The notes under the pieces were generated by a model. It searched no databases and had not been told where the DNA came from. It saw nothing but the letters and a program-made list of their open reading frames with translations. The translations under genes were made by a program, and so were the position numbers. Shown here in pieces: positions 1 to 64,000 of a stretch of DNA of 64,000 bases (its first letter is position 1; every line of letters begins with the position of its first letter). The stretch is from Spirochaetia bacterium (GTDB lineage Bacteria; Spirochaetota; Spirochaetia; UBA9216), in contig CAXXYH010000003.1 of NCBI GenBank assembly GCA_963677925.2, positions 224,001 to 288,000 on the forward strand. Direction: 5' to 3'.

Positions 1-720
1 AAGTCCGGGTCCGGGATTCTTTTTAAGTTTATCAGCAAGTTCTTTAACTCCGGAATAAACTTCCAGCACATCCATGCCGTTCAGCTGTAATCCCTCAATG
101 CCATATGATTTACCCATAACTGAAAAATCATCTACAGCTGATACCCTTCTGAAATCAGTCCCCATTCCATACTGATTATTTTCACAGATGTAAATCACCG
201 GTAGATTATATATCTTTGCAAGGTTCACACTTTCATGAAAACTGCCCTGATGAATAGCACCGTCCCCGAAAAAGCATAAAACTACGCCTTTTTCCTTCCT
301 GTATTTAATTTTAAATGCAGCCCCGGTAGCCACCGGAATCTGTCCTCCGACTATTCCGTTACCGCCGAACATATGCTTTTCAGCATCAAACATATGCATT
401 GAGCCGCCCTTACCCTTACTGCATCCTGTAATTTTACCGTAAAGTTCTGCCATAATCGCATTCGGGTCCATTCCACAGGCAAGAGCATGCCCGTGATCCC
501 TGTAAGCGGCAGCGATATAATCAGTTGATAAATCCAGAGCGGATATTGCACCAGTGGCAACAGCTTCTTCGCCTATGTATAAATGACAGAATCCTCCGAT
601 TTTTCGAAGTCCGTACATTCTTGCGGCAACTTCCTCAAAGCGTCGTATAAGGAGCATCTCTTTAAGCAGGACGGTTAATAGTTTTTTATTTTTTTCAGTG
701 AGTAATTTATCTGATGACAT
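1..720 (-). CDS. pdhA: Pyruvate dehydrogenase E1 alpha subunit (3' end runs off the window)
   Basis: Not in the ORF track; manual translation from ATG at 720 gives MSSDKLL..IRRFEE..IGGFCHLYIGEEA..YRDHGH..GKGGSMH..FGDGA..ENNQYGMGT (TPP motif). AGGGGGAG RBS at 723-730. Confidence 0.93.
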   Translation of the reverse strand, partial: MSSDKLLTEKNKKLLTVLLKEMLLIRRFEEVAARMYGLRKIGGFCHLYIGEEAVATGAISALDLSTDYIAAAYRDHGHALACGMDPNAIMAELYGKITGCSKGKGGSMHMFDAEKHMFGGNGIVGGQIPVATGAAFKIKYRKEKGVVLCFFGDGAIHQGSFHESVNLAKIYNLPVIYICENNQYGMGTDFRRVSAVDDFSVMGKSYGIEGLQLNGMDVLEVYSGVKELADKLKKNPGPGL

Positions 721-730
721 ATCTCCCCCT

Positions 731-1168
731 TCAGAAAGTAATTAGATATTTCTGGCTTTTAACAGGGGTAAAAACCGAAGCTTTGATAATCCTGCTCTCC
801 AGAACGACTAGAGAAGAAGAATCTTTATTGACAGTCCAGAATGTATTAAGCCGTACCCCCATAGCCTGAAGGACTTCTGCTTCAACTGCCGGATTTTCCT
901 GAATTGAAATTTCACAATCGACATTGATTATCAGATCGAGGGCTTTAGATTGAAACATCCACTGAACCTTATTATTATCTTTAATATCCGGTATTTTTGA
1001 AAACCTTGATGAAGTTACTGCATAGATATTATCACGGTCATTTTTTAGAAAAACCGGTGTCATCCAGCGCATTCCCGGAATATTTGACGAGCCTGCAGTT
1101 GCAAGTACTGCCGTGCCGGTATCATCGATTATTTTTTTTAATTTTATGATTACCTCATTTTTTTCCAT
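731..1168 (-). CDS. Pyridoxamine 5'-phosphate oxidase-like FMN-binding split-barrel protein
   Basis: 145 aa; VLATA..PGMRWM..IYAVT..SK..IKDNNKV pattern; stop abuts the pdhA RBS. Confidence 0.65.
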   Translation of the reverse strand: MEKNEVIIKLKKIIDDTGTAVLATAGSSNIPGMRWMTPVFLKNDRDNIYAVTSSRFSKIPDIKDNNKVQWMFQSKALDLIINVDCEISIQENPAVEAEVLQAMGVRLNTFWTVNKDSSSLVVLESRIIKASVFTPVKSQKYLITF

Positions 1169-1249
1169 TTAACATGCTCCTTATTTAAATGATAAGAACA
1201 AGTATTTATGAGGTCAAATTTTATTTGCAGATATATTGAGTATGAATTT

Positions 1250-1277
1250 AAAAAGCCGCTCCTTTCCGGAACGGCTT
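1250..1277 (-). terminator. Intrinsic terminator after citrate synthase
   Basis: Minus strand AAGCCGTTCC-GGAAA-GGAGCGGCTT followed by T run. Confidence 0.65.
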
Positions 1278-1295
1278 CGGTATAAAAAACTGCGA

Positions 1296-2648
1296 TTAAA
1301 CTCTATCTTTAAGAGGTATATAGGGTTTCGAACGCGAAACATTCTTGTATGCCGGACGCATAATCTTACCGCCCTTAACAAGTTCTTCAATCCGGTGTGC
1401 ACACCAGCCTGAAATTCTTGCAATTGCAAATATAGGTGTAAACAGTTCTGTCGGAATGTTAAGCATACTGTAAACAAAGCCTGAATAGAAATCTACATTA
1501 GCGCTTACAGGTTTGTCAGAACCCTTGAATTCTTTAAATGCCTCTGAACCAAGTCTTTCAACAGCTTCATAAAGCCTGAATTCTTCAAGCATGCCGGTTT
1601 CTTTTGCAAGCATTTCCGCTTTCTTCTTAAGCAGCAGCGCGCGCGGATCTGAAATAGTATATACGGCATGCCCCAGTCCGTAGATTAGGCCTGAATTATC
1701 AAAAGCCTTTTTATTCAGAATTTTTACAAGATGAGCTTTTACCTCTTCGTCATCACTCCAGTTTTTAACATTGCTCTTTATATCATCGAACATGTCATGA
1801 ACTTTAATATTGGCACCGCCGTGTCTATCACCTTTTAGGGAACCGATACCGGCAGATATTGCAGAATATGTATCAGTACTGGCAGAAGATACTACATGGA
1901 TAGTAAAAGCAGAGTTATTTCCACCTCCGTGCTCTGCATGCAGGACCAGACAAAGATCGAGAAGTTCAGCCTCAAGCTGTGAATATTTTCTATCAGGACG
2001 AATGAGCATAAGAAAATTCTCAGCAGTGGAAAGTGCCGGATCCGGAGTATGCAGAAACAGACTCTTCTGATCATAATATCTTCGTTTAGCCTGATAGGAA
2101 TGAGCAACAATTGTCGGGAATCTTGCAATCAGATTGATGGACTGTTTTAGAACATTTCCGATTGACTGATCCTCAGAATTTTCATCAAAAGAATAATGTG
2201 CAAGAACACTTCTTGCAAGTTTATTCATAATATTTGCGCTCGGCGTATTGAGAATCATATCCTCTGTAAAGTTTTTTGGAAGACTTCTCAGTGAACCAAG
2301 GTAGTCATAGAAAAGTTTGTAATCTTCCTGACTTGGTAATTCTCCGAAAAGCAGCAGATAGACAACCTCTTCAAAGCCGGGCCGGTTCTCTTTCTGAAAA
2401 CCATCTACCAGATCTTTTACATCGATACCCCTGTATTTTAAACGGCCTTCTACCGGCACTTTCTCACTTTCATCCATGATGTATCCGTGAACATCACCTA
2501 TTTCAGTCAATCCAACCAGTACGCCTGAGCCGTCTGAGTTTCTAAGTCCCCTTTTAACATTATACTTGTTATAATGTTCCGGAGAGATAGTGTTATTCTC
2601 TGTAGCGATTCGGACATATCGATCCATATTTTCATTATCTAAGATCAT
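1296..2648 (-). CDS. gltA: Citrate / 2-methylcitrate synthase
   Basis: LHAEHGGGNNS, HGGAN, GLGHAVY..DPR, NVDFYSG, RISGWCAH motifs. Confidence 0.92.
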   Translation of the reverse strand: MILDNENMDRYVRIATENNTISPEHYNKYNVKRGLRNSDGSGVLVGLTEIGDVHGYIMDESEKVPVEGRLKYRGIDVKDLVDGFQKENRPGFEEVVYLLLFGELPSQEDYKLFYDYLGSLRSLPKNFTEDMILNTPSANIMNKLARSVLAHYSFDENSEDQSIGNVLKQSINLIARFPTIVAHSYQAKRRYYDQKSLFLHTPDPALSTAENFLMLIRPDRKYSQLEAELLDLCLVLHAEHGGGNNSAFTIHVVSSASTDTYSAISAGIGSLKGDRHGGANIKVHDMFDDIKSNVKNWSDDEEVKAHLVKILNKKAFDNSGLIYGLGHAVYTISDPRALLLKKKAEMLAKETGMLEEFRLYEAVERLGSEAFKEFKGSDKPVSANVDFYSGFVYSMLNIPTELFTPIFAIARISGWCAHRIEELVKGGKIMRPAYKNVSRSKPYIPLKDRV

Positions 2649-2734
2649 TGTGTTACCTCTTTTATGTGATGTGCGGAATCGTATAATATTAATACGTTTT
2701 TACTGATATAATCAAGCTAAAAATGCATTTTTAA

Positions 2735-3406
2735 CTAAACACGTATATAGTATAATTCTTTTATCAAATGATTCTTTTTAAGGCCTTTTCTTTCAAATCC
2801 GGTTTCCGGACGCCAGCTGATATTCTCGGCCCATTTTTCGAATGAATTTTCAAGATCTGTATTTCTTTCAAAAACTTCAAACATTTGGTCGGCATAATCT
2901 TCCCAGTCGGTAGCAGTATAAATATAACCGCCTTTTTTAAGTCTTGAAACGAGCAGTTTTGTAAAATCATCATTTATCAGACGTCTTTTCTGATGCTTTT
3001 TTTTGGGCCATGGGTCCGGGAAAAATATATGAAATCCATCTACAGATTCTTCATTGAACATAGTATTCAGGACCTGAACCGCGTCATATTTAATGATTCT
3101 AAGGTTCTGCAGCCCACGCTTTTCTATTTCTGAAAGAAGCTTTCCCACTCCGGGAGTATGAACTTCAATTCCCAGATATGCTTTTTCGGGATTTTTTTCA
3201 GCGATCTCCGCTGTAGCTGTCCCCATTCCGAAACCAATTTCAATGCAGAGAGATGATGGATCTCCAAATATCCGGTTTACATCAAGCTCAGCTCCGAATT
3301 CAATGCTGTATTTTTTATAATGTTTTTCATAAGCTTCCCGCTGCAGGGGACTCATCCTTCCTGCACGTATAACATAGCTTTTTATATTACGTCTGTCTGC
3401 TTCCAA
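2735..3406 (-). CDS. trmB: tRNA (guanine-N7)-methyltransferase
   Basis: EIGFGMG, GIEVH, FFPDPWPKKKH, ATDWEDY, TGFE motifs. Confidence 0.95.
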   Translation of the reverse strand: MEADRRNIKSYVIRAGRMSPLQREAYEKHYKKYSIEFGAELDVNRIFGDPSSLCIEIGFGMGTATAEIAEKNPEKAYLGIEVHTPGVGKLLSEIEKRGLQNLRIIKYDAVQVLNTMFNEESVDGFHIFFPDPWPKKKHQKRRLINDDFTKLLVSRLKKGGYIYTATDWEDYADQMFEVFERNTDLENSFEKWAENISWRPETGFERKGLKKNHLIKELYYIRV

Positions 3407-3419
3407 TTCACGCTTCCGT

Positions 3420-6400
3420 TTACATAAGTATGGAAAGCCGTTCTCTAATGAACTCGGCTTTTTCTGAAAGATTTATAGATTCTGTTTTAATTATCAGTTC
3501 ATTCATCTTTTTATGATTTATAGTAACTTTTCCGCCGCTCTCCACAATAAGCCTGGCGACCTTGTCCGGATTTATAACTCGTACATACGCGAATTCCACC
3601 CTAATCTGACCTGCTCTCTCTCTGATAGCTGATATATGAAGCTTTCTGGACATAGCCTTTATATCTGCTATAGCAAGAAGATTAAGAACTTCCTCGGGGA
3701 GTGGTCCAAACCGGTCTTCAAGTTCCTGCTGAACCCCGGCAAGCTCTTCATCAGTCTGTACCGACGCAATCTTTTTATAAACTTCCATCTTTTCGACTGA
3801 TTCTGATATGTAGCTGTCAGGAATGAATCCGGAATAGTCGAGCTCAAGAAATACTTCAGGAGCCCTGGGTTCGGCGGAAGCTTCAGACCTTTCAGAAACG
3901 GCTTCATCCAGAATCTTCATATACATATCAAAGCCGACCGACATGATGTCTCCGCTCTGCTGCCTGCCCAGAAGATTTCCGGCACCCCGGATTTCCATAT
4001 CCTTCATGGCTATCTTGAAACCTGAACCGAGTTCTGTTAAGTCTGAAATAACCTGAAGCCTTTTCATTGCTATTTCGGACAGTGCACGCTGATCGGGATA
4101 AAGGAGATATGCATAGGAGGTCTTGTTTGAACGCCCTACACGCCCCCTCAGCTGATACAGCTGGGATATTCCATAGTTATCGGCTCTGTCGATAATTATT
4201 GTATTTACATTCGGTATGTCTATACCGTTTTCTATAATGGTAGTAGCTATTAGAACATGGAAAGCGCCATGAATAAACCGGTGCATTACATCTTCAAGCT
4301 CGCTGCTTGACATCTGCCCGTGCGCTGTTTCAACCATCACCTCAGGAACAACACGGCTTAGAAACATCTGCACCTGTTCCAGGGTTTCCACCCTGTTATG
4401 AAGGTAGAAAACCTGTCCGCCGCGGTCTGTTTCTTTCCTGATGGCTGCAGCGATGACTTCATCATCGAACTCGCGTATGAATGTTTCGATCGGACGGCGA
4501 TTATGCGGCGCTGTTGTAAGCAGAGACATATCACGTATTTTCAGCAATGACATATGAAGAGTTCTGGGTATTGGAGTTGCTGATAAGGCGAGTGAATCAA
4601 TATTGGTTTTAAGCTGCTTTAATTTTTCCTTGTCCTTAACCCCGAAGCGCTGCTCTTCATCTATAATCAAAAGGCCGATATTTTTATATTTAACATCCTT
4701 CTGAAGTATTCTGTGCGTACCGATCAGGATATCGATTTCACCGTCTGCCAGCCTTTTAAGAACTTCACGCTGCTTTTTGGGAGGCACAAACCTTGATACC
4801 ATATCAATTTCTACAGGGAATCTTTCAAAACGTTCCACGAAGTTCTCATAATGCTGTTCCGCAAGTATAGTTGTCGGGGCCAGAAAGGCCACCTGCTTTC
4901 CGCCGATAACAGCCTTCATAGCCGCCCTCATTGCGACTTCGGTCTTTCCGTAGCCGACATCTCCGCAGACAAGTCTGTCCATTGGCGTAGGACTCTCCAT
5001 ATCGACTTTTATATCATCAATACAGCTTAACTGATCATCAGTTTCCTGATATGGAAAGGCTGCCTCGAATTCAATCTGCCAGTCAGTATCCTTAGGAAAG
5101 GCATATCCCACAGCTTCTTTCCGTTCTGAATAAAGCTGTATAAGCATGTCGGCAAGATCTTCAACAGACTTCTTAACCTTATTTTTGCGGTTTTCCCAGG
5201 CTTTGCCGCCTATTCTGTCAAGTGAAGGGTCTCTGCCCTCATTTCCGATATACCTCTGTATGAGGTTAACCTGTTCGATTGGAATAAAAACAGTTTCGGC
5301 ATCAGCATATTCTATTTTTATATAATCTCTTTCGGTTTTTTTAGTGCTTACTCGCTGTATACCCTTAAAAAGGCCGATACCGTAGTTAACATGTACAACA
5401 AAATCACCGGGATTAAGATCAACAAAGGTGTCAATTGCTTCGCTTTTTGCCTTTTTAACCGATGATGGAAGTTTTTTCCGTCTGCCGAATATTTCGCTTT
5501 CAGCTATAGTGATAATCTTCAGTTCGGGTATAGAAAAACCGGCACTTATACCGGAAGCAATAACTTCAACTTTCTGCTCTTTAAGAAGATATCTTATTCT
5601 TTCCGCCTGGGATTCAGATTCAGCGAAGATAAATACTGAATAACCGGCGGCAGAAAGTGATTTAAGTTCCTCGCGAAAATAAGAGATATTTCCAAAGAAA
5701 GCCCTCGGCCCCGTATACTCAAGGTCAATACGCTGATCTTTCTTTTCCGGATCACGGATATTGGAAAAAATAACCTTTTTTTCGGTTTTTTCGATTATTT
5801 CATCATAATCCAGAAGCAGTTCAGAAGGATGGGGATAAAATGCTGCATCCTTCTGATCTTCCACATTTCTTGTTTCAGCATAAAGCTTGTTGTATTCCTT
5901 CCTTAACTGAGTATAAACTCTGCCGAGGTTTTCTTCACCTGAGAAAACCGTAATACCGTCAGGAGGATTAAAATCTGAAAGCCGGGCCTGATATTCAAAA
6001 CTCAACGGAAAGAGAAGTTCTTCGTAATCTATGGTCCGGTTCTGTTCCAGTATTTCAAAGAGACTGTCAAGGCTTTCTATATTTCCATACTCACGGTTTA
6101 AAAATCTGGCCTTAAGCCCCAGGATGCGTTCATCTGTCCAGACAATTTCCTTGACCGGAATTATCCTGAGCTTTTTTAGTTTTGCGAGTGATTTTTGAGT
6201 AAGGACATCGAAAGATTTAATCTCTTCGATTTCATCGAATTCAAATACAATACGAACCGGATTTTCATTTCCGGCAATAAAAATATCGAGAACCTCACCC
6301 CTCAGGGCAAATTCCCCGTGCATGCTTACTCTGGGAACTCTTAAATAGCCATAGCTGACGAGCTTTTTCTCAAGCTCAACAGTGTCTATGTTATCTCCGC

Positions 6401-6842
6401 TCTTAATATTAATTGCAAGATTTCTGATATATTCAGGCGGGGGAAGCGGAGTCAAATAATTACGTACCGAAGCGGCGATAATATTGCTGCCGCCATCAAG
6501 CATTTCGGACATTATTTCAATTCGTTCACCGAAAAGCGATACTGGTATCGAACCGTGCTGATAAACGCGCTTATTCCAACCGCTGAAAGTAATAAGATTA
6601 CTGCCTAGAACTTCAAGATCCCTGTTAAGTGTTTCACATTCACGTTCATCAGCAGTAACAATTACCATATTGCGGCCGGTAATTTCAGATATAAGGGCAA
6701 GAACAACAGCTTTAAAAAAGCCGTCAGCCCATTCAAGGTTTACCGGATAATTTTCTTCCTGAATATTTTCAAGTAAATCTTTAAATGGTTTGTAATCTTT
6801 GAGTTTTTCATTTATTGTATTTAAGAATAAATTTATCATCAA
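3420..6842 (-). CDS. mfd: Transcription-repair coupling factor
   Basis: 1140 aa; UvrB-like segment, VVHVNYGIG, GDVGYGKT, DEEQRFG, SATPIPRT, QLRGRVGR, TRCF C-terminus. Confidence 0.97.
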   Translation of the reverse strand: MMINLFLNTINEKLKDYKPFKDLLENIQEENYPVNLEWADGFFKAVVLALISEITGRNMVIVTADERECETLNRDLEVLGSNLITFSGWNKRVYQHGSIPVSLFGERIEIMSEMLDGGSNIIAASVRNYLTPLPPPEYIRNLAINIKSGDNIDTVELEKKLVSYGYLRVPRVSMHGEFALRGEVLDIFIAGNENPVRIVFEFDEIEEIKSFDVLTQKSLAKLKKLRIIPVKEIVWTDERILGLKARFLNREYGNIESLDSLFEILEQNRTIDYEELLFPLSFEYQARLSDFNPPDGITVFSGEENLGRVYTQLRKEYNKLYAETRNVEDQKDAAFYPHPSELLLDYDEIIEKTEKKVIFSNIRDPEKKDQRIDLEYTGPRAFFGNISYFREELKSLSAAGYSVFIFAESESQAERIRYLLKEQKVEVIASGISAGFSIPELKIITIAESEIFGRRKKLPSSVKKAKSEAIDTFVDLNPGDFVVHVNYGIGLFKGIQRVSTKKTERDYIKIEYADAETVFIPIEQVNLIQRYIGNEGRDPSLDRIGGKAWENRKNKVKKSVEDLADMLIQLYSERKEAVGYAFPKDTDWQIEFEAAFPYQETDDQLSCIDDIKVDMESPTPMDRLVCGDVGYGKTEVAMRAAMKAVIGGKQVAFLAPTTILAEQHYENFVERFERFPVEIDMVSRFVPPKKQREVLKRLADGEIDILIGTHRILQKDVKYKNIGLLIIDEEQRFGVKDKEKLKQLKTNIDSLALSATPIPRTLHMSLLKIRDMSLLTTAPHNRRPIETFIREFDDEVIAAAIRKETDRGGQVFYLHNRVETLEQVQMFLSRVVPEVMVETAHGQMSSSELEDVMHRFIHGAFHVLIATTIIENGIDIPNVNTIIIDRADNYGISQLYQLRGRVGRSNKTSYAYLLYPDQRALSEIAMKRLQVISDLTELGSGFKIAMKDMEIRGAGNLLGRQQSGDIMSVGFDMYMKILDEAVSERSEASAEPRAPEVFLELDYSGFIPDSYISESVEKMEVYKKIASVQTDEELAGVQQELEDRFGPLPEEVLNLLAIADIKAMSRKLHISAIRERAGQIRVEFAYVRVINPDKVARLIVESGGKVTINHKKMNELIIKTESINLSEKAEFIRERLSILM

Positions 6843-6884
6843 TTATACCGAAAATTAGATTAAGATCTGTTTGGAGTTGAAAAA

Positions 6885-7826
6885 TTGAAAAAAACAATCT
6901 TTCCAGTTGCATTATTCCTGTTATTCTCCGTTGCATTACCTGTGTTTTCACAGCAGGTTGAATTGAACATCAGATATTACGACAAGAAAATATACTATAC
7001 TGACAGTTCTGTAATGATAAAGATAGAAATCGTAAATAATAGTCCGGATACCTTCAGATTCAAATCATCAGAATTGCGATGTTTTAACTTTGAATTTGAT
7101 GTCAGGACTCTTACCAATAAGGCTCTTAATCATTCAGCAGAATTTATCACGGATAGAAACACTAATCAACAGGTTTTCTTCAGGGAAGTAAGTCTCGAGC
7201 CCGGTGAAAGCTATTCAGTTGTAGAAGATCTTTCCTATTTTGCAGAAATGAATGAAGCCGGCGTATATATTGTTAATACAAGATTTTATCCTGATCTTTA
7301 CTCAAGTCCAAAATCATCATACATGGTTTCAAACAATCTGACTCTCAACCTGAGACCTGCTGCAGCATCCGCTACAATTCAGGATATGATCGATTACGAA
7401 ACAGGCGAAATAATAAAAGCCTCTCCAATACCTCCCGATGAAGTTGTTGAATACATGCTAAGTTCAAGACAGAAAAGCCAGTGGAATAAATTCCTCTTAT
7501 ATATAGATCTCGAAGGATTGTACCTGAGGAGCCAGACTAATTCTGAACGCTACAGAAGGCTCTCTCAGAAAGACAGGATCCTTGAGATTGACCGATACAG
7601 GGATTTGCTTAAACAGGAAATTGTCGATACCGATATCGTAATGATTCCCTGGGAATACAAAATAATGAGGACTTCGTATACAGATTATGAAGCCGAAGTA
7701 AAGGTAACCGAGAAGTTTAAATTTGCCGATTTTACTGAAATCAAAGAATATAATTATTATCTTCACCGTGATAACGGCATATGGTATATTTATGATTACG
7801 ACGTTAGGAATATGGGTACTGAATGA
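6885..7826 (+). CDS. Exported hypothetical protein (signal peptide; possible Ig-like and NTF2-like regions)
   Basis: 313 aa; TTG start after GGAG; MKK plus hydrophobic stretch to VFS/Q; ATGA overlap with next gene. Confidence 0.75.
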   Translation: MKKTIFPVALFLLFSVALPVFSQQVELNIRYYDKKIYYTDSSVMIKIEIVNNSPDTFRFKSSELRCFNFEFDVRTLTNKALNHSAEFITDRNTNQQVFFREVSLEPGESYSVVEDLSYFAEMNEAGVYIVNTRFYPDLYSSPKSSYMVSNNLTLNLRPAAASATIQDMIDYETGEIIKASPIPPDEVVEYMLSSRQKSQWNKFLLYIDLEGLYLRSQTNSERYRRLSQKDRILEIDRYRDLLKQEIVDTDIVMIPWEYKIMRTSYTDYEAEVKVTEKFKFADFTEIKEYNYYLHRDNGIWYIYDYDVRNMGTE

Positions 7827-8560
7827 AACTGCTTCTCGTAACCGACAAAGAAGAGACTCGCAACAAGTTCATTGGTCATTTCGAAAAATTAGGATATGAC
7901 CTGATCTTTTATAATAACCCTCTCAAGGCGATGGATAACCTTACAGAAATCTCACCCGATGCAGTTCTTTTTAACTCAGAGGACTTTCCCAGACACTGGA
8001 AGCCCTTCCTCCAGGTTTTAAGGCAGCTTTTTGAAAGAGAAAAATCAGTTTTTGTTATTCTTAAGGGTGAATCATTTGATGAAGAAGAGGCCATGAAAGC
8101 CGGCAGCCTTGGTGTAAATGCCGTTATTTCTGAGTCTTTTGAAAACCAGGAAGAAATGGTTCAGCTTGAGAATATCCTTGCAAGATATATAATTCACAAT
8201 GATCTGAGAGGTCCCAGACGTTTCAGTACCACAAAGTTTGAAGATGTTGAGTTTCTTTTTAACCACCCCGAAAACTATTCCCTTTTAACCGGACAGGTTA
8301 TTGATTTATCCTTCGACGGGTTGAAATTCAGCCCTGATAGTCCTCAGCTCTGTGCCGATATAAAGGAAGGTACTGATATGCCGGCATGTTCACTGAGATT
8401 CGGTGAATTCGTCTGTTCTGTTGGAGTCAGGGTTATAAGAAACAATAAAACTATCAGTTTCAGATTTTCTTCTTTCGATGAAGCCGACAGGGACTGCTTT
8501 ATTGATTTTCTTGATAATCTTGCTTATAAGAACCTTGCACTCACCAAAGATTCAGAATGA
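7823..8560 (+). CDS. Receiver-like domain plus PilZ c-di-GMP-binding protein
   Basis: N-terminal LLLVTD..PDAVLFN receiver-like pattern; RGPRR (RxxxR) and DLSFDG (DxSxxG). Confidence 0.8.
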   Translation: MKLLLVTDKEETRNKFIGHFEKLGYDLIFYNNPLKAMDNLTEISPDAVLFNSEDFPRHWKPFLQVLRQLFEREKSVFVILKGESFDEEEAMKAGSLGVNAVISESFENQEEMVQLENILARYIIHNDLRGPRRFSTTKFEDVEFLFNHPENYSLLTGQVIDLSFDGLKFSPDSPQLCADIKEGTDMPACSLRFGEFVCSVGVRVIRNNKTISFRFSSFDEADRDCFIDFLDNLAYKNLALTKDSE

Positions 8561-9522
8561 GTATCAGATGCGGTATTTGTCCGCACAACTGTCTATTAGA
8601 AGAAAATAAATTCGGGATTTGCGGAACAAGAAAATTAAAAAATAATGAAATAGAACTTCCCTTTTACGGGCTTATATCAGCTGCCGCTATCGATCCTGTA
8701 GAAAAGAAACCTCTGTATCACTTCCACCCTTCAAAGACTGTATTTTCAGTTGGATTCTTCGGATGCAGTCTTTCCTGCCCCTTCTGCCAGAATCATTCTA
8801 TTTCAAAGGATTTTAAAACCCGTATATCCTCAGGCAGTTTCTATAAACCCGAAGAACTTATAAGTAAAGCTGCTGATAGCGGAAGTTTCGGGATTGCCTA
8901 CACCTACAGTGAACCTTTAATTCATTTTGAATATCTTTTTGATTGTATGAAACTTGCAAAAAAACGGGGCTTAAAAAATATACTTGTCACAAACGGCTAT
9001 ATAAATGAAACACCTGGTAACAAACTTTTAGAATATACTGACGCCCTTAATATTGACCTTAAAAGTTTTGATGAAGATTTCTATAAACAGGAACTCAAAG
9101 GAAAACTTGAACCTGTATTAAATTTTATACAGAAAGCTGCATCCAGGGTTCATATAGAGGTTACTACTCTTATTATTCCAGGGAAAAACGATTCCGAGGA
9201 GGAGATCCTGCAGTGTGCAGATTTTCTTTCATCAATCAACCCGGGTATTCCGTATCATTTATCAGCCTACTATCCTTCTTATAAATATTATATCAACCCG
9301 ACCGATCCTCGAGATTTGATGAAACTTGCTGAGGCAGCATCAGCTAAACTTGATTTTGTTTACACCGGAAATATATACGGAGGACAGCAGGATACTTTTT
9401 GCTCCTCATGCGGAAATTTACTTATCAAGCGTTCCGGATACAAAACATTATTACAAGGCATCTCCGGCGACAAATGTTCAGCCTGCGGTATTGATCTTAA
9501 TACTATAAATATCCATATTTAG
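8557..9522 (+). CDS. amrS: AmmeMemoRadiSam-type radical SAM enzyme
   Basis: N-terminal CGICPHNC, DPVEKKPLYHF, GCSLSCPFCQN, AYTYSEP, NIDLKSF, C-terminal CxxC pairs. Confidence 0.88.
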   Translation: MSIRCGICPHNCLLEENKFGICGTRKLKNNEIELPFYGLISAAAIDPVEKKPLYHFHPSKTVFSVGFFGCSLSCPFCQNHSISKDFKTRISSGSFYKPEELISKAADSGSFGIAYTYSEPLIHFEYLFDCMKLAKKRGLKNILVTNGYINETPGNKLLEYTDALNIDLKSFDEDFYKQELKGKLEPVLNFIQKAASRVHIEVTTLIIPGKNDSEEEILQCADFLSSINPGIPYHLSAYYPSYKYYINPTDPRDLMKLAEAASAKLDFVYTGNIYGGQQDTFCSSCGNLLIKRSGYKTLLQGISGDKCSACGIDLNTINIHI

Positions 9523-9525
9523 TTC

Positions 9526-9918
9526 ATGTCTTTTTTTGATTCAGAAAATCACTGGAAATGGCGCTATGAAGCAGCCGAAGAAATTGCAGCAGGTATAACT
9601 TCAGATTTTAATGTTAAGGGTTTTTATATTTTCGGGAGTTCCAAGAATGCAGACAGCGGACCGGCTAGCGATATAGATTTGATTATACATATTGCAGGAG
9701 AAAGGGTCAGCAGTAAGCTGGAGCTTTATTTGAATACCTGGAGTCATGCTTTGGATTATATGAACTCTCTGCGGACCGGAATTAAAACCGGTGGCTTGCT
9801 GGATATTCATTATATTACTGACAGCGATGTTGAAAAACGTGACAGTTTTGCAATAAAAATTGATGCAGTCAGTGACGGCGCACATAAACTTCCACTAAAA
9901 GGAAATGTTGATGAGTAA
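9526..9918 (+). CDS. Stand-alone minimal nucleotidyltransferase-domain protein
   Basis: YIFGS..SDIDL (GS plus DxD) and LLDIH third Asp; 130 aa. Confidence 0.8.
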   Translation: MSFFDSENHWKWRYEAAEEIAAGITSDFNVKGFYIFGSSKNADSGPASDIDLIIHIAGERVSSKLELYLNTWSHALDYMNSLRTGIKTGGLLDIHYITDSDVEKRDSFAIKIDAVSDGAHKLPLKGNVDE

Positions 9919-10765
9919 ACTTTTCTTTGTATCAGATCTTCACGGTGATTGTGAAAAATATAAAAAACTCATTGAAAAAATAAAAGAACTGAAGCCTGAA
10001 TATGTTCTGTTAGGGGGAGATCTTCTTCCGCCGTCTCTTCCTTTAAAAAAAATATACAGTCAGGATAAAGTCAATTTTATAACAGAGTTTTTGACGCCGA
10101 AATTTTCTGATTTGCAAAAAGAGATGCTCATTGAATATCCGGAAATATTTCTCATTATGGGAAATGATGATCCTGCTTTTTTTGAACCCTTTTTAATAAA
10201 TTCTGAATTATGGATTTATCTTCACAACAGAACTTATATTTCAGGAAAGTTTACATTCTGCGGTTACAATTTTGTTCCGCCCTCACCTTTCTTTCTAAAA
10301 GACTGGGAACGTTATGACGTTTCCAGATACTCGGATCCCGGAACTATTGATCTGGAAGATGGAGTCCGTTCTATTCTGATGTCTGAACATGATATTAAAT
10401 GGACGACCATAAGTGAGGATTTAAGCCTGCTAAGTCATAATTTAAATGCTGATAACACCATTTTTCTCTTTCACACTCCTCCGTATAACTGCAGTCTTGA
10501 TTTGGGAGAACTGAACGGTAAGATGATTGACTATGTACCTCTTGATGAGCATTTAGGAAGCATTGCAGTACGCCGATTTATAGAAGATTTTCAGCCGAAA
10601 CTTACACTGCATGGCCATATACACGAGTCTACCCGGATGAGTGGTGTCTGGCTAGAAAAATTTGATTCAACAGTAAGTATAAACGGAGCATCCGAAGGCG
10701 AACTTCTAACTCTGATTATAATAGATTCAGAAAAACCTGAATCGGCACAAAGGCTGCTTATTTAA
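9905..10765 (+). CDS. Calcineurin-like metallophosphoesterase
   Basis: SDLHG, GGD, GNDD, HTPP, HGHIHE motifs. Confidence 0.88.
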   Translation: MLMSKLFFVSDLHGDCEKYKKLIEKIKELKPEYVLLGGDLLPPSLPLKKIYSQDKVNFITEFLTPKFSDLQKEMLIEYPEIFLIMGNDDPAFFEPFLINSELWIYLHNRTYISGKFTFCGYNFVPPSPFFLKDWERYDVSRYSDPGTIDLEDGVRSILMSEHDIKWTTISEDLSLLSHNLNADNTIFLFHTPPYNCSLDLGELNGKMIDYVPLDEHLGSIAVRRFIEDFQPKLTLHGHIHESTRMSGVWLEKFDSTVSINGASEGELLTLIIIDSEKPESAQRLLI

Positions 10766-10804
10766 ATTTTTTCAACATGATTCATTTTTTTCAGTCTGTA
10801 TGTA

Positions 10805-12028
10805 CTATATTAGGCGTTTCATATTTTTTTCCGGTTTTTCGAGCAAGGAGGAAAATAAAAGTGAAATTAACCCAAGTAATGCCGCAAGACTGAAAAGGAA
10901 TTCTATACCAAGCGACTCCCATAATATCCCTCCGCCGATTGCAATGAATATTCCAATGAGGTGGTTAACAGATAAGCCTGTTGCCAGTGTTGAAGTAATC
11001 TCATCCTTTGTATCAGACATACTGCGGGCGTACATATCTCTTGCCATCCCGAAGGCAAACATCACTGCATCAAGAACAAATACTGCACAGATTACTGCAT
11101 AGGCGGTATTAAAAGGCAGGATTCTATGTGCAAAACCATATATAATACATACCAATACAAGAATGATTGAATCAGCAATTAAAACTTTTTTGTACCCTGC
11201 CCTGTCTATAAGTCTGCCTACAACCGGACCGATAAATATATTTATTATTGACCACAGACCGTATAAAACTGAAATAAGTTCAGCACCGGCTCCATACACT
11301 GTAATCAAGACATAGGGTGCGAAAGTAAGAAAAACCTGCTTTCTGGCGCCGAAAAATACTTCAAGCAGATAATATTTTGTGTATTTTTTTCTTATGTAAA
11401 TTTTTTTCCGGTTCACCTTATTGTCTGATTTTTTAAGCCTGAAGGATAATACCAGACCTACAGCAAGAATAAGGAATGCAATAAGGAAAACGGTTCGGTA
11501 TTTAGTAAACGGATCTTCTGCTTTCGTAAAGAATGCAACAGCAAGCATTATAAGAGGACCCAGATAATATCCAACAGCCTGACCAGCGTTTCCGAACCCC
11601 CGGAGTATACCCATTGCAACTCCGTCTTTGCCTTCCCTGGCAAAATGCAGCCCGACTGACTGCCTTACCGGCATCATTATATGTTCACCGGTACTGTAAA
11701 TCATCATCAGAATGACAGCACCGATTCTGTTATTACCGAAAAGAAACAAAAATAGAAGTGCAGTGCCAGTCAGGAAAAATGCGGCCCGAATTAGCTTAAT
11801 CTCTGAAAAACGGTAGAGCACAGCAAGGACTGCAATTAAAAACAGACCGGGGAGTTCTCTTGGAAGCTCAAGCCAGCCGCGTTCAGCCTTTGTGAGCCCA
11901 AGAACCTCATAAAGATAATTATTAAAAACCCCGTTATACAGACCGATTACAATACCAAAAAGCAGCATGGATACAAGAAAGCTCTTTATCCTGCTGCTTG
12001 AATAATAAGTTTTAAGATTCAACTTCAT
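10805..12028 (-). CDS. MFS transporter
   Basis: About 12 hydrophobic segments; GRLIDRAGYK loop motif. Confidence 0.85.
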   Translation of the reverse strand: MKLNLKTYYSSSRIKSFLVSMLLFGIVIGLYNGVFNNYLYEVLGLTKAERGWLELPRELPGLFLIAVLAVLYRFSEIKLIRAAFFLTGTALLFLFLFGNNRIGAVILMMIYSTGEHIMMPVRQSVGLHFAREGKDGVAMGILRGFGNAGQAVGYYLGPLIMLAVAFFTKAEDPFTKYRTVFLIAFLILAVGLVLSFRLKKSDNKVNRKKIYIRKKYTKYYLLEVFFGARKQVFLTFAPYVLITVYGAGAELISVLYGLWSIINIFIGPVVGRLIDRAGYKKVLIADSIILVLVCIIYGFAHRILPFNTAYAVICAVFVLDAVMFAFGMARDMYARSMSDTKDEITSTLATGLSVNHLIGIFIAIGGGILWESLGIEFLFSLAALLGLISLLFSSLLEKPEKNMKRLI

Positions 12029-12034
12029 TCAAGA

Positions 12035-12063
12035 AGTATAATTTCTTTTCAGGTTAATAACAA
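12035..12063 (-). promoter_or_regulatory. Sigma70-like promoter of the MFS gene (leaderless geometry)
   Basis: TTGTTA-17-TATACT, 6 nt before ATG 12028, no SD. Confidence 0.55.
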
Positions 12064-12357
12064 TTCCTCTGCGACACCGTCTTCTTCAAGAGCATCAAGA
12101 ATTTGGTCAACTGCATCTTCAGAATCTACCCCGCCGTACCACGTGTTATCAGGAAAGACTACAAGAATGGGACCTCTGTCGCACATATTAAGACATGAAG
12201 TCATTGCTACAGAAATTGTATCAAGCCCCCTGTCCTGCAGTTCTTCAGTGATATAGGGAATCAGTCCCATGGCACCTTTTTTATGACATACACCCTGAGG
12301 TTCTCCGGAAGCTCTGAAACTTCCGCATACTAAAATTTGTTTATCTGGCTTTTCCAC
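12049..12357 (-). CDS. Thioredoxin-like [2Fe-2S] ferredoxin, nif-associated
   Basis: LVC..GVC..SCLNMCDRGP..PDNTWYG; last gene of the nif operon. Confidence 0.88.
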   Translation of the reverse strand: MEKPDKQILVCGSFRASGEPQGVCHKKGAMGLIPYITEELQDRGLDTISVAMTSCLNMCDRGPILVVFPDNTWYGGVDSEDAVDQILDALEEDGVAEELLLT

Positions 12358-12395
12358 TATCTTCTCCTTTAATAATAATTAGGCATTTTATATAT

Positions 12396-13664
12396 TCAAC
12401 CGCATCCGTTCCCTGAACCGATACAGTTTTTACCTGCTCCGCATACATGCCGCTTTTTTAGATATGCAATACTTTCCCCGTTAAAAATTTTCATTGCGGC
12501 TTCTTCTGCGACACCCTCAATAATGGCGACACTCAAACCTGATTCCGAAAGGATACTCACTGGCTTATCGCCGGCTCCTCCTACAAGGAGATGCGAACAG
12601 TCTTTAAGTGCTGCAGCAATCTCAAGCCATCGGCTGTCTCCGCCTCCAGGCAAAGGAGCTTTTCTTTTATCAGTAACTTTTAAAACTCCGTCAAAGTTTT
12701 CAATGATATATAGATAATCAGCTTCACCTAGATGCCTGTTAACAAGAAACCCTTCCCGGGAAACAAAGGCAACCTTGTCACGTCCGGCTTCGGGTTCCGG
12801 TTCAATTTCTGAGGCGGCTTTCAGAAGATCTGTAATCTCATCTTTCTGCTGCTCACCAAGCAGCCCTACTGCATCAGCCCTGCATCTTTTACAGTGCCTT
12901 GACTGGCTTATATGTTCGGAAGCCTTCGCACGGAAACCCTCAACCGTTTTGCAGTCCGGCTCTTTAATATCAGCAAAGACTGTATCCTCTACAGGTATCA
13001 GCGGTATTATATTCATCATATCGCAGCCGATTTCAGCAGCTTTCCTGGCTACAGGAATTATCTGGCTTTCATTTATTCCGGGAATTAGAATTGTGTTTAC
13101 TTTAACGCTGAGTCCCAATTCCTTAGCCTTTATCATTGTTTCAAGCTGTCTCTCAATCAGAATTTCAGCTGCTTCAAGCCCGCGATAATTACGTTTTTTA
13201 TATCTGGCCCAGTGATAAATACCGGTCCCAATCTCAGCATCAAGTGTATTCATTGTAACAGTCAGATGGGATACGCCGGCCTTCTGCACCTGTTCAAGAT
13301 ATTCGGGGGCACCGAGACCGTTGGTTGAAAGACAGAAAAGCATATCACTTTTAACATTTCTGCATCTTTCTATGGTTTCAATAGTAACTTCAGGCTGAGC
13401 GAAGGCATCACCAGGGCCTGCAATTCCAACTACTCCTAAAGGCATTCTTTTAATTAGCTCTGACAAATAAATCTCAGCCTGGGCAGGATTAAGAACTGAA
13501 GAGGAAACACCAGGTCTTCCTTCATTTATACAGTCATACTTTCTGGAACAGTACTTGCACTGAATATTGCACTTAGGAGCAACGGGGAGATGTACTCTGG
13601 CAGTTGTATGTGATGCTTTTTCATCAAAACATGGGTGTATTAAAGCAGTTTTTGTTTCATTCAT
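12396..13664 (-). CDS. nifB: FeMo-co biosynthesis radical SAM protein NifB with C-terminal NifX-like domain
   Basis: HPCF, HLPVAPKCNIQCKYC, NEGRPG, GIAGPGD, HCKRCRADA, VNRHLG. Confidence 0.96.
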   Translation of the reverse strand: MNETKTALIHPCFDEKASHTTARVHLPVAPKCNIQCKYCSRKYDCINEGRPGVSSSVLNPAQAEIYLSELIKRMPLGVVGIAGPGDAFAQPEVTIETIERCRNVKSDMLFCLSTNGLGAPEYLEQVQKAGVSHLTVTMNTLDAEIGTGIYHWARYKKRNYRGLEAAEILIERQLETMIKAKELGLSVKVNTILIPGINESQIIPVARKAAEIGCDMMNIIPLIPVEDTVFADIKEPDCKTVEGFRAKASEHISQSRHCKRCRADAVGLLGEQQKDEITDLLKAASEIEPEPEAGRDKVAFVSREGFLVNRHLGEADYLYIIENFDGVLKVTDKRKAPLPGGGDSRWLEIAAALKDCSHLLVGGAGDKPVSILSESGLSVAIIEGVAEEAAMKIFNGESIAYLKKRHVCGAGKNCIGSGNGCG

Positions 13665-13674
13665 AATTGCACTC

Positions 13675-15030
13675 CTACATGCTCATATAACCGACTGGAG
13701 ACAGCTCCTGTCTTTTAGCTATAATCGTGTTCGCTGTTTCATCAAGAAGCCTGAGAGCTCCTTCATATCCGATATGCACTTTTCGCTGACCTCCGAATCT
13801 GTCAGTAATTGGAAATCCGGCTCTAATCATCGGTATATCCAGTGCCCTGGCTGTTTTGTATCCCTTAGAGTTCCCAATAAGCAGATCTATTTTTCTCTCT
13901 TCAGCGGCCTTATCCAGACCGGAAAAATCTTCATCGACCATAAGGCTGCATTCCGGATTTCCGTTCTTAGTCTGTAAACTAAGGAATTCCTGTTCATCTG
14001 CATCGGATATTTTTTCTCCGGTCATGCATAGTGACGGAATAATACCTATTTCATTGAGAAACGATGCCATTCCGGATACGAAATCAAATTCACCGTATAC
14101 TGCGGCATTGCAGCTGGAAAAATAACGGTGTGAATCAGAATAAGCATCAAGAAGTCTTGCCCTGTTATTCTGCATTTCATCAGGTAGTTCAATTTTTTTG
14201 CCGCATGCTGCTGCAGCTTTTTTAATCTCATTTATAAAAAGATCTGTATTTCTTATTCCTATAGGCAGCGGGAGAACTGAATAGTTTACATCGGTTTTAA
14301 CCTTTATTACTCCGGCCGGGTTTGCCAGCCTTGTTGAATGCGGTCCAAACTGTATTGTGTAATCAGCACATCCCATAGATTTGATATCATCGACTGAAGT
14401 TCCGCCGGGAGGAATGGGATTGTGCTTTTCCCATGCTCCTCCGTCAAGGGTTTCACTGTAATCAGGCAGCATGACAGCTTCAATATTCATACTCGTAAGC
14501 ATGTACTTAAGATGTCTGAGATCTCCGGGACTTAACATCCATGGAATTATATTCAGCCTGAACCTGTCACTTTCATGTTTAAGTTCAGGAGATTCAGCCA
14601 AACCGGCTAGCGATGAAACCATCTTCATAAAACCGTCTACATGAGTTCCCCTGTAGGAAGCCGTCTCGGCATGAATGTATACCCGTTTTTCTTTTTCAGG
14701 CATTTCCTTCATATACATCCCAACATCTTCACCGATTGTCTCGGCAAGGCAGGATGTTGCGATTCCAATAACCTCGGGGTCATACTTCTGAATCATGTTT
14801 TCAAGCCCTTTAAGCAGGTTTTCCTTACCGCCGAATACGGCTGTGTTTTCATCAAATGATGATGAAGCAATATCAATCGGCTCCCTGAAATGTCCGATTA
14901 AAAATCTTCTGATATATGTTGAACAGCCCTGTGAACCGTGAAGAATACACATGCTGTTTTTTATCCCTTTCATTGCAAGCGAGGCTCCCAACGGCGAACA
15001 TGTCTTACATGGATTTACTGTGTGGTCCAT
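13675..15030 (-). CDS. nifN: FeMo-co scaffold NifN
   Basis: NPCKTCSPLGA, HGSQGCSTY, TSCLAETIG, GFPITDR; downstream of nifE. Confidence 0.92.
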   Translation of the reverse strand: MDHTVNPCKTCSPLGASLAMKGIKNSMCILHGSQGCSTYIRRFLIGHFREPIDIASSSFDENTAVFGGKENLLKGLENMIQKYDPEVIGIATSCLAETIGEDVGMYMKEMPEKEKRVYIHAETASYRGTHVDGFMKMVSSLAGLAESPELKHESDRFRLNIIPWMLSPGDLRHLKYMLTSMNIEAVMLPDYSETLDGGAWEKHNPIPPGGTSVDDIKSMGCADYTIQFGPHSTRLANPAGVIKVKTDVNYSVLPLPIGIRNTDLFINEIKKAAAACGKKIELPDEMQNNRARLLDAYSDSHRYFSSCNAAVYGEFDFVSGMASFLNEIGIIPSLCMTGEKISDADEQEFLSLQTKNGNPECSLMVDEDFSGLDKAAEERKIDLLIGNSKGYKTARALDIPMIRAGFPITDRFGGQRKVHIGYEGALRLLDETANTIIAKRQELSPVGYMSM

Positions 15031-16394
15031 GGATTATTCCTCCTTGCTTCTTTCATAACATCCCATACGGGAGTGTTTAATGTGCTGTAAACCTCTTCTG
15101 CAAAATTGAGCATTCCTTCAAAACCGGTAAGTGCTATCTTGCGTTCATGATTATGATCACAGAAACCTACTCCGAGTTTGAAAGCCATAGGTCTTTCCTT
15201 TACACCGCCTATAAAAAGATCTACTCCAAGTTCCTCTATAAACTGAGCGAGCTCTGACGGATTTGAATCATCAACTATAACTGTCCCGGGATCAGCGAGT
15301 TCTTTCATTTCCTCATAATCCTCGGCAGTACCTGTCTGTGAGCCCATAAGGACTACTTTTACTCCCAGATACTTAAGTGACTTTAGAAGGCTGATAGCCT
15401 TGAATGCGCCGCCTACATAAACTGCGGCCTTTTTGCCGGCAAGTCCGGCCTTGTATTTCATCAGCTTTGGATAAGTTTCTTTCAGCTGACCATGAACGAA
15501 CTCTCTGGTTTTTTCCAGGATTCCCGGCACTTCACTGAAAAACTCAGCTACTGTATAAAGGGCTTCCGCAGTGTCTTCGATACCGAAATAGGATACCTGT
15601 TTAAATGGTATACCGTAATCTTTCTCCATGTCCTTTGCCAGGAACTTTAAAGAACCTGAGCACTGAACGACATTTAATGCTGACCGATAGGAATTCTGTA
15701 TCCTTTCGACCCTTCCGTCGCCTGTAAGAATTGCACCTACTTTTACACCTATTGCGTCGTAGTAGCTCTGTATCATCCAGGCCTCACCGGCAAGATTGAA
15801 TTCGCCCAGTATGTTTATGACAGGTTCCCTTTTTACAGGGACCTTATCAACGTCGGACTTAAGATGTATCAGTCTGCTTAGAGCATTACACGCCGCCTTG
15901 TATCCGTCCTTTTTTGTTCCCTTAAACCCTTCCGAGTGGACGGGTATAACAGGAATATTAAATTTCTCTGAGGTTTTCCGGCAGACAGCCTCCACATCAT
16001 CACCGATGATACCGACGATACATGTGCTGTAGACAAAAACAGCAGAAGGTTTGTATTCAGGAATCAGAGATTCCATTGCGGCCGAGAGTTTCTTCTCTCC
16101 TCCGAAGATGACGTCATCTTCCCTTAAATCGGTTGAAAAACTTTTTCGGTGAAGCTCAGGACCTGAACTCAGGGCACCCCTTATGTCCCAGGTATAAGCT
16201 GCACAGCCGATTGGTCCGTGTACAAGATGAAGTGCATCGGCTATCGGATAAAGAACTACCCTCGATCCGCAGAATACGCAGGCTCTCTGACTTACTGAAC
16301 CTGCAGCTGATACCTTCTCGCCTGTTATTACAAAATTGTCTGTTCCTTTTCTGAAAACCTGCTGTCTTCTTTCTTTTATCAGACTGTCTGCCAT
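15015..16394 (-). CDS. nifE: FeMo-co scaffold NifE
   Basis: QRACVFCG, HGPIGC, STCIVGIIGDD; start moved to ATG 16394 (MADSLIKE) behind an AGAGG RBS. Confidence 0.94.
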   Translation of the reverse strand: MADSLIKERRQQVFRKGTDNFVITGEKVSAAGSVSQRACVFCGSRVVLYPIADALHLVHGPIGCAAYTWDIRGALSSGPELHRKSFSTDLREDDVIFGGEKKLSAAMESLIPEYKPSAVFVYSTCIVGIIGDDVEAVCRKTSEKFNIPVIPVHSEGFKGTKKDGYKAACNALSRLIHLKSDVDKVPVKREPVINILGEFNLAGEAWMIQSYYDAIGVKVGAILTGDGRVERIQNSYRSALNVVQCSGSLKFLAKDMEKDYGIPFKQVSYFGIEDTAEALYTVAEFFSEVPGILEKTREFVHGQLKETYPKLMKYKAGLAGKKAAVYVGGAFKAISLLKSLKYLGVKVVLMGSQTGTAEDYEEMKELADPGTVIVDDSNPSELAQFIEELGVDLFIGGVKERPMAFKLGVGFCDHNHERKIALTGFEGMLNFAEEVYSTLNTPVWDVMKEARRNNPWTTQ

Positions 16395-16447
16395 AGTTGT
16401 CCTCTTTATGCTGCTGCAATTGCTGAAGCTTACGCTCAAGCGACTGA

Positions 16448-17833
16448 TTACATTACCAGCTCAAATCTTTCCTCAGGAGCATCTCTGTCCTGTCTGTCCA
16501 TCATCAGGTTAAGGATCTTTTCCACGATGCGCATTGCACCTGCGTATCCGACAGTCGGTGAATACTGGTGACCGATTCTGTCGTAAATAGGGAATCCCAT
16601 CCTCATGAAAGGAATGTCTTCATCCCTGGCAATATATTTGCCGTATGAATTACCGATCAGAAGATCGATTGGTTCATTTTTAATCCACTGATGAAGCAGA
16701 AACATATCGGCCCTGGGGCCGTTTTTAACGTTCTCAGTTGAAAAATCTCCAGCTTCAAAAACTTCGTTTATCTTTTTCATAAATTTCTTACCTGGAGTTC
16801 CGGATACAATGTGCACGGGTTTCATACCCATATCGATTAAAAACTCAGTAAGAGGAATAAGCTGATCGGGATCACCGTATATACCGACTTTTTTACCGTA
16901 GAGGTACTGCTGCATATCTGATAGTACATCAACTACACGGCCGCGCTCATCGGTGATAGAATCCGGAACCGGATGTCCTGTTACTTCGGCAATTTTCATA
17001 AGGAATCTGTCTGTTGCTCTTATTCCGATTGGCAGATCCATAACTTCGTACGGAACCTTTGCTATTTTCTTTATTTCATTAACTGCAGCTTCGCTTGCAA
17101 AACTGCCTAGCGCAAAGCTGTAATGGCTCTTTCCGATAGTCTCAAGTTCTTCAACCTTTGTACCGCCCTTAGGGAACATGTCATGAACACCGGTCATGGG
17201 GGTATCAAGTACGTTTGAAGTATCAGGGAACATTACATTGGCAACACGCATCTCCCTCATTATTCTTTTAATTTCACGCATATCCGAAGGTTCAACCCAG
17301 CCCGGAACAATGTTTACCTGGTTGGTTTTTTCTTCTTCGTCAACGCAGAAAGCCTTGGCAAATGCTGCAGTCATGGATGAAAATCCGGTTACATGCGAAC
17401 CTACATAAGAAGGTGTACTGCACTGAATAACTTTTTTACCTTCCGGTATTTTACCGTCATCCATAGCTTTCTGTGCAATCTGACTCACATCATCTCCGAT
17501 AGTTTCGGACAGACAGGTTGTATGTACCGCAATCATGTCGGGATTGTACACGCTGAACATAGTGTTAAGAGCTGTTATGAGGTTAGCCTGACCTCCGAAT
17601 ACTGAAGCACCCTCAGTAAAGGAACTGGTGCCGGCCATAACAGGTTCTTTATAATGTCTTGTTAATGCTGAGCGGTGATAAGCGCAGCATCCCTGGGAGC
17701 CATGGCTGTGCGGAAGACATCCGTGAATACCAAGCGCAGCATACATTGCTCCAACCGGCTGACAAGTTTTTGCCGGATTAACTGTTAACGCTTTTCTTTC
17801 CGCTACTTCTGCGGTTGTATGTCTAAGTAACAT
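16448..17833 (-). CDS. nifK: Nitrogenase MoFe protein beta chain
   Basis: NPAKTCQPVGA, HGSQGCC, TTCLSETIGDD, TPSYVGSH; short group II N-terminus. Confidence 0.97.
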   Translation of the reverse strand: MLLRHTTAEVAERKALTVNPAKTCQPVGAMYAALGIHGCLPHSHGSQGCCAYHRSALTRHYKEPVMAGTSSFTEGASVFGGQANLITALNTMFSVYNPDMIAVHTTCLSETIGDDVSQIAQKAMDDGKIPEGKKVIQCSTPSYVGSHVTGFSSMTAAFAKAFCVDEEEKTNQVNIVPGWVEPSDMREIKRIMREMRVANVMFPDTSNVLDTPMTGVHDMFPKGGTKVEELETIGKSHYSFALGSFASEAAVNEIKKIAKVPYEVMDLPIGIRATDRFLMKIAEVTGHPVPDSITDERGRVVDVLSDMQQYLYGKKVGIYGDPDQLIPLTEFLIDMGMKPVHIVSGTPGKKFMKKINEVFEAGDFSTENVKNGPRADMFLLHQWIKNEPIDLLIGNSYGKYIARDEDIPFMRMGFPIYDRIGHQYSPTVGYAGAMRIVEKILNLMMDRQDRDAPEERFELVM

Positions 17834-17842
17834 GACTCTCTC

Positions 17843-19468
17843 CTATTTCTTTATAAAGCTGCCGTACAGCGATTTATTTTTTTCCCATGGTGCGCCGATT
17901 AAACTGAAAATCTTGCTGCTGGTCATTCTGTCTATTTCTCTGTACCAGTTGATTGCACCTACGAAACCTGCATATGGTCCGCCGTAGTCATAACTGTGAA
18001 GCTGTTTCAGGGGTATACCCATTTTCTGTACAGCATATTTTTCTTTTATACCTGCACAGAAGATATCGGGATGATACTCTTCAACCAGTTTCTCCATTTC
18101 GTAATGACTGATGTCATCAATTACATAGGTTCCGTTTTCCATCTCTGGCCAGAGCCCCTCATAATCACTGAAAGTTACACCTTTGGCCTCAAGTGCAGCC
18201 TTCTCTTCTTCAGTTTTTCTCGGACTGTATTTCTCGGGATCCGGTTCAACTGAAAGCTCTTCAATATTCCGGCTGTCAGCATCTACTTTTATAGTAGGAA
18301 GAACATGACGTCCCTCGTAGTCATCACGGTGTCCGAACTCATAACCGGCAGCAAGAACCTTCATTCCAAGCTCTCTGAAAAGCTCCTGGTAATGGTGTGC
18401 TCTTGAACCTCCGACGAAAAGCATTGTTGATTTACCCTCAGTTCTTGGCCTGATTTCTTCAATTACAGCCTCGACGCCTGCAATTTCTTCAGCTATTACT
18501 TCTTCAACCTTTTCCATAAGTTCAGTATCTTCGAAGTATCCGGCAATTTTTCTTAGGGATTTTGCGGTTGCCTCTGCACCGATAAAGTTCACCTTAATCC
18601 AGGGAATACCGTATTTTTTCTCCATCATTTCAGCGACATAGTTTATAGATCTGTGACACATAATTGTATTCAAGTCGGCAGTGTGTGATGAAGCAAAATG
18701 ATCTATAGAAGAATTACCGCTGTATGTTGAAACAAGTGTAATCCCGCATTTCTCAAGGAGATTTTCAATAACAAAGGCATCACCGCCGATGTTGTATTCA
18801 CCAAGAAGGTTGATTTTGTATTTCCCCTGCTTGCCTTCTTCTTTTGTTCCGACAACATGCTTGAAAATCTGGTTATTGGCGATATGGTGCCCAGCCGACT
18901 GGCTGACACCCTTGTAGCCTTCACACGAAAAACCGAAGACATTGCAGTCGCCGAAAGTTTCCTTCATTTCCTTTGCAACAGCATGAATATCATCACCAAT
19001 AAGTCCAACAGGACATGTTGAAAAGATAGCAATCGCCTTGGGTTTGAAAATGTCATAGGCTTCCTGTATTGCCTGCTTCAGAAGTTTTTCACCGCCGAAA
19101 ACGATATTCTCATCCTGCATGTCTGTTGAAAAACAGTATGGCATAAAGTTTTCCTGACCCGGACTGTCTTCCGGTCTTGTCTGATTACGTCTTGTAAGCC
19201 ATGAGTAAAATCCGCAGCCGATAGGACCGTGAGTTATATTAATAATGTCCCTTGTAGGACCTAAAACTACGCCCTTACAGCCTGCATAACAGCATCCGCG
19301 CTGTGTTATTATTCCGGGAATAGTTCTTACATTTGCCTGAATCTGCTGTGATGGTTCATCATTTTTAATGACGAACTGCTTGGCTCTCTTTTTAAGAACT
19401 TTAGCCGGATATACATCCATTGTTCGGTCTTTAAAGACTTCCGAATTTATGTTGTTATTTTCAGCCAT
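17843..19468 (-). CDS. nifD: Nitrogenase MoFe protein alpha chain (group II)
   Basis: RGCCYAG, HGPIGC, STCPVG, SQSAGHH, CHRS, YEFGH followed by the group II insertion, QLHSYDY. Confidence 0.97.
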   Translation of the reverse strand: MAENNNINSEVFKDRTMDVYPAKVLKKRAKQFVIKNDEPSQQIQANVRTIPGIITQRGCCYAGCKGVVLGPTRDIINITHGPIGCGFYSWLTRRNQTRPEDSPGQENFMPYCFSTDMQDENIVFGGEKLLKQAIQEAYDIFKPKAIAIFSTCPVGLIGDDIHAVAKEMKETFGDCNVFGFSCEGYKGVSQSAGHHIANNQIFKHVVGTKEEGKQGKYKINLLGEYNIGGDAFVIENLLEKCGITLVSTYSGNSSIDHFASSHTADLNTIMCHRSINYVAEMMEKKYGIPWIKVNFIGAEATAKSLRKIAGYFEDTELMEKVEEVIAEEIAGVEAVIEEIRPRTEGKSTMLFVGGSRAHHYQELFRELGMKVLAAGYEFGHRDDYEGRHVLPTIKVDADSRNIEELSVEPDPEKYSPRKTEEEKAALEAKGVTFSDYEGLWPEMENGTYVIDDISHYEMEKLVEEYHPDIFCAGIKEKYAVQKMGIPLKQLHSYDYGGPYAGFVGAINWYREIDRMTSSKIFSLIGAPWEKNKSLYGSFIKK

Positions 19469-19490
19469 ATTTAATTCCTTGCTATTACAC

Positions 19491-19868
19491 TCAGTCGAGT
19501 GTTTTCTCGCCTTTTTCGCCAGTTCTAACCCTGATGCTTTCAGCTACAGGGAAAACAAATATCTTTCCGTCTCCAGGATTTCCTGTCTTGTTAATCTTGA
19601 TGATAGTCTGAATAGCCAGCTCCTTTTTATCATCATTGACTACAAGCGTTATCAGCCTTTTGGGAACCAGCCTCGGACCTCCGCCAAGCTGTGAAATTGC
19701 TTCCTGATAGCCATCCTGGGCACCCTTTATAACCTGATAGTCAACAAGCCCCTTTCCGCGGCCGAGAACTCTTCCCGTTGCGGTAAATCCGGAGAAACCT
19801 GCGCTGCTTAAAGCACGCTTGGTTTCATTTATCTTATTCATACGAATAACAGCCATTATCTCTTTCAT
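19491..19868 (-). CDS. nifI2: Nitrogenase-regulating PII protein NifI2
   Basis: MKEIMAVIRMNK, GRGKG, GDGKIFV, RVRTGE; between nifH and nifD. Confidence 0.9.
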   Translation of the reverse strand: MKEIMAVIRMNKINETKRALSSAGFSGFTATGRVLGRGKGLVDYQVIKGAQDGYQEAISQLGGGPRLVPKRLITLVVNDDKKELAIQTIIKINKTGNPGDGKIFVFPVAESIRVRTGEKGEKTLD

Positions 19869-20194
19869 TACATCTCCTTGAATCCGGAGCTGATTGTGTA
19901 AGCTTCTTCTACTTCAGTGATAAAGATTTTACCGTCACCGTATGCTCCGCTTTCAGTTGATTTAGCGTTGTCAAGAATGACTTTAATTACAATATCTTTC
20001 TCAGAATTGGGAACTACCATCATAAGAAGCTCTTTCGGCAGTTCGTCGTACATTATTTCCCCGACTTTAATACCGCGCTGCTGGCCGCGTCCTGCTACAT
20101 TAACTCTTGTTACTGCCGGATATCCGGCTTCCAGAAGTGCATCAAGTACATCCTGTGCTTTTTCCGGTCTGACTATCGATCTTACCATCAACAT
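19868..20194 (-). CDS. nifI1: Nitrogenase-regulating PII protein NifI1
   Basis: IVRPEK, GRGQQRG, YDELPK, GAYGDGKIF. Confidence 0.9.
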   Translation of the reverse strand: MLMVRSIVRPEKAQDVLDALLEAGYPAVTRVNVAGRGQQRGIKVGEIMYDELPKELLMMVVPNSEKDIVIKVILDNAKSTESGAYGDGKIFITEVEEAYTISSGFKEM

Positions 20195-20218
20195 AATTCT
20201 TCTCTCCTCTTTCTTCTT

Positions 20219-21094
<876 letters not shown>

Positions 21095-21115
21095 TTATCA
21101 GCAGTCACTTATATA

Positions 21116-21133
21116 ATGCAGGTAATATGCCAA
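21116..21133 (-). promoter_or_regulatory. Sigma54 -24/-12 promoter of nifH
   Basis: Minus strand TTGGCATATTACCTGCAT, GG-N10-GC. Confidence 0.8.
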
Positions 21134-21347
21134 GTTTTCGGTTCTTGGCGGCAACTTGCCATATTTACCGCAAAATATATGTAAAAGGGCCTAATATTGC
21201 CTTAATTTTTGTTTTACAAACATATTTACAGATATATTTTGTTTTACAAAACAATGTATTTTTTACATTTTGGTATTTTCTAAAGAACCTTATTTACTTT
21301 TTTACATCTGTGTATAAATAGGCAGAAACATGTTTTTACAGAAAGGT

Positions 21348-21385
21348 AAAAAAAAAGGACTAAAACTCCTGTTTCAGTCCTTTTT
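21348..21385 (-). terminator. Intrinsic terminator after nifA
   Basis: Minus strand GGACTGAAAC-AGGA-GTTTTAGTCC followed by a long T run. Confidence 0.8.
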
Positions 21386-21404
21386 CTACATAGATGTAAT
21401 TTTT

Positions 21405-23009
21405 CTATTTCCGGTACTTTCGATAGTTTTTATAATCAAGCCCGTATTTCTGCATTCGTACACCAATCATCCTGTTGGTTAATCCAAGCTCTTTTGCCGC
21501 CTCCGAAAGATTTCCATTAGCTGCTTTCAAAGCTTCAACCAGAAGTTCATACTCCAATGCATCAAGCTGCTGCTGCATTGAACCCCGATCAGTTTTACTA
21601 CCCGAGGTTTTAGGAACTCTCATCTGGAGAGTCGGCGGAAGATGATAACCATGAATAACATTATCTTCGCTCAAAATAACAGCATGTTCCATACAGTTCT
21701 CAAGTTCACGGATATTTCCCGGCCAATGGTAGGAGAAAAGCATATCAATTGCGGGCGTTGAAATTCGACGGACATTTTTATTATTAAGCGCATTATATTT
21801 TTCTATAAAATGATTCACCAAAAGTGGAATATCTGATTTTCTTTCCCTTAGAGGCGGTACTGTAATCGGAATAATGTTAAGCCGGTAATACAGGTCTTCA
21901 CGGAAGTTGCCATTTTTAATTTCATCTTCTAGATTACGGTTTGTTGCAGTTATTACCCTTACATCGCATTTAATGGTCTGGGTACCGCCCACACGTTCAA
22001 ATTCCCGTTCCTGCAGAACCCTTAGTAATTTGGTCTGAACATTAAGACTGAGTTCACCCACCTCATCAAGAAAGATAGTGCCTTCCTGGGCTAGTTCAAA
22101 ACGGCCTTTTCTTTCTCTTACCGCTCCTGTAAAGGCTCCCTTCTCATGACCGAATAATTCACTTTCAATTATGGATTCAGGAAGAGCGGCGCAGTTAAGC
22201 TTTACAAAGGGTTTATTCTTTCGGTTACTTGCATAGTGAATGGATTTTGCAACTAGCTCCTTTCCAACTCCGCTTTCACCAAGGATTAGAACAGTTGCAA
22301 CTGTATCGGCTATTTTATTAACATAGTCGAATACTCTTCGAATAACCTTTGACGTACCAATAAACAGGTTCTGGTTAAATTTATCCTGAAGTTCTCTATG
22401 CAGCCTTTCATTTTCAAGCTGAAGCTGTTCATTCTCTTCATGATGAGCCTGGTACAGCTGAACAGCCTGAGAAATCATTGCAGCTACAATCTGTATCAGA
22501 TACAGCTCATCTTCCAGGCTTTCTGTATTTTCATTTATTTTTTCTGCATTTAGTGTACCGATAACTTCCTTTCCTGCTTTTACAGGAACAGAAATAAATG
22601 CAGTCTTCTTTTTTTCCTGTCCCTCCGGAAATGATTTTGTTCTATTAAGAAACTTCGGTTCACGTGAGATATCAGGAATTACGGAAGGTAAACCGGTTTC
22701 TATTACATTTCCGGTAATCCCCTCTCCGGGCTTATACACACCAAGGGCACGCTGTTCCGCAGAAATACCGAAACCTTCTTCAATAGAAATATTTCCTGTT
22801 TTTCTATTGAAGATTGTTATAGTACTGCTCTTTAAATTTAGAAATGATGACAGCCGTTTAAGCATTGTGTTAAGAACAACTGACAGATCATCCTCACTTA
22901 ACAGTAAACGGCTGATTTCAAAGAGAAGATTAAGCTGGTACTTATTGCAGGATTCGCAATCAGAACAGCCGTTATATTGCGGCAGATTTTCTGCTGTGTT
23001 CAAACTCAT
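21405..23009 (-). CDS. nifA: NifA-like sigma54 activator (GAF-AAA+-HTH)
   Basis: GEGITG GAF domain, GESGVGKE, ESELFGHEKGAFTGA, FLDEVGE, WPGNIRELEN, Fis HTH; start ATG 23009 (or TTG 23024) overlaps the nifV end. Confidence 0.88.
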   Translation of the reverse strand: MSLNTAENLPQYNGCSDCESCNKYQLNLLFEISRLLLSEDDLSVVLNTMLKRLSSFLNLKSSTITIFNRKTGNISIEEGFGISAEQRALGVYKPGEGITGNVIETGLPSVIPDISREPKFLNRTKSFPEGQEKKKTAFISVPVKAGKEVIGTLNAEKINENTESLEDELYLIQIVAAMISQAVQLYQAHHEENEQLQLENERLHRELQDKFNQNLFIGTSKVIRRVFDYVNKIADTVATVLILGESGVGKELVAKSIHYASNRKNKPFVKLNCAALPESIIESELFGHEKGAFTGAVRERKGRFELAQEGTIFLDEVGELSLNVQTKLLRVLQEREFERVGGTQTIKCDVRVITATNRNLEDEIKNGNFREDLYYRLNIIPITVPPLRERKSDIPLLVNHFIEKYNALNNKNVRRISTPAIDMLFSYHWPGNIRELENCMEHAVILSEDNVIHGYHLPPTLQMRVPKTSGSKTDRGSMQQQLDALEYELLVEALKAANGNLSEAAKELGLTNRMIGVRMQKYGLDYKNYRKYRK

Positions 23010-24114
23010 AGTATATTCTCTCAATTTCCTCTTGGTTTAGATCTCTTTTTCTGGCAGCAGATTCTTTCTTGACCAGATCCAGAATGATTTCAGATTTATA
23101 ATCGCTGATAAATATTAATTTCTGAGCAAGTATATGTTTTACAGCCTTTCTGCCGCTATGTGAGCCGGCTGAAAGTTTAATGCTTCCAAGCCCCTTTTCT
23201 TCTGGGTTAAACGGCATGAAAGCAGATGGATTTTCCAATGTACCTGCTACATGAATTCCTGATTTATGAGAAAAAATATTTTTACCGGTAACAGGTTTAT
23301 CAAGGGGTATATCCCTGCCTGTAATTTCAGAAATCAGCTTACATAGATGATTAAGCTTTCCGAGCTCAAAATTTCTTTTATTATTCACATCCAGAAAAGC
23401 TGCAACCTCTTCAAGTCTTGCGTTTCCGGCACGTTCACCGATTCCGGATACAGTTACGCTGACGGCCTTGAACCCCTGATTAATAGCAGTAACAGCATTC
23501 GCTGTCGCCATACCAAAATCATTATGTGCATGCAGTTCCAGTTTAGGCTTATACTCATATAGAAGGCTTCCCAGTTTGAAAATATCATCCGGAGTCATTA
23601 TTCCTGCTGTATCAGCGAGCCTAATCATGGAATAACCGCATCTGTCGGCAGTCCTGATTACCGTTTCAAGCAGCAGACGGTCGGCTCTTGAAATGTCCAT
23701 AAAACCTATATTTACTTTTTCAAATTTTGTTTCCGCATAATCATATAAACTGCAGATATTATCTAAAAGCCAGTTTCTGCTTTTATGGAAAACATTCAGA
23801 TGTATATCAGATAAAGGAAAACTTATGTGAATTGTACCCAGACCGGTTGTTTCTGCAAGATCAATATCTTTTTCGGCGGCTCGGCACCAGCAGGAGGCAT
23901 TGAGGCCTCTGGTCGAACACCATTTTAAAAAATGTACGGAATCTGTACCCATAGCCGGAATACCAGCTTCTATAAGATCTACCCCTGATTCCGAGAGAAG
24001 CATGGCGATTCTTTTCTTTTCCGCTGTAGTAAAAAAAATTCCCGGAGCCTGTTCTCCGTCCCTTAGAGTTGAATCAATAATCTGCATTCTAAAACTATGA
24101 GTATTGCAATCCAT
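22972..24114 (-). CDS. nifV: Homocitrate synthase
   Basis: DSTLRDGEQAPG, LADT, HAHNDFGMATAN, GIGERAGNA, HKSGIH; start 24114 or 24087. Confidence 0.88.
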   Translation of the reverse strand: MDCNTHSFRMQIIDSTLRDGEQAPGIFFTTAEKKRIAMLLSESGVDLIEAGIPAMGTDSVHFLKWCSTRGLNASCWCRAAEKDIDLAETTGLGTIHISFPLSDIHLNVFHKSRNWLLDNICSLYDYAETKFEKVNIGFMDISRADRLLLETVIRTADRCGYSMIRLADTAGIMTPDDIFKLGSLLYEYKPKLELHAHNDFGMATANAVTAINQGFKAVSVTVSGIGERAGNARLEEVAAFLDVNNKRNFELGKLNHLCKLISEITGRDIPLDKPVTGKNIFSHKSGIHVAGTLENPSAFMPFNPEEKGLGSIKLSAGSHSGRKAVKHILAQKLIFISDYKSEIILDLVKKESAARKRDLNQEEIERIYYEFEHSRKSAAI

Positions 24115-24124
24115 ATAATTTAAT

Positions 24125-24141
24125 TAGCAAGAATTGAGCCA
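24125..24141 (-). promoter_or_regulatory. Sigma54 promoter of nifV-nifA
   Basis: Minus strand TGGCTCAATTCTTGCTA, GG-N10-GC. Confidence 0.75.
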
Positions 24142-24235
24142 TATTATCCGAGGTTATTATTTTTGATAGTAATTAGGGTTAAAACGGCATTTTTTAGTAT
24201 AAAAATGATAAAATTTCGTTTTTTAAATCATAAAA

Positions 24236-24285
24236 AACCTACACTTTTGTAGGTTGAAGATATCCAAACTACTGTTTTGTAGGTC
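24236..24285. promoter_or_regulatory. Tandem palindromic sites, candidate enhancer
   Basis: AACCTACA-CTTT-TGTAGGTT (24236-24255) and AAACTACT-GTTT-TGTAGGTC (24266-24285), 30 bp apart, midway between two divergent sigma54 promoters. Confidence 0.65.
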
Positions 24286-24378
24286 ATTTTAAACATCAAA
24301 TTTATTATTCAAAGTTAATATAAGAAGAAAAACAATATTTTACGGCGATATAATCCAATATCACACTTAAATAGAGAC

Positions 24379-24395
24379 TTGGCATGTTTTATGCA
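24379..24395 (+). promoter_or_regulatory. Sigma54 promoter of modABC
   Basis: TTGGCATGTTTTATGCA, GG-N10-GC. Confidence 0.8.
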
Positions 24396-24428
24396 AAAGG
24401 ATAGTTGAGAAATTTAAGGAGCGGAAAG

Positions 24429-25199
24429 TTGTCTAACAGGTTTTGTATAGTACTTACATTTACTCTTATCAGCATCAGTGTTTTTGCCTCCGGGACTATG
24501 GAGAAAAATGAGAATGAACTTATCATTTTTAATGCAGCCAGTACAACTGATTTGATTATTGATGCCGGTAAAATCTTTTATGATAAGACTGGAATCTCTG
24601 TAAAAACCAATCCTGCTTCAAGCGGCACTCTTGCCAGGCAGATTACTGAAGGAGCCGATGCCAATATATATATATCAGCCTCCGAGAAATGGACGGCTTA
24701 TGTCAATGAAAACGGGTATTCAGTTAAATCAGCATCTTTGCTTGTAAATGACCTTGTACTTATTGCACCGGCAGAAAGTACTGCCGAATCCTTCATTCTT
24801 AGTTTTGATGCAGATTTACCCGGCCGATTTCAGGGCCGTATTTCCACTGGTGATCCGGCGCATGTTCCGGCAGGAATGTACGCTGAGCAGGCTCTTGATT
24901 ACTTTAACTGGAAATCAGTTCTAGCAGAAAGAATACAGCCTGCTTCCGATGTTCGTGCAGCACTGATGGTTGTTGAACTCGGGGAATGTGAGCTTGGAAT
25001 TGTTTACCGCACAGATGCGGAAAAATCAAATAAGGTGAAAATCATCTCGGTATTTCCGGATGAATCACATATACCAATCGTATATTTCATATCAGCTTTG
25101 ACTGATGATGAAATTACACAGAAATTCTACAGCTTCATGCTGCAGGATGAAGATGTAAAAAACATATACAACAAATATGGATTTACCTTCAATGGTTAG
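24429..25199 (+). CDS. modA: Molybdate ABC transporter substrate-binding protein
   Basis: AAST, ASSGTLARQI..GADA, GDPAHVPAGMYA, GIVYRTD; start moved to in-frame TTG 24429 behind AAGGAG. Confidence 0.93.
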   Translation: MSNRFCIVLTFTLISISVFASGTMEKNENELIIFNAASTTDLIIDAGKIFYDKTGISVKTNPASSGTLARQITEGADANIYISASEKWTAYVNENGYSVKSASLLVNDLVLIAPAESTAESFILSFDADLPGRFQGRISTGDPAHVPAGMYAEQALDYFNWKSVLAERIQPASDVRAALMVVELGECELGIVYRTDAEKSNKVKIISVFPDESHIPIVYFISALTDDEITQKFYSFMLQDEDVKNIYNKYGFTFNG

Positions 25200-25205
25200 A
25201 AGGCA

Positions 25206-25898
25206 ATGACTTCCACTGAGATCCTTTCCTGTGTTTTCCTTTCTTTGAAGATTGGGCTGCTGGCAACAGCAGCCAATCTCCCGCCTTCCCTTATTGTTGT
25301 TTATCTTCTGCACAGATACCGTATAAAAGGAAGTTCGCTTATTGAAGGAATTTTCAATTTACCGCTTGTAATGCCGCCGGTTACTACCGGATTCCTTTTG
25401 CTCATAATACTTGGAAAAAACGGACTAATCGGCAGTTATATATACAGCTTCTTTGGTATACGGATTGCTTTCACAACACTTGCCGCGGTTCTGTCTGCAA
25501 TGATTGTATCATTTCCGCTGCTGCTTCGAAGTTTGAAGGTGTCTATTGAAATGATTAATCCGATGTACGAAAAAGCCGCATTTACTCTTGGAGCCGGAAA
25601 GATTTCAGTATTCTTCAGAGTTACTCTTCCCCTTATGAAACCCGGCATCATCAGCGGGGTCGTACTTGCATTTGCCCGCAGTCTTGGTGAATTCGGAGCA
25701 ACCATAACATTCGCGGGAAATATTGAAGGAGTGACAAGGACCATTCCTCTTGCCGTTTATTCCATGCTTCAAATACCCGGAAAGGAAAAGGAAGCCGCTG
25801 TATTAGTTGCAATATCAGCATGTATCTCATTGCTTGCAGTGATTTTATCTTCATATTTAGTAAAAAATAATCTGAAAGAAGGAGAAGGACTGCAATGA
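25206..25898 (+). CDS. modB: Molybdate ABC transporter permease
   Basis: LPLVMPPV, EKAAFTLGA, FARSLGEFGAT. Confidence 0.95.
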   Translation: MTSTEILSCVFLSLKIGLLATAANLPPSLIVVYLLHRYRIKGSSLIEGIFNLPLVMPPVTTGFLLLIILGKNGLIGSYIYSFFGIRIAFTTLAAVLSAMIVSFPLLLRSLKVSIEMINPMYEKAAFTLGAGKISVFFRVTLPLMKPGIISGVVLAFARSLGEFGATITFAGNIEGVTRTIPLAVYSMLQIPGKEKEAAVLVAISACISLLAVILSSYLVKNNLKEGEGLQ

Positions 25899-26947
25899 GT
25901 ATCTGTTTTAATCTCAAATTAAACAGGAAAAACTTTTCAGTTGATTTAAAAGCCCAGATTAATAATAAAACTACCGGTATTTTCGGCCCGTCAGGTGCTG
26001 GAAAAACAACACTGTTTAATCTTATATCCGGGTTAATAAAACCAGATGAAGGATTTATAACTATAAACGGAAAACCGGTGACTGATATTGAAAGACGCAT
26101 TTTTGTACCTCCTTATAAAAGAAAAATTGGCGTAGTTTTTCAGGAGAAACTTCTATTTCCCCATCTCACAATAAGAGAAAATATTCTGTTCAGTAAAAAA
26201 TACAAGCGTGAAGGAAATCTAAATATAAATGAACTGATAGAATTGTTTGAACTTGGGAAAATTTCAGACTCTTATCCTTCCATGGTTTCCGGTGGAGAAC
26301 AGCAGAGGACGGCAATCGCAAGAGCGCTTTATACGACGCCGGAAATACTGCTGCTTGATGAACCATTTAATGCAGTTGACTCCAACCTCAGAACAAGTAT
26401 ACTTCCCTATCTTAAACGTATCCGCGATATTCTTAAGATACAAATGCTGCTTATAAGCCATGATCTGCCTGATATTCAGCGTATGACAGATGAAATCTAT
26501 CTTATTGAAGACGGAAGATGCAAAGGTTTCGGCAATATTCTTGATGTACTGTCCCAGGATAAAGGTATTGCGTCCAAAGAAGATTTAATTAATACTATCA
26601 ATATAGACTCTTCAGAAAAAATATGTGAAGGCTTGTACAGCTGCAGAATAAAAGAAATTTTTAATTATGATATTAAATCAGCAGTTTCGCCGGGAGGGAA
26701 ATTCACACTGACTATACAGCCGGATGAAATTGCATTATCTAAAAAATATAATTATGATATCTCAATACAGAATCAGATACCGGGAAAGATAATAAATATT
26801 TACAGCACCGATAATGCTGATATCTGCGTGATTGATGCAGGTATCCAGCTGATAACCAAGCTGACAAGGGAATCATTCAAGCGGCTGAATCTTCAGACTG
26901 ATGATTATGTTTACTGTCTGTTCAAGGCTCACAGCCTTCATCTTTAA
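25895..26947 (+). CDS. modC: Molybdate ABC transporter ATPase with TOBE domain
   Basis: GPSGAGKT, SGGEQQR, LLDEP, SIQNQIPG. Confidence 0.93.
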   Translation: MSICFNLKLNRKNFSVDLKAQINNKTTGIFGPSGAGKTTLFNLISGLIKPDEGFITINGKPVTDIERRIFVPPYKRKIGVVFQEKLLFPHLTIRENILFSKKYKREGNLNINELIELFELGKISDSYPSMVSGGEQQRTAIARALYTTPEILLLDEPFNAVDSNLRTSILPYLKRIRDILKIQMLLISHDLPDIQRMTDEIYLIEDGRCKGFGNILDVLSQDKGIASKEDLINTINIDSSEKICEGLYSCRIKEIFNYDIKSAVSPGGKFTLTIQPDEIALSKKYNYDISIQNQIPGKIINIYSTDNADICVIDAGIQLITKLTRESFKRLNLQTDDYVYCLFKAHSLHL

Positions 26948-26949
26948 AA

Positions 26950-28182
26950 CTAACCTGACATCGCTATTCTGTTCTTTCCAGCTTTTTTAGCCTTATATAA
27001 GGCTTCATCCGCCTTTTTTATCAGCTCTTCAATATTATCATTTCTTATGCTTACTGCAAGTCCGCCGCTTATAGTTACAACTCCGTATTCATCAGACTTT
27101 TCATGCGGTATACCAAGATCATATACAGCCTTGGTAATTCTGCCGCTGACATTCAGGGCAGCCTTATTGTCGGTTGACAGAAGTATAAGAAGGAATTCCT
27201 CACCGCCGTATCTTGCAACAAGGTCCCCCTTGCTTCTGGTTACAGATTTCAGGGATTCAGATATCATACGAAGACATTCATCACCTGCCTGATGACCGTA
27301 GTAATCATTATAAGCTTTGAAATTATCCAAATCCATAAGGATAACAGCAATATTTTCTTCTATCCCGCTTCGTTTAAGTTTATCAATATATTCATCAATC
27401 TGACGTCTGTTGGGCAGGCCAGTCAGTGCATCAATTTGGGACAGCATAACCAGCTCACTGTTTATCTCATGCAGATTTATGGTTTGTATCCGCTCTCTCA
27501 GAATGAGCAGATAATTTTTCCGAAGATATTTTTCAGTCGTATAGCTGCTAATTAAAGTGAACAGACCTGTAGAAAAGAGAAAAATTAAATTATTAACCAT
27601 GATTGGAGTTTTTATAAGATAGAAAAAAGGGGTACATAACAGATAAATCAAAAATAAAGATATTGTTCCAAAAAAACTGTATCTGAACTTTATTCTAACA
27701 AAAAGATTGGAAAATATCAGTATTAAAGTCACTCCCGGATGATATGCCCCGGCATTCTCAGAATTACTGAGAATCAGTATAAAAATCAGACTCAAACCTA
27801 CAATAAAAGCCACAACAGATTCGATAAATTCCCTGACAAAAGGCCGCGGATTTCTTTTAACCAGAATCATTGTAAAAATTATCACAGGTGTAACAATACA
27901 GGTTCTCATAATAACTGCGGTTTTGAATATATCGGGAATCATAAAATAGTCGGTAACTATAAAAAGGTTATAAACAAACAATGCCAGAAAACCAGACTTA
28001 AAGAAATGTGCATTTGTCCGGTTCCCGGTTTCTTTCTCATAAAAGTCTTCAAGTAAGGCCGGAAAGGTAAGAAAAAATGAGCGCCTTACCAATGCATCCT
28101 CTACCATTGGTGAAAGCCTTATAAGCTCAAGTTTATTATTACGCAAATCCGGTTCATCGGTATTAAGCTTAAAATTTTCCAT
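26950..28182 (-). CDS. Membrane-bound diguanylate cyclase
   Basis: Multiple TM segments; DALTGLPNRR, DLDNFK, YGGEEF. Confidence 0.92.
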   Translation of the reverse strand: MENFKLNTDEPDLRNNKLELIRLSPMVEDALVRRSFFLTFPALLEDFYEKETGNRTNAHFFKSGFLALFVYNLFIVTDYFMIPDIFKTAVIMRTCIVTPVIIFTMILVKRNPRPFVREFIESVVAFIVGLSLIFILILSNSENAGAYHPGVTLILIFSNLFVRIKFRYSFFGTISLFLIYLLCTPFFYLIKTPIMVNNLIFLFSTGLFTLISSYTTEKYLRKNYLLILRERIQTINLHEINSELVMLSQIDALTGLPNRRQIDEYIDKLKRSGIEENIAVILMDLDNFKAYNDYYGHQAGDECLRMISESLKSVTRSKGDLVARYGGEEFLLILLSTDNKAALNVSGRITKAVYDLGIPHEKSDEYGVVTISGGLAVSIRNDNIEELIKKADEALYKAKKAGKNRIAMSG

Positions 28183-28226
28183 ATGTTTTTAGTATAAACA
28201 CTGCGACATGAAAACTCTAAATAAAT

Positions 28227-28278
28227 TTGACAATTTTGTAATTTTATTATATTTTAAGTTCGCATATATACGTACTTA
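28227..28278 (+). promoter_or_regulatory. Sigma70 promoter plus palindromic operator of the ABC exporter operon
   Basis: TTGACA-17-TATTTT then TAAGTTCGCATATATACGTACTTA (20 of 24 positions self-complementary). Confidence 0.65.
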
Positions 28279-28287
28279 AGGATTTTT

Positions 28288-29082
28288 ATGATTATTTTTA
28301 ATGTCTTTAAAAAAAATCTCATCTCAGCACTTAGAGGCGAATATGCGGATTTTTTTATCAGCAGGCTGACATTTATTTTTTTTACCGTTGCCACTGCTTT
28401 CATATTGTTCCGACTTAACAACGGAATTGTTTCGTCTTCATTCATCAGATATTCCGGAATCAGTGACTACAGAGGTTTTATTATAATCGGCTCTGCATTA
28501 TACGGAACAACCCAGGGAATTTTATTGAATGTCAGCAGAACTCTTATGACTGAACGCCGGGAAGGTACTCTCGAGTGCATTCTGATTATTCCGTTTCAAC
28601 GTTGTAAGTATTACATGGGAAACCAGCTGCATCAGTTATCACTGTCTTTAATTGATTTCTTGATTGCAGCAGTTATTTCTGCTTTAGCCGGAATTGCTTA
28701 TAAAGTTAATCTATTCACTGTTGTACTTGGATTATTACAGATACTTTTTACTCTCCATGGGCTTGCCTTGGTTACAAGTATTTTAATGATCACATTTCGT
28801 GACACATTTATAATTCAGAATACCCTGCTTCCCCTGATGCTGCTATGCGGCGGATATCTATTCACAGTAGAATCGCTGCCGCACCCATTATTTCTTTTCA
28901 GCAGATTTATACCCGTTAATTACGGTGTTAACCTTGTCCGAACCGGCTTATTTAATGGGTACAGTATGAGCAGTTTCATTGAATATTTATTAAATCTTAT
29001 ACCAGCCATAATCCTTATTACAGCCGGCTACCTGCTGCTTCCGCTAGTTGAGCGCAAAGCCCTTGAAAATTATTTATCATAG
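28288..29082 (+). CDS. ABC-2 type exporter permease
   Basis: 6 TM segments; ERREGTLE, GYLFTVESLP. Confidence 0.88.
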   Translation: MIIFNVFKKNLISALRGEYADFFISRLTFIFFTVATAFILFRLNNGIVSSSFIRYSGISDYRGFIIIGSALYGTTQGILLNVSRTLMTERREGTLECILIIPFQRCKYYMGNQLHQLSLSLIDFLIAAVISALAGIAYKVNLFTVVLGLLQILFTLHGLALVTSILMITFRDTFIIQNTLLPLMLLCGGYLFTVESLPHPLFLFSRFIPVNYGVNLVRTGLFNGYSMSSFIEYLLNLIPAIILITAGYLLLPLVERKALENYLS

Positions 29083-29091
29083 GAGAACTGC

Positions 29092-30036
29092 ATGATAAAA
29101 ATTAATAATGTATCCAAAATATATAAAACAAGAAAAGTTTTAAAGAAATCTGAATACAGTACCGGAGTCCGTAATCTTGATTTGGAAATACCTGCCGGAG
29201 CATACGGTCTTCTTGGTATTAATGGAGCAGGTAAAACTACAACATTAAAAATGATTGCAACATTGCTTCGTCCCAGTTCCGGTTCTATCCAACTCGATGG
29301 ATTTGATACTGTACAGGATGAAAAGGTGCTGCGTTCTCAGATAAATATGATAACAGGCAGTGACCGCATGCTTTATTTCAGGCTGACAGGAAAAGAAAAT
29401 CTGTTCTATTTTTCATCACTGTACGGTATGTCCTACCGTGAGTCAAAAAAACGTGTTGATGAACTTCTTTCACTTACAGGTCTTGCAAGCAAAGCAGACA
29501 AACGGGTGGAAACCTACTCAAGAGGAATGAAACAGAGACTTACAATTGCCAGAGGGCTGATAAATAATCCGAGATATCTGCTGCTTGATGAACCTACACT
29601 TGGACTCGATGTGGCAATAGCAGTTGAAATACGGAACTTTATTAAGGAAATTCTGGTTTCAGATGAAAAAAGAACAATAATACTTACAAGCCATTACATG
29701 TCGGAAATTGAACAAATATGTAAAAATGTTGGAATTCTGCAGCAGGGAAGCCTTATCTTTGATGGAACATATAAAGAATTATTTAATTTGACAGGTTTGA
29801 AAGAGAAGCATCATTTCAGTTTTTCAGATCAGCGGCTTCTAAATAAAATAAATCAACTGATAGCATTAGATGAATCATCAGTAATTAAAGAAGGAAATAA
29901 ATTTATCATCACAGTGGACAAAACGGAAGGATATCATTTATTAAAGAATATTGAGTTTGACGGAACATCCGGGTTGGAATATACACAAAGACTGCCATCG
30001 CTTGAAGATGCAATAATAAAGCTGTCGGCCTGTTGA
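29092..30036 (+). CDS. ABC exporter ATP-binding protein (DrrA-like)
   Basis: GINGAGKTT, YSRGMKQR, LLDEPTLGLD, TSHYM, SLED. Confidence 0.93.
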   Translation: MIKINNVSKIYKTRKVLKKSEYSTGVRNLDLEIPAGAYGLLGINGAGKTTTLKMIATLLRPSSGSIQLDGFDTVQDEKVLRSQINMITGSDRMLYFRLTGKENLFYFSSLYGMSYRESKKRVDELLSLTGLASKADKRVETYSRGMKQRLTIARGLINNPRYLLLDEPTLGLDVAIAVEIRNFIKEILVSDEKRTIILTSHYMSEIEQICKNVGILQQGSLIFDGTYKELFNLTGLKEKHHFSFSDQRLLNKINQLIALDESSVIKEGNKFIITVDKTEGYHLLKNIEFDGTSGLEYTQRLPSLEDAIIKLSAC

Positions 30037-30048
30037 TCGGAGAGAAAT

Positions 30049-30861
30049 ATGACAATATTTAATTTTATATACTGGCAGAGCTTAAAAGGATTTAAATCAC
30101 AGCATTTCAATAAACTTTTTTTTCTGATGCAGCAGATATCATGGCCGCTTCTGAATTGCCTAACATACTATCTGTTTTACTCACCGCTTTTTGAGGGTAA
30201 TGAGTTGCCGGCTTCCTTTGACAGCGGATTCTTTAAGATAATGAGCTATATCATTCCCGGGATCCTTGTTCTTTCTATATTCAACGAATATATAAATACT
30301 GGTGCAGCAATGGGCGTACAGAGAGATTACGGTATACTTGAACCTATTTATATATCACCGGTAAACAGAACTCTCTGGCTCATTTCCAATGCAGCAGGCG
30401 TACTGCCCTCCTTTCTTGCTTCGTACGCAGGTTTTCTAATTTCTGCCCATATAGTATTCAGGGTGCAGCCTCCGAATATCCTTATATTTATAGCTCTGTC
30501 TATCCTTATATTTGTATTAAGCCTTCCCTGGGGGAGTCTTGTATGTGCCATCTTTTTAACAGGAAGAAACATGCGCCTGGTGTATGCACTTTTCGAAACT
30601 CCATCCGAGTTTTTGTCAGGGATTCGTTTTCCAGTTGCAGCTCTGCCTGGGGCCTTATCTTTTGCAGCACTTGCATACCCGCTTTCTCATTGTGTAAAAC
30701 TTTTAAGAACAGCTTATCTTCCGGTAATAGATTTAATAATCATCGGCAGAGAGCTGGCAACATTATCACTACTTGCCGTAATATACCTGTTGGCTTCATC
30801 TCTGATCCTTCGGTATGCAGAATACCGTGGAAAAGTTGAGGGAACCCTAACCTTTACATAA
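30049..30861 (+). CDS. ABC-2 type exporter permease
   Basis: 6 TM segments; RDYGILE, SGIRFPVAALP. Confidence 0.85.
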   Translation: MTIFNFIYWQSLKGFKSQHFNKLFFLMQQISWPLLNCLTYYLFYSPLFEGNELPASFDSGFFKIMSYIIPGILVLSIFNEYINTGAAMGVQRDYGILEPIYISPVNRTLWLISNAAGVLPSFLASYAGFLISAHIVFRVQPPNILIFIALSILIFVLSLPWGSLVCAIFLTGRNMRLVYALFETPSEFLSGIRFPVAALPGALSFAALAYPLSHCVKLLRTAYLPVIDLIIIGRELATLSLLAVIYLLASSLILRYAEYRGKVEGTLTFT

Positions 30862-30893
30862 AGGATCCTCTGATTTATAATCAGCGGTCGAAC

Positions 30894-31862
30894 ATGATTT
30901 ACATTAATGATTATAAAAATCTGCAGCAAAAGGTAAAAATAACCTATAATCCGATCTCTGATATGGTCATGTCACTAGATGTAATATCAGATCCGGGCCA
31001 TCACGGTCCAAGTTCTGTATGGGCATTCGAGGTATACAGAAACTTTTCAAGAAAGGAAAAAGATCTTTTCAGGTTGATTGAAAGCAAAATCGGCGGCTGG
31101 CTTCATCTTGACGAATATATTAATCAGTATACTTTTCAAGACTTTAATTTGGACAGCTCTGTAGAGATTATAAATTTCGTTAATGACTACGGTAATTGGA
31201 CGAGATTTCCCGAAGATATTAAACCTGAAAGTCTGACTTTTTTTCTGGAAACATACTGCAGGAATTTTTTTATCGATATCATCGAAGAACATCAAACTTT
31301 AATTAAAGCATCAATCAAAAATGAAACAACCTTATCCAGGACCCTTGCATTCACCGATTATGTAAAACGTATGAATCCCAGAGTTTCAATTAAAAAAAAT
31401 CAGATGGTTATGGAAAAAATGTACAGTACATCTTTCAACTCTGAAGTTCTTGATGTTTTTTATATAAAACTAAGCCTCTTTTCTTTCCCTCACCTTGTTA
31501 TTGATGATCGTCATGATGCAGGTATTTTCAGCCTATGTATGGATCTTCCTTTTCGCGACGATGATTACAGTCTCAAAGGTTCGAATTCGATAAGTACGAA
31601 AGCATTCGCCCTTTCAGATCGGACCAGGCTTGAAATATTATTTATGCTTTCAAGGCAGCCTATGACACAGAAAGAGCTCACAATAAAAATGGGGCTGGCC
31701 AAGTCTACAGTTTCAAGACATGTAAATATTCTTATGGAAAGCAAAATTCTGTATTCAGCCGACGGAGAAAGAAATACAAAACTTTTTATTAATTCAGGTT
31801 CAATTGAAACTATCTCCGAAGAAATTATAAACTGGCTCAATTTAGATACAAGAAATAACTAA
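30894..31862 (+). CDS. Transcriptional regulator with C-terminal ArsR-type winged HTH
   Basis: ALSDRTRLEIL..MTQKELT..GLAKSTVSRHVNIL; large N-terminal domain. Confidence 0.8.
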   Translation: MIYINDYKNLQQKVKITYNPISDMVMSLDVISDPGHHGPSSVWAFEVYRNFSRKEKDLFRLIESKIGGWLHLDEYINQYTFQDFNLDSSVEIINFVNDYGNWTRFPEDIKPESLTFFLETYCRNFFIDIIEEHQTLIKASIKNETTLSRTLAFTDYVKRMNPRVSIKKNQMVMEKMYSTSFNSEVLDVFYIKLSLFSFPHLVIDDRHDAGIFSLCMDLPFRDDDYSLKGSNSISTKAFALSDRTRLEILFMLSRQPMTQKELTIKMGLAKSTVSRHVNILMESKILYSADGERNTKLFINSGSIETISEEIINWLNLDTRNN

Positions 31863-33784
31863 ATTTTAACTCTCGGGCTTCTTTTTATATTAAGCTCTTC
31901 GAAAGGCTTCGGCTTGCCGATATAAAATCCCTGAGAAAATTCTACATTCAGTTCTTTCAGGCGTGTTATTTCTTTCTCATTTGAAACAAATTCAGCTATC
32001 AAAGATATATCAAGATCCCGGGCAAAGGCTGATATTGCCGTTATAATGGCATCCGAATGTTTTTCAGTAAGCAGCTTTTTTATCAGAGTACCGTCAATTT
32101 TTATATAATTAGCATGAAATTGGGACAGATAAATAAAATTTGAATAGCCGCTTCCGAAATCATCAATTGCTATCCGTATTCCCTCTTCTTTTAGCCGGTG
32201 TATATTACGGAAAATTGTTTCATAGTGAATTATCGATTCTGATTCAAGCAGTTCGATTATAACATAATGCTGCATATTATAATCTCTGCAGCATTTCACC
32301 AGGAAATCGACTGTAGAATCATCCTCTATATCACGGGCACTGAAATTCAATGAAATTGTCTTTCCCATACCTGTGAAATCCCTGAACGATTTCCTTATCA
32401 TGCATAAAGTAAGCTCTTTATATAGTTTACTTTTTCTGGCAACCTCCAGAAAATCGCCTGGAAGCAGTACTTCTCCATTTTCTCTGCGGATTCGTATCAG
32501 GGCTTCATATTTTTCAATTTCATCTGTGTAATTATTTTTAATCGGCTGGTAGTAAGGAATTACCGCATCAGCCTTAATAGCTTCTTTTATAATACCTATT
32601 GTTTTGAAATTGTTGTTGTAATTCGTTTCAACCTTCATCGAATCATCATAAAGAATCCAGCCCTTCTTTTCATACTTAGCTCTGTTCTTTGCAATATTTG
32701 CATGACTTAGAAGCTCCATATGCATAGTTTCCTGATAAACAATTCCTGCAGTAACTGTTAAATCAAGCGGCTGCCCTATATTTACAAAACTCTCATCTGA
32801 AATAGTATTTATAATTTTTTCTGCCGTTTGTATAATAAAATCAAGTTCCCCGCAGTCTTTAGCCAGAATTATGAACTCATCAACAGGAAATTTATAAAGC
32901 TTTAAATGCGGAGTACAGATTTCATTAATAATATCAGCAATACGGAGCAGGACTCTGTCTCCTACAATTCCGCCGAACAGATTGTTTATATCCCTGAAGG
33001 AATCAATATCAATCATAATTACAGACATATATTTTCGTTCAACAGGAGCTGTGTCACGTATAAATCCATCGCGGTTGGGCAGATGTGTTAATTTATCTGA
33101 ATATATAAGTTTCTCAAGATCTGCGGTCCTTCGATCAGCTCCTTTTTTTAGAATATATGTCAGGGGAATCAGCGGTATCATGAAAATGCAGATGAGAATA
33201 ACAGCTTTATAAATACTGCTTCGAAGTATACTTATCTGGTCCTGAAGTTTTATATCAGCAGCAAGCATGTATTTATTTCCCTCCGGACTTATACCGGGCA
33301 GAAAAATTGAATAATAACTGTTCCAAATATTCCTGTATGCAGAATAATACCTGTAGGTAACTTTTCCTGCGTCAAATGCATCTGTAAGATCCTTGGGCGG
33401 AAAAGGATAAGGATTGTAGAAAAGACTTGGAGTTCCCCTTATTAAATCATCTTCGGTTTCATTACTGACCACAAAATAAATTGTGCTATTCTGACGAACC
33501 ATTGCATATACATATTCGAGCCCAAGTGAATCTGCAAAATTATTCAATACTTTAGTGATTTTTTCGTATTCAGCTGCTGAAATCCTGTTATTAAAATTAT
33601 ATTGATCAAAAAAATCAGGACCAATAATCATATCAAGGGACTTTGCAGCTGCGTAAAGACTGTTATTAAGCTGCTCTTCTTTACTTTTATATTCAATACG
33701 ATAAATATAGACAGAAAAAGCTGCAGTTAATATTATATAAATTAAAATAATCAGCGAAACTTTAGATCTTATACTTTTATTCAT
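31859..33784 (-). CDS. Membrane sensor with degenerate GGDEF and EAL phosphodiesterase
   Basis: 2 TM segments around a sensor domain; FPVDEF replaces GGDEF; YEALIR, DDFGSGYSN, IKIDG, AEFV, QGF; start ATG 33784 preferred over 33817. Confidence 0.9.
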   Translation of the reverse strand: MNKSIRSKVSLIILIYIILTAAFSVYIYRIEYKSKEEQLNNSLYAAAKSLDMIIGPDFFDQYNFNNRISAAEYEKITKVLNNFADSLGLEYVYAMVRQNSTIYFVVSNETEDDLIRGTPSLFYNPYPFPPKDLTDAFDAGKVTYRYYSAYRNIWNSYYSIFLPGISPEGNKYMLAADIKLQDQISILRSSIYKAVILICIFMIPLIPLTYILKKGADRRTADLEKLIYSDKLTHLPNRDGFIRDTAPVERKYMSVIMIDIDSFRDINNLFGGIVGDRVLLRIADIINEICTPHLKLYKFPVDEFIILAKDCGELDFIIQTAEKIINTISDESFVNIGQPLDLTVTAGIVYQETMHMELLSHANIAKNRAKYEKKGWILYDDSMKVETNYNNNFKTIGIIKEAIKADAVIPYYQPIKNNYTDEIEKYEALIRIRRENGEVLLPGDFLEVARKSKLYKELTLCMIRKSFRDFTGMGKTISLNFSARDIEDDSTVDFLVKCCRDYNMQHYVIIELLESESIIHYETIFRNIHRLKEEGIRIAIDDFGSGYSNFIYLSQFHANYIKIDGTLIKKLLTEKHSDAIITAISAFARDLDISLIAEFVSNEKEITRLKELNVEFSQGFYIGKPKPFEELNIKRSPRVKI

Positions 33785-33884
33785 TTTTAACCCGTCTGTT
33801 TTTATAATGATTTTCAAAACTAACCGAGGTTTGCTGGAAGATCACATCTTTAAAATATACAACAACAGTTGCGTTTTATCTTTC

Positions 33885-34409
33885 CTATTCGAAGCCAGCA
33901 ACTATTTTTTCAAAGCGGTCGTTTATTTCACCCTGAAAATTTGAGTCATTAAGACTAAGCTGCATAACATTTTCAGTCTCCGGAGAGAGCATAGCTATCG
34001 GAAGCGCGGATGCTCCGGCAAAACGATCTCCGATAATTTCTTCTATTTTCTTGAATACAGTGTCATAGCCGAATTTGGAATCCTTCTGTTCCTCTGTTGA
34101 GCCGCAGCAGGAAATAAAATACAGTTTTTTAATACTTTCACTGTATTTATTAATGTATTTGAATACAGGATAAACCACAGTCCCCATCCATATAGGACTG
34201 CAGATTATAACCCTGTCAAAATCTGCCGGTGAATATTTTGAAGAACTGATGCCGAAGCCGAATCTGACCCCTGAAAATAAAAGCTGCAGAAGGTGAAGGT
34301 TTCCCCTAGGTTTAATTTCCTCGATACTGCATTTTAATCTTTTTGAGAACTCCTGAGCAATAAACCGGTTATTATTTGAATGTGAATAGTAAGCAACCAA
34401 AGTCTTCAT
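33885..34409 (-). CDS. Flavodoxin-fold protein
   Basis: LVAYYSHSNNN, SPIWMG. Confidence 0.75.
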   Translation of the reverse strand: MKTLVAYYSHSNNNRFIAQEFSKRLKCSIEEIKPRGNLHLLQLLFSGVRFGFGISSSKYSPADFDRVIICSPIWMGTVVYPVFKYINKYSESIKKLYFISCCGSTEEQKDSKFGYDTVFKKIEEIIGDRFAGASALPIAMLSPETENVMQLSLNDSNFQGEINDRFEKIVAGFE

Positions 34410-34529
34410 ACTTTCTCCTAATATTTAAACAGGAATATTTTAGCATAGAAAATATAATTTTAAAAATATCTTGTGCTGACCTCTTTTTTCTAACCTCTGA
34501 TTGCTTATAATACCTAAAGAGAGAATCTA

Positions 34530-36290
34530 ATGAAAAATAAAATGTTAAAATTTCAGGCACTCGGACTCGCAGGATTTTTCCTTATCATTCTAAGCGTAAT
34601 GCTCATATGGGTAAGCAGTCTGCTTTTTAATCAGGTAGAATCGCAACGAACTATAGATTCATATAATAGATACATGAATTTTAACAACCATCTTGAAAAT
34701 TTCATATTGACTCACAATGATATTCTACTCGGATTTTCAGCTTACATTGAAACATTTGATAATTTTCAGGATGAAGAAATTTACATATTTTTAGCTAATT
34801 TAATGCACGACAGAAGTCCATATATCCGGAATATCGGGATACTCAAGGATACAACGCTTATATGGAACTACCCCAGAGAAAAAAATGCCGCCGCTATCGG
34901 GGTTGATCTCTCACAAATAGAAGGTCAGTCCCGAAAAGTCCTCCAGGTTAAACGGGAACTAAGACCTGTTTTTCAGGGACCGGTAAATCTTGTTCAGGGC
35001 GGTATCGGGTATATCATAAGGCTTCCCTTTTTAAAAGACGGTTTATATTGGGGACAGGCAAGTATTGTTCTTGATGGAATCAAATTCAATGAATATATAG
35101 ATCAAATAAGCAAAGATGCTGAAATCAAGGTTCTTATATTGGATAAAAGCGAAAAATCTCAAATCATGTACGGCAATCCAGAGATAATTGATATGGATCC
35201 TGAAAAAATTATTAAAAAAACAGATTTTGGGGACTGGGAAATCTATTATATCCCTGATGAACTTACTAACAATTTTAACTACAGCATAATCTACCTTGTA
35301 ATACTGCTAGGTATTATGGTTATTTTATCTGCAACTATCAGTTTATATCGTATTTCAGTCAAACATATGCAGCTTCGTAATAAAAATAGAACACTGAATG
35401 AGACTGCTGTAACTGACAGGCTGACAGGTGTTTTTAATAGAGAAATGCTGGAGAGGAACATTCACAGCGAAATTGATAGAGCTGATCGATTGGAATACGA
35501 TCTTTCAATAATTCTTTTTGATCTGGATCATTTTAAACATGTAAATGATAATTTTGGTCATGAAGCAGGTGATCGGGTATTGATTGGCACTGCCGCAAAA
35601 GCCAAAGAAATAATCAGAAAAAGTGATCTCCTGGTACGATGGGGCGGAGAGGAATTTTTAATCATTGTTTCCGGCGGCAGTTTGAATATAGCCGTCGGTA
35701 TTGCTGAGAAACTGCGTACAGCGATTTCAAAAATTGAATATAACGATATAGGTCATGTAACAATAAGTCTTGGAATTGCTCAGCGTCTTGAGTATGAGTT
35801 CTGGGGCAGCTTATTCAAACGTGTTGATAATGCCCTCTATAAGGCAAAAAATGACGGCAGGAACAGGTTATCAATAAGTATGGACAGTGAACCGATGAAA
35901 AGAGAATTGAAAACACTTGACTGGAAGAGTGAATGGTTTTGCAGTAATAATACAATTAATCAGCAGCATAAACAGCTGATGGTTGATGCCAACGCAATGA
36001 TTGATTTATTTGACGTTAATCCTGAGAAATTTCACTTACTATATATCGACTTCATTGAATCTCTGACAAGACATTTCAGATATGAAGAAGGAATTCTTCT
36101 TAAAGCCGGATATCCATTTCTTGATGATCATAAAGAAATACATACCCATATTCTAAACAGTATTAATCGCACAGAAGCAAACATTGATCATTATATAAAA
36201 ACTCCTGAAGCTCTCTTTGATTATATTCTTGAAGAAATTCTTGTGGGTCATTTTTTTATAGAAGACTTCAAATTTTTTAACTATTTATAA
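34530..36290 (+). CDS. Diguanylate cyclase with CHASE/Cache-like sensor and C-terminal hemerythrin domain
   Basis: GPVNLVQGG sensor; RKSD..WGGEEF; H, HFRYEE, HKEIH, HFFIED ligand set. Confidence 0.9.
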   Translation: MKNKMLKFQALGLAGFFLIILSVMLIWVSSLLFNQVESQRTIDSYNRYMNFNNHLENFILTHNDILLGFSAYIETFDNFQDEEIYIFLANLMHDRSPYIRNIGILKDTTLIWNYPREKNAAAIGVDLSQIEGQSRKVLQVKRELRPVFQGPVNLVQGGIGYIIRLPFLKDGLYWGQASIVLDGIKFNEYIDQISKDAEIKVLILDKSEKSQIMYGNPEIIDMDPEKIIKKTDFGDWEIYYIPDELTNNFNYSIIYLVILLGIMVILSATISLYRISVKHMQLRNKNRTLNETAVTDRLTGVFNREMLERNIHSEIDRADRLEYDLSIILFDLDHFKHVNDNFGHEAGDRVLIGTAAKAKEIIRKSDLLVRWGGEEFLIIVSGGSLNIAVGIAEKLRTAISKIEYNDIGHVTISLGIAQRLEYEFWGSLFKRVDNALYKAKNDGRNRLSISMDSEPMKRELKTLDWKSEWFCSNNTINQQHKQLMVDANAMIDLFDVNPEKFHLLYIDFIESLTRHFRYEEGILLKAGYPFLDDHKEIHTHILNSINRTEANIDHYIKTPEALFDYILEEILVGHFFIEDFKFFNYL

Positions 36291-36336
36291 AATTTCATCA
36301 TTCGGAATAGAAAAGAAGTAGATCGGTTACAGATAC

Positions 36337-36374
36337 AAAAAAAAGACTGTCTGAAATTATTACAGACAGTCTTT
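36337..36374 (-). terminator. Intrinsic terminator downstream of tRNA-Asn (possibly bidirectional)
   Basis: AAAGACTGTCTG / CAGACAGTCTTT inverted repeat with T run on the minus strand. Confidence 0.8.
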
Positions 36375-36378
36375 AATA

Positions 36379-36451
36379 CTCCCCCGGACAGACTTGAACT
36401 GCCGACCTAGTGATTAACAGTCACCCGCTCTACCAGCTGAGCTACAGGGGA
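36379..36451 (-). tRNA. tRNA-Asn(GTT), CCA not encoded
   Basis: TCCCCTGTAGCTCAGCTGGTAGAGCGGGTGACTGTTAATCACTAGGTCGGCAGTTCAAGTCTGTCCGGGGGAG folds as a cloverleaf. Confidence 0.96.
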
Positions 36452-36468
36452 TTGCTTAATGCTTGGTT

Positions 36469-36497
36469 AAGATAAATGAATTTAATTTTTATGTCAA
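36469..36497 (-). promoter_or_regulatory. Sigma70 promoter of tRNA-Asn
   Basis: TTGACA-17-TATCTT. Confidence 0.7.
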
Positions 36498-36610
36498 CGG
36501 GTATTCAAAAGTTTTCTTAATATTTTTAATACGATATAAATTATTGTATAATAACTAATTAAATAAAATCTCTTATAATGATGCAAAATGTTTTTTCCTG
36601 ATAAAATCCA

Positions 36611-36639
36611 TTGCTAAATAAGCATTACTATTATATAAT
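36611..36639 (+). promoter_or_regulatory. Sigma70 promoter of perR-rbr with candidate PerR/Fur box in the spacer
   Basis: TTGCTA-17-TATAAT; spacer holds the near-palindrome AATAA-GCA-TTACT. Confidence 0.7.
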
Positions 36640-36645
36640 ATTTTA

Positions 36646-37083
36646 ATGCATTTACATACAGAGAACCTGACTTTTATACGGGAGGAATTCAAAAAGTGCG
36701 GTTTGCGCATGACCCCCAACAGAGTCACTATATTTAATTTGATTAAGCCTCTAAAAACTCATCCTACTGTAGATGAAGTTTATAAACTTGTTAAACCGGT
36801 TATACCTTCAGTGACTTATGACACAGTGAACAGGACAATGCAGACTTTTCATGACTGCGGGCTTATTGAGAAAACCGAAACCTACGGCTCTACAAGACGC
36901 TTTGATACCCAGACGCATGGACATAATCACTTTCATTGTACGGAATGCGGAAATATCTATGATATCGAATCCAAAGGTAATGAAAAGGAAGTTGAATATT
37001 TGACAGCACCTCCTGAAAATTTCACAATTACAGGTATGAGAATAGTCTACAGCGGGATATGCAGCAGCTGTAAACATAATTAA
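36646..37083 (+). CDS. perR: Fur-family regulator, PerR-like
   Basis: RMTPNR, HPTVDEVY, HNHFHCTECGNIYD, GICSSC; upstream of rubrerythrin. Confidence 0.8.
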   Translation: MHLHTENLTFIREEFKKCGLRMTPNRVTIFNLIKPLKTHPTVDEVYKLVKPVIPSVTYDTVNRTMQTFHDCGLIEKTETYGSTRRFDTQTHGHNHFHCTECGNIYDIESKGNEKEVEYLTAPPENFTITGMRIVYSGICSSCKHN

Positions 37084-37137
37084 GGAATCATCATTCTGTT
37101 AAACAGATGATAAAAATATATTTATAGGAGTATCATT

Positions 37138-37659
37138 ATGGGAAAAACTTCAGAGAATCTGCAGTCTGCCTTCGCAGGTGAATCTCAGGCCAGAAACAAA
37201 TATACATTCTGGGCTGCAGTAGCTAGAGAAGAAGGCTATAACTACATAGCCAAAATTTTTGAAGAAACTGCAGCAAACGAAATGCAGCACGCTTTTGACG
37301 AGTTTACTATGCTCGGAGGTATCGGAGATACTGCGGCAAACCTGAAGGCCGCCATGGAAGGTGAAGATTACGAAGTACAGACAATGTATGCTGATTTTGC
37401 AAAGGAAGCCGAAGCTGAAGGTGAAAAAGATGCTATGAATCTATTCAAACAGATTCTTAAAGTCGAAGCTCATCACAGAGACAGATACAAAAGACTTCTT
37501 GAAATGGTTAACAACGGTACAGTCTATAAAAGAGACGAACCTATTCTATGGAAGTGCAGTGTATGCGGTTACATTGTTGAAAATACAGAACCGCCTGTAA
37601 AGTGCCCATGCTGCAAGAGCGGAAAAGAACTTTTCGAACCGGCAAACCTCGACCTCTAA
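37138..37659 (+). CDS. rbr: Rubrerythrin
   Basis: AFAGESQARNKY, NEMQHA, EDYE, VEAHH, CSVCG..CPCC. Confidence 0.93.
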   Translation: MGKTSENLQSAFAGESQARNKYTFWAAVAREEGYNYIAKIFEETAANEMQHAFDEFTMLGGIGDTAANLKAAMEGEDYEVQTMYADFAKEAEAEGEKDAMNLFKQILKVEAHHRDRYKRLLEMVNNGTVYKRDEPILWKCSVCGYIVENTEPPVKCPCCKSGKELFEPANLDL

Positions 37660-37678
37660 AATTAATTTTCCTGAGAAG

Positions 37679-37705
37679 AAAGCCGCCTTTCAAAGGCGGT
37701 TTTTT
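37679..37705 (+). terminator. Intrinsic terminator after rbr
   Basis: AAAGCCGCCTT-TCA-AAGGCGGTTTTTT. Confidence 0.8.
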
Positions 37706-37723
37706 AATGTATAATGTTTCATT

Positions 37724-38794
37724 ATGAAGTACCATAAAATCTTTAAAAACCGTAAAGAAAGCATTGGAAGTCCTCCAGGCTCACTGGTCCATATCGGCAG
37801 AAAAAAAACTGATAAGGCTGTGATATCTCTAATGAGATACAATGAAACAGAATTATCAGAAACTGTACCGGATGATATTAATTCCGCTCTAATCGAAAAA
37901 CAGGCTGATTATGTCAACTGGATCAACATTGACGGGCTTCATGATATAGAACTGATTAACAGAACAGGCACTCTTTTTAATATACATCCCCTGCTCCTTG
38001 AAGATATTCTGAATACTACAATTCTTCCCAAAATTGACATAATTGATGATCAGATGCTTTTAATACTGAAAATGATCTCCTGGGATGAGAAAAGCGGGAG
38101 CATTGAGTCTGAACAGGTCAGTTTTATCCTTGGCAAGGATTACCTAATCAGTTTTCAGGAAAAACCGGGAGACCTTTTCGATCCTGTCAGGGCAAGACTT
38201 AGAAACTGCCTTGGTAAAATCAGAAAAAAGGGTAATGATTATCTATTTTACGCGTTAATTGATATTATTATCGACAACTACATGGCAGTCACAGATACAC
38301 TTTCAGAACGTATAGATAATCTTGAAGATGAAGTACTCAAAAATCCAGTCAGCGAACACACCACAGCGCTGCATGATTTAAGAAAGGAACTGCTCTACCT
38401 TCGCAAAATAACAATGCCCCTTAAGGAAATTGCAAATAACATAAAACGCGAAGAAACTGATTTGATCAGCGAAGACACTCTGGTTTTCTTCAACGATGTG
38501 TCTGACCATGTCATACAGGTTGTTGAGTTTATCGATGTATTCCGTGAAATTCTAAGCGGTGTATATGACACATATACTTCAACTATAAGCAACCGGATGA
38601 ACTCAGTAATGAAGGTTCTGACACTGATTGCTACAATTTTTATTCCGTTAACATTTATTGCCGGTATTTACGGTATGAATTTTTCCTATATGCCTGAACT
38701 TTCTGTTAAATGGGCTTATTTTGCAGTTCTTCTTGTTATGCTTATAATCGGTGTATCTATGCTCGTTTTCTTTAAAAAGAAAAAATGGTTATAA
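37724..38794 (+). CDS. corA: Magnesium/cobalt transporter
   Basis: PPGSLVHIG, HPLLLEDI, YGMNFSYMPEL. Confidence 0.95.
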   Translation: MKYHKIFKNRKESIGSPPGSLVHIGRKKTDKAVISLMRYNETELSETVPDDINSALIEKQADYVNWINIDGLHDIELINRTGTLFNIHPLLLEDILNTTILPKIDIIDDQMLLILKMISWDEKSGSIESEQVSFILGKDYLISFQEKPGDLFDPVRARLRNCLGKIRKKGNDYLFYALIDIIIDNYMAVTDTLSERIDNLEDEVLKNPVSEHTTALHDLRKELLYLRKITMPLKEIANNIKREETDLISEDTLVFFNDVSDHVIQVVEFIDVFREILSGVYDTYTSTISNRMNSVMKVLTLIATIFIPLTFIAGIYGMNFSYMPELSVKWAYFAVLLVMLIIGVSMLVFFKKKKWL

Positions 38795-38806
38795 AAGAGG
38801 AATTAA

Positions 38807-39601
38807 ATGGCTGACGATAATTCAAATAATTTTTTCTGGTCAAAAATTCCCGAAGAAATACCGGAAATATTATTGATAAATTACGGTATAAGTGAAATTT
38901 GTATCCTGAAAAAGGCTGATTCTTTGTATACAGCATTAAAAACAAGTACAGACGGCCGTGAAAAATTCAGTTTAAACGATAAAATATCAGAGGATGCTTC
39001 GACCTCTTTCAATTTGGAAATGCTGGGTTTAAAAAACATGGGAAAAAGCAGTCTGTGTCCAGTATTTCCCGACAGACCGCTCATTCTGATGTTTGATTTC
39101 CCCTTCACACTCAATCCGGATACAGATATAAGCTTTCTCTGCAGCCTTCCTGTAGCACCGGCAATTGTAAAACAAAACCCGAAAGGTATTCTTAAAGAAT
39201 TCTCAACCTGGAAGCTCTCAAATACCTGGTCAGGCGATTTTGAATCCGGCGATCTGTGTTTTTCTTACAACACTGTATTTCATGACAGGAAAGATCTTGA
39301 AAACCTTAAACCTGACAAAGCGGCAATACTAATACATTTCTCTAATAAATCCTCTGAAGCATTCCGTTTTTATAAAATTTTTCTTAACACTCCTTCGCTT
39401 AAGATTTTTCAAAACGGCAGATACCTTTCATCTAATAAGGTTGATGTTACAGTATCAGGACCGGAACAGCTGCTGCAGTATAATTATCATGATACGCCGG
39501 GGAGAGAGATTGAATTCGATAATCTGCTTACCAGTCCAAGACGGTCTGATGATAAAAGTCTGATCAGAAGAAGTTTCAGATTTTTTAAAAATCTAGGCTG
39601 A
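38807..39601 (+). CDS. DUF432-like protein
   Basis: PVFPDRP, LSNTWSG..GDLC; directly upstream of mscS as is usual for DUF432. Confidence 0.6.
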   Translation: MADDNSNNFFWSKIPEEIPEILLINYGISEICILKKADSLYTALKTSTDGREKFSLNDKISEDASTSFNLEMLGLKNMGKSSLCPVFPDRPLILMFDFPFTLNPDTDISFLCSLPVAPAIVKQNPKGILKEFSTWKLSNTWSGDFESGDLCFSYNTVFHDRKDLENLKPDKAAILIHFSNKSSEAFRFYKIFLNTPSLKIFQNGRYLSSNKVDVTVSGPEQLLQYNYHDTPGREIEFDNLLTSPRRSDDKSLIRRSFRFFKNLG

Positions 39602-39613
39602 CAGGAGTAAAAT

Positions 39614-40408
39614 ATGGATTTCAAAAACCTAAATGAATTTTTCAACAATCTTCCGTATCAAACTATTCTTAAAGCGGCAATTATTGCAGTCTGCGGGCTT
39701 ATAATAATCAGGATAATTACCGCCGTTTTAAAACGTACATTAAAGAAAAAAATCTCCCAGCAGAGCTATATGCTGATAAACAAAATTGTTATCTATGCAG
39801 GTCTTTTCATTGTTATTCTGACGGTACTTTCAATTTTCGATATTGATCTTACAGCGCTTCTGGGAGCCGCCGGAATTGCAGGCTTGACGATAGGTGTGGC
39901 CTCAAAAAACAGTGTTGGTAATATAATCAGCGGTATTTTTCTTATAAGTGAAAAATCTTTCCAGGTTGGTGATGTTGTTAAAATAGGAGATAAGACCGGA
40001 ATAGTCTATTCAATAGATCTGCTGTCCATAAAACTAAGGACCTTTGACAACCTTTTTGTCCGTATTCCGAACGAGAATATTATCAATTCAGACGTTACTA
40101 CTGTTACCAGATTTCCTATAAGAAGAATGGATATCAATATCTCTGTACCTTATAATACAGACCTTGAAAAAGTAAAAAACATTCTTTTATCGGCCGCTTC
40201 AGAGAATCCGCTTTGCCTTACCGAACCTGAACCTTTATTTGTATATAACGGCTTCGGGGAAAAAGGCTGTGAAATATTGTTGGGGATGTGGTTTGAGAAA
40301 ACAAGCTATCTTCAGCTAAAAAACTCTATAATTCCTGAAATAAAGACAGCATTTGAAAAAGAGAAAATTGAATTCGCATACCCTGCGCTCAAGATTCATA
40401 CAAAATAA
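39614..40408 (+). CDS. mscS: Small-conductance mechanosensitive channel
   Basis: GAAGIAGLTIG, NIISG, FQVGD, IPN. Confidence 0.92.
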   Translation: MDFKNLNEFFNNLPYQTILKAAIIAVCGLIIIRIITAVLKRTLKKKISQQSYMLINKIVIYAGLFIVILTVLSIFDIDLTALLGAAGIAGLTIGVASKNSVGNIISGIFLISEKSFQVGDVVKIGDKTGIVYSIDLLSIKLRTFDNLFVRIPNENIINSDVTTVTRFPIRRMDINISVPYNTDLEKVKNILLSAASENPLCLTEPEPLFVYNGFGEKGCEILLGMWFEKTSYLQLKNSIIPEIKTAFEKEKIEFAYPALKIHTK

Positions 40409-40417
40409 TACATTTGC

Positions 40418-40446
40418 TTGTATTTTAAAAATACAGATCATATAAT
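40418..40446 (+). promoter_or_regulatory. gcv promoter with overlapping palindrome
   Basis: TTGTAT-17-TATAAT; TGTATTTT-A-AAAATACA at 40419-40435. Confidence 0.6.
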
Positions 40447-40472
40447 TATCTCAGATTTCAGGAGGCCCAGTC

Positions 40473-41555
40473 ATGTCAGATCATTTATACCTGAAACATA
40501 GCCCTCTAAACCATCTTCATCTTGAACACAACGCCCGTATGACAGCGTTTACCGGCTGGTCACTGCCTCTTCACTACGGTTCCATCATAGCGGAACATAA
40601 CTATACAAGGAAGGCTGCATCAATATTTGATATCAGCCATATGGGTGAAATTATCATTGAAGGCAGCACTGCAGAAGAAGAGCTCAACAGACTGTTTACA
40701 CGTGATATAAAACAAATTCCCGTCAATTCCTGCCGTTACGGATTCATGCTCAATAACGATGGTTTTACAATCGATGATCTTATTTTATACAGATTTTCAT
40801 CAAATAAATTTATGGCCGTTGTAAATTCATCCCGCATTGATGAAGATTTTGAGTGGCTGCTTTCAAATTTATCATCTGAAAATAATGTAATTAATATTTC
40901 TGACGATACCGTCAAACTTGATTTACAGGGACCTGATTCAATAAAAGCAGTTTCACAGATATTTGAATCAAAGGATTTACAGGATTTAATGCGGTTCTCA
41001 TTTACTGAAATTGATTATGAAAGTTTTCATATAATCATCAGCAGAACCGGATATACCGGCGAGGATGGTTTTGAATTATACATACCGGTTGAGGCCGGAG
41101 GACTTTTATGGACCAGATTTATAGAAAATACTGTTGTTAAACCAGCCGGACTGGGTGCAAGAGACAGCCTTAGACTTGAAAAGGGGTATTCTCTATACGG
41201 ACATGAGCTTTCACTTAAAATATCTCCTTCTGAAGCAAATCTTATGCATTTTGTCGACATGGAAAAAGATTTTATTGGAAAAAAAGCACTCACTGATATT
41301 GAAAATAAAGGACCTGACGTCATAATTACACCTTTTATCTGCGAAGGCAGACAGACTGCAAGGGATGATTACGAAATCTATCTGGATAAAAGAAGAATAG
41401 GAATTGTTACAAGCGGCTGTTTTTCACCAGTTCTTAAAAGAGGAATAGGACTTGCCCTCATAGACCGGCGATATTATGATAAGAATTTAAATATAACATG
41501 TGTGAATGAGGATATAAGCATAAAAGCGGAAATTGCCAGACTTCCGTTTGTTTAA
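40473..41555 (+). CDS. gcvT: Glycine cleavage T protein
   Basis: FDISHMG, LQGP, SRTGYTGEDGFE, GLGARDSLRLE. Confidence 0.96.
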   Translation: MSDHLYLKHSPLNHLHLEHNARMTAFTGWSLPLHYGSIIAEHNYTRKAASIFDISHMGEIIIEGSTAEEELNRLFTRDIKQIPVNSCRYGFMLNNDGFTIDDLILYRFSSNKFMAVVNSSRIDEDFEWLLSNLSSENNVINISDDTVKLDLQGPDSIKAVSQIFESKDLQDLMRFSFTEIDYESFHIIISRTGYTGEDGFELYIPVEAGGLLWTRFIENTVVKPAGLGARDSLRLEKGYSLYGHELSLKISPSEANLMHFVDMEKDFIGKKALTDIENKGPDVIITPFICEGRQTARDDYEIYLDKRRIGIVTSGCFSPVLKRGIGLALIDRRYYDKNLNITCVNEDISIKAEIARLPFV

Positions 41556-41566
41556 AAAAGGAGAAA

Positions 41567-41956
41567 ATGATGATACCCAAAGATCGACGATACACAAAGG
41601 AACATGAATGGATTATTACCGAAGGTGATACCGGAACTATTGGTATAACACAGCATGCCAGTGATGAACTTGGTGATATAACCTATGTTGAACTTCCCGC
41701 TCCAGGAACTTCATTCAGCGAGGGTGACAGCGTGGTAACGCTTGAGTCTGTGAAGGCAGTCAGTCCTGTCTACTGCCCGGCTACGGGAAGTGTAATCGAA
41801 ATCAACACAATGCTGGAAGATTCTCCGGAGCTGATAAATACAGACTGCTACAATCAAGGCTGGATAATAAAACTGAAGCTGACTTCAGGCTTAAAAGATC
41901 AGCTGCTTGATTCAGAAGAATATGAGGAATATCTGAAATCACTTGAAAATGAATAG
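41567..41956 (+). CDS. gcvH: Glycine cleavage H protein
   Basis: YTKEHEW, LGDITYVELP, ESVKAV lipoyl-Lys. Confidence 0.96.
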   Translation: MMIPKDRRYTKEHEWIITEGDTGTIGITQHASDELGDITYVELPAPGTSFSEGDSVVTLESVKAVSPVYCPATGSVIEINTMLEDSPELINTDCYNQGWIIKLKLTSGLKDQLLDSEEYEEYLKSLENE

Positions 41957-41965
41957 GAGTTCAAT

Positions 41966-43309
41966 ATGAGTTACATTCCAAACGGTGAATCCGGTAGAAA
42001 TAAAATGCTTGAATTCATTGGAGTGGAACATAATGAACTTGATAAATTATTCTCAATAATTCCACAGGAACTTCGGGCTGCAAGCTTTAATTTACCAGCC
42101 GGTAAATCCGAGTTCGAAGTAATAAGACAGTTAAAAGACCTTGGAAATAAAAACGTTCATAATCTTGTCTATTTTGTAGGCGGCGGATTTTATGATCATG
42201 AAATTCCATCTGCTGTTGATACACTCGTAAGCCGCGGAGAGTTTTTCACCGCCTACACACCGTATCAGCCGGAAGCCTCACAGGGGACTCTTCAGGCAAT
42301 ATATGAATACCAGAGCTGTATATGCGGGCTCACCGGTATGGATGTTGCGAATGCATCCCTGTATGACGGGGGAACCGCTTTATATGAAGCTATGATGATG
42401 GCTATAAGAGCCACCGGACGTAAAAAGGTGGTTATGGACGGCGGAGTAAATCCAATTTACCGGAAAATGATTAAAAGCTATTCAGAAAACCTATCAATTG
42501 ACTTCTATGAGGTTCCGGTCTGCCATGGACAGACCTGCAGAGAGGCCGTTGAAGCCTTTATTGACAATGAAACTGCGGCAGTAATAGTTCAAAATCCTAA
42601 TTTTTTCGGAGCTGTGGATGATCACACAGATATTGCAGAACTATGCCACAGCAAGGGCGCTCTGATTATTTCAAGTGTTTATCCGGTAAGCCTTGGAATG
42701 CTTAAACCGCCATCCCTGATGAATATCGACATAGTAACCGGCGAAGGTCAGTCGCTTGGTATTCCCCTGTCTTTTGGGGGACCATATCTCGGCTTTCTGG
42801 CAGCAAAACAGGAACTAGTCCGTAAAATGCCCGGGCGAATCTGCGGAAAGACGACAGACCGCAACGGCAGAGAAGGCTTTGTACTGACGCTGCAGACCAG
42901 GGAGCAGCATATCAGACGAGAAACTGCTAATTCCAATATTTGTTCAAATCAATCTCTCTGCGCGCTGCGCGCGGTAATATACATGTCTCTTCTGGGCTCA
43001 GAGGGACTGAAACAGCTTGCCGGCTTATGCCGTGATAAAACCGAATATCTCAAAGGAAGACTTTCTGCAATACCCGGAATAGAAGTAATGAAATCATCTC
43101 CCACCTTCAATGAGTTTACAGTAAAACTTCCGGTTAACGCAAATGAAGTAATCGGTTCACTTATTGAAAAAGGTATTGCTGCAGGATTTCCGCTTGGACG
43201 GTACTACGCCGAAATGCAGAATTATCTTTTAATCGCGGTTACTGAAAAAAGAACCAGACATGAACTTGCACTTTATGCAGATCTTCTGGAGGAGGCAGTA
43301 TGCAGCTGA
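41966..43309 (+). CDS. gcvPA: Glycine dehydrogenase subunit 1
   Basis: YTPYQPEASQG, NASLYDG, REQHIRRE..SNICSNQ. Confidence 0.96.
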   Translation: MSYIPNGESGRNKMLEFIGVEHNELDKLFSIIPQELRAASFNLPAGKSEFEVIRQLKDLGNKNVHNLVYFVGGGFYDHEIPSAVDTLVSRGEFFTAYTPYQPEASQGTLQAIYEYQSCICGLTGMDVANASLYDGGTALYEAMMMAIRATGRKKVVMDGGVNPIYRKMIKSYSENLSIDFYEVPVCHGQTCREAVEAFIDNETAAVIVQNPNFFGAVDDHTDIAELCHSKGALIISSVYPVSLGMLKPPSLMNIDIVTGEGQSLGIPLSFGGPYLGFLAAKQELVRKMPGRICGKTTDRNGREGFVLTLQTREQHIRRETANSNICSNQSLCALRAVIYMSLLGSEGLKQLAGLCRDKTEYLKGRLSAIPGIEVMKSSPTFNEFTVKLPVNANEVIGSLIEKGIAAGFPLGRYYAEMQNYLLIAVTEKRTRHELALYADLLEEAVCS

Positions 43310-44754
43310 TTTTTGAAAAATCAAACCCTGATCACCGGGGTATAAAACTCCCTGCATCCGATGTTCCTGCTGCAGAGAAACTTGAAGAACGTTATCTCAA
43401 CACTGCGCCTCCCAGGCTTCCAGCTCTTTCAGAATCAGAGGTTGTCAGGCACTATACAAGGCTTTCACAGCTTAATTTCAGTGTTGATACCAACTTCTAT
43501 CCCCTAGGTTCCTGCACCATGAAGTACAATCCCAGATTTACAGAAAAAATTGCATCGCTGGATAGTTTTGCCAGTCTGCATCCGCTTCAGCCGCAGCTTG
43601 TAAAAGGCGGAGTTCTGACCCAGGGTGCACTGCAGGTAATTTATGAACTTGAAAAGCAGCTCTCTGAAATAACCGGAATGGCAGCCTTCACTACCCAGCC
43701 AATGGCGGGAGCACACGGAGAATTAACCGGAGTAATGCTGATAGCAGCCTATCATAGACACAATAAAGTTAAGAAAGAAAATATCATAATCCCGGACTCC
43801 GGTCATGGAACGAATCCGGCCAGCGCAGCTATTGCAGGGTTTAAGGTTATAACTGTTAAATCTGATTCCGACGGTCTTATGGATATGGATGAATTCAAAA
43901 AGGTTCTTGATGAAAATACCGCAGGAGTTATGCTGACTTGTCCGAATACACTTGGAATCTTTAATCCCCATATCAGAGAAATAGCAGATCTGGCGCATTC
44001 TTTCGGGGCCCTTCTTTATTACGACGGTGCAAACATGAACGCTATCATGGGAAAGGCCCGTCCGGGAGATTTAGGATTTGATATAGTACATTTGAATTTG
44101 CATAAAACCTTTTCAACTCCTCACGGAGGCGGCGGTCCGGGAGCTGGGCCTGTAGGCGTTAAAGATTTCCTAATCGAGTTTCTTCCGACTTCAAGGATCT
44201 CAAAGCGTGAAGACGGTACATTTGCACTTGATTATCACAAACCTGAGTCAATCGGATATATCTCACCGTTTTATGGTAATTTCGGGATACTGCTGCGTGC
44301 ATACGCATACATTCTCTACATGGGAAGAGACGGCTTAATCGAAGTCAGTGAGAATGCTGTTCTGAATGCCAATTATCTGAAAAAAAAGCTGGAAAAAAGA
44401 TTCAGCATTCCTTATCCAGGAGGAACCCTGCATGAGTTTGTAATAAGTGCAAAGGATTATGCCTCAAAGGGTGTAAAGGCACTGGACTTTGCAAAGGCAC
44501 TTATTGATTACGGCATGCATCCACCTACTGTTTATTTCCCGCTGAACGTCCAGGAAGCACTTATGATAGAACCGACTGAAACAGAGAGTCCGGAAACACT
44601 TGATCAGTTTGCTGATGCACTGCTTGAGCTTTCTGAGAAAGCAGACCATGAATCTGCATTTTTTGAGTCATGTCCCCGAACAACTGTTGTTTCAAGACTG
44701 GATGAAGTTAAAGCGGTAAAACAGCTTGATATCAATTATTTTAAAGCCGAATAA
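43300..44754 (+). CDS. gcvPB: Glycine dehydrogenase subunit 2
   Basis: PLGSCTMKYNP, HGTNPASA, HLNLHKTFSTPHGGGGPG. Confidence 0.96.
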   Translation: MQLIFEKSNPDHRGIKLPASDVPAAEKLEERYLNTAPPRLPALSESEVVRHYTRLSQLNFSVDTNFYPLGSCTMKYNPRFTEKIASLDSFASLHPLQPQLVKGGVLTQGALQVIYELEKQLSEITGMAAFTTQPMAGAHGELTGVMLIAAYHRHNKVKKENIIIPDSGHGTNPASAAIAGFKVITVKSDSDGLMDMDEFKKVLDENTAGVMLTCPNTLGIFNPHIREIADLAHSFGALLYYDGANMNAIMGKARPGDLGFDIVHLNLHKTFSTPHGGGGPGAGPVGVKDFLIEFLPTSRISKREDGTFALDYHKPESIGYISPFYGNFGILLRAYAYILYMGRDGLIEVSENAVLNANYLKKKLEKRFSIPYPGGTLHEFVISAKDYASKGVKALDFAKALIDYGMHPPTVYFPLNVQEALMIEPTETESPETLDQFADALLELSEKADHESAFFESCPRTTVVSRLDEVKAVKQLDINYFKAE

Positions 44755-44790
44755 GTTGAAAACGGTACTTAAAGATCTTATTCTTGTTAT

Positions 44791-45141
44791 ATGGAACTGA
44801 TATTTGATGAAGCTGTACTGGATTTTAACAAGTTCCTTGGTTACAGCAGTGAAGACTTTTATGGCGGCAGCAGGCTAGGCAATTTCCTCGACAGATATCA
44901 TAATCTGCTTTTCAATCTTGAGCAGTCTATAATTACGCGGGAAAATGCAACAATCTGCAGGGCGGTTAGTGAAATCAGATCTTTTACAGAAAACAACGGA
45001 GGAACCCGTATAAGTTCTATTCTCGCTGAATACGAAAAACATTCTGCAATCGGTGATTATGTAAAAACCGGAAAGTTTGAATCATTCATCTTCGAAGAAC
45101 TTAATCTTTTCAAGGAGACTGTAATAAGTTCCTTCTGCTGA
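44791..45141 (+). CDS. Small helical protein resembling an HPt domain without the phospho-His
   Basis: 116 aa; pattern resembles HPt, with RAVSEIRSFTENNG where AAHxLKGxxxxxG is expected. Confidence 0.5.
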   Translation: MELIFDEAVLDFNKFLGYSSEDFYGGSRLGNFLDRYHNLLFNLEQSIITRENATICRAVSEIRSFTENNGGTRISSILAEYEKHSAIGDYVKTGKFESFIFEELNLFKETVISSFC

Positions 45142-45144
45142 ATA

Positions 45145-45169
45145 AAAAGGCCGGAACAACCGGCCTTTT
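45145..45169. terminator. Bidirectional intrinsic terminator
   Basis: AAAAGGCCGG-AACAA-CCGGCCTTTT between convergent genes. Confidence 0.85.
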
Positions 45170-45187
45170 ATAATTAAAAAATAACAA

Positions 45188-45697
45188 TTATCTCCAACTA
45201 TCAGGGGCAGTATCAGTGATTAATTCCTGCCCGGCTTTAAATCCTTCCAGATAGGCATCCCTGAATGCATCAGTATATCCCTGTTTGTAGCCTTCACTGT
45301 ATCCGTCATTATAACCATCATCATAGCTTGAGTAATCATCATAGCTCTCATCATAATCATCGAAGCCTTCGTAATCATCAATAGTGATATAGATTACATC
45401 TTCAGCCATGATATCAATCTCATATTTGGAATAATAGTCATCATCTATATCCACTGCCTGAAGATCATATAAAACGGCTTCAGCATCATACATATCAAGT
45501 GAAATTGTAATTTCATCACCGTAATACAGAATATCTCCCTCGAGAAAATCATCTCCCCAGTCATCATAGTCAGTTGGTGAAAAATAAAGACTGGTTATAT
45601 CGTATCCTGTATCGTTATTGATAGTTACAGTAACGTCCTGTCCGAAAACCAGCACAGCCGACAATACCAATAAACCTATAAAAAAAATCCGCTTCAT
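45188..45697 (-). CDS. Exported, very acidic Asp/Tyr-rich hypothetical protein
   Basis: Signal peptide; INNDTGYDI..LY.SP..WGDD.L domain; GYxxGYxxGY tail. Confidence 0.75.
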   Translation of the reverse strand: MKRIFFIGLLVLSAVLVFGQDVTVTINNDTGYDITSLYFSPTDYDDWGDDFLEGDILYYGDEITISLDMYDAEAVLYDLQAVDIDDDYYSKYEIDIMAEDVIYITIDDYEGFDDYDESYDDYSSYDDGYNDGYSEGYKQGYTDAFRDAYLEGFKAGQELITDTAPDSWR

Positions 45698-45800
45698 GAA
45701 TACTCCTAATATTATAATAATTTATTAATATGAAAGTTATTTGCCAATTCCATATATTAATTATATTATAATACTAAATTTTTATATAACGGGGAAATAA

Positions 45801-46574
45801 TTGATAAATTCTGAAGATATAAACGGAAAGATTTTATTCCAGACAGAAGGCCATCAGTTTATATGGCTTGGCGCCGATGAGGAAGAAGAAGTTGGTGTAG
45901 TACAGACCAATCAGTACCTTATTATAAATAACGGTCGGGGCACCCTTGTCGATCCCGGCGGAATTCACCTTTTTTCCAGGGTTGTAGCCCTTGTCAGTCA
46001 GTATATAGATCTCGATCACATTGATAATATTTTCTACTCGCATCAGGATCCGGATGTTTCCAGCGGTATAGCGCTGTGGCTGGGTGTTACACATGCTAAA
46101 ATCTATATTTCAGGTCTCTGGCTTAGATTTATTCCGCATTTCGGCATTGTTGATAACAGCAGAATTTCATCTATTGAAAATCTTGGCGGAAAGCTTAAAA
46201 TTTCACAGAACAAGGAACTGACTATGGTTCCTTCACATTTTCTTCACTCAACCGGATGTTATTCCTTTTTTGATGAAACATCAGGAATTCTATTCACAGG
46301 AGATATCGGCGCAGCGGTTTTCAAACCCGGGAACCAGTATCTTTTTGTGGAGGATTTTAATGAGCATATTAAGATTTGTGAGGGGTTCCACAAACGCTAT
46401 ATGAGCTCCAATAAAGTAATCAAGAAATGGATCAGCAAACTCAGCGGGATGAACATCAGTATGATAGCACCTCAGCATGGCGCCATTTATACAGGTGAAA
46501 ATGTCAACAAGTTTCTGGACTGGTTTTCCGGTCTAAGCTGCGGTATCGATATAATTGATGAGTTATACAACTAA
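45801..46574 (+). CDS. Oxygen-binding di-iron protein (ODP, MBL fold)
   Basis: [34 protein letters not shown]; no flavodoxin domain; followed by an MCP; TTGCCA-17-TATTAT promoter at 45741-45769. Confidence 0.85.
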
Positions 46575-46591
46575 GGCAGGCTGGCTGGAAT

Positions 46592-47431
46592 ATGAATAAA
46601 TTTATTCGCAAAACACTGACTCTGCTGACAGTCGGATATAATAAGGGTATTATACTTTCCCGCATTACCCAGAATGCGATGAATATAATAACAAGAAAGA
46701 TTGCATCCATCCATAATGCCCTGGAAACTGTGGTTACCAGCTTTGAAGAGGTTCGTGCTACCTCTCAAAGTACTTCTGCCAATACCAAAAGCATTAACAA
46801 TGCTATGGACAGCATTATCGAGTCATCCACACTCATCAACAGGAATATTCAAAAGAATGTGAATGAAATTTCCACTGCGACTACGGAATCTGAAAAGATT
46901 TTTAAACTTTTCAATTCTCTGGAACAGCAGTCCTACAAGGTCAGGGAAATTACTGAAGCAATAGAAGATGTTGCACAGCAGACCAATATTCTGGCAATAA
47001 ATGCTTCAATCGAAGCTGCCCGTGCCGGAAATGCAGGACGGGGATTTCATATTATTGCAAAAGAAATTAGAAAACTTTCTGAACAGACTCAGGATTTTGC
47101 AACAACAATATCCGGCACCATAAATGAATTTAACAGCGGCATTAATAAAATACAGGAAAACTTCAACAAGCTCGTTCTGCTTCTCAACAGCTCACGTGAT
47201 GAACTTGCGAATACAAGTGAAACCTTTCAGCAGAACGAAAAAAGCCTTTCCGATTCCGGATACAGACTTGCCGAAATCAATGCCGCAGTCACAGAACAGA
47301 CTGAGGCAATGACCGACGGGTTAAAATCACTTGAAAAAGTATTTGCCCTTCTTAAGGATGCTAATTCAATTTCACAGACTCTTCATGCGTCTCAGGAATC
47401 ACTGGACAAACTTCTGGATAAGAAACTCTAA
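46592..47431 (+). CDS. Soluble methyl-accepting chemotaxis protein
   Basis: [33 protein letters not shown]; no TM or sensor domain. Confidence 0.92.
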
Positions 47432-48394
47432 TCAGGCTGCCCTTTCAGGGCGGTCTTTTTTAAGTGCAGAATATATTTCGGAAGTTGTCGGCAGCCGCTT
47501 AATTCTTCCGCCAGCATCCGCCTTAACCATACTTTTTAAAAGTGCCAGATGATCCTTTCTTAACACAATAAACTTTTCACCGATTTCAGAAAACGGCTGA
47601 TAAGTTCTTTGGAAACTTTTAAAACTGTAACTGAAATCCTGTGGAGTAACTGAGGGCAGGCTTTTCTGAATAATTTGAAGACGTTTAGTATCTATAGAAG
47701 TTTTTATCATATAAGCCCAGCAGTTATCCGCAACAGCCAGGTAGACTCCCGGGAATCCAAGCCTGAATTCTGCAAGTTCAAGGTGATTAATATTTGAAGG
47801 TCGGATATATGGCGGAAGAAAAAGAAAATCCGGGTCACAGGCTTTTTTAAATGAAAGGCTGTACTGTCTGTACTCTTTTTTATTATTACTGTCCGTACTT
47901 ACAGACTTTTTAAAATCATCAATTATTTCAGATTTCACGGAAACAAAATCATAGGATTCACAGTCAAATTTACCTTTGTCACTGGTTAAAAAATGTTCAA
48001 ACTCATCAAGCATTTCACCGGTAAATTTAATCAATGTACTGCTGTCAGCCCTGAAGGCTTCAGCATACCAGCATCTATGGGCATCATATGATTTACAAAT
48101 AAGGCTCTGATTTGGCATTGCATGAATAAGGCATTTTCCGCTGTCAGCATCAACAGACAGACACTTACGCCTTAAGTAAAGGTTCCATTCGCCGCTTTTT
48201 TTCAATACAGGGTATATATCCCTGAATACAGAACTTAACTGCAGGTTGACCATGTCAGAATAATTATTCAGTTTTAAAATATCCAGCGGAAGGTTTTTAC
48301 AGCAGGGAGTGCTATCACAAACTGTACATGGAGAAACACCCCAGACATCCTGTTTCACAGACAGGTTTGAAGGCAAGTTCAATTTTTGATTCAT
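47432..48394 (-). CDS. YkgJ-like cysteine-cluster protein
   Basis: CTVCDSTPCC..KCL..KCLIH..ICKSY. Confidence 0.6.
   Translation of the reverse strand: MNQKLNLPSNLSVKQDVWGVSPCTVCDSTPCCKNLPLDILKLNNYSDMVNLQLSSVFRDIYPVLKKSGEWNLYLRRKCLSVDADSGKCLIHAMPNQSLICKSYDAHRCWYAEAFRADSSTLIKFTGEMLDEFEHFLTSDKGKFDCESYDFVSVKSEIIDDFKKSVSTDSNNKKEYRQYSLSFKKACDPDFLFLPPYIRPSNINHLELAEFRLGFPGVYLAVADNCWAYMIKTSIDTKRLQIIQKSLPSVTPQDFSYSFKSFQRTYQPFSEIGEKFIVLRKDHLALLKSMVKADAGGRIKRLPTTSEIYSALKKDRPERAA
47434..47461 (+). terminator. Terminator of ODP-MCP inside the 3' end of the convergent CDS
   Basis: AGGCTGCCCT-TTC-AGGGCGGTCT followed by T run. Confidence 0.65.
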
Positions 48395-49038
48395 TAAATA
48401 TCAGCAATAAGCTCCTTGAGATTATTAAGTATATATACAGGACGGGTTTTCAGTTCATCAGGACTGTTCGGCCCCCATGAGGCAAATGCAGTATCTACTC
48501 CGGCACTGAATCCGCTTTTGATATCAAATTCTGCGTCACCAATAAAGAGCGCTTCTTCCCTCCCGGCATTGAAATAATCAAGCGCAAATAAAACCGGTTC
48601 AGGATCCGGTTTATGGTTTTCTGTTGATTCAGGAGTAACTACAAGATCAAATACACCTTCAAGCTTGAAGTGCTGTAAATATCTGTTAAGGGAATCAAGA
48701 GATCTTGAAGTAACCAGAGCTGTTTTTTTCTTCTTATCCTTTAGTATTTCTAAAATTTCAATAGTATCCGGAAACAGCTTCAAATATTCTCTGTAAATCT
48801 GTTTCTGATATTCCCTGTGAGAAGCAAGAATTTCATTCAGTTTCTCATCTGAAAAATCTTTAAAATACATTTTCATCTGCTGCATAATAGGTATACCTAC
48901 ATGCTTTGTAACATCTTTACGGTCAATTTCAAAATTACCGTATTTCAGACATGTGTAGCGGAAAGTCTGATAAATAAGCTCCATAGTATCAAGGAGAGTG
49001 CCGTCAACATCAAAAAAGTAGTACTGGTATTCTTTCAT
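48394..49038 (-). CDS. HAD-superfamily hydrolase (PpaX/Gph-like)
   Basis: FDVDGTLLD, VTS, KPDPEP, IGDAEFD. Confidence 0.9.
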   Translation of the reverse strand: MKEYQYYFFDVDGTLLDTMELIYQTFRYTCLKYGNFEIDRKDVTKHVGIPIMQQMKMYFKDFSDEKLNEILASHREYQKQIYREYLKLFPDTIEILEILKDKKKKTALVTSRSLDSLNRYLQHFKLEGVFDLVVTPESTENHKPDPEPVLFALDYFNAGREEALFIGDAEFDIKSGFSAGVDTAFASWGPNSPDELKTRPVYILNNLKELIADI

Positions 49039-49085
49039 TGCAGAGGAGTATAATTAATTTCCCTTTATTTTTCTATATCTGAATT

Positions 49086-51305
49086 TTATTTAGAAAAAAG
49101 TTCAGAACTATATTGTTTTATCTGCTCCTTACCCTGAAGAACTCTTACTGCACCCGCAGCAAGGGCATCCATTTCGTTTTCACCGGGGTAAACTGTTACT
49201 CCGCAGTTGAGCTGATTAATGATTCCTTCAATTTCAGAAACAAGAAAATCACTCCTGACCATACCGCCTGTAAGAATTACCTGCTCGACGGCCTCGCCGT
49301 TAAAAGCCGGGAGTAAAGAGCATATTGCCTTTGCCGTCTGATATATAAGAGCTTCAATAACCGTTTCTGCAAAGGCGTCGGTCTTTGCCTGTTCAATAAT
49401 TTCTCTCAAATCTGTAGTTCCAAGAAGATCATAGAAACCGCCGCCTCCGACATTCAGAAACCTGATCTCCTTTTCGCTTAATCTGCCTGAAAAGCACAGA
49501 TCTATCAGCGCGCCGGCCGGTATAGTACCTGATCTCTGGGGAGAAAAGGGGCCCTCCCCGTTCAGAGCGTTGTTTACATCTACATAACGTCCCCTGTGAT
49601 GAGCACCTATCGAAATGCCGCCGCCCATATGACAGACAATCACATTAATATTTTCATAAAAAGTCTCATTCTCATACGCGTATCTTCTGGCAGAGGCAAT
49701 CTGATTCAAGGCATGGCTGATAATTTCTCTTTTAATACTTTTTATTCCGGTTATCTTAACCCTGTCATCAGCTTCATCGACAACTACGGGGTCTGTTATA
49801 AAAGCAGGGACATTGCTGCCATTTGTAAGAGACTCAGCTATTATTCCTCCTAAATTTGATGCATGTTCCCCGCTTATTCCGGCTTTTAAATGCTGAAGCA
49901 TGAGATCATTCACAGCGTAGGTTCCATGAGGGATTGGCTTCAGAAGGCCTCCTCTGGCCGATACGGCATCAAGGTCCTTAACAGAGTAGCCATTTTCAGT
50001 CAGAAAATTTACAACCATCGTCCTGCGGTATTCAAACTGAGAAGTTACAGGTTCGTTTTCAAATTCTTTAAGTTCTTCAGGTTTGTGCTGCAGTTCTTCT
50101 GAAAGGATCTGATATTCTCCTTCATACAGACTAACCTTTGTCGAAGTAGAACCCGGATTAATGGACAGGATCCTGTACATCGGGAAAAAATTATCCTGCG
50201 GAGTCTTTTTCCAATCCTCTTTCTGAAGTAAATTCAGCATGGTGGCTTTAATAGCAAGACGTATATCATCAGCGCTGCAGTCCTTGGCCAGATCAACTGC
50301 AGAAAAACCTATTCCGGAAATTATGGTGAATTTCTTGGCATCAGGGAAACGTGTGGCATAAAGATGATACAGCATATTCCCCATATCAAGGTTGGGACAG
50401 ATAATTACATTTGTACCACCCTGCCAGTCTTTCTCTCCCGGCTTGCTGTAATACATTGCAGATCTTTCAGACAGGGCAACATTGACCTTTACCTCACCTT
50501 CAATGTTTATTGTTTTATACCGTTGATCTTTGAGAATATATTCTTCGAGCAGGCCAGGAACCAGGGAAGAGGCCTTATTTACAAGTACAGGTGAAGGCCC
50601 TTCATCCGAGCCGTGATTGGAATAGGAAACAATTGCTCCATTGATATTTGAAAGAACATCTTCAGGAATAATATTTCTTGTAATAGTGCAGATATCAACA
50701 GCAAGATTTGCCAGTGTTTCTTCATCCATTGTCGCATTAACGCCGACATCTCCAAAGACAATTATGTTTTTTGGAAAAACCTTCTCTGAATGCTCATCAG
50801 ATAAAACAAAAATGCCGGTTTCACACTGAACTTTTCTTTTTTTCAGATACTTCAGCATCGGTCTGAAGAAAGTTATCGGTTCATGAGTTATTCCGCCTAC
50901 GACCATATCTGCATATCCGAATTTAACACATAGAATTCCAAACAGGCAGGGATCAGAAACTGCAGATCTTATTTCCTCTGTCGTTTTCCGGCTTCCTTCA
51001 GATTCTAGCTGACCTCTGTAAAAATGACAGAATTCATCAAGAATACCATGTTCAGAGGCAATATTTATAAATCTTGATTCCGAAATTGTAAACTCTACCC
51101 TGCTGCGGTCTATGGCAGCCGCCTCATTCTCATATAGAGAGCGAATCCGTTCTTCAGACTCCAGCAGAACAGGTTTTATATACCTGCATAAGTATGAAAC
51201 GGCCTCAAGTACTCTGATATCAACAGATTCTGTGAAGATAACCACCGGTCTTGAGCGGTTAAACGAAAGTATCTGCTGTTCAAGCGATTTTTCTATATCA
51301 AACAT
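49086..51305 (-). CDS. buk: Phosphate acyltransferase-like domain fused to butyrate kinase
   Basis: N-terminal half Pta-like (ESVDIRVLEA, GDVGVN, SYSNHGS, PNLDMGN); C-terminal half INPGSTSTK, RGGLL, HASNLG, DPVVVDE, HALNQ, HMGGG, PGENEM. Confidence 0.9.
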   Translation of the reverse strand: MFDIEKSLEQQILSFNRSRPVVIFTESVDIRVLEAVSYLCRYIKPVLLESEERIRSLYENEAAAIDRSRVEFTISESRFINIASEHGILDEFCHFYRGQLESEGSRKTTEEIRSAVSDPCLFGILCVKFGYADMVVGGITHEPITFFRPMLKYLKKRKVQCETGIFVLSDEHSEKVFPKNIIVFGDVGVNATMDEETLANLAVDICTITRNIIPEDVLSNINGAIVSYSNHGSDEGPSPVLVNKASSLVPGLLEEYILKDQRYKTINIEGEVKVNVALSERSAMYYSKPGEKDWQGGTNVIICPNLDMGNMLYHLYATRFPDAKKFTIISGIGFSAVDLAKDCSADDIRLAIKATMLNLLQKEDWKKTPQDNFFPMYRILSINPGSTSTKVSLYEGEYQILSEELQHKPEELKEFENEPVTSQFEYRRTMVVNFLTENGYSVKDLDAVSARGGLLKPIPHGTYAVNDLMLQHLKAGISGEHASNLGGIIAESLTNGSNVPAFITDPVVVDEADDRVKITGIKSIKREIISHALNQIASARRYAYENETFYENINVIVCHMGGGISIGAHHRGRYVDVNNALNGEGPFSPQRSGTIPAGALIDLCFSGRLSEKEIRFLNVGGGGFYDLLGTTDLREIIEQAKTDAFAETVIEALIYQTAKAICSLLPAFNGEAVEQVILTGGMVRSDFLVSEIEGIINQLNCGVTVYPGENEMDALAAGAVRVLQGKEQIKQYSSELFSK

Positions 51306-51308
51306 AAA

Positions 51309-51968
51309 CTACTCCGTGGCAAGTTTATAACCGGTTTCTTCAGCATCTTTCAGAATTTTAAGATTGCGTTCATAATCAGGCTGAGCAAGATCTTCAGGGA
51401 TCTTCATCATCCTGTAAAGCGCCTTCAGTCTTGAAGCATTCAAATCAAGCTGTCCCGCTACTGCAAGTCTTGTAGAATTTTGAAAGGTAAAACTGTTTCC
51501 TTCCCCGAAATTTGAAGTTATGAAATTAAAAAGATCTACAAGAGGTCCGGCATCTTCATCAGAACTGCTGCCCATAGCAGTTATAAGGTGAAATTTCTTT
51601 GACCAGGCTATATGGGGAGTATGAAGAATACCGTCCCTGGTAATTTGAACAGTGATAAATGATCTGAACCGATCAAGTATTTTTTTCATTGAAGCTGTCA
51701 TATGATGAAAATAGACAGGAGTTGCAAAAACAAGAAGGTCCGAAGCCAGAATCTCACTGCTTAGAGTCTCCCATTCATCATTTTTTATAATGCATTTCTT
51801 TTTTACATTGCAGACAAGGCATCCTGTACAGGGCTTGATGTCAAGCTTATCAGTTTCATACAGACTAATCTCTGCGCCTGCCGTCTCTGCTCCTTTTAAA
51901 AAAGCATCCAATATTCTTCTGCTGTTTGAATTCTTACGCGGGCTTCCGCTGAATGCAGTAACTTTCAT
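51309..51968 (-). CDS. Iron-sulfur flavoprotein / flavodoxin family
   Basis: GSPRKNSNS, CTGCLVC..C, ATPVYF. Confidence 0.85.
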   Translation of the reverse strand: MKVTAFSGSPRKNSNSRRILDAFLKGAETAGAEISLYETDKLDIKPCTGCLVCNVKKKCIIKNDEWETLSSEILASDLLVFATPVYFHHMTASMKKILDRFRSFITVQITRDGILHTPHIAWSKKFHLITAMGSSSDEDAGPLVDLFNFITSNFGEGNSFTFQNSTRLAVAGQLDLNASRLKALYRMMKIPEDLAQPDYERNLKILKDAEETGYKLATE

Positions 51969-52046
51969 AAGCTAATGATATCTTATTTTAATTTTAAATA
52001 CAATTTTTTGTTTGCAATATACACCTGGCTCCGCTATTCTGAAAGT

Positions 52047-53012
52047 ATGGCAGTAATTTTACCAATAGCAAGCGGAAAAGGCGGCGTCGGAAAAACAGTT
52101 ATTACCGGGTCGGCCGGAGTGCACCTGTCCAATTTAGGATTTAAAACTGTATTAATTGACCTTGATTTGGGTGGAAGTAATCTTCACACCTGCCTTGGTG
52201 TACGTAACCGGCATAACGGTATGGGTGCCTTCATCAATAAACAGGAATCAAATATTGAAGATATTATGGTGCCGGCAATCAACAATAATCTTTTTATGAT
52301 TCCAGGCGACATGCTGTATCCAGGGACTGGAAACCTTCCCTTTTTTATCAAACAGAAGATAATAAAACAGATTCTTGAGATAGAAGCAGATTATGTACTG
52401 CTCGATCTTGGTGCCGGCACAGCCTATAACACTGTAGATTTTTTCCTTATATCGAGCCCCGGTATTATTATTACTACACCTGAAACTACATCAATTCTTA
52501 ATGCATACTCGTTTATTAAGACAGCTGTTTTCAGACTGCTTTTCAGAAGCTTCAAGGCTAAAAGTGATGAAAGGAAAATTATACAGGAGTTTGTTTCCCA
52601 GAAACTTGAAGGCTCGGGAAGATCCTTCAGTGCTGATCTGATAAATGAATTATATGGTTATTCAAGACAGTCAGGTGAAATTGCAGAAAGCAAACTGCAT
52701 GACTTTTTCCCCTGGATAGTCCTTAACCGTGTTTCAGATGCAGGCAACAGTGCTCTAGGTTCAAAGCTGAAAGAAATAACTGTTAAAAATATTGGAATCG
52801 AAGTTGAAGACATCGGCAGTCTGCCTGATGACCAAAGTGTCGGCCGGTCAATCTTTTCACGGAAGCCTGCAGTGGTTGAAGCCCCAGACAGCCCTTTCAG
52901 CAGGGAACTTCTGCGGCTGATTCAGAAAATAAGTTCCGGAGCAATTCCGAAACAGCATGGACTCTACCTTGATGATGAAGAAATACTGCAGATTGATGCT
53001 CAGGAAGAATAA
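52047..53012 (+). CDS. MinD/FlhG-like P-loop ATPase
   Basis: SGKGGVGKT, DLDLGGSNL, DLGAG, TPETTS; start moved to ATG 52047. Confidence 0.88.
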   Translation: MAVILPIASGKGGVGKTVITGSAGVHLSNLGFKTVLIDLDLGGSNLHTCLGVRNRHNGMGAFINKQESNIEDIMVPAINNNLFMIPGDMLYPGTGNLPFFIKQKIIKQILEIEADYVLLDLGAGTAYNTVDFFLISSPGIIITTPETTSILNAYSFIKTAVFRLLFRSFKAKSDERKIIQEFVSQKLEGSGRSFSADLINELYGYSRQSGEIAESKLHDFFPWIVLNRVSDAGNSALGSKLKEITVKNIGIEVEDIGSLPDDQSVGRSIFSRKPAVVEAPDSPFSRELLRLIQKISSGAIPKQHGLYLDDEEILQIDAQEE

Positions 53013-53015
53013 GAT

Positions 53016-54488
53016 TTAATTCTGCATACTCTCATATATCCTGATATATGCTTCAGCAGATTTCTCCCAGTCGAATCTTTTTTTCATAGCAGCCTTTCTC
53101 ATTTTTGTTATATGAGGTCGTCTGTTTTCCCAAGTATCAACCACCCAGTGCATTACATTGTACAGGACCTCCGGGTTTATATCATCAAAGACAAAGCCTG
53201 TACCGCTGCCGGTTTCCTGATCGTAATTTTCAACAGTATCCGCTAAACCTCCTGTAGAACGTACAATCGGCAGAGTTCCGTAGGAAAGAGAATATATCTG
53301 GTTCAGACCGCAGGGTTCGTAAATACTCGGCATCAGAAAGAAATCTGAACCAGCCTCGATCAGGTGCGCCAGACGGTTGTTAAATCCTATATATACAGAT
53401 AAATTGGGAAGCCCGTCTGCCAGGCTGTTGAGTTCATCTTCACACCACCGGTCTCCGCTTCCGAGGAGCACAAACTGTACATTCATGCTGCTGCAAATCG
53501 AATACAGAGATCCGTAATTCGGTGCGCATAGTTCCTTAAAGCCCTTCTGCTCTACCAGTCGGCTTATCATTCCAACCAGAGGCACTTTCGGATCAATCTT
53601 CAGTCCCATTTCCTTCTGCAGGAGTTTTTTAACAGACGCCTTATTTTTCAGTGAATCGGCACTGAAATAATCAGGTTCGATGTACTTGTCCTTTTCCGGC
53701 GACCAGACATCGTAATCAATGCCATTCAGAATGCCATGCAGGTCTTCATGTCTGTAATTAAGCAGACCATCCATATTGAAACCGTGTTCAGGGCGTTTAA
53801 TTTCCTCAGCATAATTTGGAGAAACTGTTGTAATTTTGTCCGCAGTAATTATTCCTGATTTAAGGAAGTTCAGTGCCCCCGAAAACTCAAGTGCCGAAAG
53901 ATTCAGGCGGTCCGTCTCCTTTTGCAGGTAGACAGCATCCTTAAGATCGAAGATTCCCTGATAGCCCAGATTGTGAATGGTCAAAACACTTGAAGTTCCG
54001 GAGAATTCTGTAGCCTGTTCTTCTTTTTTGAGCAGGTAGCATGCGGGTGCTGACGGCCAGTCATGACAATGCAGAACATCGGGAATCCAGTGAAGCATTC
54101 GGCAAAGCTGAAAGGCGCCCCGGGAAAGAAGTGCAAAACGGGCTGCATTGTCCTTAAAACCCTCGTCCGGTCTGTGACCGTAGATGCCGTCACGTCCGTA
54201 GAAGCGCTCATGATCAAGAAAATATACCGGAACTTCAGAACCCGGCAGGACCGTTTCATAAACAGCGGTCCATTCTTCACCATGTCCAAGCCATATCCCC
54301 AGGGCTTCATCATGTTTTTTGAGCTCGGATCGGTCAATATGATAATATCTGGGCATTATGATTCTTACGTCATAACCAAGTCTTTTCAACTGAAGTGACA
54401 GTTCTGTAACGACCTCAGCAAGCCCTCCTGTTTTTGCAAAAGGGATAGCTTCGCTTGAAACCATGAGTATTTTCTTTACTTCTTTCAC
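53016..54488 (-). CDS. glgA: Glycogen synthase (GT5, ADP-glucose type)
   Basis: KTGGL, HCHDW, TIHNLGYQG, SRLVEQKG, EPCGLNQ; GTG start 54488 behind GGAG. Confidence 0.95.
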   Translation of the reverse strand: MKEVKKILMVSSEAIPFAKTGGLAEVVTELSLQLKRLGYDVRIIMPRYYHIDRSELKKHDEALGIWLGHGEEWTAVYETVLPGSEVPVYFLDHERFYGRDGIYGHRPDEGFKDNAARFALLSRGAFQLCRMLHWIPDVLHCHDWPSAPACYLLKKEEQATEFSGTSSVLTIHNLGYQGIFDLKDAVYLQKETDRLNLSALEFSGALNFLKSGIITADKITTVSPNYAEEIKRPEHGFNMDGLLNYRHEDLHGILNGIDYDVWSPEKDKYIEPDYFSADSLKNKASVKKLLQKEMGLKIDPKVPLVGMISRLVEQKGFKELCAPNYGSLYSICSSMNVQFVLLGSGDRWCEDELNSLADGLPNLSVYIGFNNRLAHLIEAGSDFFLMPSIYEPCGLNQIYSLSYGTLPIVRSTGGLADTVENYDQETGSGTGFVFDDINPEVLYNVMHWVVDTWENRRPHITKMRKAAMKKRFDWEKSAEAYIRIYESMQN

Positions 54489-54502
54489 ATACAGCTCCGG
54501 TT

Positions 54503-56131
54503 TTATTCTTTTATCAGTAATGCAGCGACTCCGCATTTTCCCAAATTAACAATAAGATGCTCATTTACATATTCGGTCTGTGCATCCAGAGCATATATTA
54601 ACTTAAATTCAGGTATATGTCCTGCTGAAAAACTTTGGGGTGAATTAGTGTTGAAATTAGCTGCAAGAAGAATTTTTCTGCCGGTTTTGCTGTCAGTACG
54701 CTCACAGATTATCAGGCTGTCATTACCGGTTTCAATAAACTTGATATTTCCGCCCTTACGCAGCAGCGGCTCCGCTGAGAGGATACTGTTAACAGATTTT
54801 ATAAAATCGGTTAAATCAAGTTCACCGCTTAAATCAACCTTTCCCTGGTAACCGATAAACTCTACCTTCCTGGGGTATCCGTTTTCAAAGCCCTGAACTG
54901 CTCCGGACTGACCTGTGCCCATAAGTGCACAGCAGAAATACCTTGGAATCGAGGATAATGCTGTCCCGAAAAGCTGTGCAGCCGCGCCGGTGTCATGTGA
55001 AGTAGGCTGAATCATGTAACGGAGAGTATCCCTGCTGTCATGGATGAACTGAAAATATTGCTGAAGTCTCGGAGCAAAGGGCTGTTCCCAGGTATTTGCC
55101 GTCAGAAGGTTCAGTCCAAGTGATGAAACCCCTTTTATAAGATCTTCATCTGAACCAAAAAATTCAGAAAGAATAATAATTCCAGGTGAAAACTTCCGCA
55201 GACGGTGAATAAACCATTTTATAAATTCCATATTGGATGAATGCAGATTATCAAGCCGGATTACAGCACCGCATTTCTCAACCTTTTTAACCCAGAAAAG
55301 AACATATGAAAGCATGTATTCATAGATATCATGTTTTATTTTTTCAGCGGGATGATCATAATTGATTAAAACCAAATCCTCCCAGGAAATCCAGCTGTTC
55401 ATATGCCAGCAGCCGGCCCTTTTCAGACCGTCAGCGCGTTCCTTATCAGAAATAAACCAGTGGCCGTTGGTTCTTGTAAGTTCATTCTGATCACTTAAAT
55501 GGTTTAATACAATGTCAAAGCATATTCTGATACCATTATCTGCCGCCTTTTGGGCAAAAAGTTCAAAATCAGCTTCATCGCCCCGATATCCGGGATCGAG
55601 TTTAAACAGATCCGCTGCAGCATATGGACTTTGAGAGGGTCCCATAGCTGTGAATGGAAGTATATGAACCGCGTTAAAACCAAGATCAGATATTTCATCC
55701 AGTTTTGCAGTCCAGTCAGCTATGGTTCCTGATACAGTTGGTATAAGCGTATACATCCGCAGGTTGTGCATAAAATCAGGATCAACAAGAAGACGGTGGT
55801 AATCTCCGGGTTCCCAGAAGGCGTCATGCCCCTGTACCATGAAAAAGCGGAAACTGAAAAAACCTCCTTTCGGGAGATCTATTGAAAGTGTATAGATACA
55901 TGGGTCTTCATTTTTTTTAAATTTAATCCTGCCCCACTGAGTTTCAGGAAGATCAGTATGGATGTAAATCTCATCTGAATCAGGAGGCTGCTGAAATTCA
56001 AGCTGAAGTATCAGTTCTGAAGAACCTGTTACCCTGTTAAAATCTTTAACAGGGTTCAGGATTCCATCCATATCAGATATTTCAAACTTCCAGTTTCTTA
56101 TACTGGTTAGAACACAGTTATTTTTTAACAT
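54503..56131 (-). CDS. GH13 protein resembling the glucanotransferase half of eukaryotic glycogen debranching enzyme
   Basis: GFNAVHILP, SPY, DIVLNH, WEDL, RLDNLHS, SEFFGS, SHDT. Confidence 0.7.
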   Translation of the reverse strand: MLKNNCVLTSIRNWKFEISDMDGILNPVKDFNRVTGSSELILQLEFQQPPDSDEIYIHTDLPETQWGRIKFKKNEDPCIYTLSIDLPKGGFFSFRFFMVQGHDAFWEPGDYHRLLVDPDFMHNLRMYTLIPTVSGTIADWTAKLDEISDLGFNAVHILPFTAMGPSQSPYAAADLFKLDPGYRGDEADFELFAQKAADNGIRICFDIVLNHLSDQNELTRTNGHWFISDKERADGLKRAGCWHMNSWISWEDLVLINYDHPAEKIKHDIYEYMLSYVLFWVKKVEKCGAVIRLDNLHSSNMEFIKWFIHRLRKFSPGIIILSEFFGSDEDLIKGVSSLGLNLLTANTWEQPFAPRLQQYFQFIHDSRDTLRYMIQPTSHDTGAAAQLFGTALSSIPRYFCCALMGTGQSGAVQGFENGYPRKVEFIGYQGKVDLSGELDLTDFIKSVNSILSAEPLLRKGGNIKFIETGNDSLIICERTDSKTGRKILLAANFNTNSPQSFSAGHIPEFKLIYALDAQTEYVNEHLIVNLGKCGVAALLIKE

Positions 56132-58562
56132 GGCAGGGCTTCAGGTTCCATATGTCTCCGGCATACTCATCTATTGTCCTGTCTGAAGAAAATTTTCCTG
56201 CGCTTGCAATGTTAATCAGTGAGGATTTCAGCCAGGACTCACGGTCTCTGTATTTGATTTCAACCAGTTTTTGCGCATCGATGTAGGCCGGCAGATCAGC
56301 AAGATTCATATAGTAATCATAATCCATAAGGTTTTTTATCAGCTGATCAAAAATTCCAGGTTCACTGATATTGAAAAATCCGCTGTTCATGAGCTTGAAG
56401 ATTTCAGCTATCTCCGGGTAATTGAGAAGATAGTCTACCGGTTTATAACCGTTTCTTTTTTCAGTTACTTCCTCTGTTTTCATTCCGAAAATGAACATAT
56501 TCTCTTCACCGGCTTCCTCAACAATCTCTATATTTGCACCGTCAAGAGTTCCCATGGTAAGCGCCCCGTTAAGCATGAACTTCATATTGCTCGTACCGGA
56601 AGCCTCTGTTCCGGCTGTGGATATCTGTTCGGAAATTTCTGCTGCCGGAAAAATCTTCTCAGCCAGTGAGACGCTGTAATTCGGAAGGAAAAAGACCTTC
56701 AGCATTTCATTTACTTTTCGATCACCGTTAATAACATGGCTTACATTATTTATAAGCTTTATTATCATTTTGGCCATATCATAGCCCGGAGCAGCTTTTC
56801 CGCTGAAAATAAAAGTTCTCGGATATATTTTTTCCCCGGATCTTATCCTGTTATATAAAACTATAATATGCAGAACATTAAGCAGCTGTCTTTTATATTC
56901 ATGTATACGCTTAACATGAATATCAAAAATTGATTCAGGGTCCATTATGAAACCGAATTCTTTTTTACAGTGCGCAGCAAGATCAATCTTGCCCTGTTTT
57001 TTAACCTGATCAAGTTTTTCAAGGAATGCACTGTCATCGACGTGCTTTTTAAGCCCCTTAAGTTCCGAGAGATTTGTAATCCAGCCATCCCCGATACTCG
57101 AGGTAATCAGCTCGGAAAGCGGTTTATTTGCCTTCCGCAGCCATCTGCGCTGAGTTATTCCGTTGGTTTTGTTATTAAAACGCTCGGGAAATATTTCGTA
57201 GAAATCCGGAACAAGCCGTTCTTTAATCAGTTTTGAATGAATTTCCGCAACACCGTTTACCGAATGTGAACCCAGGATTGCGAGAGGAGCCATTCTTATC
57301 CTTTTTTCACCATGCTCTTCTATAAGTGAAAGCCGGGAAAGTTTCCCCATATCGCCCGGATACATCCCTGTGACCTTCTGCAGAAAGAAATGGTTAATCT
57401 GGTAGATTATCTCCAGATGACGCGGCAGAAAGCGTTCAAACATGCTTACAGGCCATGTTTCAAGGGCTTCAGGCATCAATGTATGGTTTGTATATCCCAG
57501 GCAGGCTCTTGTGACATCCCAGGCTGTATCCCAGTCAATTTCTTCGATATCTACAAGAATACGCATCAGTTCCGGAACTGCAATTGCAGGATGGGTATCA
57601 TTAAGCTGTATTGCCATATAATTACTGAGGTTCTCTATAGGCTCATTAAGGCGCTTGAATCTTCTAAATATATCCTGCATTGAAGCACTCACGAAGAAAA
57701 ACTGCTGCTTGAACCTCAATTCCTTACCCGAATAAATTGCGTCATTGGGATACAGAACCTGTGTCAATGTTTCAGCAAGAACTTCTTCATCAACTGTGTT
57801 ATAGTAATCACCCTGATTGAAAGCCTGAAAATCAAACTGTTCCGAACTCTTGGAATCCCAGAGCCGCAGGGTATTAACAGTATTCCCTCCGTAACCTACT
57901 ATAGGTGTATCATATGGAACACCGATTATATCATTGGTATCAACCCAGAAGCAGCGGCCTTTCTTGTTCCTTGCAACACGGCCGCCGAACTGAACTGTTA
58001 CCGGAATATCATTCCGCCTTATCTCCCATGGATTCTTGAAACGTAGCCAGTCATCGGCCTCCTCAACCTGGTAGCCGTTAACTATGGTCTGCTTGAAAAA
58101 ACCGTATTTATACCGCAGTCCATAACCGTAGGCAGGAAACTCCAAGGTTGCCAGCGAATCAAGAAAACAGGCGGCAAGTCTTCCAAGGCCGCCGTTACCA
58201 AGGCCGCTGTCAACCATTGCTGCACTTATATCCTCCCATTCAACACCTACTTCTTCAAGCATTGCATCAACTTCATTCTTTATCCCTAGATTGATCATGT
58301 TATTAGACATTGATCTTCCCATAAGGAATTCAAATGAGAAATAGTTCACAAATTTCGCTTTCTGTTCTTCGTGTGTTTTTTTGGAGGCAAACCACCGGTC
58401 AATTATTCGATCCCTTACCATAAAAGCAAGGGCAATATACTTGTCTGTACTGTGGCTGTTCTCAAGCTTCACAGCAAGGCTGTATTTTAGATGTTCAAGA
58501 AATCCCTGTTTGATTTCTTCGGTACTTATACCTTTTTCAGGTAACCCGTAGGTATTCTGCAT
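56118..58562 (-). CDS. glgP: Glycogen phosphorylase
   Basis: GNGGLGRLAAC, QLNDTHP, YTNHT, KRIHEYKRQ, EASGTSNMK; ATG 58562 behind AAGGAG. Confidence 0.96.
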   Translation of the reverse strand: MQNTYGLPEKGISTEEIKQGFLEHLKYSLAVKLENSHSTDKYIALAFMVRDRIIDRWFASKKTHEEQKAKFVNYFSFEFLMGRSMSNNMINLGIKNEVDAMLEEVGVEWEDISAAMVDSGLGNGGLGRLAACFLDSLATLEFPAYGYGLRYKYGFFKQTIVNGYQVEEADDWLRFKNPWEIRRNDIPVTVQFGGRVARNKKGRCFWVDTNDIIGVPYDTPIVGYGGNTVNTLRLWDSKSSEQFDFQAFNQGDYYNTVDEEVLAETLTQVLYPNDAIYSGKELRFKQQFFFVSASMQDIFRRFKRLNEPIENLSNYMAIQLNDTHPAIAVPELMRILVDIEEIDWDTAWDVTRACLGYTNHTLMPEALETWPVSMFERFLPRHLEIIYQINHFFLQKVTGMYPGDMGKLSRLSLIEEHGEKRIRMAPLAILGSHSVNGVAEIHSKLIKERLVPDFYEIFPERFNNKTNGITQRRWLRKANKPLSELITSSIGDGWITNLSELKGLKKHVDDSAFLEKLDQVKKQGKIDLAAHCKKEFGFIMDPESIFDIHVKRIHEYKRQLLNVLHIIVLYNRIRSGEKIYPRTFIFSGKAAPGYDMAKMIIKLINNVSHVINGDRKVNEMLKVFFLPNYSVSLAEKIFPAAEISEQISTAGTEASGTSNMKFMLNGALTMGTLDGANIEIVEEAGEENMFIFGMKTEEVTEKRNGYKPVDYLLNYPEIAEIFKLMNSGFFNISEPGIFDQLIKNLMDYDYYMNLADLPAYIDAQKLVEIKYRDRESWLKSSLINIASAGKFSSDRTIDEYAGDIWNLKPCHVKK

Positions 58563-58590
58563 AACCGCTCCTTGCGGCAAGGACTCTCCT

Positions 58591-60564
58591 TTATTTTAAC
58601 AGAGAGTATGCCCTTAATAATTCCCCGGTACTCCAGGCCTGTGCAAAGCATCCCTTTCCGTTTTCCGGCAGTAAACCGTCAAAGATTTCGGAAACATGAC
58701 CCACACCCTGCCTGTATAAATGCTTATCCAGAAGATTATCCAGATAATCACCCCAGAATTTTAATTCTTTTTTCTTATCTTCGCAATATAGAAGACTTGA
58801 TTCAACCATAATACCAATAAGCCAGGGCCATACAGTTCCCTGATGATACTTTGCATCCCTTTCATCAGAACTGCCTGAATATTCTCCCCTGAAGTCAGGA
58901 TGATCCGGAGATAAAGTTCTTAATCCCATTGGTGTAAGAAGTTTCTCTTTTACTTTTTTTATTGATGAAACCCTTATATCCCTATTTATCAGGCCCTCTG
59001 ATGCTGAGGTCGCAAACAGAAGATTCGGTCTAAGCTTGTGATCTGCAGCACCGTCAACACTGGTATCGCTTAGATAGCCGTCATTTTCGTTCCAGAATGC
59101 CTCTATAAAAGCTGCAGGGATTTTATTAATATATTCATCTGCATAGGCCGGAATATCTGATTTTATAATTCCGCAGAGCTTTTTAATAAGAATGAAGCTG
59201 TCATACCACATTGCATTCAACTCTACTGCATAGCCGTGTCTTGAGGTTACAGGCTTACCTTTGGATGTAGCATCCATCCAGGTGAGCTGAGTATTTTCGT
59301 TCCCGGTTGATATCAGGCCGCTGGAATCAAGCCTTGTTTCAGGTACCGCACCATTCAAAAATGCTTCCACTATGCTCGTGACTGCCTGAAACAGAACAGA
59401 ACGTATAAAAACCGCTTCACCTGGCTTATTACCGTATCCGAATTCTATAAGTTTCATAACCGCCCTGCAGTAAAGCAGACCTGCATCAATTGAATTGTAG
59501 GATGTGAAGCCCTGTGATTCACCGATGGTATTCGGAAGCATACCGTTTTTTATCATGCCTGCATAATCTTTCAGAACATCAAGACCCCAGGCAGTATTGC
59601 CATTACACCAGGTCAGCCCCGGAAGCGCAATCATTGTGTCCCGGCCCCATTCACCGAACCATGGATATCCGGCATTAACCGATTTTAGACCTGAGAAACT
59701 GCTTACAAGAAAATCCCCTGCACCCAATGAAAGAAGATCCTTATTTGTTTTAATGTTTTTTGCATACCCTATCTTTTTGGCAAGAATTTCACTGTATCCA
59801 GCAATCATATCTCCTCTATAGCTCTTATCTTCACCTGCTGAAACTTTTAAAACAAAAGGCTGTCCCTGTTTAAGGGTGATTTTTTCATGCCCGGGAACAA
59901 AGCGATCTTCCTCAAAATCCAAACCTCTATCCCGTTCAATTTCATATATAACATTATGATCCCAGTAAAAATCACCGAAATGAGCCCATTCTCCACTGAA
60001 TGAAACATTAACAGAAGGCAGTATTGAATAGGGCTGAATACTGTATCCGGTTTCATTGAAGCTGATATTATTTTTTAGAGCTTTATTTTCTCTGGTTGTA
60101 GTATGACTGTCGCGGAAGGTAAAAAGCAGCCTCAATTCAGCAGGTAGAGTTTCTGCACCTTCAATCAGCGTATATACAATGTATACAGAAGCTTCTTCTT
60201 CACGCATCAGTATCTCTTTCTTTAAAAGGACATCTCCGAAACTGTAAATCCATGTCGGTACAGGAAGAGTACAGAAATCTTTGATATATCCATATCCTTC
60301 CGGATACATCACTCCAGGATATATATTATTTCCAAGTCTGATTTGACTGCCGTTATTAATATTTTCCTCTATCGATGATAGAAAATGAATCCGCCCCTCT
60401 CTTCCCGGAAGGGTTGTAACAAGCAGTCCGTGATATTTCCTTGTATGGCAGCCTATGGCAGTGGAAGACGAAAACCCGCCCTTTGAATTTGTAATAAGCC
60501 ATTCTGATGTAAGCCCTTCAAAGGTATCGGGAACTATACTTTTTATTCTGTCTAATGGAGTCAT
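58591..60564 (-). CDS. Amylo-alpha-1,6-glucosidase (GH133-like)
   Basis: EWLITN..TRKYHGLL, AGYPWFGEWGRDTMI, TWMDA, GLRTL, YHQGTVWPW, QAWS; ATG 60564 behind GGAGG. Confidence 0.92.
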   Translation of the reverse strand: MTPLDRIKSIVPDTFEGLTSEWLITNSKGGFSSSTAIGCHTRKYHGLLVTTLPGREGRIHFLSSIEENINNGSQIRLGNNIYPGVMYPEGYGYIKDFCTLPVPTWIYSFGDVLLKKEILMREEEASVYIVYTLIEGAETLPAELRLLFTFRDSHTTTRENKALKNNISFNETGYSIQPYSILPSVNVSFSGEWAHFGDFYWDHNVIYEIERDRGLDFEEDRFVPGHEKITLKQGQPFVLKVSAGEDKSYRGDMIAGYSEILAKKIGYAKNIKTNKDLLSLGAGDFLVSSFSGLKSVNAGYPWFGEWGRDTMIALPGLTWCNGNTAWGLDVLKDYAGMIKNGMLPNTIGESQGFTSYNSIDAGLLYCRAVMKLIEFGYGNKPGEAVFIRSVLFQAVTSIVEAFLNGAVPETRLDSSGLISTGNENTQLTWMDATSKGKPVTSRHGYAVELNAMWYDSFILIKKLCGIIKSDIPAYADEYINKIPAAFIEAFWNENDGYLSDTSVDGAADHKLRPNLLFATSASEGLINRDIRVSSIKKVKEKLLTPMGLRTLSPDHPDFRGEYSGSSDERDAKYHQGTVWPWLIGIMVESSLLYCEDKKKELKFWGDYLDNLLDKHLYRQGVGHVSEIFDGLLPENGKGCFAQAWSTGELLRAYSLLK

Positions 60565-60565
60565 C

Positions 60566-62566
60566 TTATCCTCCGGGACTTGTCCTTCTGAAGACAAGGA
60601 CTGTCCTTGTCGGCAGGTAGGGAGTAATCCAACCGGAATCGCTTTTGTAATCTGCAGCTTTCAGTACAAGATTACCGGGGATCCTTCCATTACCATCGTA
60701 CTTTTCCGAATCAGAATCAAGAAGAAGATGATAACTTCCCGCAGGAACATTTATTCTGTAATCACGGTATGACTTTGTTCCGCTCATATTCACTATAAAA
60801 TACAGCTCTCCCCGGCTATAGGCAAGGACTTGATCATCTTCATGAAGACAAAGAAGAGTTGAATAACTGTTATTAAGAACATTGCTGCACTGATGCAGCA
60901 TATCTCCGGTAAATTCAAGTATTCTGCCGTACCTGAGGTCCCTGTTGGTGCTGAGAGACCATTGACGCCGGGCATAGTGATAACTCCAGCCGTTTCCCTC
61001 CCTTGGAAAGTCAATCCATTCAGGATGGCCGAATTCATTCCCCATAAAACACATGTAGCCGTCTCCGCCCAGGGAAAATGTCAGCATATTTATTATCTTT
61101 ATCAGGGCAATTCCACGGCTGACTGTCAGCGAATCAGTACCTATCGACATATCTGTGTACATGGCCGAATCGAGCATACGGAATATAAGTGTTTTATCGC
61201 CGACCAGAGCCTGGTCATGACTTTCAGAGTAAGCTATATGCTTTTCTGTGAATCTTCTGTTGTTAAGGACTCCCCAGATTTCGCCGGGACTCCACTGTTC
61301 ATCACTCTTTTCCTTGAGTATCTTAATCCAGAAATCCGGTATACCCATTGCCAACCGGTAATCAAAGCCGCAGCCGCCGTCTTCAGGAGCCCTTGCCATT
61401 CCAGGCATACCGCTCATATCTTCAGCTATACTGATAAAATCAGGCTTAATGCTGTGTATCAGATGATTTGCGAGAGAAAGGTAGCATACTGCATCTTCAT
61501 CGGTATTAGCACCGAAATATTTGTCATAGTTATCAAATGAAGCCCCCAGACCGTGATCATGATAGAGCATACTCGTTACCCCGTCAAAACGATAGCCGTC
61601 AATATGGTATTCTTCTATCCAGTAGACACAGTTTGAAAGCAGAAAATTGATCACATTGGTGTTTGAATAGTCAAAGCATCTTGAATCCCATGCCGGATGA
61701 TATCCGCGCGGTCCTTCATGAAAATACAGATATGGGGTTCCATCAAAGTTGCTCAGGCCCTCAAGCTCATTTTTAACCGCATGGCTGTGAACAAGATCCA
61801 TAATTACAGCTACACCGTTACGGTGACATTCATCTACCAGAAACTTAAAGTCTTCAGGCGTCCCGTATTTGGAACTTAATGCAAAAAAATTAGCAACCTG
61901 ATAACCAAAGGACCCGTAATAAGGATGTTCCATAAGGGCCATAAACTGAACAGTATTGAAGCCCGCGGAAATTATTCGCGGCAGGACATTCTCACGGAAT
62001 TCATTGAATGTACCTATACCGTAATGTTCAGCCGCCATTCCGATGTGGGCTTCATAAATAACCGGAGCACGGGGCGGGGTAAAATCTTTTACAGTCCATT
62101 TATATTCCTGCGCAGGGTTCCACATTCGGGAACAGTAGATGTAGGTCTGACTGTCCTGCTCAACCCTTGTGGCATAGGCTGGAATGCGGTCTCCTTCACC
62201 GCCCTTCCACTTAAGATACAGCCTGTAATAATCTCCGTGTTCAAGAACACCTTCAGGCAGTATGATTTCCCAGTCTCCGTGCTCATTCAGCCGGCTGAAA
62301 CGGTAATCATCCGAACATCCCCAGGATGTGCGGTCCGAAAGCAGATACATTTCAGTTGCATTAGGAGCCCATTCACGAACAAGAGTGTTCACACCCTGTT
62401 TATGCACTCCGTAATATTCAAATGATCTGCCGAATCCTTCAACACCTTCAAGCAGATGATGCTTCCTGTATTTATAAAGGTCAATTCGTTTCTGAATATC
62501 TCCGGCATACGGAGCGAGATAGGGGTCTTCCTGTATCAGCGGATTAAGAGGCGTATTGTTTTTCAG
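60566..62566 (-). CDS. glgB: 1,4-alpha-glucan branching enzyme (eukaryote/Bacteroidetes-like GH13_8 type)
   Basis: YGSFGYQV, YRFDGVTSMLY, AEDMSGMP, ESHDQALVGDKT, NEFGHPEWIDFPR; frame stays open upstream of GTG 62407 to a CTG at 62566. Confidence 0.93.
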   Translation of the reverse strand: MKNNTPLNPLIQEDPYLAPYAGDIQKRIDLYKYRKHHLLEGVEGFGRSFEYYGVHKQGVNTLVREWAPNATEMYLLSDRTSWGCSDDYRFSRLNEHGDWEIILPEGVLEHGDYYRLYLKWKGGEGDRIPAYATRVEQDSQTYIYCSRMWNPAQEYKWTVKDFTPPRAPVIYEAHIGMAAEHYGIGTFNEFRENVLPRIISAGFNTVQFMALMEHPYYGSFGYQVANFFALSSKYGTPEDFKFLVDECHRNGVAVIMDLVHSHAVKNELEGLSNFDGTPYLYFHEGPRGYHPAWDSRCFDYSNTNVINFLLSNCVYWIEEYHIDGYRFDGVTSMLYHDHGLGASFDNYDKYFGANTDEDAVCYLSLANHLIHSIKPDFISIAEDMSGMPGMARAPEDGGCGFDYRLAMGIPDFWIKILKEKSDEQWSPGEIWGVLNNRRFTEKHIAYSESHDQALVGDKTLIFRMLDSAMYTDMSIGTDSLTVSRGIALIKIINMLTFSLGGDGYMCFMGNEFGHPEWIDFPREGNGWSYHYARRQWSLSTNRDLRYGRILEFTGDMLHQCSNVLNNSYSTLLCLHEDDQVLAYSRGELYFIVNMSGTKSYRDYRINVPAGSYHLLLDSDSEKYDGNGRIPGNLVLKAADYKSDSGWITPYLPTRTVLVFRRTSPGG

Positions 62567-63846
62567 ATTGCGGTTCCATCCTGAAGAATCGCATTCTTAT
62601 GAATAATCAGAACTCCGTCAACTATATGATAATTTCCGTAATCGCCGTCCTTCCGCTCAAAATTATCTATACCTATACGGCAGTGAGCACCTATTCTGGC
62701 GTTTTTATCAATAATTGCCCTTTTGATTATTGCACCGCGGCCTATACCGACATTGGGAATATTCTTTTTTCTGTTTTCCTCAACCTGTTCAGGCGTTTCA
62801 TAAAAATCGGCACCCATACAATATACACCGTCAAGGGTGGCTCCGTCTGAAATTATTGTTCTTGCTCCGACAATTGAGTATGAAATTGACGCATCAGTAA
62901 TTATGGACCCCTCAGCTGCAAGAGACTGCTTGAATGTACAGGAATTAATTTTTGAAGGAGGAAGATGCCTTCGGTAATTATAAACAGGGGTTTCTTCATC
63001 GTAAAGGTTGAAGTTAGGTTCTATTGAAGCGAGGTTTATATTAGCCTCATAGAAGTTTTTAATAGTTCCTATATCCTCCCAATAGCCGTTGTATACATAA
63101 GATTTAACATTAAGGCTTTTTATTGCCTCAGGAATAATCTCCTTACCGAAGTCGGTAAAATCAGATTCCAGACACCTGTGCATAACATCAGCGTTAAAAA
63201 GATAGATACCCATAGATGCAAGATAATCCTTACCGGATTCCGGTCTTATTGAGTTACGTTCGGCAACCTCCTGGGGGATTTTATAATCATTAATATCCAG
63301 ACTGGGCCCGGGTTTTTCAAGAAACATATTGATTGTATTTTTTTTATCCGTCTGAAGGATTCCAAGTTCATTTGCATCTGTTCTTGTAACAGGGGTGGAT
63401 GCTATTGAAATCTCTGCACCCCGTTCCTTATGCTTATTCAGAAAATCTTTTAAATCCATCTTATACAGCTGATCTCCGGATAAAATCATATAATGAGTAG
63501 GCTGGTTGTCCGAAAACCGCTGAAGGTTTTTTCTGACCGCATCTGCAGTGCCCTCATACCATCCGCTGCTTGAATGAGTCTGCGAGGCTGCAAGAATTTC
63601 AACAAAGCCCTTTGAGAAAACATCAAACTGATATGCTCTGTTTACATGAAGGTTAAGCGACGCTGACTCAAACTGGGTAAGAATATATATCTGTCTAAAC
63701 CCGGAATTAATACTGTTTGATATGGCTATATCAATAAGTCTGTATTTTCCGCCGAAAGAAACCGCAGGTTTTGCACGTTCCTTTGTAAGAGGATAAAGCC
63801 TGGTACCCTTTCCGCCGCCCAAAATAATGATAATCACTCTGTCCAT
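62563..63846 (-). CDS. glgC: Glucose-1-phosphate adenylyltransferase
   Basis: GGGKGTRLYPLT..AKPAV..YRLID, GTADAVR, LSGDQLY, EKP, DFGKEIIP, YWEDIGT; ATG 63846 behind AAGGAG. Confidence 0.96.
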   Translation of the reverse strand: MDRVIIIILGGGKGTRLYPLTKERAKPAVSFGGKYRLIDIAISNSINSGFRQIYILTQFESASLNLHVNRAYQFDVFSKGFVEILAASQTHSSSGWYEGTADAVRKNLQRFSDNQPTHYMILSGDQLYKMDLKDFLNKHKERGAEISIASTPVTRTDANELGILQTDKKNTINMFLEKPGPSLDINDYKIPQEVAERNSIRPESGKDYLASMGIYLFNADVMHRCLESDFTDFGKEIIPEAIKSLNVKSYVYNGYWEDIGTIKNFYEANINLASIEPNFNLYDEETPVYNYRRHLPPSKINSCTFKQSLAAEGSIITDASISYSIVGARTIISDGATLDGVYCMGADFYETPEQVEENRKKNIPNVGIGRGAIIKRAIIDKNARIGAHCRIGIDNFERKDGDYGNYHIVDGVLIIHKNAILQDGTAI

Positions 63847-64000
63847 ATTCCTCTCCTTATATATGGTTATTATATAATGATGTTCCTGATTTTCGCAAAC
63901 CAACATTTGGTTAATAATTAAGATTATTTCCCTCTCTATTAAAATCTGCTGTATTTAGGTATACTCCTGTTTATGAAATTGAATTTTGTTGATTTAGGCA

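Follow-up and report, generated by a model that had tools for sequence, protein, structure and literature searches.

On balance, a glycogen operon of this Spirochaetia bacterium appears to encode indirect glycogen debranching in the eukaryotic style, with the work divided between two proteins. Reviews and structure papers regard indirect debranching as a eukaryotic mark and direct debranching by GlgX and MalQ as the bacterial way. The part of PMC12219210 consulted states that bacteria use separate enzymes. In a literature search outside subscription journals and CAZy, we found no description of a split bacterial system. The operon lies in the window, the whole stretch of 64,000 nucleotides that was analyzed, and comprises the following genes:

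53016-54536, minus strand: glgA, an ADP-glucose-type glycogen synthase (TIGR02095, 502 bits against a cut-off of 328)
54503-56131, minus strand: GH13c, a compact GH13 protein of 542 aa, the proposed 4-α-glucanotransferase half (Pfam, NCBIfam, an AF2 model, and trees)
56118-58580, minus strand: glgP, glycogen phosphorylase, 820 aa (PF00343, 1063 bits; TIGR02093, 1142 bits)
58591-60597, minus strand: GH133, an amylo-α-1,6-glucosidase of 668 aa with GDE_N and GDE_C domains, the proposed glucosidase half
60566-62407, minus strand: branching enzyme, 613 aa, with CBM48, GH13, and Alpha-amylase_C domains (Pfam)
62563-63906, minus strand: glgC, ADP-glucose pyrophosphorylase (NF002772, 584 bits against a cut-off of 537)

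Read along the minus strand, the order is glgC, branching enzyme, GH133, glgP, GH13c, glgA. As the sequence-only reading had proposed, the phosphorylase gene is flanked by separate genes for GH133 and the compact GH13, one on either side. The end of glgP overlaps the start of GH13c by 14 nt, and neighboring gene ends in the operon overlap or lie 10 nt apart in the ORF map; the genes are probably co-transcribed. Promoter and terminator scans of the operon returned matches at chance level. An end coordinate of 60564 given earlier for GH133 corresponds to an ATG at residue 12, and a TTG start extends the gene to 60597. The best solved relatives of GlgP were mammalian phosphorylases (940 bits). 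The branching enzyme is of eukaryotic type, scoring 584 bits against human GBE1 (4bzy) versus at most 199 bits for bacterial GlgB structures, and it fell under every bacterial GlgB equivalog cut-off in NCBIfam.

Since the operon holds relatives of both halves of the eukaryotic debranching enzyme (GDE), eukaryotic two-step branch removal is probable in the spirochaete. GlgP would trim outer chains down to limit dextrin, GH13c would act as a 4-α-glucanotransferase and shift the maltooligosyl stub onto another chain end, and GH133 would hydrolyze the remaining single α-1,6-linked glucose. The transferase activity of GH13c, its substrate, and the order of the steps are what we infer from sequence. 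Support for the scheme comes from predicted catalytic residues that are intact in both proteins, from the strict co-occurrence of GH13c and GH133, and from the absence of GlgX and MalQ.

The last of these points had been made earlier for the operon, from which glgX and malQ are indeed missing, and it holds for the genome as a whole (99.63% complete). The highest-scoring match to the GlgX profile TIGR02100 anywhere in the genome had 52 bits, far under the cut-off of 641, and was the branching enzyme itself, and MalQ (GH77, PF02446) had no matches at all. The direct route, both enzymes of which are thus absent from the spirochaete, performs the same task as the one proposed here, clearing phosphorylase limit dextrin, but it would release maltotetraose, whereas the proposed spirochaete route would release glucose. 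Elsewhere in the genome there is a GH57 protein of 668 aa with α-amylase/4-α-glucanotransferase middle and C-terminal domains, and the presence of this 4-α-glucanotransferase-like gene weakens the claim that GH13c and GH133 suffice.

The GH133 protein matched GDE_N (PF12439; 3.4e-60, 204 bits) and GDE_C (PF06202; 7.6e-92, 308.5 bits), the same two Pfam domains as other prokaryotic proteins of this kind; eukaryotic GDE has hGDE_central in place of the prokaryotic GDE_N. Against TIGR01561, the putative archaeal-type glycogen debranching enzyme, it scored 336.4 bits, under the cut-off of 364.15, making it a relative and not a scored member. Its solved relatives were eukaryotic GDEs only. It carries the (α/α)6 GDE_C domain that defines membership of GH133, and both predicted catalytic carboxylates, D442 and E637, are kept, in these motifs:

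59272-59283, minus strand: TWMD motif of GH133, in which D442 aligns with human GDE D1261 (eukaryotic GTWMD)
58675-58692, minus strand: SEIFDG motif of GH133, in which E637 lines up with the glutamate of the PELT motif in eukaryotic GDE

We take E637 to be equivalent to human E1502 from its alignment position among 48 GH133 sequences. In the part of PMC12219210 consulted, D1261 and E1502 have a catalytic role in the glucosidase domain of human GDE. Zmasek and Godzik 2014 (PMC4236520), in the portion consulted, call the function of the prokaryotic GH133 group unproven, and a section of PMC11046441 cites a Sulfolobus mutant with excess glycogen.

GH13c consists of an N-terminal β-sandwich (approximately residues 1-118), a (β/α)8 catalytic domain, and a C-terminal β domain. 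Its AF2 model had a pLDDT of 92.3 and matched many GH13 structures with Z of 33 to 39. It belongs to GH13 by its match to Alpha-amylase (PF00128, 1.8e-13), and it also matched hDGE_amylase (PF14701; 1.1e-17, 64.7 bits against a cut-off of 27) over residues 122-217 only, spanning profile positions 6-108 (103 of 439). The seven motifs from which kinship with the eukaryotic transferase had been read are all present in the translation, and the eukaryotic counterparts quoted alongside them proved essentially right, the GDEs we fetched showing DIVLNHT, R[LI]DN[CA]HST, AELFT[GN], and THDN. The positions in GH13c are as follows:

Residues 151-159, GFNAVHILP; 168-170, SPY; 206-211, DIVLNH; 250-253, WEDL
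Residues 292-298, RLDNLHS; 322-327, SEFFGS; 378-380, SHD
55235-55258, minus strand: GH13 region II, RLDNLHSS, residues 292-299 (translation; motif table)

RLDNLHSS, DIVLNH, and SHD in GH13c form the GDE-type signature, with RLDNCHST, DIVLNHT, and THDN at these places in 11 eukaryotic sequences. Residues D206, N210, H211, R292, D294, E323, F325, H379, and D380 were invariant across 39 family members. Among them, D294, E323, and D380 occupy the nucleophile, acid/base, and transition-state stabilizer positions of GH13 regions II, III, and IV. Seven of the invariant residues align with human GDE D215, N219, H220, R524, D526, E555, and F557; within region II, D294, the predicted nucleophile, lies in the segment aligned to R524/D526. 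The H379-D380 pair aligns with the His-Asp of Candida glabrata GDE (D670). The roles of the aligned GDE residues were taken from the part of PMC12219210 consulted. Both catalytic modules of eukaryotic GDE (AGL/Gdb1; GH13_25 fused to GH133), with their catalytic residues, are present here. GH13c has DxVLNH in region I, DNxHS in region II, AE[FL]FT in region III, and HD in region IV in common with GDE, as well as a glycogen phosphorylase context. The differences are that GDE is one protein and the spirochaete system two separate genes, and that GH13c lacks an insert of approximately 200 residues carried by the eukaryotic domain, its alignment to human GDE passing directly from residue 234 to residue 446. 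GH13c thus does not show the full-length eukaryotic domain with its insert, nor hGDE_N, hGDE_central, and GDE_C on one polypeptide.

GH13 specificity is not readable from sequence, and a hydrolase is one alternative. GH13c would then be, for example, an intracellular α-amylase, a maltogenic enzyme, or a stub-trimming enzyme that cuts limit-dextrin stubs or released oligosaccharides, with GH133 debranching independently. After the GDEs, the next solved relatives of the family profile were Thermotoga neapolitana AmyB (4gkl, 7.9e-17) and a Lactobacillus plantarum amylase (3dhu, 4.1e-15); VIA gave Z 37.8 and an rmsd of 2.5 to 3dhu, and in GH13c neither histidine nor any residue of the canonical GH13 triad is missing. 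We nevertheless regard a hydrolase as rather unlikely: the groups resembling AmyB and 3dhu (rows designated "short" and fused) fell outside the clade of family plus GDE in both trees, the DNxHS region II and AE[FL]FT region III match the transferases GDE and GlgE and not the sampled amylases, and 34 of 40 carrier genomes are without MalQ, which would leave the transferase role unfilled.

The bacterial family to which GH13c belongs spans at least 235 species genomes. PF14701 was matched by GH13c and by all 39 family members tested, in which GlgE_dom_N_S was found in 0/39 and hGDE_N in 1/39. The family profile, run against the PDB, hit human GDE (1.1e-25, 93 bits) and then C. glabrata GDE (1.8e-20, 76 bits) before other structures, with GlgE, at 58 bits, under both. 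Among matches in proteins of 950 to 2710 aa, 14 of 14 were eukaryotic, 13 being four-domain GDEs and one an hDGE_amylase-domain protein. In cross-HMM scoring, the GDE HMM gave the family a median of 71 bits versus 14 for GlgE. The family was sister to the eukaryotic transferase domain in maximum-likelihood (ML) trees of 74 rows (SH-aLRT 97) and 37 rows (UFBoot 98, SH-aLRT 97), which sampled only five other GH13 groups besides the family and GDE.

The sister relationship seen in the ML trees, in which GlgE lies outside the family-plus-GDE clade, is not statistically secure: the AU test did not reject grouping the family with GlgE (p 0.298, delta lnL 7.7), the outcome that the sequence-only reading had named as refuting it; grouping it with the bacterial GH13s of the fused and short rows was likewise not rejected (p 0.286). 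Profile-profile comparison preferred GlgE (hhalign score 215, E 6.5e-27, versus 167 and 6.1e-20 for GDE), as did Foldseek E-values and VIA Z (39 versus 35.6 for GDE), while TM and rmsd preferred GDE. An HMM of the N-terminal domain of GH13c alone had no matches in GDE or GlgE. Because the AU test keeps the GlgE grouping and the profile-profile and fold scores slightly favor GlgE, the family bridges GH13_25 and GH13_3, with GlgE and the transferase domain of eukaryotic GDE as its nearest relatives in these sequence and model comparisons.

These scores also bear on whether GH13c could be a GlgE-like transferase that builds glucan from maltose-1-phosphate or another activated donor, with a role in synthesis and not in debranching. 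GlgE was the top match in a single-sequence phmmer search (9.1e-12, residues 184-495) and by Foldseek (9.3e-35), VIA, and hhalign, and the two share a three-domain fold, a D-N-x-H core in region II, and E-x-F in region III. PVC-type clusters, moreover, place GH13c with a GT4/5 enzyme that is possibly GlgM-like, and some sources name related fusion proteins "starch synthase (maltosyl-transferring)." A GlgE-like role is nonetheless quite unlikely in our estimation. Neither GlgE domain, PF11896 (N/S) nor PF21702 (GLGE_C), was found in any of 39 family members at E ≤ 0.01, whereas all 120 GlgE relatives among the matches listed had both and none had PF14701. The histidines of regions I and IV are retained in GH13c but lost from GlgE, which has Q for NH in region I and PD for HD in region IV; in a comparison of 27 family rows with 15 GlgE rows, the GlgE motifs (region I without Asn-His, FRVDNPHTK, and TPD) were absent from the family. 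None of the GH13 proteins checked in the genome reached the TreS cut-off, the other three all falling under it and GH13c scoring only 41 bits. GlgC and a bona fide GlgA are already encoded in the operon, and the linkage in 40 of 40 genomes is with the degradative GH133. The motif and domain evidence supports a compact GH13 that is neither an ordinary amylase nor GlgE.

The distribution of the family is consistent with split indirect debranching. Of the groups sampled, this widespread family appears to be the one nearest to the GDE transferase, and its carriers mostly lack GlgX or MalQ. GDE_C was present in 40/40 carrier genomes from many phyla, versus 31/121 in a Spirochaetota sample, in which the four genomes with GH13c all had GH133 and were without GlgX and GH77. 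Among the 40 carriers, GlgX exceeded its cut-off in 2 and GH77 (MalQ) was found in 6; Syntrophus buswellii carries GH13c and has both. The glgC-GBE-GH133-glgP-GH13c-glgA operon is kept in 15 Spirochaetia loci. Gene-by-gene reading identified a second cluster, GH133-GT4/5-GH57-DUF3417 phosphorylase-GH13c, in two loci, Kiritimatiellae L078 and Nitrospirales L075, so in two types of operon the gene for GH13c comes after one for a phosphorylase. GH133 also lies near GH13c in three further loci, one from Planctomycetota and two Lentisphaeria-type, while 60 of 80 GH13c loci had no GH133 inside the flank fetched. The converse dependence does not hold: 27 of the 31 GH133-bearing Spirochaetota genomes are without the GH13c family, and 9 of these 27 also without GlgX and GH77, so GH133 does not need a GH13c partner.

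The same counts enter into a further alternative, that GH13c substitutes for MalQ on free maltooligosaccharides while branches are removed by GH133 alone or with the GH57 4-α-glucanotransferase-like protein. Weak GH77 Pfam matches occurred in 11 of 39 family members, GH77 is missing from most carriers, the genome has the GH57 protein with its AmyA/4-α-glucanotransferase domains, and of the 27 GH13c-less genomes, one that we inspected has its GH133 in a GH133-GT-GH57-phosphorylase cluster. Free oligosaccharides, however, come only from direct debranching, and in eukaryotic GDE the GH133 glucosidase domain works on stubs of a single glucose. The strict co-occurrence with GH133 and the conserved adjacency to phosphorylase also speak against a MalQ substitute, which we consider very unlikely.

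Whether GH13c and GH133 represent the unfused prokaryotic source of eukaryotic GDE, with indirect debranching an ancient pathway of bacteria that passed into eukaryotes and was fused there, is a separate matter, and we hold this origin to be possible but doubtful. The "pre-fusion" form suggested by the sequence-only reading finds backing for the GH13 half, whose sister group in the ML trees is the eukaryotic transferase domain, and none for the GH133 half. In the GH133 tree, proteins from GH13c-carrying genomes mostly cluster (18 of 24, support 99). The branch that carries the eukaryotic clade is 2.3 changes per column long, making this tree uninformative on eukaryotic origin. If the proposed origin were true, the eukaryote-type branching enzyme of the same operon would have been inherited along with the pathway, and the GH13c family would supply the prokaryotic root that GH13_25 has been missing, as well as the evolutionary link between GH13_25 and GlgE (GH13_3).

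Split indirect debranching, if true, would provide a testable prokaryotic version of the indirect pathway, a small and separable model of the two activities defective in glycogen storage disease III, and a handle on the origin of the eukaryotic enzyme. Two poorly annotated gene families would gain a function as well, many of their members having no name beyond "hypothetical protein" or "alpha-amylase family glycosyl hydrolase."

Some bacterial proteins of approximately 1400 aa, such as Sedimentisphaera salicampi WP_094758996.1, fuse a GH13 domain to GDE_N-GDE_C. These fusions join GH13 and GH133 in the eukaryotic order and keep the catalytic triad; they may be read as Rosetta-stone support for a GH13 working with GH133. 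The fused GH13 is AmyB/3dhu-like, has FRCDAGY instead of DNxHS, and forms a clade separate from the GH13c family.

Six tightly packed genes, called as open reading frames and assigned with Pfam and NCBIfam, occupy window positions 53016 to 63906 on the minus strand.

62563-63906, minus strand, glgC
60566-62407, minus strand, CBM48-GH13 branching enzyme (GBE)
58591-60597, minus strand, GH133 amylo-alpha-1,6-glucosidase (domains GDE_N and GDE_C)
56118-58580, minus strand, glgP (phosphorylase)
54503-56131, minus strand, compact GH13 protein of 542 aa
53016-54536, minus strand, glgA

Between adjacent genes there is either an overlap of 14 to 34 nt or a spacing of 10 nt; only glgC and the branching enzyme gene are further apart, with about 155 nt between them. 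Scans for promoters and terminators gave results at chance level (27 found versus 25.9 expected and 13 found versus 8.8 expected). The sequence-only reading, whose coordinates span the GH13, glgP, and GH133 genes, the last counted from its ATG, took the GH13 and GH133 for a split version of the eukaryotic glycogen debranching enzyme (GDE), in which a GH13_25 transferase and a GH133 glucosidase are fused, and for a candidate form from before that fusion. Each of the GH13 motifs that it quoted was found in the translation of the compact GH13 gene. The operon's branching enzyme is itself of the eukaryotic type, matching human GBE1 (4bzy) at 584 bits and rice BEI at 581 bits versus at most 199 bits for bacterial GlgB structures, and it scores under all bacterial GlgB equivalog cutoffs.

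We then looked at the other carbohydrate enzymes encoded by this genome (5.04 Mb, 4 contigs, 99.63% complete). Neither a GlgX above the cutoff nor any match to the GH77 enzyme MalQ, the usual bacterial direct debranching pair, was found in it, and GH133 gave one strong match. Three of its five GH13 genes lie outside the operon, two of them phosphotrehalase-like and one sucrose-phosphorylase-like, and none of these three proteins reached the TreS cutoff. There are also two clear GH57 genes, one of which is branching-enzyme-like. The other, on the minus strand of contig 3 at about 555.6 to 557.6 kb (L014:211-2217), encodes a 668-aa protein with alpha-amylase/4-alpha-glucanotransferase middle and C-terminal domains (PF09094 and PF09095); it is a possible competing candidate for a transferase step.

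To place the compact GH13, we compared it and its bacterial relatives with GDE, with the GH13_3 maltosyltransferase GlgE, and with ordinary amylases; the evidence is mixed. All 39 family members examined matched hDGE_amylase and one also matched hGDE_N; the GlgE N/S and C domains were matched by none. The 14 longer proteins matched were all eukaryotic, comprising 13 GDEs and 1 protein with an hDGE_amylase domain. Among solved structures, the family profile ranked human GDE first (1.1e-25, 93 bits) and Candida glabrata GDE next (1.8e-20), with AmyB (7.9e-17), 3dhu (4.1e-15), and GlgE (5.2e-15) further down. The human match ran from residue 8 through region I and, past the eukaryotic insert, picked up again at regions II and III. 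In cross-HMM comparisons, the GDE model gave a median of 71 bits for the family and 14 for GlgE, the family model 79 for GDE and 69 for GlgE, and the GlgE model 50 for the family and 13 for GDE. The region II motif is RLDNLHSS in the compact GH13, RLDNCHST in GDE, and FRVDNPHTK in GlgE, and GDE and the family retain Asn-His in region I and His-Asp in region IV, both of which GlgE has substituted.

Maximum-likelihood trees under LG+C20+F+G4 made the family sister to the eukaryotic transferase domain, both with 74 rows and 523 columns (SH-aLRT, 97) and with a hand-picked reduction to 37 rows and 507 columns (UFBoot/SH-aLRT, 98/97). GlgE, the AmyB/3dhu-like groups, and four GH13 proteins of the window's genome fell outside this clade. 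The trees exclude P0138, a GlgE-like protein lacking the nucleophile motif, and two eukaryotic GDEs whose N-terminal extensions are long (P0129 and P0134). Approximately unbiased (AU) tests on the 37 rows, however, rejected neither a tree placing the family with GlgE (P = 0.298) nor one placing it with other bacterial groups (P = 0.286), and the length of the eukaryotic branch (1.85) makes long-branch effects possible.

Several comparisons ranked GlgE ahead of GDE. GlgE came first in a single-sequence phmmer search with the compact GH13, and hhalign scored GlgE at 215 (E = 6.5e-27, 493 columns) versus 167 for GDE (E = 6.1e-20, 453 columns). The AlphaFold2 model of the compact GH13 (pLDDT 92.3, pTM 0.91) has an N-terminal beta-sandwich, a barrel, and a C-terminal beta domain. 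With this model, Foldseek gave E values of 9.3e-35 for GlgE (TMq, 0.68 to 0.72) and 1.8e-25 for GDE (TMq, 0.72 to 0.75), and VIA gave a Z score of 39 and an rmsd of 5.7 for GlgE versus 35.6 and 4.2 for GDE; fold comparison of a predicted model cannot separate the two. An HMM of the N-terminal domain (residues 1 to 118) matched no GDE or GlgE sequence. GDE and GlgE barely recognize each other directly (hhalign probability, 65%), and each recognizes the compact GH13 family well. The GlgE N/S domain was present in none of five carrier genomes (genomes with the compact GH13) and in 3 of 41 genomes sampled from the phylum of one carrier titled Polyangia. Our reading is that the family probably sits between GH13_25 and GH13_3, with the active-site motifs of GDE. 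The proposed kinship with the GDE transferase was favored by Pfam, the family profile, the cross-HMM scores, motifs, and trees, and GlgE by the hhalign, phmmer, Foldseek, and VIA rankings; the sister grouping with eukaryotic GDE was recovered, and the AU test did not reject the GlgE grouping.

A word-indexed search gave 316 relatives of the compact GH13 at an E value of ≤1e-5, and among the matches listed, all 120 carried PF00128 and PF14701. Searching 1.84 billion representatives with a profile yielded 137 proteins at an E value of ≤1e-30, and when one genome per species was scanned with a pattern, relatives were confirmed in 235 stretches. By title, the best 80 of these 235 were all bacterial and included Spirochaetia, Syntrophales (with the cultured Syntrophus buswellii), Planctomycetota, Kiritimatiellia, Lentisphaeria, Verrucomicrobiota, Fibrobacterota, Armatimonadetes, Polyangia, Nitrospirales, and Holophagae. 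The GH13 catalytic residues were unchanged throughout the family alignment (n = 39). Weak GH77 profile matches occurred in 11 of the 39 members (best, 6e-05), and genome-wide GH77 searches of carriers picked up these GH13 genes at profile positions 13 to 70.

Whole-genome searches found GDE_C above the cutoff in all 40 carriers searched, GlgX in 2, and GH77 in 6. The GDE_C match was full length in 38 carriers (E ≤ 1e-82), divergent in one, and interrupted by stops in another, where it lies in three pieces with two TGA stops and one TAA stop inside (G064:C11:144685-145788) and is possibly a pseudogene or the product of misassembly. Across 121 evenly drawn Spirochaetota genomes, the family was present in 4, GH133 in 31, GH77 in 49, and GlgX in 42, and all four carriers had GH133 and lacked GlgX and GH77. 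The 27 genomes with GH133 and without the family had GH77 in 16 cases, GlgX in 14, and neither in 9; the one of these 9 that we inspected has a GH133-GT-GH57-phosphorylase cluster. Thus, presence of the family predicts GH133, but the reverse does not hold. These counts are given without a P value because related genomes are not independent.

We surveyed the neighborhood of the family by searching the best 80 loci with six window proteins (tblastn, within the fetched flank). GH133 lay inside the flank at 20 loci, 15 of which had Spirochaet* titles and the same block, (glgC-)GBE-GH133-glgP-GH13(-glgA), with end genes missing on cut contigs and glgC after glgA in two loci. The other five came from Nitrospirales, Planctomycetota, Kiritimatiellae, and two Lentisphaeria-type genomes. 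Read gene by gene, the Kiritimatiellae (L078) and Nitrospirales (L075) loci contain GH133, a GT4/5 synthase, GH57, a DUF3417-type phosphorylase, and the compact GH13. The compact GH13 gene therefore follows the phosphorylase gene in two operon types with different synthases and phosphorylases. A Spirochaetota genome without GlgX, GH77, or the compact GH13 has the same cluster minus the compact GH13 (L116, G144:C1:204000-223000); the GH57 of this cluster type is about 400 aa. The remaining 60 loci, mostly from Syntrophales, had no GH133 neighbor in the fetched flank, some of the loci being short. Among Syntrophales and in several further groups, the gene for the compact GH13 lies away from glycogen genes; in S. 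buswellii (L049), the one such locus inspected, its neighbors are unrelated, a PAS/LuxR regulator on one side and an M29 peptidase on the other, and the genome has GlgX and MalQ.

The only solved relatives of the 668-aa GH133 protein were eukaryotic GDEs (human enzyme, 5.1e-15). Its D442 (TWMD) aligns with human D1261, and its E637 (SEIFDG) with the glutamate of the PELT motif in eukaryotic GDE. The catalytic pair of human GDE is given as D1261 and E1502 in PMC12219210, and we took E637 as the putative equivalent of E1502, matched by alignment position rather than by human numbering. In a GH133 tree of 48 rows, 18 of the 24 rows from carrier genomes formed one group (support, 99), with three Syntrophales rows nearby and one Armatimonadetes row apart. 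The eukaryotic clade sat on a branch of 2.3 and joined another long row (L117). Because of this long branch, and since the tree contains neither archaeal rows nor a GH15 outgroup, it carries no information on ancestry. The L117 row is a 1,501-aa protein (genome G192, L117:2708-7213, minus strand) with GDE_C at residues 280 to 650 followed by CBM48 at 844 to 923; GH133 is here joined to a possible isoamylase-type module, the eukaryotic order reversed.

What this analysis shows directly is which genes are present, their catalytic residues, and their linkage across genomes. By analogy with the eukaryotic enzyme, from which the order of steps is taken, GlgP would cut back the outer chains to a limit dextrin, the compact GH13 would transfer the leftover stub to another chain end, and GH133 would release the branch glucose. 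Gene content, motifs, and linkage to GH133 speak for such a split, GDE-like system, and the GlgE grouping left standing by the AU test speaks against it; we consider it the best reading, at somewhat better than even chances. The gene arrangement that the sequence-only reading described is confirmed, and its interpretation has partial support.

A literature search, supplements and CAZy subfamily lists aside, found no published description of the compact GH13 family or of a split system. Bacterial GDE_N-GDE_C proteins were described, and their function was called unproven, by Zmasek and Godzik in 2014 (PMC4236520); the available text of that paper makes no mention of a free-standing bacterial hDGE_amylase protein. 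A 2024 review (PMC11046441) lists archaeal clusters that contain GH133, as well as a Sulfolobus mutant, and a 2025 paper on human GDE restates that the enzymes are separate in bacteria (PMC12219210). In papers on the storage polysaccharides of protists, the debranching enzyme is regarded as eukaryotic (PMC7965971; bioRxiv 10.64898/2026.09.25.754361).

Our search of representatives also found bacterial proteins of 1,385 to 1,489 aa in which a GH13 domain at the N terminus precedes GDE_N and GDE_C, the eukaryotic domain order (P0367, P0374, P0375, P0378, P0380, P0386, P0390, P0391, P0400, and P0402). Named examples are WP_094758996.1 of Sedimentisphaera salicampi and Acidobacteria MAG proteins, including PIE91403.1. 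They run counter to a statement from 2016 that bacteria have no such fusion. Their GH13 domain, however, is AmyB/3dhu-like, has FRCDAGY where the family has DNxHS, and forms its own clade in both trees; they are not a fused form of the compact GH13 family. Their domain content lends support to the idea that GH133 may work with a GH13 partner. Two further proteins of about 1,110 aa (P0335 and P0341) carry a short AmyB/3dhu-like GH13 domain (residues 3 to 386, also matched by hDGE_amylase) ahead of a complete GlgE with its N/S, catalytic, and C domains. Finally, a 739-aa open reading frame at window positions 49086 to 51305 (minus strand) has a phosphate acetyl/butyryl transferase domain (residues 17 to 349) and a partial acetate kinase match (550 to 687) and may be a Pta-AckA-like fusion.
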